Source of the DNA: a virus
Lineage: Duplodnaviria; Heunggongvirae; Uroviricota; Caudoviricetes
Direction: 5' to 3' (one strand)
DNA length: 34,379 nt
IMG/VR virus record: IMGVR_UViG_2778261181_000004
Each line of letters opens with the position of its first letter. Position 1 is the first letter of the stretch. The notes beneath the pieces are model-generated. The model searched no databases, was not told the DNA's origin, and saw only the letters and a program-made list of their open reading frames with translations. A program made the translations under genes and the position numbers. Shown here piece after piece: positions 1 through 34,379 of this stretch.

Positions 1-8044: not shown

Positions 8045-8413
8045 CTACTTGGTGGTATTTGCCTTCGATGAGGCAAGATAGGCATCAAGATCACTTTTTA
8101 GGTAAATAACCTTTCTACCGATTTTTAAAAAAGGTATTCGAACTTTTCCTGTGCTAGCCCAATTAGCTAAGGTTTGCGCTTCTACGCCGATATAGGCTGC
8201 GGCGTCTTCTCTATTCATTTTTTCATGTTGTTCTGACAGAATACTCGTTGCTTCAAAATCAAAGCCCAGCCTTTCAAAGGCATAGATAATAGAGCCCAAA
8301 GCCATTTGTTTAACTGTTCTGTAGTTACTGCTTTCAACTTGGCTTAATGCAGTTTTTGCTGCTTCAATCACCACAAGCCAGGCATCTCGTTGGTTGTCGA
8401 TACTGCCATCCAT
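8045..8413 (-). CDS. DNA-binding protein with C-terminal excisionase/MerR-type helix-turn-helix; first gene left of the repressor
   Basis: ATG 8413 with GGAGA RBS; C-terminal AAAYIGVEAQTLANWASTGKVRIPFLKIGRKVIYLKSDLDAYL resembles HTH_17-type DNA-binding domains. Confidence 0.55.
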   Translation of the reverse strand: MDGSIDNQRDAWLVVIEAAKTALSQVESSNYRTVKQMALGSIIYAFERLGFDFEATSILSEQHEKMNREDAAAYIGVEAQTLANWASTGKVRIPFLKIGRKVIYLKSDLDAYLASSKANTTK

Positions 8414-8419
8414 ATTCAC

Positions 8420-8591
8420 TCTCCTGCCATGTGCGAATCATCCGGTCATTCATACGCCACCGTCGGCTACTTCGTGGGCGTCCTGCCTGTTCGTTATCTT
8501 TGATATAAAAATCTAACTTAACTTAGTTTTGATGGCAAGAGAAAACACCAAACTTTTCTTAGTTCGGTGTTTTGGTTAGAGAAAAGGGGGG
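8420..8591. promoter_or_regulatory. Left operator/promoter region (oL/pL analogue) with a hairpin just downstream of the repressor gene
   Basis: CTAACTTAACTTAG at 8493-8506 is 11/14 identical to the oR-side site; CTTAGTT copies at 8502-8508 and 8538-8544; imperfect hairpin AACACCAAAC...GTTCGGTGTT at about 8524-8552. Confidence 0.4.
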
Positions 8592-9218
8592 CTAGAGTTC
8601 GTATTGAACTCCTTTGACTACACCAATGATGAGGCAATTACCATTGATCGGGATGTTGGGGTACCGGGGATTTAATGGCACTAAAAACTTTTGAGGGCCA
8701 TCGATAACTAATTTTTTTACTGTGGCTTCGTTTGTTCCATCAAGTCTAGCGATGACTATTTTTCCATGCCGGGGTTCTGCATCAGGATCTACAATCACTG
8801 TTGCGCCTTCTGGTATTGTTGGGAGGCCGTTAGGGTTAGTCATGGAGTCGCCTTTAACCTCCAATGCAAATGAGTTATCACCAATCTTTAATGATGTATC
8901 TACCCACTTGTCTACTTCACTAAACACTTCTGCTGTCCTGCACTCAGTAAACTGCCCAGCCTGAACCCACGAGATTACAGGAACTCTGCGCATGTTTGTG
9001 ACGAGTTTGCCTTCAAACTCCGCACCATAAAGAATGTAATCTATTGACGTATTGAAGAACTTCGCTAATTTTGAAAGTGCTTCCCCACCAGGGACATTGA
9101 TGTCTTTCTCCCAGTACCCCACAGCAACGTCACTTACTCCACAAAATTTACCCAATTCTTTCTGGGACGTTCTGGTAACTCTTCTCAGAGCTTTTATACG
9201 CTGACCAACCGTTTCCAT
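8592..9218 (-). CDS. cI-like prophage repressor (N-terminal HTH plus C-terminal S24 LexA-like autopeptidase domain)
   Basis: N-terminal HTH (QKELGKFCGVSDVAVGYWEK); C-terminal domain with GDSM active-site Ser motif; divergent from a cro-like gene. Confidence 0.85.
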   Translation of the reverse strand: METVGQRIKALRRVTRTSQKELGKFCGVSDVAVGYWEKDINVPGGEALSKLAKFFNTSIDYILYGAEFEGKLVTNMRRVPVISWVQAGQFTECRTAEVFSEVDKWVDTSLKIGDNSFALEVKGDSMTNPNGLPTIPEGATVIVDPDAEPRHGKIVIARLDGTNEATVKKLVIDGPQKFLVPLNPRYPNIPINGNCLIIGVVKGVQYEL

Positions 9219-9315
9219 AGGAGCACCATTTCTTTAATTACTAAGTAATCTTAGTTTTTATTGACCTAAGATAGATTGATAATTAACATCTAATAAAACT
9301 TAGTTTGGAGGGCAT
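9219..9315. promoter_or_regulatory. Right operator/promoter region (oR / pR / pRM analogue)
   Basis: Inverted repeat ACTAAGTAATCTTAGT at 9240-9255; CTTAGTT copies at 9250-9256 and 9299-9305; candidate -35 TTGACC (9261-9266) and -10 TAACAT (9284-9289); GGAGGG RBS before the cro-like ATG. Confidence 0.5.
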
Positions 9316-9516
9316 ATGACGACTGACGATATCGAAAGCTACTTCGGCAGCATTGAGAAAGTTGCTGCTTTTTTCGGCATAACAACTGAAGCCGTTTATC
9401 AGTGGCGAAACCGTCCTGGCCAGTTAATTCCAAAAGGACGTGCAGCAGAGGCTGCATATAGAACTTGCGGACGGTTGCCATTTAAACCTGAGCTTTATGA
9501 AAAATCTAATGGATAA
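9316..9516 (+). CDS. Cro-like transcriptional regulator (YdaS-type)
   Basis: 66-aa HTH protein divergent from the repressor; GGAGGG RBS 4 nt upstream. Confidence 0.75.
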   Translation: MTTDDIESYFGSIEKVAAFFGITTEAVYQWRNRPGQLIPKGRAAEAAYRTCGRLPFKPELYEKSNG

Positions 9517-9553
9517 ATCGATTTACAGAAACCACAGATATGAGGGCTTAAAC

Positions 9554-10138
9554 GTGGGTAAAGAACCTGAATGGAAAGTTGATAAGCAACCAGCATGGCT
9601 GGTGGCAGCAATACGAAGAACGATTGCTGATTTACCTCATGGCTATGAGGAAGCAGCAGAAATTCTTGGTTTGTATAAATCTGATGATATCACCCCAGCA
9701 AAAGATCAATTGCATAACAGACTGCGTAGCGGTGGGGATCAAATTTTTCCACTTGAGTGGGCCATGGTTTTACAGGATGCCAGTGGTACCAGGCATGTAA
9801 CGGATGCAATAGCCCGTCGTAGTAATGGGGTGTTTGTGCCGCTGGTGGTCATTGATGACATTGACAATGGTGACATTAATCAGCGGCTGATGGAGTCAAT
9901 AGAATGGATTGGCAAGCATTCCCAGTACTTACGCAAGGCAACTGCTGATGGAGTTATTGACCAAGCTGAGCGTGAGCAAATCGAAGAGAACAGCTACCAA
10001 GTAATGGCGAAGTGGCAGGAGCATTTAACACTGTTATTTCGTGTTTTTTGTGCGCCGGAAAAGAGTAACGCCCGCGAGTGTGCAGCTCCGGGCGTCGTGG
10101 CGTCGATTGCTTCTGGTTGTGGAGAAACTAACGCATGA
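9554..10138 (+). CDS. CII-like regulatory protein (phage CP76 / YdaT-type family)
   Basis: Immediately downstream of the cro-like gene; preferred start GTG 9554 with GAGGG RBS 8 nt upstream (alternative ATGs at 9497 and 9509; ORF-track start 9440 overlaps cro). Confidence 0.6.
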
Positions 10139-10473
10139 ACAGTTTAACAACACACTACCGTCGTTCGCAACTGATTGCGCTTCCTGTACCGGGTGGAAAA
10201 GCGAAGGTGGAATATTGCTATGCAGTGAATGTACCAGGTGACAGGGAAATTGTAACCCACAGCTTTGCAGAGTGGGCTGTGGGTGATTTCAACCGGCAGA
10301 AGGAGACAGTCCTTTGCGACAAGTTAACCGCTGGTTCAAAGATCACTACGGAGTGCCCGTCAGAGTCATTCGTTGGGAGCCGGAAACACAACGGGTTATC
10401 TACCTCCGTGAAGGCTATGAACATGAGTGCTTCAGCCCGCTCGAACAGTTTCGTCGTAAATTCAGGGAAATAG
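10135..10473 (+). CDS. Hypothetical protein between the cII-like and O-like genes; C-terminal third may be out of frame
   Basis: ATGA overlap with the upstream stop; ends 10 nt before the O-like start; a second frame (TTG 10314, AAGGAG RBS, to 10526) encodes more protein-like sequence. Confidence 0.4.
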
Positions 10474-10482
10474 AGGTCGGTC

Positions 10483-11475
10483 ATGAGCCTGTTAATGACA
10501 TCCCAGCCCATTGTGATAAATCGTGATCTTGCATGCCGTATTGGTCTGAATGAGGCAATTGTGTTGCAGCAGCTTCATTACTGGCTGAATGAAACGAATT
10601 CCGGCACTGAGCATGGCGGAATTCGCTGGGTTTATAACACGACAGAACAGTGGCTGGAGCAGTTTCCGTTCTGGTCAGAGTCCACTCTGAAACGCACATT
10701 TGCAAGCCTGAAATCACTTGGGGTTTTGCGTCGCGAGCAACTCAATAAATCGAAGCGTGACATGACCAACTTCTACACGATCAACTATGAAAGTGAGCTT
10801 CTAGAAGAGGTCAAAGTGAACGAATCCATCAGGTCAAAATGCACTTCTCCATCGGGTCAAAGTGACCTGATGGATGGGCGCAAAATGACACGATCCATTG
10901 GTTCAAAACGACACGCTGTCATCGGGTCAAAATGGCCCAATGATCTTACAGAGAATACAACAGAGATTACTACAGAGAATAAAACCTCTTCTCGTCCGGA
11001 CGCTTCGCAACCGGACACGCAGATGGCTGAACAGGATTTTTTAACTCGCCATCCTGATGCGGTTGTATTCAGCCCTAAAAAGCGCCAGTGGGGAACGCAG
11101 GATGATTTGACCTGCGCACAGTGGCTCTGGAAAAAAATCATCGCTCTGTACGAGCAGGCCGCCGAATGTGACGGCGAAGTGGTACGTCCTAAAGAACCGA
11201 ACTGGACAGCCTGGGCAAACGAAATTCGCCTGATGTGTGTACAGGATGGGCGTACTCACAAACAAATCTGCGAGATGTACAGCCGCGTCAGCCGCGATCC
11301 GTTCTGGTGCCGTAACGTGCTCAGCCCGTCGAAGCTGCGGGAAAAATGGGATGAGCTTTCCCTGCGCTTATCGCCGTCCGTCAGCACGCACACAGAAAAA
11401 CGCGAAGACCCGTACTTCAAAGCCAGTTACGACAATGTGGACTACAGCCAGATCCCGGCAGGATTCAGGGGGTGA
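10483..11475 (+). CDS. Replication initiation protein, lambda O-like, with the origin embedded in the gene
   Basis: Position after the cII-like gene; internal iteron array and adjacent AT-rich tract; AGAGG RBS. Confidence 0.7.
   Translation: MSLLMTSQPIVINRDLACRIGLNEAIVLQQLHYWLNETNSGTEHGGIRWVYNTTEQWLEQFPFWSESTLKRTFASLKSLGVLRREQLNKSKRDMTNFYTINYESELLEEVKVNESIRSKCTSPSGQSDLMDGRKMTRSIGSKRHAVIGSKWPNDLTENTTEITTENKTSSRPDASQPDTQMAEQDFLTRHPDAVVFSPKKRQWGTQDDLTCAQWLWKKIIALYEQAAECDGEVVRPKEPNWTAWANEIRLMCVQDGRTHKQICEMYSRVSRDPFWCRNVLSPSKLREKWDELSLRLSPSVSTHTEKREDPYFKASYDNVDYSQIPAGFRG
10805..10940 (+). repeat. Origin iterons: about six direct repeats of a GGTCAAA(A/G)TG-type core
   Basis: Cores at about 10809, 10830, 10855, 10878, 10901 and 10925 (spacing 21-25 bp), followed by an AT-rich ACAGAGA-repeat tract at 10941-10990. 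Confidence 0.6.
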
Positions 11476-11477
11476 TC

Positions 11478-11966
11478 ATGAGTCTTTTGAATGAAGCTCA
11501 GAAATTCATTGAAGCCCATCCGGGGTGTACTTCCGGAGACATTGCGGATGCTTTTGCAGGTTACTCACGGCAGCGCGTTCTGCAGTCAGCAAGCAAGTTA
11601 CGTCAGAGTGGGCGTGTGGCTCACCGTTGTGAAGGAGATACACGCAGACATTTCCCACGCCTGACTGAGAGAGCGCAGGAGCCGGAACCACAACCAGTTC
11701 GTGAAACCAGACCTGTGCGCAATTTCTATGTCGGCACTAACGATCCCCGGGTGATTTTGTGCCTGACCCGCCAGGCTGAAGAACTGGAGTCCAAGGGCTT
11801 ATACCGTCGTGCTGCAACCGTGTGGATGGCGGCATTCCGTGAAAGCCACTCCCAGTCAGAACGAAACAATTTTCTGGCGCGCCGTGAGCGGTGCTTACGG
11901 AAAAGCAGCAAGCGCGCTGCATCGGGTGAAGAGTGGTATCTGTCAGGGAATTACGTGGGGGCTTAA
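11478..11966 (+). CDS. YfdN-like protein; C-terminal region resembles PerC/ANR-type regulators (tentative)
   Basis: ATG 11478 after AGGGGGTG, overlapping the O-like stop; C-terminal LTRQAEELESKGLYRRAATVWMAAF motif; sits where lambda P would be. Confidence 0.5.
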   Translation: MSLLNEAQKFIEAHPGCTSGDIADAFAGYSRQRVLQSASKLRQSGRVAHRCEGDTRRHFPRLTERAQEPEPQPVRETRPVRNFYVGTNDPRVILCLTRQAEELESKGLYRRAATVWMAAFRESHSQSERNNFLARRERCLRKSSKRAASGEEWYLSGNYVGA

Positions 11967-12619
11967 TGAGTAATAAATATTGCCAGGCGCTGGTGGAACT
12001 GCGGAACAAACCAGCCCATGAACTGAAGGAAGTGGGCGATCAGTGGCGCACGCCGGACAACATTTTCTGGGGAATTAACACCCTGTTTGGCCCGTTTGTT
12101 CTGGATCTGTTCACTGACGGTGATAACGCCAAATGTGCCGCGTATTACACGGCGGAAGATAACGCGCTGGCGCATGACTGGTCAGAACGTCTTGCGGAGC
12201 TTAAAGGTGCTGCCTTTGGTAATCCCCCATACAGCCGCGCCAGTCAGCATGAGGGGCAATACATCACCGGCATGCGTTACATCATGAAACATACCAGTGC
12301 CATGCGTGATAAGGGCGGGCGCTATGTTTTCCTGATCAAAGCTGCCACCAGCGAAGTGTGGTGGCCGGAAGATGCGGACCATATTGCTTTTATTCGCGGG
12401 CGTATTGGTTTTGAACTGCCTGCCTGGTTTATCCCGAAGGATGAGAAGCAGGTGCCGACAGGAGCTTTCTTCGCTGGTGCTATTGCTGTTTTCGACAAGA
12501 CCTGGAAGGGACCGGCAATCAGCTACATCGGGCGCGATGAACTTGAGGCATGTGGTGAAGCCTTTCTGGTGCAGGTTCGCCAGCAGGCGGAAAAACTGGT
12601 CAGGGAGATGGCAGCATGA
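11966..12619 (+). CDS. Phage Dam-like N6-adenine DNA methyltransferase
   Basis: Catalytic NPPY motif (FGNPPYS); TAATG overlap with the upstream stop; typical nin-region location. Confidence 0.75.
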   Translation: MSNKYCQALVELRNKPAHELKEVGDQWRTPDNIFWGINTLFGPFVLDLFTDGDNAKCAAYYTAEDNALAHDWSERLAELKGAAFGNPPYSRASQHEGQYITGMRYIMKHTSAMRDKGGRYVFLIKAATSEVWWPEDADHIAFIRGRIGFELPAWFIPKDEKQVPTGAFFAGAIAVFDKTWKGPAISYIGRDELEACGEAFLVQVRQQAEKLVREMAA

Positions 12620-12942
12620 CGACGTTAACTCAATGCCAGCAGCAGGTGCTGGATATGCTGATTTCTTACCAGAAAGAACGTGGCTTCCCGCCAACCAATC
12701 AGGAGGTGGCAACCATGCTGGGATACCGTTCAGTGAATGCAGCGGTGGAGCATCTTCGCGCACTGGAGAAAAAAGGCGTCATTACGATAAAGCGTGGCGT
12801 GGCCCGGGGGATAACGCTTCATACCGCAGTGAAGGACGACGACAGAGAGGCGGTCGGGATTATCCGCTCACTGCTTGCCGGTGAGGAAAACGCAAGGCTG
12901 CGTGCAACCCACTGGTTACATGAGAGGGACCTGAAAGTATGA
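12616..12942 (+). CDS. LexA DNA-binding-domain-like protein lacking the S24 autopeptidase domain
   Basis: N-terminal 70 aa (QQQVLDMLISYQKERGFPPTNQEVATMLGYRSVNAAVEHLRALEKKGVI) closely parallels the LexA N-terminal winged helix; protein ends after about 108 aa. Confidence 0.7.
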   Translation: MTTLTQCQQQVLDMLISYQKERGFPPTNQEVATMLGYRSVNAAVEHLRALEKKGVITIKRGVARGITLHTAVKDDDREAVGIIRSLLAGEENARLRATHWLHERDLKV

Positions 12943-13328
12943 AGCTGATCCTGCCTTTTCCGCCCAGCGTGAACACGTACTGGCGACATCCCAACAAAGG
13001 GGCGTTTGCTGGTAAGAGCCTGATAAGCGCGGCGGGGCGAAAATTCCAGAGCGCGGCGTGCGCAGCAATAGTTGAGCAGTTACGTCGTCTGCCAAAACCA
13101 ACGTCGGCACCTGCTTCAGTGGAGATCGTGTTGTTTCCTCCGGATAACCGGATCCGCGATCTGGACAACTATAACAAGGCGCTGTTTGACGCCCTGACCC
13201 ACGCGGGTGTGTGGGAAGACGACAGTCAGGTGAAAAGAATGCTGGTGGAGTGGGGACCGGTTATCCCGGAAGGGAAGGTCGAGATCACCATCAGTAAGTA
13301 CGAGAAAACGGCGGGTGCAGCCGCCTGA
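12939..13328 (+). CDS. rusA: RusA-family Holliday junction resolvase
   Basis: ATGA overlap with the upstream gene; motif pattern LPFPPSVNTYWRH ... DLDNYNKALFDALT ... WEDDSQV matches RusA. Confidence 0.8.
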   Translation: MKLILPFPPSVNTYWRHPNKGAFAGKSLISAAGRKFQSAACAAIVEQLRRLPKPTSAPASVEIVLFPPDNRIRDLDNYNKALFDALTHAGVWEDDSQVKRMLVEWGPVIPEGKVEITISKYEKTAGAAA

Positions 13329-13347
13329 TCAAGAGGAGAAACGAAGT

Positions 13348-14157
13348 ATGAATAATCTGATGGTCATTGATGGTATTGAAGTTCGTCGTGATGCTTATGG
13401 GCGTTACAGCCTGAACGATCTGCACAGGGCTGCCGGGGGAGAACAAAAAAACCGCCCGAAATACTGGCTCTCCAATAAGCAAACCTGTGAATTGATTGAA
13501 CAACTTTTCACCGAGGGTGGAATTCCGCCTCTGGAACAAAATCAACCAGTTAGCGTCATTAATGGCGGAAATAACCAGGGGACGTATGTCTGCAAAGAAC
13601 TGGTGTATGCCTATGCAATGTGGATCAGCCCGTCATTCCATCTGAAGGTGATCCGTACTTTCGACATGGTAACCAGCGCACCGGAAAAATTATCCGGACA
13701 GGCTGCTGACAAGATGCAGGCTGGCGTGATCCTGCTGGACTTTATGCGCCGGGAATTAAATCTGTCTAACTCATCAGTGCTTGGAGCCTGTCAGAAGCTT
13801 CAGGAGGCTGTTGGCTTACCGAATCTGGCACCGCGCTATGCCATTGATGCTCCTGCTGACGCGCCTGATGGCTCAAGTCGCCCCACGCTGTCGCTGAGTG
13901 CACTGCTGAAGCAGTATGGTATCCGCCTGACAGCTAATCAGGCATATCACCAGATGGCGAAGCTGGGGATCGTTGAACAACGTGAACGATACAGCCGCAC
14001 TGCGATTAACAACATCAAAAAATTCTGGTCGCTGACAGCGAAAGGCTGCATGTTCGGCAAAAACATCACCAGTCCCGCAAATCCGCGCGAGACGCAGCCG
14101 CATTTCTTCGAATCCCGATTCCCTGAGCTGTTAAAGCTGCTCGATACCGTTCATTGA
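13348..14157 (+). CDS. KilA-N domain protein (antirepressor-like) with uncharacterised C-terminal domain
   Basis: ATG 13348 with GAGGAG RBS; N-terminal KilA-N-like region MNNLMVIDGIEVRRDAYGRYSLNDL ... ELVYAYAMWISPSFHLKVIRTFD. Confidence 0.6.
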   Translation: MNNLMVIDGIEVRRDAYGRYSLNDLHRAAGGEQKNRPKYWLSNKQTCELIEQLFTEGGIPPLEQNQPVSVINGGNNQGTYVCKELVYAYAMWISPSFHLKVIRTFDMVTSAPEKLSGQAADKMQAGVILLDFMRRELNLSNSSVLGACQKLQEAVGLPNLAPRYAIDAPADAPDGSSRPTLSLSALLKQYGIRLTANQAYHQMAKLGIVEQRERYSRTAINNIKKFWSLTAKGCMFGKNITSPANPRETQPHFFESRFPELLKLLDTVH

Positions 14158-14158
14158 G

Positions 14159-15154
14159 GTGACCGTGAGAGCACTACTGACCCCTGAAATTGCCCCGCGT
14201 ATGGGGATCGTATTGTTCAGGCCAGGTTCAGAGCTGATGCCCCTGTTTATGCAGGGGCGTGTTCTGCTGGAGCCTGAGCCGGAACGTTACTCATCTTTCG
14301 CCAGTGGTGCCGTTCCGGCGGCATCACAACCGCTGGCGGATGATCCTGCCGTTCGGGCCGTGTTCCGCAATGAGGCAGTGATCCGTCGTGCTGGTGGCGT
14401 GGAATGTCTTGAAAGCTGGTTACTTCGTGAAAAAGGCTGCCAGTGGCCTCATTCCGACTGGCACAGCGAGAACATGACCACAATGCGACACGCTCCGGGT
14501 GCAATCCGTCTGTGCTGGCACTGCGATAACCAGCTGCGCGATCAGTTCACGGAACGGCTGGAATCAATGGCAACGGATAACTGTGCCCGCTGGGTGTTGT
14601 CTGTTGTGCGTCGGGATCTCGGTTTTGATGATAGTCACGTTGTGACAATGCCGGAACTGTGCTGGTGGCTGATTCGTAATGATCTGGCGGATGCCTTACC
14701 GGAAAGTGCAGCCCGTAAGGCACTGAGATTACCGAAGCCTGTTGTGCCGTCTGTTACCCGGGAAAGTGACCTTGTGCCTTCGGTTCCTGCCACCAGCATC
14801 ATCCAGGATAAAGTGAAAAAGGTGCTGGCGCTGAAAGTGGATCCGGAGTCGCCGGAGTCTTTTATGTTACGCCCAAAACGTCGCCGCTGGGTTAATGAAA
14901 AGTACACGCGCTGGGTTAAGACACAGCCGTGTGCATGTTGTGGTAAGCCTGCTGATGATCCCCACCACCTGATAGGTCACGGTCAGGGTGGAATGGCTAC
15001 AAAAGCGCATGACCTCTTTGTGTTGCCTTTGTGCAGAAAGCATCACGACGAGCTGCATGCGGATACCGTGGCATTTGAAGAGAAGTATGGCTCCCAGCTG
15101 GAGCTGATATTTCGTTTTATCGATCGTGCGCTGGCAATAGGCGTGCTGGCCTGA
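14159..15154 (+). CDS. DUF968-family nin-region protein with C-terminal HNH/zinc-finger-like motif
   Basis: GTG start 2 nt after the upstream stop; C-terminal CACCGK ... DPHHL ... LPLCRKHHDELH cluster. Confidence 0.55.
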   Translation: MTVRALLTPEIAPRMGIVLFRPGSELMPLFMQGRVLLEPEPERYSSFASGAVPAASQPLADDPAVRAVFRNEAVIRRAGGVECLESWLLREKGCQWPHSDWHSENMTTMRHAPGAIRLCWHCDNQLRDQFTERLESMATDNCARWVLSVVRRDLGFDDSHVVTMPELCWWLIRNDLADALPESAARKALRLPKPVVPSVTRESDLVPSVPATSIIQDKVKKVLALKVDPESPESFMLRPKRRRWVNEKYTRWVKTQPCACCGKPADDPHHLIGHGQGGMATKAHDLFVLPLCRKHHDELHADTVAFEEKYGSQLELIFRFIDRALAIGVLA

Positions 15155-15171
15155 TTTTGTGGAGAAAGTTG

Positions 15172-15543
15172 ATGCGTGATATTCAAATGGTTCTTGAACG
15201 TTGGGGGGCATGGGTGGCAAATAATCACGAGGATGTGGAATGGTCATCTGTTGCTGCAGGTTTTAAGGGATTAATTCCTTCGAAAGTAAAATCCCGCCCG
15301 CAATGTAGCGATGACGATGGCCTGATCATTAGCTCTGCGATGACAGTTCTTAAGAAAAAGGAACCGTATCAATACGAATTACTGGAAATGTATTATGTGT
15401 ATGGGGTTACATTACGGGCGTTGGGGGTAAAACTGGGGATATCACTTAATCAGGTTGTTATCAGACTGCAGAAAGCTGAAGGGTTTATTGACGGTTGTCT
15501 GGCAATGTTGGGGGTATCTTTAGAAATTGATTGTTACATATAG
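15172..15543 (+). CDS. Late-gene antiterminator Q (phage 82/21-type Q family)
   Basis: ATG 15172 with GGAG 7 nt upstream; N-terminus MRDIQMVLERWGAWVANN matches the Q-family start; lies upstream of the lysis cassette. Confidence 0.7.
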   Translation: MRDIQMVLERWGAWVANNHEDVEWSSVAAGFKGLIPSKVKSRPQCSDDDGLIISSAMTVLKKKEPYQYELLEMYYVYGVTLRALGVKLGISLNQVVIRLQKAEGFIDGCLAMLGVSLEIDCYI

Positions 15544-15618
15544 TAATAAATTCAATCAAAGTAAATAATCATATTTTATTATAACCTCCTGATGATACCT
15601 GTTCATTGGGAGGTTATT

Positions 15619-16236
15619 ATGGATAAAAATGTAGAGCATGTATTAGTTGATGCAATTGAAAATAAGCTATCTTTAACAGTCGTTTACTTAGGAGGGAGCC
15701 AGCCCGGAACATTAAGGAATATTTCTCCGATTAGTATAAATGGGGATAAATTGCGGGCAAGATGCCATAGTTCTGGAGCAGTAAAGGTTTTCAATCTTGG
15801 GAAAATACAGTTACCCAGTGACTCCTGCGCGGTATCTATGCACTATGGAGATTTAGAAGTTAAAGCTTATGAGACGATGCAGAGCGTAAATGACAACTTT
15901 CATGCCCTTTATCCTGAAGGACGATGGGGTGTTGATTTTAATGAGCATCGCTTTGCTTTATTTGATTTTTTTAAAAACGGGAAACGAAAAAAAACGGCAT
16001 TTATGGCAATTGAGTTCAGGGAAAGAGATGAAGAGAAAATAATAACAGGTGTAACAATTGATATTGGTATATCTGGAACAGTGATTTCTGAGAAGTCCCG
16101 AATCCCAAAAAGACGACCATGGGTAGTGGTTGGTCCCGAACACGGAGAATACAGTACTTATTCAACTTTGGACAAGGCTGCTACAGCGTTTTTTGAGAGG
16201 CTATCGTTGATAGCATCCGGCCTGGAAGATAATTGA
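15619..16236 (+). CDS. Hypothetical protein, AT-rich moron directly downstream of Q; function unknown
   Basis: ATG 15619 with GGGAGG RBS; 205 aa; composition clearly more AT-rich than flanking genes; no motif recognised. Confidence 0.6.
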   Translation: MDKNVEHVLVDAIENKLSLTVVYLGGSQPGTLRNISPISINGDKLRARCHSSGAVKVFNLGKIQLPSDSCAVSMHYGDLEVKAYETMQSVNDNFHALYPEGRWGVDFNEHRFALFDFFKNGKRKKTAFMAIEFRERDEEKIITGVTIDIGISGTVISEKSRIPKRRPWVVVGPEHGEYSTYSTLDKAATAFFERLSLIASGLEDN

Positions 16237-16365
16237 TTTTATGTTTGGTATTCAGAGTTCGCCGTGCTTAAGAAAGTCAAGATTCTAAAAATACTGAATG
16301 AGCTACTTGTGTTATAACAAAAATGCTATTAGTGTGTTAAGAGTGGTTACTTCGACACACAACTT

Positions 16366-16390
16366 AAACCCGCCACTGAGCGGGTTTTTT
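16366..16390 (+). terminator. Intrinsic terminator downstream of the moron
   Basis: AAACCCGC / GCGGGTTT stem, CACTGA loop, then TTTTTT. Confidence 0.7.
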
Positions 16391-16488
16391 GTACCTGTAA
16401 ACTTGGTGCAGTACAGTAAACACGCTGGTGGTCGTGAATACTGACTTTTTATCTTGCTGGCTTTTTAGACAAGAGTTATTGGTATGTC

Positions 16489-16716
16489 ATGTTAACCAGA
16501 AGGGAAAAAGACATGCTAAAACAGCAAGATATGACAGAAACCGCCGCCGCAGTCCTTCATTTCTTACCTGCTGACAAGTGGGTAACGCCACGCATGATGA
16601 CGAGAACTACCGGAGTAAGCGAAGCCCGGTGCCAGTTAATACTGACTCAGTTAGTTCTGGCGGGTCTGGCGAAGGATAACGGCGGGTACGGGAATAAATT
16701 CAGACGCTGCCAGTAA
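16489..16716 (+). CDS. Small putative DNA-binding (winged-helix-like) protein upstream of the methyltransferase
   Basis: 75-aa ORF; alternative start ATG 16513 with AAGGGA RBS; weak helix-turn-helix-like segment TRTTGVSEARCQLILTQLVLAGLA. Confidence 0.4.
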   Translation: MLTRREKDMLKQQDMTETAAAVLHFLPADKWVTPRMMTRTTGVSEARCQLILTQLVLAGLAKDNGGYGNKFRRCQ

Positions 16717-16866
16717 TGGCGGTTTCCTGCTGTGAAAATGGGCGGCTGGTGGGTGTTGGTAGCACCTGCCAGCCATTCGCTCATGCTTACTGGTCACAAG
16801 CGAACCACGGCCCACTGCTTTAGCGCAAAAGCAGAGTGAGCCTACCAGAGTTACGCTTACTGATCC

Positions 16867-17919
16867 ATGAAAAATACTGTAAAAATAAACAGTGTTGATT
16901 TAATCAACGCTGATTGCCTGCATTTTATTCAGTCCCTGCCTGATGATTCCATTGACCTGATTGTTACCGATCCGCCGTACTTCAAGGTGAAACCCAACGG
17001 TTGGGACAATCAGTGGAAAGTGGACGAAGATTACCTTAAGTGGCTGGACCACTGCCTGGCCCAGTTCTGGCGGGTGTTAAAACCTGCCGGAAGCCTTTAT
17101 CTGTTCTGTGGGCATCGCTTGGCATCTGATATTGAGATCATGATGCGTGAACGTTTCAACGTGCTTAACCATATCATCTGGGCGAAGCCGTCCGGACGTT
17201 GGAATGGGTGTAATAAAGAAAGTCTGCGCGCATATTTTCCTGCCACAGAGCGCGTTCTGTTTGCTGAACATTACCAGGGGCCATATCGCGGCAAAAGTGA
17301 CGGCTATGCAGCAAAAGAAAGGGAACTCAAACAGCACATAATGGCACCGCTGATATCGTATTTCAGGGATGCTCGTGCCGAACTGGGTATAACGGCAAAA
17401 CAAATTGCCGAAGCCACAGGTAAGAAAAATATGGTTTCCCACTGGTTTGGTGCCAGTCAGTGGCAGTTGCCGAATGAGGCTGACTATCGGAAGTTACAGG
17501 CACTGTTTTCCCGTATAGCGGCAGAGAAGTTTCAGGAACAACAACTGGAACAACCACACCACCAGCTGGTGGCATCTTATGATTCACTGAATCGCAAATA
17601 TTCTGAATTGCTGGATGAGTTTAAATCTCTCCGGCGCTATTTCTCCGTATCAGTCTCCGTGCCTTATACCGATGTCTGGATGCATAAACCCGTTCAGTTC
17701 TACCCGGGGAAACATCCGTGTGAGAAACCGGCGGATATGCTCAGGCAAATAATCAATGCCAGTAGTCGACCAGGTGATCTGGTTGCTGATTTTTTTATGG
17801 GATCCGGTTCCACAATAAAAGCAGCAATGGCGCTGGGGCGTCGGGCCTTAGGTGTTGAGCTTGAGTCAGAGCGGTTTAACCAGACAGTGACAGAGATAAA
17901 CGAGCTGGTGGGGAAATAA
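16867..17919 (+). CDS. Orphan beta-class DNA methyltransferase (N6-adenine or N4-cytosine)
   Basis: DPPY motif near the N-terminus (LIVTDPPYF) and AdoMet-binding FxGxG near the C-terminus (DFFMGSGST); no adjacent restriction endonuclease gene. Confidence 0.8.
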
Positions 17920-17925
17920 TCTGGT

Positions 17926-17950
17926 GGCCACGTCAGGTGGCCTTTTTATT
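17926..17950 (+). terminator. Intrinsic terminator between the methyltransferase and the holin
   Basis: GGCCAC / GTGGCC stem with GTCAG loop, followed by CTTTTTATTT. Confidence 0.6.
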
Positions 17951-17986
17951 TCCATTACACAGCACCCGCATCTGCGAGGTGGGGTT

Positions 17987-18202
17987 ATGAAATCCATGGA
18001 TAAGTTAACAACGGGTGTCGCCTATGGCACCTCAGCAGGTAGTGCCGGGTACTGGTTTTTACAGTTGCTCGATAAAGTCACGCCCTCACAGTGGGCGGCA
18101 ATAGGTGTGCTGGGTAGTCTGGTATTTGGCTTGCTGACGTATCTGACAAACCTTTATTTCAAGATTAAAGAAGACAAGCGTAAGGCTGCACGGGGAGAGT
18201 AA
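17987..18202 (+). CDS. Holin with dual-start motif (class II-like, 71 aa)
   Basis: Tandem starts ATG 17987 and ATG 17996 (M-K-S-M) after GAGGTGGGG RBS; TM segments; charged C-terminus [13 protein letters not shown]. Confidence 0.75.
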
Positions 18203-18206
18203 TTCA

Positions 18207-18557
18207 ATGACTCAAAACTATGAACTGATTGTGAAAGGGATCCGCAATTTTGAGAATAAAGTTACGGTAACTTTAGCATTACAGGACAAAGAACGCTTTG
18301 ACGGTGAAATTTTTGACCTGGACATCTCGCTGGACCGTGTTGAAGGTGCTGCGCTGGAGTTTTATGAGGCAGCGGCCAGAATGAGCATCAGACAGGTCTT
18401 CCTGGATGTCGCTGCCGGGTTATGTGAAGGGGATGAGCAGTCGCCGGAAAAGCGCCCCGTAATTTTAGAGGCGCAGAATGTATGGATAACCTACAAAGGA
18501 AAGCTACCGGGAAGGATTACTGGTTCTCTGAAGACTCCTCCGGAATCACAACCTTAA
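18207..18557 (+). CDS. YdfR-like (DUF1327-type) protein in the lysis cassette
   Basis: 116-aa ORF starting 5 nt after the holin stop; same position as ydfR between essQ and rrrQ in E. coli Qin; family from memory. Confidence 0.5.
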   Translation: MTQNYELIVKGIRNFENKVTVTLALQDKERFDGEIFDLDISLDRVEGAALEFYEAAARMSIRQVFLDVAAGLCEGDEQSPEKRPVILEAQNVWITYKGKLPGRITGSLKTPPESQP

Positions 18558-18620
18558 GTCACTGACCGGAACAGATAAACCTGTCCGTGGGCAGAAACCG
18601 ATAAATCCTGATAAATATCC

Positions 18621-19154
18621 ATGAACGCAAAAATCAGATACGGCCTGTCGGCTGCCGTTCTGGCACTGATTGCCGTCGGTGCGCCCGCGCCTGATATTCT
18701 CGACCAGTTTCTGGATGAAAAAGAAGGTAACCACACAACGGCATACCGCGATGGGTCCGGCATCTGGACCATCTGTCGGGGTGCCACGATGGTGGATGGA
18801 AAACCCGTTTTTCCCGGTATGAAACTGTCGAAGGAAAAATGCGACCAGGTCAACGCCATTGAGCGTGATAAGGCGCTGGCATGGGTGGAGCGCAATATTA
18901 AAGTACCACTGACCGAGCCACAAAAAGCGGGTATCGCGTCATTTTGTCCCTATAACATTGGCCCCGGTAAGTGTTTTCCGTCGACGTTTTATAAGCGGCT
19001 GAATGCTGGTGATCGTAAAGGTGCATGCGAGGCGATTCGCTGGTGGATAAAAGATGGTGGGCGCGATTGCCGCATACGTTCAAATAACTGCTATGGGCAA
19101 GTTATTCGTCGTGACCAGGAAAGCGCATTAGCCTGTTGGGGGATAGATCAGTGA
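18621..19154 (+). CDS. SAR endolysin (phage lysozyme, T4/P21-type)
   Basis: N-terminal weakly hydrophobic Ala/Gly-rich signal-anchor-release segment ([18 protein letters not shown]); catalytic E-x8-D-x5-T triad ([16 protein letters not shown]). Confidence 0.85.
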
Positions 19155-19618
19155 GCAGAGTCGCCGCGATTATTTATGCTCTGGTTATCTGCATCATCGT
19201 CTGCCTGTCGTGGGCGGTCAATCATTATCGTGATAACGCCATCGCCTATAAAGAACAGCGTGATAAAAAAGTCAGTGAGCTGAAGCAGGCGACCGCCACC
19301 ATTACTGACATGCAGCAGCGCCAGCGTGCTGCTGATGCACTCGATGCTAAATACACGAAGGAGTTAGCTGATGCGAAAGCTAAAAATGATGCTCTTCGGC
19401 GCAAGCTTGATAATGGTGGTCGGGTGTTCGTCAAAGGAAAATGCCCTGTGCCATCCTCAGCCGAAACCTCCAGCGCCTCCGGTATGGGCAATGATGCCAC
19501 CGTCGAACTCTCTCCAGTTGCTGGACGAAACGTTCTCGGTATCCGGGACGGAATCATCAGAGACCAGACAGCACTGAGAACGCTTCAGGAATATATCAGG
19601 ACGCAATGCCTTCGATGA
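19151..19618 (+). CDS. Rz: i-spanin Rz
   Basis: GTG 19151 gives [34 protein letters not shown], near-identical in pattern to the lambda Rz N-terminus; overlaps the endolysin stop. Confidence 0.85.
19371..19577 (+). CDS. Rz1: o-spanin Rz1, embedded in the +1 frame of Rz
   Basis: [21 protein letters not shown] with lipobox VVGC and proline-rich mature region, as in lambda Rz1. Confidence 0.8.
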
Positions 19619-19836
19619 TAGAGATAATTTTACTCATCATCCTTCACATCTGGTTCTGTAGACAGGGTGGTGATCACTTCTGGAGTGAATCCAGATTAAA
19701 CATCTCATTGCTGATGCTTAAAGTTGAGCATTTGGCGCGCGGTAAGGGGCTGCGTTTAGATAAGAGCCAGTCATCACAAACACCAGGATTTAGCCTCGCA
19801 TTCGCGGGGCTTTTTATTGCAACAAAGGTAAAGACG

Positions 19837-20124
19837 ATGGATGAAGAATATCGTAAAGACCTGCAACTGTGGTTTGGTCTTACGCATGCGTCGTTCTGCG
19901 TGATGCCGCGAGTATTCATGGAGGCTATGCCTCCAGAATGGCAAGAGAAGATGGCTCAGTTGCTTTTTGAGTATAGCGACACGATCAAAACGGATGTCTG
20001 CGGAGTTCACAGCTGTTTTGTTACTGCCAAAGACGGCAACAACCGCTTTATGAGGATGCCAGAAGATATTCTGAACTATCGTCATCCTCGACGTGAATTC
20101 ATCGAATCATTTCTGAAGAAGTAG
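19837..20124 (+). CDS. Hypothetical protein (95 aa) between the spanin genes and cos
   Basis: ATG 19837 preceded by AAAGG; the ORF-track N-terminal extension from 19606 looks non-coding. Confidence 0.35.
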   Translation: MDEEYRKDLQLWFGLTHASFCVMPRVFMEAMPPEWQEKMAQLLFEYSDTIKTDVCGVHSCFVTAKDGNNRFMRMPEDILNYRHPRREFIESFLKK

Positions 20125-20948
20125 CCATTACAAAGCCTATCTACGGGTGGGTTTGATAATGGCTTATACCCTGCACGGGATAACTTAACTGATATCCCTT
20201 TTAACGGATAAACGGAGCCAACAATGGCAGAGAATGTCGGCATTATGGCAGTGAAATTTGGATAAATCGGGGATTAGAAAGATAGAGGCGAGCCGGTCAG
20301 GTAGAAATGAATCAGGCTCAAAGTGAAGCGGAAAAGGTCTGTGGCACAAACTGATGCTGCCATAATTACAGCCTGATGACTTGTGGAATGAAACATGTTG
20401 AACCTCCTTAATTGATGTGATTCGAGTGAGGAAGGCATTCTGTCCTTCTATAGTGTCCAGTAAATCAAACAGGAAGCTTGTCTCACGTGTGAGACAAGCC
20501 TCTCCCATCAGTGAGTTGTATTGATCTCGACTCTTCAAAGAATTCATTACTGGGTAGATGAAAATAGTTTCACGATGAATGGAGGAGGCTATGTTGGTGG
20601 CTTCTTCATTGGAGTACATATGCCCCCACGAACCCCAAAAACCTGCCGTGTTCGCGGCTACCGCAATACCACCACAGATCCGTCAGGCTATTGCAAAAGC
20701 CACAAAAGCGAAGGCTGGAAGCAATACAAGCCGGGCCAGTCCTGTCATCAGCGCGGTTATGGTTCGCGGGGTTGTCCCTCATGCTCGCCAGTCCTGTGCG
20801 GGGGTGGAAGAAACAGGACACTCACACAGATTCTTGTGGGTCGATGCTATTCCTTTCTGGATTATCCCGATGCCATTCATGCAAGGGCTGTATAAGACGT
20901 TCGTCATGGCTGTCAGGCTGACGGGTCCTCCCGGTGGGGTGGCCTGCC

Positions 20949-20968
20949 ACGGGGCGGGAGCGTCGCGG
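20949..20968. other. Candidate cosN (cohesive end site)
   Basis: ACG-GGGCGGGAGCGT-CGCGG resembles the lambda cosN neighbourhood ACG-GGGCGGCGACCT-CGCGG as I recall it; 12-mer at 20952-20963; lies 196 bp upstream of the terminase small-subunit start, close to the lambda cosN-to-Nu1 spacing. Confidence 0.5.
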
Positions 20969-21147
20969 AAAAAGGCTAGTTTTTGCATTTCCATGGCGGC
21001 GGCAGCATGTTTGGTAATTTATTGATAGTTAAAAGTTATTTCTCTTTTCACCTGTACAATATTTTTTTCTCCCTGTCATTAGACCAGTTTGCAATTAATT
21101 GAAATATATAAATAAACCTGATTTTCACCTGCCAGATGGAGTTGCTT

Positions 21148-21675
21148 ATGTCAAATGTGAGCGGGATCGGTGATGCTTATTACTGGAGTGTTTTTAAAAT
21201 CGCCGAGGCCTTTGGGCTTCACCGGGACACAGTAAAAAAACGGCTCCTCGCGGCCAACACTCCTGTGGCTGCGACTGTCAGGGGGAACCCCGTTTACGCC
21301 CTGCAGCATGTCGGGCCCGCCCTGTTTAGTGTGAAGCATGAGGCAGCAGACTCTGTTCATGATCCATCCCGTATGGAGCCGAAAGAGAGAAAGGACTGGT
21401 ACCAGTCTGAAAATGAAAGGATCAAGCTGGAAAAGGAGCAGCGAAAACTCATCCCAGTTGATGAAGTAGTCATCGTCTATTCGTCCATGAGAAAGGCTGT
21501 CGTCCAGGTTCTGGAGACAATTCCGGATGTTCTTGAACGCGATTGCGCCCTGACTCCTCAGGCCGTCGGCGTTGTACAGCAGGCCATTGATGACCTGCGA
21601 TACACTCTTCAGGAAAAATCCTACGAGGCTTGTGCTGCTGAATTAATTCCTGATGAGGAAGGAGAGAGTCTCTAG
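21148..21675 (+). CDS. Terminase small subunit (Nu1-like)
   Basis: ATG 21148 with GGAG 7 nt upstream; N-terminal HTH-like region; directly precedes the large subunit. Confidence 0.75.
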   Translation: MSNVSGIGDAYYWSVFKIAEAFGLHRDTVKKRLLAANTPVAATVRGNPVYALQHVGPALFSVKHEAADSVHDPSRMEPKERKDWYQSENERIKLEKEQRKLIPVDEVVIVYSSMRKAVVQVLETIPDVLERDCALTPQAVGVVQQAIDDLRYTLQEKSYEACAAELIPDEEGESL

Positions 21676-21683
21676 GAGGAATA

Positions 21684-23783
21684 ATGGGTTTTTCATCAGC
21701 CCGAAATTTGGGAAGGGACATATCGGCAGGATTTTCCCCACCACGTCGCATGCCGATTTCGGAGGCTGTTAAAAAATTCATGCGTGTTCCCAAGGGGGCT
21801 GGTAACTCGGTGCCATGGGATCCTGAACTGACACCCTACATCATTGAGCCCATGAACTGCCTGGCATCGCGTGAATACGATGCGGTGATTTTTGTTGGTC
21901 CTGCGCGAACAGGGAAGACCATTGGTCTGATCGATGGATGGATTGTCTATACCATCGTTTGCGATCCTTCGGACATGCTCGTTGTGCAGATGACCGAAGA
22001 TAAGGCCCGCGAGCATTCTAAAAAGCGCCTCGACAGAACGTTCAGAAGCAGTGCGGCGGTAAAGAAAAGAATGAGTCCACGTCGTAACGACAATAATGTC
22101 CATGATAAGACGTTCAGGGATGGCTCGTTCCTTAAAATTGGTTGGCCCTCGGTCAACATTATGTCGTCGTCGGATTACCGGTTTGTCGCCTTAACCGATT
22201 ACGACCGTTTTCCGGAGAATATCGATAGCGAGGGTGATGGTTTCTCCCTGGCCTCAAAACGTACCACCACATTTATGTCCGCCGGGATGACTCTGGTGGA
22301 GAGCTCGCCGGGACGTGACATCTGCGACAGCAAATGGCGACGTAAGTCGCCTCATGAAGCGCCACCGACGACTGGTATTCTTTCCCTTTACAATCGTGGT
22401 GACCGCCGCCGCTGGTACTGGCCATGTCCGCACTGCGGTGAATATTTTCAGCCAGCCATGGATACCATGACCGGCTACCGTAATGAACCGGATCCCTTTA
22501 AAGCCAGTGAGGCGGCGTATCTACTTTGCCCGCACTGCAGCGGCATTATCACTGCGGAGAAAAAGCGTGAGCTCAATAGTGCAGGAGTCTGGTTGCGTGA
22601 AGGTCAGGTCATTGATCGTAACGGCAACGTTTCCGGTGAACCGCGCCGCTCCCGTATCGCCAGTTTCTGGATGGAAGGGCCAGCTGCTGCGTATCAGACC
22701 TGGGCGCAACTGGTTTACAAATTACTGACTGCAGAACAGGAGTATGAAGCGACAGGAAGCGAAGAAACACTCAGGGCGGTTATCAATACCGACTGGGGAT
22801 TACCTTATCTTCCCCGCGCCAGCATGGAGCAACGAAAAAGTGAACTGCTTGAGCAGCGGGCAGAGCCAGTTCCTTCCCGCAGTGTGCCGGATGGCGTTAA
22901 TTTCCTTGTGGCGACAGTGGATGTGCAGGCGGGACGTCATCGCCGTTTTGTGGTTCAGGTAACGGGCTATGGCAGCCGTGGCGAACGCTGGATTATTGAT
23001 CGTTACAACATCACGCAGTCATTGCGCGGTGACAGCGACGGGGAGAGCCAGCGAATTGATCCGGCCAGCTATCCGGAAGACTGGGATGTCCTGCTGACGG
23101 ATGTTTTTCATAAAAGCTGGCCGCTGGCCTCCGATCCTTCTCAACAAATGCGACTGATGGCAATGGCGGTGGACTCCGGCGGTGAAGACGGGGTCACTGA
23201 TAATGCCTATAAATTCTGGCGTCGTTGCCGTCGTGATGGCCTTGGTAAACGTATTTACCTGTTTAAGGGCGACAGCATCCGGCGCGCAAAACTGATCACC
23301 CGTACATTCCCTGATAACACCGGACGAACGGGCCGACGGGCGCAGGCCGCAGGTGATGTACCGCTCTGGCTTCTTCAGACGGATGACCTGAAAGACCGGG
23401 TGAATAACGCGTTATGGCGTGACTCGCCAGGTCCCGGCTATGTGCATTTCCCTGACTGGCTGGGGAGCTGGTTTTACGACGAACTGACGTATGAAGAGCG
23501 GAGCAGTGACGGGAAATGGAGTAAGCCGGGTCGCGGTGCCAACGAAGCTTTTGACCTGATGGTGTATGCCGAGGCTCTGGTCATTCTGCATGGATACGAA
23601 AAGATCCGCTGGCCGGATGCACCGGAGTGGGCGAGCCGGGAAACCTGGCTGGAGTGTGTCCAGGACAGTACCGAACCGTCATCCTCACCGGAACCGGTAT
23701 CCACGCCTGTTAAAAAACAAAAACGGAAGAAAACAGTAACTGACGATGTTAACCCCTGGCTGACTTCCGGAGGATGGTTATGA
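21684..23783 (+). CDS. Terminase large subunit (lambda gpA family)
   Basis: 699 aa; Walker A-like GPARTGKT; AGGAGG RBS; size and position as lambda A. Confidence 0.85.
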   Translation: MGFSSARNLGRDISAGFSPPRRMPISEAVKKFMRVPKGAGNSVPWDPELTPYIIEPMNCLASREYDAVIFVGPARTGKTIGLIDGWIVYTIVCDPSDMLVVQMTEDKAREHSKKRLDRTFRSSAAVKKRMSPRRNDNNVHDKTFRDGSFLKIGWPSVNIMSSSDYRFVALTDYDRFPENIDSEGDGFSLASKRTTTFMSAGMTLVESSPGRDICDSKWRRKSPHEAPPTTGILSLYNRGDRRRWYWPCPHCGEYFQPAMDTMTGYRNEPDPFKASEAAYLLCPHCSGIITAEKKRELNSAGVWLREGQVIDRNGNVSGEPRRSRIASFWMEGPAAAYQTWAQLVYKLLTAEQEYEATGSEETLRAVINTDWGLPYLPRASMEQRKSELLEQRAEPVPSRSVPDGVNFLVATVDVQAGRHRRFVVQVTGYGSRGERWIIDRYNITQSLRGDSDGESQRIDPASYPEDWDVLLTDVFHKSWPLASDPSQQMRLMAMAVDSGGEDGVTDNAYKFWRRCRRDGLGKRIYLFKGDSIRRAKLITRTFPDNTGRTGRRAQAAGDVPLWLLQTDDLKDRVNNALWRDSPGPGYVHFPDWLGSWFYDELTYEERSSDGKWSKPGRGANEAFDLMVYAEALVILHGYEKIRWPDAPEWASRETWLECVQDSTEPSSSPEPVSTPVKKQKRKKTVTDDVNPWLTSGGWL

Positions 23784-23992
23784 ACCAGAATGATATCGAA
23801 GCCATGATTCAGCGTTATACGGAAGCTGAAATGGCGGTGCTGGACGGAAAATCCGTCACTTTTAATGGTCAGCAGATGACCATGGAAAACTTATCTGAGA
23901 TCCGGCAGGGGCGGCAGGAGTGGGAGCGCCGCCTTGCGGCTCTGATTACACGACGACGGGGGCATCCCGGGTACCGGCTGGCGAGGTTCTGA
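23780..23992 (+). CDS. Head-tail joining protein gpW-like
   Basis: 70-aa product ending RRRGHPGY (lambda W ends RRRGPAGF); ATG 23780 after GGAGGA; overlaps the terminase stop. Confidence 0.75.
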   Translation: MNQNDIEAMIQRYTEAEMAVLDGKSVTFNGQQMTMENLSEIRQGRQEWERRLAALITRRRGHPGYRLARF

Positions 23993-25500
23993 TGGCAATT
24001 CTTGATGATGTGATTGGCGTTTTTTCACCTGGATGGAAAGCGGCAAGGCTGCGTTCCCGTGCGGTGATCCAGGCTTATGAGGCCGTAAAAACGACGCGGA
24101 CACACAAAGCCCGGCGGGAAAACCGAACTGCCGACCAGTTAAGCCAGTACGGGGCCGTGTCGTTACGTGAGCAGGCCCGTTACCTTGATAACAACCACGA
24201 TCTGGTTATTGGTGTATTTGACAAGCTGGAAGAACGGGTGGTGGGGAAAAACGGGATTATTGTCGAGCCACATCCGGTATTACGCAATGGGGCCATTGCC
24301 CGTGACCTGGCAGCGGAGATACGCACCCGATGGAGTGAATGGTCTGTCAGTCCGGAAGTCACCGGGCAGTTCACCCGCCCGATGCTGGAACGTCTGATGC
24401 TGCGTACCTGGCTGCGCGATGGTGAGGTGTTTGCCCAGATGGTTTCCGGGCGCATAAACAGCCTGACGCCTTCTGCCGGTGTTCATTTCTGGCTGGAGGC
24501 GCTCGAGCCGGACTTTATTCCCATGACCAGTGATGAGAGCAACAGGCTGAATCAGGGCGTGTTTGTTGATGACTGGGGGCGTCCCGAAAAATATCTGGTG
24601 TATAAAAGCCGTCCCGTATCCGGACGGCAGATGGAAACCAAAGAAGTGGATGCAGAGCGAATGCTGCATCTTAAATTTGTTCGCCGTCTGCACCAGATGC
24701 GCGGGACGTCTTTGTTGTCCGGTGTGCTGATCCGCCTCAGTGCCCTGAAAGAGTATGAAGATTCTGAGCTGACTGCAGCAAGGATCGCCGCTGCTCTGGG
24801 GATGTACATCCGCAAAGGCGACGGGCAGAGCTATGAACCGGATGGTAATGGCAGCAAGGATAAGGAACGCGAGCTTACCATTCAGCCAGGCATTATTTAC
24901 GACGATCTGAAACCCGGCGAAGAAATCGGAATGGTGAAGTCGGATCGTCCCAATCCTAACCTTGAAACTTTTCGTAATGGTCAGTTGCGTGCCGTGGCGG
25001 CGGGCAGTCGTCTGAGTTTTTCCAGTACAGCGCGCAACTATAACGGCACTTACAGCGCCCAGCGTCAGGAGCTGGTTGAATCCACTGATGGCTACCTGAT
25101 CCTGCAGGACTGGTTTATTGGTGCCGTCACCCGCCCGATGTATCGTGCCTGGCTGAAACAGGCTGTGGCATCCGGTGTTATCAGACTACCCCGCGATCTT
25201 GACCGTTCTTCACTGTATACCGCGGTGTATTCCGGACCGGTGATGCCGTGGATTGACCCTGTTAAGGAGGCTGAGGCCTGGAAAATTCAGATTCGTGGTG
25301 GAGCAGCGACAGAATCAGACTGGGTACGTGCAGGTGGTCGTAATCCGGATGATGTCAAACGTCGGCGCAAGGCCGAAATTGATGAAAACCGCAAGCTGGA
25401 TCTGGTATTTGATACCGATCCGGCCAGTGATAAAGGAGGCAGCAGTGCCGCAACGAAACGACAGGAGCCGCAGCACACCGACGACCAGTCCGAAGAATAA
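23992..25500 (+). CDS. Portal protein (lambda gpB family)
   Basis: ATG 23992 overlapping the W stop (TGATG); about 500 aa; located between W and the protease-capsid gene. Confidence 0.8.
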   Translation: MAILDDVIGVFSPGWKAARLRSRAVIQAYEAVKTTRTHKARRENRTADQLSQYGAVSLREQARYLDNNHDLVIGVFDKLEERVVGKNGIIVEPHPVLRNGAIARDLAAEIRTRWSEWSVSPEVTGQFTRPMLERLMLRTWLRDGEVFAQMVSGRINSLTPSAGVHFWLEALEPDFIPMTSDESNRLNQGVFVDDWGRPEKYLVYKSRPVSGRQMETKEVDAERMLHLKFVRRLHQMRGTSLLSGVLIRLSALKEYEDSELTAARIAAALGMYIRKGDGQSYEPDGNGSKDKERELTIQPGIIYDDLKPGEEIGMVKSDRPNPNLETFRNGQLRAVAAGSRLSFSSTARNYNGTYSAQRQELVESTDGYLILQDWFIGAVTRPMYRAWLKQAVASGVIRLPRDLDRSSLYTAVYSGPVMPWIDPVKEAEAWKIQIRGGAATESDWVRAGGRNPDDVKRRRKAEIDENRKLDLVFDTDPASDKGGSSAATKRQEPQHTDDQSEE

Positions 25501-27472
25501 TTCCTGGTTCAGGATGCAGGCTGGTCACCAGAGTGACGCGGATATTTATATTTATGACGAGATTGGTTTCTGGGGTGTTACAGCGAAGCAGTTTATCAGT
25601 GATCTGAATGCACTGGGCGATATCACCCACATTAATCTCCATATCAATTCACCGGGTGGCGATGTCTTTGAAGGCATCGCCATTTTTAATGCGCTGAAAA
25701 CACATGGTGCGTCCATTACCGTTTATGTCGACGGTGTGGCGGCGTCAATGGCGTCGGTCATTGCGATGGTGGGAAACCCGGTCATTATGCCGGAAAACAC
25801 CTTCATGATGATTCATAAACCATTTGGCTTTACGGGCGGTGATGCGGAGGACATGCGCACCTATGCCGACCTGCTCGATAAAGTTGAGGCGGTTCTGTTA
25901 CCCGCTTATGCACAGAAAACCGGGAAAACCACCGATGAAATTGCTGCCATGCTGGCAGATGAGACCTGGATGTCCGGTGCCGAATGTCTGGCACATGGAT
26001 TTGCTGATCAGGTGACGCCAGCCGTTAAGGCAATGGCATGTATTCAGTCAAAACGTACAGAGGAATTTAAAAAGATGCCGGAATCCATTCGAAACATGAT
26101 TACTCCGCCACGCAACAGTGCTCCACGCGTACAGGATAATGAACCTGCAGCCTCCCGGACGCCAGTGCAGGCAGCAGCACCCATGGTGGATGAAAACAGT
26201 ATCCGTGCGCAGGTACTGGCAGAGCAAAAAGCGCGTGTAAACGGTATTAATGATCTGTTTGCCATGTTTGGCGGGCGTTATCAGACGCTGCAGGCTCAGT
26301 GTCTTGCCGATCCTGAATGTTCGCTGGAGCAGGCCCGCGAAAAGCTGTTGAACGAGATGGGGCGCGAGTCCACGCCATCCAATAAAAATACCCCGGCTCA
26401 TATTTATGCCGGTAACGGTAATTTTGTGGGGGACGGGATCCGCCAGGCGCTGATGGCGCGTGCCGGATTTGAAAAAACCGAACGTGATAATGTCTACAAC
26501 GGGATGACCCTGCGTGAATATGCCCGTATGTCACTGACTGAACGGGGTATTGGGGTTTCCAGTTATAACCCGATGCAGATGGTCGGTGCGGCGTTCACAC
26601 ACAGTACGTCTGACTTCGGTAATATTCTGCTGGATGTTGCGAACAAAGCCATTCTGCAGGGCTGGGAAGATGCTCCTGAAACCTATGAACAGTGGACGCG
26701 GAAAGGTCAGTTGTCTGATTTTAAAATTGCCCATCGTGTGGGTATGGGGGGCTTCAGTGCTCTGCGTCAGGTGCGTGAAGGGGCGGAATATAAATACGTC
26801 ACCACCGGAGATAAACAGGCCACTATTGCACTGGCGACCTATGGCGAGCTGTTCAGTATCACCCGTCAGGCCATTATCAATGATGATCTGAATATGCTGA
26901 CCGATGTCCCGATGAAACTGGGCCGTGCGGCGAAATCCACTATTGCCGATCTGGTTTATGCCATTCTGACGTCTAACCCGAAAATCTCCACAGATAATGT
27001 AAGTCTGTTCGATAAAGCGAAACATGCAAACGTACTGGAGAGCGCTGCAATGGACGTGGCATCGCTGGATAAAGCCCGCCAGTTGATGCGCGTTCAGAAA
27101 GAGGGGGAGCGTCATCTGAATATTCGTCCTGCGTTCGTACTGGTACCGACGGCGATGGAGTCTGTTGCTAACCAGGTCATTCGCTCCTCAAGTGTCAAGG
27201 GGGCTGACATTAACGCCGGTATTATTAACCCGGTGAAAGATTTTGCGACCGTTATTGCAGAGCCTCGTCTTGATGATAACAGCCAGACCACCTTCTACCT
27301 GGCTGCGTCAAAAGGCTCCGATACGATTGAAGTGGCTTATCTCAACGGTGTGGATACGCCATATATTGATCAGATGGAGGGCTTCAGTGTGGATGGCGTG
27401 ACAACGAAAGTGCGTATTGACGCCGGTGTCGCGCCAGTTGATCACCGCGGTCTGGTGAAATGTACGGCGTAA
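25445..27472 (+). CDS. Fused head maturation protease (ClpP/S14-like) - scaffold-like linker - major capsid protein
   Basis: Single ORF with N-terminal ClpP-like domain, Ala/Gln-rich helical middle region and C-terminal capsid-like domain; preferred start GTG 25445 with AAAGGAGG 5 nt upstream, overlapping the portal 3' end (ORF-track start 25253 is deeper inside portal). Confidence 0.75.
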   Translation: MPQRNDRSRSTPTTSPKNNSWFRMQAGHQSDADIYIYDEIGFWGVTAKQFISDLNALGDITHINLHINSPGGDVFEGIAIFNALKTHGASITVYVDGVAASMASVIAMVGNPVIMPENTFMMIHKPFGFTGGDAEDMRTYADLLDKVEAVLLPAYAQKTGKTTDEIAAMLADETWMSGAECLAHGFADQVTPAVKAMACIQSKRTEEFKKMPESIRNMITPPRNSAPRVQDNEPAASRTPVQAAAPMVDENSIRAQVLAEQKARVNGINDLFAMFGGRYQTLQAQCLADPECSLEQAREKLLNEMGRESTPSNKNTPAHIYAGNGNFVGDGIRQALMARAGFEKTERDNVYNGMTLREYARMSLTERGIGVSSYNPMQMVGAAFTHSTSDFGNILLDVANKAILQGWEDAPETYEQWTRKGQLSDFKIAHRVGMGGFSALRQVREGAEYKYVTTGDKQATIALATYGELFSITRQAIINDDLNMLTDVPMKLGRAAKSTIADLVYAILTSNPKISTDNVSLFDKAKHANVLESAAMDVASLDKARQLMRVQKEGERHLNIRPAFVLVPTAMESVANQVIRSSSVKGADINAGIINPVKDFATVIAEPRLDDNSQTTFYLAASKGSDTIEVAYLNGVDTPYIDQMEGFSVDGVTTKVRIDAGVAPVDHRGLVKCTA

Positions 27473-27493
27473 ACGTCGCAGACAACAACTCTG

Positions 27494-27517
27494 ATGGCCC
27501 GTAAGGGCTTTTTTTGT
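27494..27517 (+). terminator. Putative intrinsic terminator after the capsid gene
   Basis: Short GGCCC/GGGC hairpin with GTAA loop followed by TTTTTTT; a second 7-bp hairpin CAGCCCC/GGGGCTG at 27527-27545. Confidence 0.5.
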
Positions 27518-27558
27518 ACCTGAAATCAGCCCCTGAACGGGGCTGTGCGGAGACAGTT

Positions 27559-27882
27559 ATGGCAAAGAATTTTGTAGAAGAAGGAAAAACGGTGGCGATT
27601 GTTGCCAGTGCAGCCATCAGCAGCGGAGATCTGGTGCAGGTGGGTGATGTTTTTGCGGTGGCGCTGACCGATATTCCACAGGGTGAAACAGGCGACGGCA
27701 TGACCGAAGGTGTGTTTATGCTGCCTAAGCTGAAAACGGATGACATGAAAACGGGTAAGAAGGTTTATCTGAAGTCCGGAAAAGTTCAGCTGACTAACAG
27801 CGGCTCTGATCCGCTGGTCGGGGTTGTCTGGGCAGATGCCGGAACCAGTGCAGAAGAAGTGCCGGTAAAACTCAATGTCTGA
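27559..27882 (+). CDS. Small head-associated protein (in the position of lambda FI / decoration proteins; family uncertain)
   Basis: ATG 27559 with GGAG RBS 6 nt upstream; 107 aa; 8-nt overlap with the next gene. Confidence 0.55.
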   Translation: MAKNFVEEGKTVAIVASAAISSGDLVQVGDVFAVALTDIPQGETGDGMTEGVFMLPKLKTDDMKTGKKVYLKSGKVQLTNSGSDPLVGVVWADAGTSAEEVPVKLNV

Positions 27883-28150
27883 TCCCTTTTCCCGGCTGGC
27901 AGCGCGTATGGATGCGATCACGGTCAGAAAGATGGGAAAGACAGCCTCGATTAATGATGTCGATATGACTGTGATCCCGGGAGAAACACTGGCAGAGCTG
28001 AATGCTCTGTCCGGACCTGCGGTCTCTCTGGTGGTGTTTTCTTCGGGATACCGCCCACGGCGCGGGGATCGCGTTGTTTATGACGGACAACAATGGACGG
28101 TCACACGGCATGAACGCTTTAACGGTAAGCCAATGATCTTTATTGAGTAA
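27875..28150 (+). CDS. Head-tail attachment protein, lambda FII-like
   Basis: 91 aa; C-terminal PRRGDRVVYDGQQWTVTRHE parallels lambda FII LRRGDTLTIGEENFWVDR. Confidence 0.65.
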   Translation: MSDPFSRLAARMDAITVRKMGKTASINDVDMTVIPGETLAELNALSGPAVSLVVFSSGYRPRRGDRVVYDGQQWTVTRHERFNGKPMIFIE

Positions 28151-28161
28151 AGAGGTGTGGG

Positions 28162-28752
28162 ATGAAGGGGCTTGAGAATGCCATCCGCAATCTGAACAGC
28201 CTTGATACCCGTATGGTGCCACAGGCCAGCGCATGGGCGATAAACCGTGTGGCACAGAAAGCGGTCTCGGTTGCCACCCGGCAGGTTGCCGGGAATACCG
28301 TTGCGGGAGATAACCAGGTGAAAGGGATCCCCCTGAAACTGGTACGTCAGCGTGTCCGGGTGTTTAAAGCCAGTCCGTCAGGAAAAATGACGGCCAGGAT
28401 CCGCGTTAACCGGGGTAATCTGCCCGCCATCAAACTGAACACAACACGGCGGCGTGCTGGTGAAGGACTGAGAGTGGGAAAATACTTTTTCCGGGGGGCA
28501 TTTGTTCAGCAACTGGCGAATGGCCGCTGGCATGTTCTGAGGCGTCTTCCTGAAGCGCGTTTTGCAACAGGGCATGACCATCAGGGCAGGCCAAGAAAAA
28601 ATCGTCTTCCTGTGGAGGTAGTGAAAATCCCGCTGTCCGGACCGCTGACACAGGCATTTGAAGATGCCCGCGACCGCATCATTGCTGCGGAAATGCCGAA
28701 ACAGCTGGGGTATGCACTGAAACAACAACTGAGATTATGGCTGACCCGATGA
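28162..28752 (+). CDS. Z: Minor tail protein, lambda Z-like
   Basis: 196 aa (lambda Z is of similar size); positioned between FII-like and U; AGAGGTGTGGG RBS. Confidence 0.6.
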   Translation: MKGLENAIRNLNSLDTRMVPQASAWAINRVAQKAVSVATRQVAGNTVAGDNQVKGIPLKLVRQRVRVFKASPSGKMTARIRVNRGNLPAIKLNTTRRRAGEGLRVGKYFFRGAFVQQLANGRWHVLRRLPEARFATGHDHQGRPRKNRLPVEVVKIPLSGPLTQAFEDARDRIIAAEMPKQLGYALKQQLRLWLTR

Positions 28753-29150
28753 ACCGACATACACAAATCCGCCAGGTCGTACTGGCACGCCTTCGGGAAC
28801 AGTGTGGAGACAGCGCCACGTTTTTTGACGGGCTTCCGGCATTTATTGATGCGCAGGAACTGCCTGCCGTGGCGGTGTGGCTGAGTGATGCTCAGTACAC
28901 CGGAAAAATGACGGATGAAGATGACTGGCAGGCTGTTATGCATATTGCCGTCTTCATCCGGGCACAGGCACCGGATTCAGAGCTGGATATGTGGATGGAG
29001 AGCACCATTTTTCCTGCCCTGAATGATATACCGGCACTTTCCGGACTTATCGACACCCTGATCCCACTCGGTTTTAACTATCAACGTGATAATGAGATGG
29101 CCACCTGGGCGATGGCGGAAATCACGTACCAGATTACGTACACGAATTAA
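28749..29150 (+). CDS. U: Tail terminator protein U
   Basis: Strong match to the lambda U pattern (GDSATFFDG ... LPAVAVWLSDAQYTG ... PDSELDMWMES ... DIPALS ... ITYQITY); ATGA overlap with the Z-like stop. Confidence 0.85.
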   Translation: MNRHTQIRQVVLARLREQCGDSATFFDGLPAFIDAQELPAVAVWLSDAQYTGKMTDEDDWQAVMHIAVFIRAQAPDSELDMWMESTIFPALNDIPALSGLIDTLIPLGFNYQRDNEMATWAMAEITYQITYTN

Positions 29151-29160
29151 GGAGGTGGTA

Positions 29161-29904
29161 ATGACCACACCAAATCCACTGGCAAAGACGAAAGGTGCGG
29201 GGACGACGTTCTGGATGTATACCGGCAACGGCGATGCGTTTGCGAATCCTTTGTCGGACACTGACTGGCTGCGTCTTGCGATGGTGAAGGATCTGCAACC
29301 TGGCGAAATGACCGCTGATGCAGAAGATGACACTTATCTCGATGATGAAGATGCAGACTGGAAAACAACAACCCAGGGGCAGAAATCCGTCGGTGATACT
29401 TCGGCGACGCTGGCCTGGCGTCCGGGTGACAGCGGACAGAAAAAACTGGTTCAGTTGTTCGACTCCGGTGAAGTCTGCGCGTTTCGTATCAAATATCCCA
29501 ACGGTACTGTTGATGTTTTCCGTGGCTGGCTGAGTTCACTGGGTAAAACCATTGCCTCAAAAGACGTGATGACCCGCACCGTGAAAATCAGCGGTGTGGG
29601 GCGTCCATATCTGGCAGAGGAGGGCACTGAAACCGTGGGCGTTACCGGGCTGACGGTGGCACCGGCATCCGCCAGTGTCAATGTGGGAGCAACCACCACG
29701 CTGACCTTTACAGTAAAACCTGACGGAGCCAGTGACAAAGCGATCAGTGTGCATTCGACAGATCCACAGACTGCCACGGTGACCCTGAACGGGCTTGTGG
29801 CCACGGTGAAAGGCGTGAAGCAGGGCAGTGTCAGCATTGTGGGCATGACTTCTGACGGCGATTTTGTGGCAGTGGCTACGGTGGCTGTCAGCGCCGCAGG
29901 TTAA
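29161..29904 (+). CDS. V: Major tail protein V with C-terminal Ig-like (Big_2) domain
   Basis: AAGGAGG RBS; KGAGTTFWMYTGNGDAFANPLSD ... YLDDEDADW ... FPNGTVDVFRGW closely parallels lambda V. Confidence 0.9.
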   Translation: MTTPNPLAKTKGAGTTFWMYTGNGDAFANPLSDTDWLRLAMVKDLQPGEMTADAEDDTYLDDEDADWKTTTQGQKSVGDTSATLAWRPGDSGQKKLVQLFDSGEVCAFRIKYPNGTVDVFRGWLSSLGKTIASKDVMTRTVKISGVGRPYLAEEGTETVGVTGLTVAPASASVNVGATTTLTFTVKPDGASDKAISVHSTDPQTATVTLNGLVATVKGVKQGSVSIVGMTSDGDFVAVATVAVSAAG

Positions 29905-29924
29905 CAGGACGATACTCATCATTT

Positions 29925-29948
29925 GCCCCGGTTATCCGGGGCTTTTTT
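29925..29948 (+). terminator. Intrinsic terminator immediately after the major tail gene
   Basis: Perfect 7-bp stem GCCCCGG/CCGGGGC, TTAT loop, then TTTTTT. Confidence 0.7.
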
Positions 29949-29964
29949 GCAGGTGGAGAACATG

Positions 29965-30351
29965 ATGTTTCTGAAACAGGGCACGTTTAATTATGAAAAG
30001 CAGTCCGTGGTGCTCAGTGAGCTGTCCGGGCTGCAGAGAATTGAATATCTGGCGTTTGTTCAGCAGCGAACGGCAAAGTTTGATGCCGAAGAGGGAGAAC
30101 TGCCGGAGGCTGAACGACAGATTGCTTTTCTGCGGATGGGGATGGATATCAATGCCTGGCTGGTTTCCCGCTCACTGTGGAATGCGGAACAGTCTCAGGA
30201 TGTTGAGACGCTTTGCGCATCCGTTATTACAACATGGTCGTATGATGCCCTGGGAGCGGGGGCGGAGATGGTTCTGTCGCTGAGCGGTATGGGAGCCATT
30301 GAGAATGCCGGGGATTTGGAGCATGAGGTGCTGACGCCGGAAAAGTCCTGA
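29965..30351 (+). CDS. G: Tail assembly chaperone G
   Basis: MFLKQG start (lambda G starts MFLK); VLSELSGLQRIEYLAF matches lambda G LSELSALQRIEHLAL; GGAG RBS 6 nt upstream. Confidence 0.85.
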   Translation: MFLKQGTFNYEKQSVVLSELSGLQRIEYLAFVQQRTAKFDAEEGELPEAERQIAFLRMGMDINAWLVSRSLWNAEQSQDVETLCASVITTWSYDALGAGAEMVLSLSGMGAIENAGDLEHEVLTPEKS

Positions 30352-30359
30352 CGCGGGAA

Positions 30360-30689
30360 ATGCAGTTTGTCATGCGGCTTGCCCGGGAGTTCCGGCGGGC
30401 AGACTGGCGGCGGATGCTGTCGGAAATGTCGGCCACTGAGCTTGGTGAGTGGGGCGATTATTTCCGGATGCAGAGCTTCAGTGATGTGTGGATGGATGCG
30501 CAGTTTGCCTCGCTGAAGGCATTGATCGTGAGAATGGTGTCCGGTAGCAGTGATGCTGCGGTGGCTGATTTCAGCCTTTTACCGGAAGAGAACGGGATAC
30601 CGGAGCGAACGGACGAAGAACTGATGCATCTTGGGGAAGGTATTTCCGGAGGTGTGCGTTATGGACCAGATAGCCAACCTGGTCATTGA
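30360..30689 (+). CDS. T: Tail assembly protein T region; expected to be made as a G-T fusion by -1 programmed frameshifting near the end of G (T frame opens at 30327)
   Basis: -1 frame relative to G is open from 30327 through 30689; candidate slip site G GAA AAG at 30339-30345; coordinates given for the in-frame ATG, the fusion would span 29965-30689. Confidence 0.65.
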   Translation: MQFVMRLAREFRRADWRRMLSEMSATELGEWGDYFRMQSFSDVWMDAQFASLKALIVRMVSGSSDAAVADFSLLPEENGIPERTDEELMHLGEGISGGVRYGPDSQPGH

Positions 30690-33600
30690 TTTGGGGATTG
30701 ATGCGGCAGAGTTTAAAAATGAAATTCCCCGTATCAAAAACCTTCTGAATGGTGCAGCCAGCGATGCAGAACGGTCTTCTGCCCGTATGCAGCGTTTTAT
30801 GGAGCGTCAGACTCAGGCCGCCCGGCAGACAATGCAGGCGGCTTCTTCGGCTGCAACAGCCGCATCCGTCCATGCGCAGACGGTGGAGAAGAGCGCACAG
30901 GCTCATGAACGCATGGCCCGCGAGGTGGAGCAAACCCGCCAGCGTATGGAGGCACTGAGCCAGAAAATGCGCGAGGAACAGGCGCAGGCCATGGCTCTGG
31001 CGGAGGCTCAGGATAAAGCGGCTGCCGCGTTTTATCGTCAGATTGACAGTGTGAAACAGGCCAGTGCGGGGCTGCAGGAATTACAGCGTATTCAGCAGCA
31101 GATCCGACAGGCCAGAAACAGTGGCGGGATTGGTCAGCAGGATTATCTGGCGCTGATTTCTGAGGTTACGGCGAAAACCCGTGTTCTTACGCAGGCTGAG
31201 GCAGAGGCTACCCGACAGAAAGTGGCGTTTATCCGTCAGCTTAAAGAGCAGGCAACCCGCCAGAATCTTTCTTCTTCTGAGTTGCTTCGTGCTAAGGCTG
31301 CTCAGCTGGGGGTAAGCAGTGCTGCAGAAGTGTATATCCGCAAAATGGAGCAGGCAGGAAAAGCCACGCATTCGCTGGGTCTGAAAAGTGCAGCGGCCCG
31401 CCAGGAGATAGGCGTTCTGATAGGTGAACTGGCTCGCGGCAATTTAGGGGCGCTGAGGGGATCCGGGATAACGCTGGCTAACCGTGCCGGATGGATAGAC
31501 ACACTGATGTCACCGAAAGGCATGATGCTGGGCGGGGTTATTGGCGGTATTGCCGCGGCTGTCTATGGTCTGGGTAAAGCCTGGTATGACGGTCAGAAGG
31601 AGGGGGAAGAATTTAACCGCCAGCTGTCGCTGACGGGGCATTATGCCGGAGTCACTGCCGGGCAGCTGTGGACGCTCAGTCGTGCTATTTCCGGGAATGG
31701 TATCACGCAACATGCTGCAGCCGGTGCGCTGGCTCAGGTGGTGGGGAGTGGTGCATTTCGTGGAAACGATATCGGTATGGTGGCGAGAGCTGCCGCACAG
31801 ATGGAGCGATCGGTTGGCCAGTCGGTCAGCGATACCATAAGTCAGTTTAAGCGGCTGAAGGATGATCCTGTAAATGCCGCGAAGGCTCTGGACAATGAGC
31901 TGCATTTTCTTACTGCCACTCAGCTTGAGCAGATACGCGTCCTTGGGGAACAGGGGCGGTCCAGTGATGCGGCACGGATAGCCATGTCTGCACTGGCAGA
32001 GGAAACCAGTCGGCGTACTGCGGATATTGATAATAACCTCAATGCGCTGGGTAGTACGCTGCAAACCTTGTCTGACTGGTGGAAGCAGTTCTGGGATGCG
32101 GCCATGAATATTGGTCGTGAAGATTCGCTGGATGCGCAGATTGCCACTTTGCAGGAGAAAGTGTCGCGGGCGAAAAGACTCCCCTGGACGGCATCATCTT
32201 CTCAGGTTGAATACGATCAGCAGCGTCTTAACGATCTTCAGGAGAAAAAACGCCAGAAGGATTTGCAGGATGCAAAAGAGCAGGCAGAGCGGAATTATCA
32301 GGAGCAACAGAAACGCCGTAATGCTGAAAATGCTGCACTGAATCGGATGAATGAAACGGAAGCTGCACGACATCAGCGTGAAATTGCGCGTATTAATGCC
32401 ATGCAGTACGCCGATCAGGCTGTCAGGGATGCTGCGATACAACGTGAAAATGAACGTTACGAGAAAGCCCTGGCATCCGGTAAGAAAAAAACACGCGAAA
32501 CCCGTAATGATGAGGCCACCCGGTTATTGCTGCAGTACAGCCAGCAACAGGCACAGGTGGAAGGACAGATTGCTGCTGCAAGACAGTCAGCAGGCATTGC
32601 CACTGACAGGATGACAGAAGCGCATAAACAGCTTCTGGCTCTGCAGCAGCGCATCAGCGATCTGGACGGGAAAAAACTGACGGCAGATGAAAAGAGTGTG
32701 CTGGCCCGTAAAGATGAACTGATTCAGGCACTGACGCTGCTGGATGTAAAACAGCAGGAGCTTCAGAAACAGACGGCACTCAACGATCTGAAGAAAAAAA
32801 CAATTCAGCTGACCAGTCAACTGGCTGAAGAAGAGCGCGCTCAGCGTCAGCAACATGACCTGGATATCGCCACGGTGGGTATGGGTGATCAGCAGCGGCA
32901 GCGATATCAGGTACAACTGAGTCTTCGCCAGAAATACCAGCAACAGCTGGAGCAGTTGAGGCGGGATAGTGAGCAGAAAGGGACATATAACACGGATGAC
33001 TACAGAAAGGCCGAGCAGGCGCTGACGGAGAGCCTGAACCGACAACTGAATGAGAATCGCCGTTACTGGCAACAGCTTGAAATTGCTCAGGGTGACTGGA
33101 AAAACGGAGTCCTGCGTGCACTCCAGAATGTCACTGAGAATGCGGATAACACAGCCGGGACAGTGGAACAGTTGTTCACGTCTGCGTTCAGTAGCATGAG
33201 TGACTGGCTGGCGACATTCTGTACTACAGGCAAACTCAATTTCAAATCCTTCACCTCTTCTGTGCTGTCAGATATGTCCAGAATCATGGCTCAGATAGCT
33301 TTAATGAAAGCGGTAAAAGGCATTGCTTCCGCGCTGCCTTTTGATTTTGTAGCTAATGCTGATGGCGGTGTTTATCAGTCGGCTGATTTGAGTCGCTACA
33401 GTGGCACGGTGGTTAACCGTCCGACGTTTTTTGCTTTTGCAAAAGGCGCGGGTGTGATGGGGGAAGCTGGACCTGAAGCCATTCTGCCACTGCGTCGTGG
33501 TGCTGACGGTAAGCTGGGGGTTGTGGCGGATATTGGTGGTTCAGGTATGGCGATGTTTGCCCCGCAGTACAACATCGAGATCAATAACGATGGCACGAAC

Positions 33601-33717
33601 GGGCAGATAGGTCCGGCTGCCCTGAAGGTGGTTTATGACCTCGGGAAAAAAGCGGCAGCGGACTTTATGCAACAGCAGGCCCGTGATGGTGGTCGGTTAA
33701 GTGGAGCATATCGGTAA
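30661..33717 (+). CDS. H: Tail tape measure protein H
   Basis: ATG 30661 with GGAGG RBS; C-terminus NNDGTNGQIGPAALKVVYD ... DGGRLSG nearly identical in pattern to lambda H C-terminus; long coiled-coil middle. Confidence 0.9.
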   Translation: MDQIANLVIDLGIDAAEFKNEIPRIKNLLNGAASDAERSSARMQRFMERQTQAARQTMQAASSAATAASVHAQTVEKSAQAHERMAREVEQTRQRMEALSQKMREEQAQAMALAEAQDKAAAAFYRQIDSVKQASAGLQELQRIQQQIRQARNSGGIGQQDYLALISEVTAKTRVLTQAEAEATRQKVAFIRQLKEQATRQNLSSSELLRAKAAQLGVSSAAEVYIRKMEQAGKATHSLGLKSAAARQEIGVLIGELARGNLGALRGSGITLANRAGWIDTLMSPKGMMLGGVIGGIAAAVYGLGKAWYDGQKEGEEFNRQLSLTGHYAGVTAGQLWTLSRAISGNGITQHAAAGALAQVVGSGAFRGNDIGMVARAAAQMERSVGQSVSDTISQFKRLKDDPVNAAKALDNELHFLTATQLEQIRVLGEQGRSSDAARIAMSALAEETSRRTADIDNNLNALGSTLQTLSDWWKQFWDAAMNIGREDSLDAQIATLQEKVSRAKRLPWTASSSQVEYDQQRLNDLQEKKRQKDLQDAKEQAERNYQEQQKRRNAENAALNRMNETEAARHQREIARINAMQYADQAVRDAAIQRENERYEKALASGKKKTRETRNDEATRLLLQYSQQQAQVEGQIAAARQSAGIATDRMTEAHKQLLALQQRISDLDGKKLTADEKSVLARKDELIQALTLLDVKQQELQKQTALNDLKKKTIQLTSQLAEEERAQRQQHDLDIATVGMGDQQRQRYQVQLSLRQKYQQQLEQLRRDSEQKGTYNTDDYRKAEQALTESLNRQLNENRRYWQQLEIAQGDWKNGVLRALQNVTENADNTAGTVEQLFTSAFSSMSDWLATFCTTGKLNFKSFTSSVLSDMSRIMAQIALMKAVKGIASALPFDFVANADGGVYQSADLSRYSGTVVNRPTFFAFAKGAGVMGEAGPEAILPLRRGADGKLGVVADIGGSGMAMFAPQYNIEINNDGTNGQIGPAALKVVYDLGKKAAADFMQQQARDGGRLSGAYR

Positions 33718-34046
33718 TGGAGACGTTTCACTGGAAAGTGCGCCCGGATATGAATGTGGTATCAGAGCCGAAAGTGGTGACAGTGAAGCTGGGCGATGGT
33801 TATGAACAGCGTCGTGCGGCGGGACTGAATAACCAGTTGTCGACTTACAGCGTGACGATACGTGTTCGTAAATGTGAACACCCATCTTTAAAAGCCTTTC
33901 TGGAACGGCACGGTGGCGTCCGCGCATTTCAGTGGACGCCACCTTATGACTGGAAGCCGATCAGGGTGGTTTGTCGTAAATGGTCGGCAAGCGTGGGGGC
34001 GCTGTGGGTAACCATAACGGCAGATTTTGAACAGGTCGTGGCATAG
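33717..34046 (+). CDS. M: Minor tail protein M
   Basis: 109 aa; FHWKVRPDMNV ... GDGYEQR ... TYSVT ... HGG ... WTPPYDW ... FEQVV matches lambda M throughout; TAATG overlap with the H stop. Confidence 0.9.
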   Translation: METFHWKVRPDMNVVSEPKVVTVKLGDGYEQRRAAGLNNQLSTYSVTIRVRKCEHPSLKAFLERHGGVRAFQWTPPYDWKPIRVVCRKWSASVGALWVTITADFEQVVA

Positions 34047-34055
34047 GAGGCCCTG

Positions 34056-34379: not shown

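What the first reader, a model, noticed from the sequence alone, without database searches (positions are those of the whole stretch)
30327..30360. G-T programmed -1 frameshift with a non-canonical candidate slip site
The T frame is open only from 30327, inside the last 8 codons of G, so any G-T fusion must shift within 30327-30348. The only plausible slippery sequence is G GAA AAG (30339-30345) rather than lambda's G GGA AAG. A-site Lys slippage (AAG to AAA) is retained, but P-site re-pairing would need a G-U wobble.
Basis: partly seen in the sequence, partly recalled or inferred. Interest (0 to 1): 0.5.

Follow-up and report, generated by a model that had tools for sequence, protein, structure and literature searches.

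The report
Lambda-type G-T tail chaperone frameshift site
This is the usual phage tail-assembly "G-T" ribosomal frameshift site, using the slippery sequence G GAA AAG, which is common among lambda-like phages and was already annotated as the slip site in phage N15, so it is real but ordinary.

Summary
Gene G (29962-30351) ends ...ACG CCG GAA AAG TCC TGA. The -1 (T) frame opens at 30327. G GAA AAG (30339-30345) is the only shift-prone motif in the 22-nt overlap.

Comparative evidence supports the frameshift reading:
- The heptamer sits exactly where lambda has G GGA AAG, 11 codons before the conserved LAREF motif of T.
- In 102 distinct junctions from 270 loci, an in-phase A_AAG is always present at that spot.
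- Among 15 divergent representatives, heptamer positions 2 and 4-7 are invariant, while neighbouring synonymous sites vary freely.
- The base before GAA is G in five different codons, which codon usage does not explain.
- ATG 30360, the annotated T start, is kept in only 2 of 15 lineages.

I found no conserved downstream RNA structure. An upstream Shine-Dalgarno-like GAGGTG (30325-30330) is specific to this lineage.

The variant is not new. The N15 GenBank record annotates GGAAAAG as "slippery sequence for -1 translational frameshift", and Gifsy-1 carries the identical CCGGAAAAGTCCTGA. In a heptamer-agnostic virus-contig sample, GGAAAAG (65) outnumbered GGGAAAG (43).

Frameshift efficiency is not measured here. 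In vitro, this heptamer is reported as poorly slippery. Interest is low to moderate.

The parts
29962..30351 (+). Gene G, the tail assembly chaperone (129 aa; stop TGA at 30349-30351)
   Evidence: Pfam PF06894 Phage_TAC_2, 1.9e-39. Start as annotated in the Ayreon and mEp460 records.
30325..30330 (+). Shine-Dalgarno-like GAGGTG, 8 nt 5' of the heptamer. A candidate stimulator specific to this lineage.
   Evidence: Anti-SD duplex -9.2 kcal/mol against a background mean of -3.1. Close relatives carry AAGGAGGTG or GGAGG. Many other G GAA AAG lineages have nothing here. Inferred, not shown.
30327..30348 (+). G/T overlap: the only stretch in which a -1 shift can join G to T
   Evidence: The -1 frame has TGA at 30324-26 and the G stop is at 30349.
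30339..30345 (+). Slip heptamer G GAA AAG (0-frame Glu-Lys; -1 frame GGA AAA)
   Evidence: The only Z_ZZN motif in the overlap. Positionally homologous to lambda G GGA AAG. Conserved in 96 of 102 unique junctions. Columns 2 and 4-7 invariant in 15 divergent representatives. The identical heptamer is annotated as the slippery sequence in N15.
30345..30689 (+). T segment read in the -1 frame after the shift (VLTREMQFVMRLAREF...; 114 aa; stop at 30687-30689). The predicted GT fusion is 128 + 114 = 242 aa.
   Evidence: Pfam PF06223 Phage_tail_T, 5e-15. Fusion translated.
30360..30362 (+). ATG used by database annotations as an independent T start
   Evidence: PGAP and GenBank records start T here. 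The A of this ATG is present in only 2 of 15 representatives (column 22). Gifsy-1 has CTG here.
30661..33717 (+). Tape measure gene H, overlapping the end of T. This is the protein to which G and GT bind in lambda.
   Evidence: Pfam PF06791, PF09718 and PF24622. Start as annotated in relatives.
29161..29904 (+). Major tail tube gene V with a C-terminal Ig-like domain, upstream neighbour of G
   Evidence: Pfam PF16461 (1.2e-66) plus Big_2.

Best explanation
A small fraction of ribosomes translating G slip back one base on G GAA AAG (30339-30345). They then continue in the T frame and make a 242-aa G-T fusion alongside abundant 129-aa G.

Proposed steps:
- tRNA-Lys, the single mnm5s2UUU species of Enterobacterales, re-pairs from AAG to the cognate AAA.
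- tRNA-Glu in the P site re-pairs from GAA to GGA, with G-C, G-U and A-U pairs. This is why the base before GAA is kept as G.
- The next codon read is GTC (Val), giving ...TPEK-VLTREMQF....

By analogy with lambda, the G part of GT binds the tape measure protein and the T part recruits the tail tube protein. The G:GT ratio is then fixed by the slip frequency.

What is shown here: gene identities, frame geometry, positional homology with lambda, and nucleotide-level selection on the heptamer.
What is inferred: that the shift occurs, that both tRNAs slip, its efficiency, and the downstream role of GT.
For: 1. Context: V, G, T and H identified by Pfam.

2. Positional homology: after the Lys codon, the -1 frame reads VLTREMQFVMRLAREF here and VFDGELSFALKLAREM in lambda. 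These align without gaps, so the heptamers coincide.

3. Presence of the motif: all 102 unique junction sequences from 270 loci carry an in-phase A_AAG exactly 11 codons before the LAREF motif. 96 are G GAA AAG, 5 are G GGA AAG and 1 is A GAA AAG.

4. Conservation: among 15 representatives below 92% nucleotide identity, heptamer columns 2 and 4-7 are invariant. Column 1 is G in 14 of 15. Third codon positions of the T frame just downstream are nearly random.

5. Codon usage does not explain it:
- G-ending codons for the same amino acid make up only 9-62% in the same ORFs.
- AAG is usually the minority Lys codon there.
- The codon before the heptamer is CCG, GCG, CTG, TTG or GTG, all G-ending.

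6. Covariation: where the P-site codon is AAA (A AAA AAG clade), the preceding codon ends in A (TCA, GCA). Position 1 / position 2 counts are G-G 68, A-G 3, A-A 5, G-A 0.

7. ATG 30360 is not conserved, and Gifsy-1 lacks it.

8. Prior annotation: N15 marks the same heptamer as the slippery sequence. Gifsy-1 annotates T as made by frameshifting.

9. Viability: plaque-forming phages carry this site, including Ayreon, mEp460, cdtI, mEp043 and N15.

10. Host tRNA: the shiftiness of A_AAG with the single E. coli tRNA-Lys is reviewed in PMC5009743.
Against: There is no protein-level or reporter evidence for this heptamer in any phage that I could find.

In a reconstituted E. coli system, AUG GAA AAG gave mainly 0-frame product at all EF-G concentrations. 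The authors describe it as unfavourable for slippage (PMC6924986).

The A_AAG tetramer without a stimulator was barely above background in vivo, about 0.15% against 0.11%. It needed a strong pseudoknot to reach 5.6% (PMC4066793).

I found no conserved downstream structure (RNAalifold about 0). The upstream SD-like element is not conserved across G GAA AAG lineages. The efficiency may therefore be well below lambda's.

Three lineages have A GAA AAG, so P-site re-pairing is not absolutely required.
Confidence: 0.82

Rival explanations
1. Single-tRNA slippage. Only tRNA-Lys in the A site moves (A_AAG), as at hexanucleotide NNA_AAG sites. The P-site tRNA-Glu does not re-pair, and the preceding G is irrelevant to the mechanism. 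A GT fusion is still made.
For: A GAA AAG occurs in three representative lineages. The middle-position G-U is regarded as a mismatch in vitro. NNA_AAG sites such as CGA_AAG are used naturally (review PMC5009743).
Against: Position 1 is G in 14 of 15 representatives and in five different codons. This holds despite G3 usage of 9-62% for those amino acids in the same ORFs. Position 1 covaries with position 2 (G-G, A-A, never G-A). Known tetramer and hexamer sites need a strong 3' stimulator, and none is conserved here.
Confidence: 0.15
2. No frameshift. T is made on its own from ATG 30360, perhaps by re-initiation after the G stop 8 nt upstream, as current database annotations imply.
For: The ATG exists and gives a 109-aa ORF holding the whole PF06223 domain. 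PGAP and GenBank records annotate T this way, with no join.
Against: The ATG is present in only 2 of 15 divergent lineages, and Gifsy-1 has CTG. There is no good Shine-Dalgarno sequence at a proper distance (sequence). This does not explain the invariant synonymous positions of the heptamer. In lambda, T is made only as GT (established knowledge: Levin, Hendrix and Casjens 1993, as summarised in PMC5009743).
Confidence: 0.05
3. Transcriptional slippage, or a chance motif in a decaying prophage. The heptamer would have no recoding role.
For: GGAAAAG is frequent in the window: 13 copies against 5.75 expected.
Against: A run of four A is far shorter than known RNA-polymerase slippage tracts (established knowledge). 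The motif is fixed in phase and position across genera. The same module is present in viable phages and in 1848 of 5426 complete E. coli genomes.
Confidence: 0.02

Closest known systems
Phage lambda G / G-T programmed -1 frameshift (G GGA AAG)
   Same: Same gene order (V, G, T, H), the same Pfam families, and T in the -1 frame. The slip site is at the identical position, 11 codons before LAREF/LAREM. The A-site slip is the same AAG to AAA. No conserved stimulatory structure was detected.
   Different: The P-site codon is GAA (Glu) rather than GGA (Gly). Re-pairing after the slip therefore has a middle-position G-U instead of full pairing. G is only about 31-33% identical. The G stop is 1 codon after the heptamer here, against 5 in lambda.
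Phage N15 genes 14/15 (annotated slippery sequence GGAAAAG)
   Same: Identical heptamer in the identical phase and position. The GenBank record explicitly annotates it as 'slippery sequence for -1 translational frameshift'.
   Different: Different preceding codon (GCG, against CCG here). The stop is 5 codons downstream. There is no SD-like element upstream (for the N15-like clade). I know of no measurement of its efficiency.
Gifsy-1 STM2596/STM2595
   Same: Identical 15 nt, CCG GAA AAG TCC TGA, although G is only 55% identical. T is annotated as 'part of gpG by translational frameshifting'.
   Different: No ATG at the position of 30360. The acidic linker before the site is different.
A_AAG tetramer / NNA_AAG hexamer sites (IS3, IS1222, Bacillus cdd)
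   Same: They rely on tRNA-Lys slipping from AAG to AAA (PMC5009743; PMC4066793).
   Different: Those sites depend on a strong 3' pseudoknot or hairpin. None is conserved here. Here the base 5' of the P-site codon is also under selection.
Actinobacteriophage tail chaperone site G GGG GAA
   Same: The same proposed re-pairing of tRNA-Glu from GAA to GGA through a G-U pair, in the same class of gene (PRFect paper, PMC10885494).
   Different: There the Glu codon is the second codon of the heptamer, not the first. The hosts and gene families also differ.
E. coli dnaX (SD-like element + A AAA AAG + hairpin)
   Same: A possible upstream SD-like stimulator at a comparable distance: GAGGTG is 8 nt 5' of the heptamer here. 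Sharma et al. searched 6-17 nt upstream.
   Different: There is no downstream hairpin. The SD-like element is not conserved across the family.

Membership tests
Lambda-type G / G-T tail assembly chaperone with programmed -1 frameshift | Two short ORFs lie between the major tail tube gene and the tape measure gene | tested here: met
   V 29161-29904 (PF16461), G 29962-30351, T frame 30327-30689, H from 30661 (PF06791, PF09718).
Lambda-type G / G-T tail assembly chaperone with programmed -1 frameshift | The upstream ORF belongs to the gpG family and the downstream ORF to the gpT family | tested here: met
   PF06894 at 1.9e-39 and PF06223 at 5.1e-15.
Lambda-type G / G-T tail assembly chaperone with programmed -1 frameshift | The downstream ORF is in the -1 frame, overlaps the 3' end of G, and has no conserved start of its own | tested here: met
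   22-nt overlap. ATG 30360 is kept in 2 of 15 lineages only.
Lambda-type G / G-T tail assembly chaperone with programmed -1 frameshift | A canonical X_XXY_YYZ slippery heptamer lies in the overlap | tested here: not met
   No canonical heptamer in 30327-30348. G GAA AAG departs at the third base.
Lambda-type G / G-T tail assembly chaperone with programmed -1 frameshift | A shift-prone site at the position homologous to lambda's slip site, under nucleotide-level selection | tested here: met
   Gapless alignment with lambda. Conservation in 102 of 102 junctions, with synonymous positions fixed. The same heptamer is annotated in N15.
Lambda-type G / G-T tail assembly chaperone with programmed -1 frameshift | A G-T fusion protein is made at a few per cent of G and is needed for tail assembly | not testable with these tools
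   Needs a reporter assay, mass spectrometry or phage genetics.
Single-tRNA A_AAG frameshift sites (IS3 / IS1222 type) | An A_AAG motif in the 0 frame | tested here: met
   GAA AAG at 30340-30345.
Single-tRNA A_AAG frameshift sites (IS3 / IS1222 type) | A strong 3' stimulatory structure a few nucleotides downstream | tested here: not met
   The RNAalifold consensus over 15 representatives is empty in the first 60 nt. Single-sequence z-scores run from -1.2 to +1.9. The local fold of the window has z = -1.9, and it pairs the slip site itself.
dnaX-type cassette | An upstream SD-like element at about 6-17 nt | tested here: inconclusive
   GAGGTG is present here and SD-like elements occur in closely related lineages. 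Many G GAA AAG lineages have none. The class means are -4.2 and -3.65 kcal/mol, against a background of -3.07.

The most novel reading that the evidence does not exclude
G GAA AAG, not lambda's textbook G GGA AAG, may be the predominant and possibly ancestral slip site of lambda-type G-T modules. It may also sustain a physiologically adequate frameshift (around 1% or more) in vivo with no stimulatory structure. That would hold despite a middle-position G-U in the P site, and despite being classed as 'unfavourable' in a reconstituted system. If so, it is a widespread natural test case for how much P-site mispairing bacterial ribosomes tolerate, and for how low a GT:G ratio tail assembly accepts.
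Probability: 0.35. Interest if true: 0.45.

Novelty: already known. Interest (0 to 1): 0.25.

Why it matters
Practical value:
- This module sits in about a third of complete E. coli genomes (1848 of 5426). PGAP and most phage records annotate G and T as separate genes with no slippage. The real product, a 242-aa GT fusion, is therefore missing from protein databases.
- Motif-based frameshift finders that require XXXYYYZ will miss it.

Scientific value:
- The comparative data show selection on a heptamer with a non-Watson-Crick P-site re-pairing.
- Lambda's canonical heptamer appears nested within G GAA AAG diversity.
- This gives recoding researchers a natural, easily manipulated pair (GAA against GGA) for measuring the cost of a middle-position G-U.

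None of this changes the known picture of tail assembly.

Tried and rejected
1. Downstream stimulatory RNA structure. The single-sequence fold of 30339-30440 (z = -1.9) pairs the slip site itself. Rejected as a conserved feature.

2. Upstream SD-like element as a general compensator for the weaker heptamer. The class means differ little, and many G GAA AAG lineages have none. Kept only as a lineage-specific candidate.

3. The heptamer as a ribosome-binding site for independent T initiation. No conserved start codon lies at a suitable distance. Rejected.

4. Codon bias as the cause of the conserved G before GAA and of AAG. Rejected by the usage figures from the same ORFs.

5. The first virus-contig scan, using the window's own G, returned only near-identical E. 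coli prophages. It was uninformative for conservation, so I moved to species-representative genomes and divergent queries and to a heptamer-agnostic pattern scan.

6. Literature:
- Licznar et al. 2003 (values for NNA_AAG, including GAA_AAG) and Xu, Hendrix and Duda 2004 (table of slip sites) are not held.
- Full-text searches for GGAAAAG or 'G GAA AAG' with frameshift terms found only Peng et al. 2019 as relevant.
- The Podospora hit was a primer sequence.
- The Gifsy and N15 text searches gave nothing useful.

7. Stop-codon proximity as a stimulator. The distance from heptamer to G stop is 0, 1 or 5 codons in both heptamer classes. No association.

Full report
**What is in the sequence**

The region lies in the late operon of a lambdoid phage or prophage. 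It is 99.9% identical to Escherichia phage Ayreon and about 98% identical to mEp460 and phage cdtI.

Gene assignments from Pfam:
- 29161-29904: lambda-type tail tube protein with an Ig-like domain.
- 29962-30351: gpG tail assembly chaperone (PF06894, 1.9e-39).
- The -1 frame downstream: gpT domain (PF06223, 5e-15).
- From 30661: tape measure protein.

Read directly and by script:
- G ends GAG GTG CTG ACG CCG GAA AAG TCC TGA, with the stop at 30349-51.
- The -1 frame is closed by TGA at 30324-26 and open from 30327 to 30689.
- The overlap is 22 nt. It holds no canonical X_XXY_YYZ heptamer and exactly one Z_ZZN tetramer, A_AAG, within G GAA AAG at 30339-30345.

The heptamer itself is common in the window (13 copies against 5.75 expected). 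Only its phase and position carry weight.

**Homology with lambda's slip site**

Lambda reads GCG GGA AAG TGT..., followed in the -1 frame by VFDGELSFALKLAREM. The window reads CCG GAA AAG TCC..., followed by VLTREMQFVMRLAREF. The two align without gaps. The heptamers therefore occupy the same position and differ by one base, G to A at heptamer position 3.

Gifsy-1 has a G protein only 55% identical to this one. It carries the identical 15 nt, CCG GAA AAG TCC TGA, and has CTG where the window has ATG 30360. Its T ORF is annotated as 'part of bacteriophage tail assembly chaperone gpG by translational frameshifting'.

**Conservation**

Among 120 listed database homologues of G, most end in ...PEK followed by S, P or F; the remainder are truncated or fused sequences and one variant ending PYKS. 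The linker just before this motif varies freely.

I collected DNA from 33 loci in species-representative genomes. These span Escherichia, Shigella, Citrobacter, Xenorhabdus, Proteus, Morganella, Serratia, Edwardsiella, Erwinia, Enterobacter and Kosakonia, among others. I added several sets of viral contigs.

Results across 102 unique junction sequences from 270 loci:
- Every one has an in-phase A_AAG exactly 11 codons before the LAREF motif of T.
- 96 are G GAA AAG, 5 are G GGA AAG and 1 is A GAA AAG.

Results in 15 representatives below 92% nucleotide identity:
- Heptamer columns 2 and 4-7 are invariant.
- Column 1 is G in 14 of 15. Column 3 is A in 12 and G in 3.
- Third positions of the T-frame codons immediately downstream are close to saturated.

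Codon usage does not explain this:
- In the same ORFs, G-ending codons make up only 9-62% for the amino acid concerned.
- AAG is usually the minority Lys codon there.
- The naive products of these probabilities are 10^-7 and 10^-10. These ignore shared ancestry and are only indicative.

The codon before the heptamer is CCG, GCG, CTG, TTG or GTG. That is four amino acids and five codons, all ending in G. In the clade that uses A AAA AAG, the preceding codon ends in A (TCA, GCA). Counts for position 1 / position 2 are G-G 68, A-G 3, A-A 5 and G-A 0. This is the pattern expected if the P-site tRNA has to re-pair in the -1 frame.

**How common the variant is, and whether it is known**

I ran a heptamer-agnostic pattern, RRRAAAG plus invariant T-motif bases, over IMG/VR.

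| Heptamer | Contigs |
|---|---|
| GGAAAAG | 65 |
| GGGAAAG | 43 |
| AAAAAAG | 9 |
| AGAAAAG | 2 |
| AGGAAAG | 1 |

Other phages checked:
- mEp043 and a Klebsiella phage carry GCG GAA AAG.
- An Stx2a phage has GCG GGA AAG.
- CP-1639 has TCA AAA AAG.

I built a neighbour-joining tree of the T domain with 46 representatives. It places G GAA AAG at the root set and needs at least 6 heptamer changes. Lambda's G GGA AAG is nested inside this diversity. The caveats are a short protein, midpoint rooting, and sampling partly driven by my own queries.

Most importantly, the GenBank record of phage N15 carries a misc_feature, 'slippery sequence for -1 translational frameshift', at 10027-10033. The bases there are GGAAAAG, in the context ACT GCG GAA AAG CCC. 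The non-canonical heptamer is therefore an already recognised, predicted slip site of this gene pair.

What databases lack is the joined CDS:
- The Ayreon, mEp460 and Tritos records list G and T separately.
- PGAP annotation in E. coli does the same.
- The module is present in 1848 of 5426 complete E. coli genomes.

**Mechanism**

The best-supported reading is a tandem -1 slip:
- tRNA-Lys moves from AAG to AAA. E. coli has a single tRNA-Lys and A_AAG is the most shift-prone tetramer there (PMC5009743; PMC4066793).
- tRNA-Glu moves from GAA to GGA with a middle-position G-U.
- The product is ...TPEK-VLTREMQF..., a 242-aa fusion.

The same GAA-to-GGA re-pairing has been proposed for the G GGG GAA sites of actinobacteriophage tail chaperones (PMC10885494).

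Efficiency is the open point:
- In a reconstituted E. coli system, AUG GAA AAG gave mainly 0-frame product. The authors call it unfavourable, whereas G GGA AAG shifted readily (PMC6924986).
- In vivo, A_AAG without a stimulator was near background, and it reached 5.6% only with the IS3 pseudoknot.

I found no conserved downstream structure.

The window has an SD-like GAGGTG at 30325-30330, 8 nt upstream of the heptamer. Close relatives have AAGGAGGTG or GGAGG there. The N15/Enterobacter-type lineages with the same heptamer have nothing comparable. It is at most a lineage-specific enhancer.

The phages may therefore run on a lower GT:G ratio than lambda's roughly 1:30 (ratio from PMC5009743). 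Alternatively, the heptamer may perform better in vivo than the in vitro data suggest. Neither can be decided here.

**Rivals**

- Independent initiation of T at ATG 30360 is what current annotations imply. However, the ATG is kept in only 2 of 15 lineages and is absent in Gifsy-1. It lacks a well-placed Shine-Dalgarno sequence, and this reading leaves the heptamer's fixed synonymous positions unexplained.
- A-site-only slippage remains possible as a sub-mechanism, because three lineages have A GAA AAG. The selection on the preceding G argues that P-site re-pairing contributes.
- Transcriptional slippage on four A's, and a chance motif, are both implausible given the conservation.

**Verdict**

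It is an instance of a well-known system. Its 'non-canonical' heptamer is common and was already annotated in N15.

Remaining value:
- correcting annotation, since the GT fusion is missing from databases;
- a natural GAA/GGA pair for measuring tolerance of P-site mispairing.

Interest is 0.25.

Noticed in passing
window 29925-29948: A terminator-like hairpin, GCCCCGG-TTAT-CCGGGGC followed by T6, lies between the tail tube gene V and G. The same spot is annotated as a terminator or stem-loop in Ayreon, mEp460 and N15. It may lower transcription of G, T and H relative to V.
   Followed up: partly
window 30325-30330: An SD-like GAGGTG lies 8 nt upstream of the slip heptamer. Related contigs have AAGGAGGTG (L384) or GGAGG (L307) at the same place. 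N15/Enterobacter-type lineages with the same heptamer have none.
   Followed up: partly
window 25253-27472: A single long ORF combines a ClpP-type protease domain (PF00574) with a capsid protein domain (PF25209). This is a fused prohead protease and major capsid gene. It overlaps the end of the portal ORF in the mechanical ORF list.
   Followed up: partly
window 21429-21435, and 11 other sites: GGAAAAG occurs 13 times in the window against 5.75 expected from shuffles. By hand count, the copy at 21429 is in the G_GAA_AAG phase of ORF 21136-21675. I did not check whether any of these shift.
   Followed up: no
database proteins P0032 and P0046: Two database proteins are single-ORF G-T fusions (215 and 212 aa, carrying both PF06894 and PF06223). 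They were created by internal deletions that remove the end of G and the slip region. They may be natural deletion variants or assembly artefacts.
   Followed up: no
L245 (IMG/VR contig), about 1041-1391: In this contig the T domain lies in the +1 frame relative to the G-frame stop, not the -1 frame. This points to an indel near the junction. It could be a sequencing error or a variant.
   Followed up: no
L102, L345, L378: Three lineages, including Morganella, have GCA GAA AAG (A GAA AAG). P-site re-pairing there would be worse still. They would be informative for testing A-site-only slippage.
   Followed up: partly
L276, L374, L387 (CP-1639-type Stx phages): A sister clade of lambda's T uses A AAA AAG at the same position, with the preceding codon ending in A. 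At least three heptamers are therefore interchangeable at this junction.
   Followed up: partly
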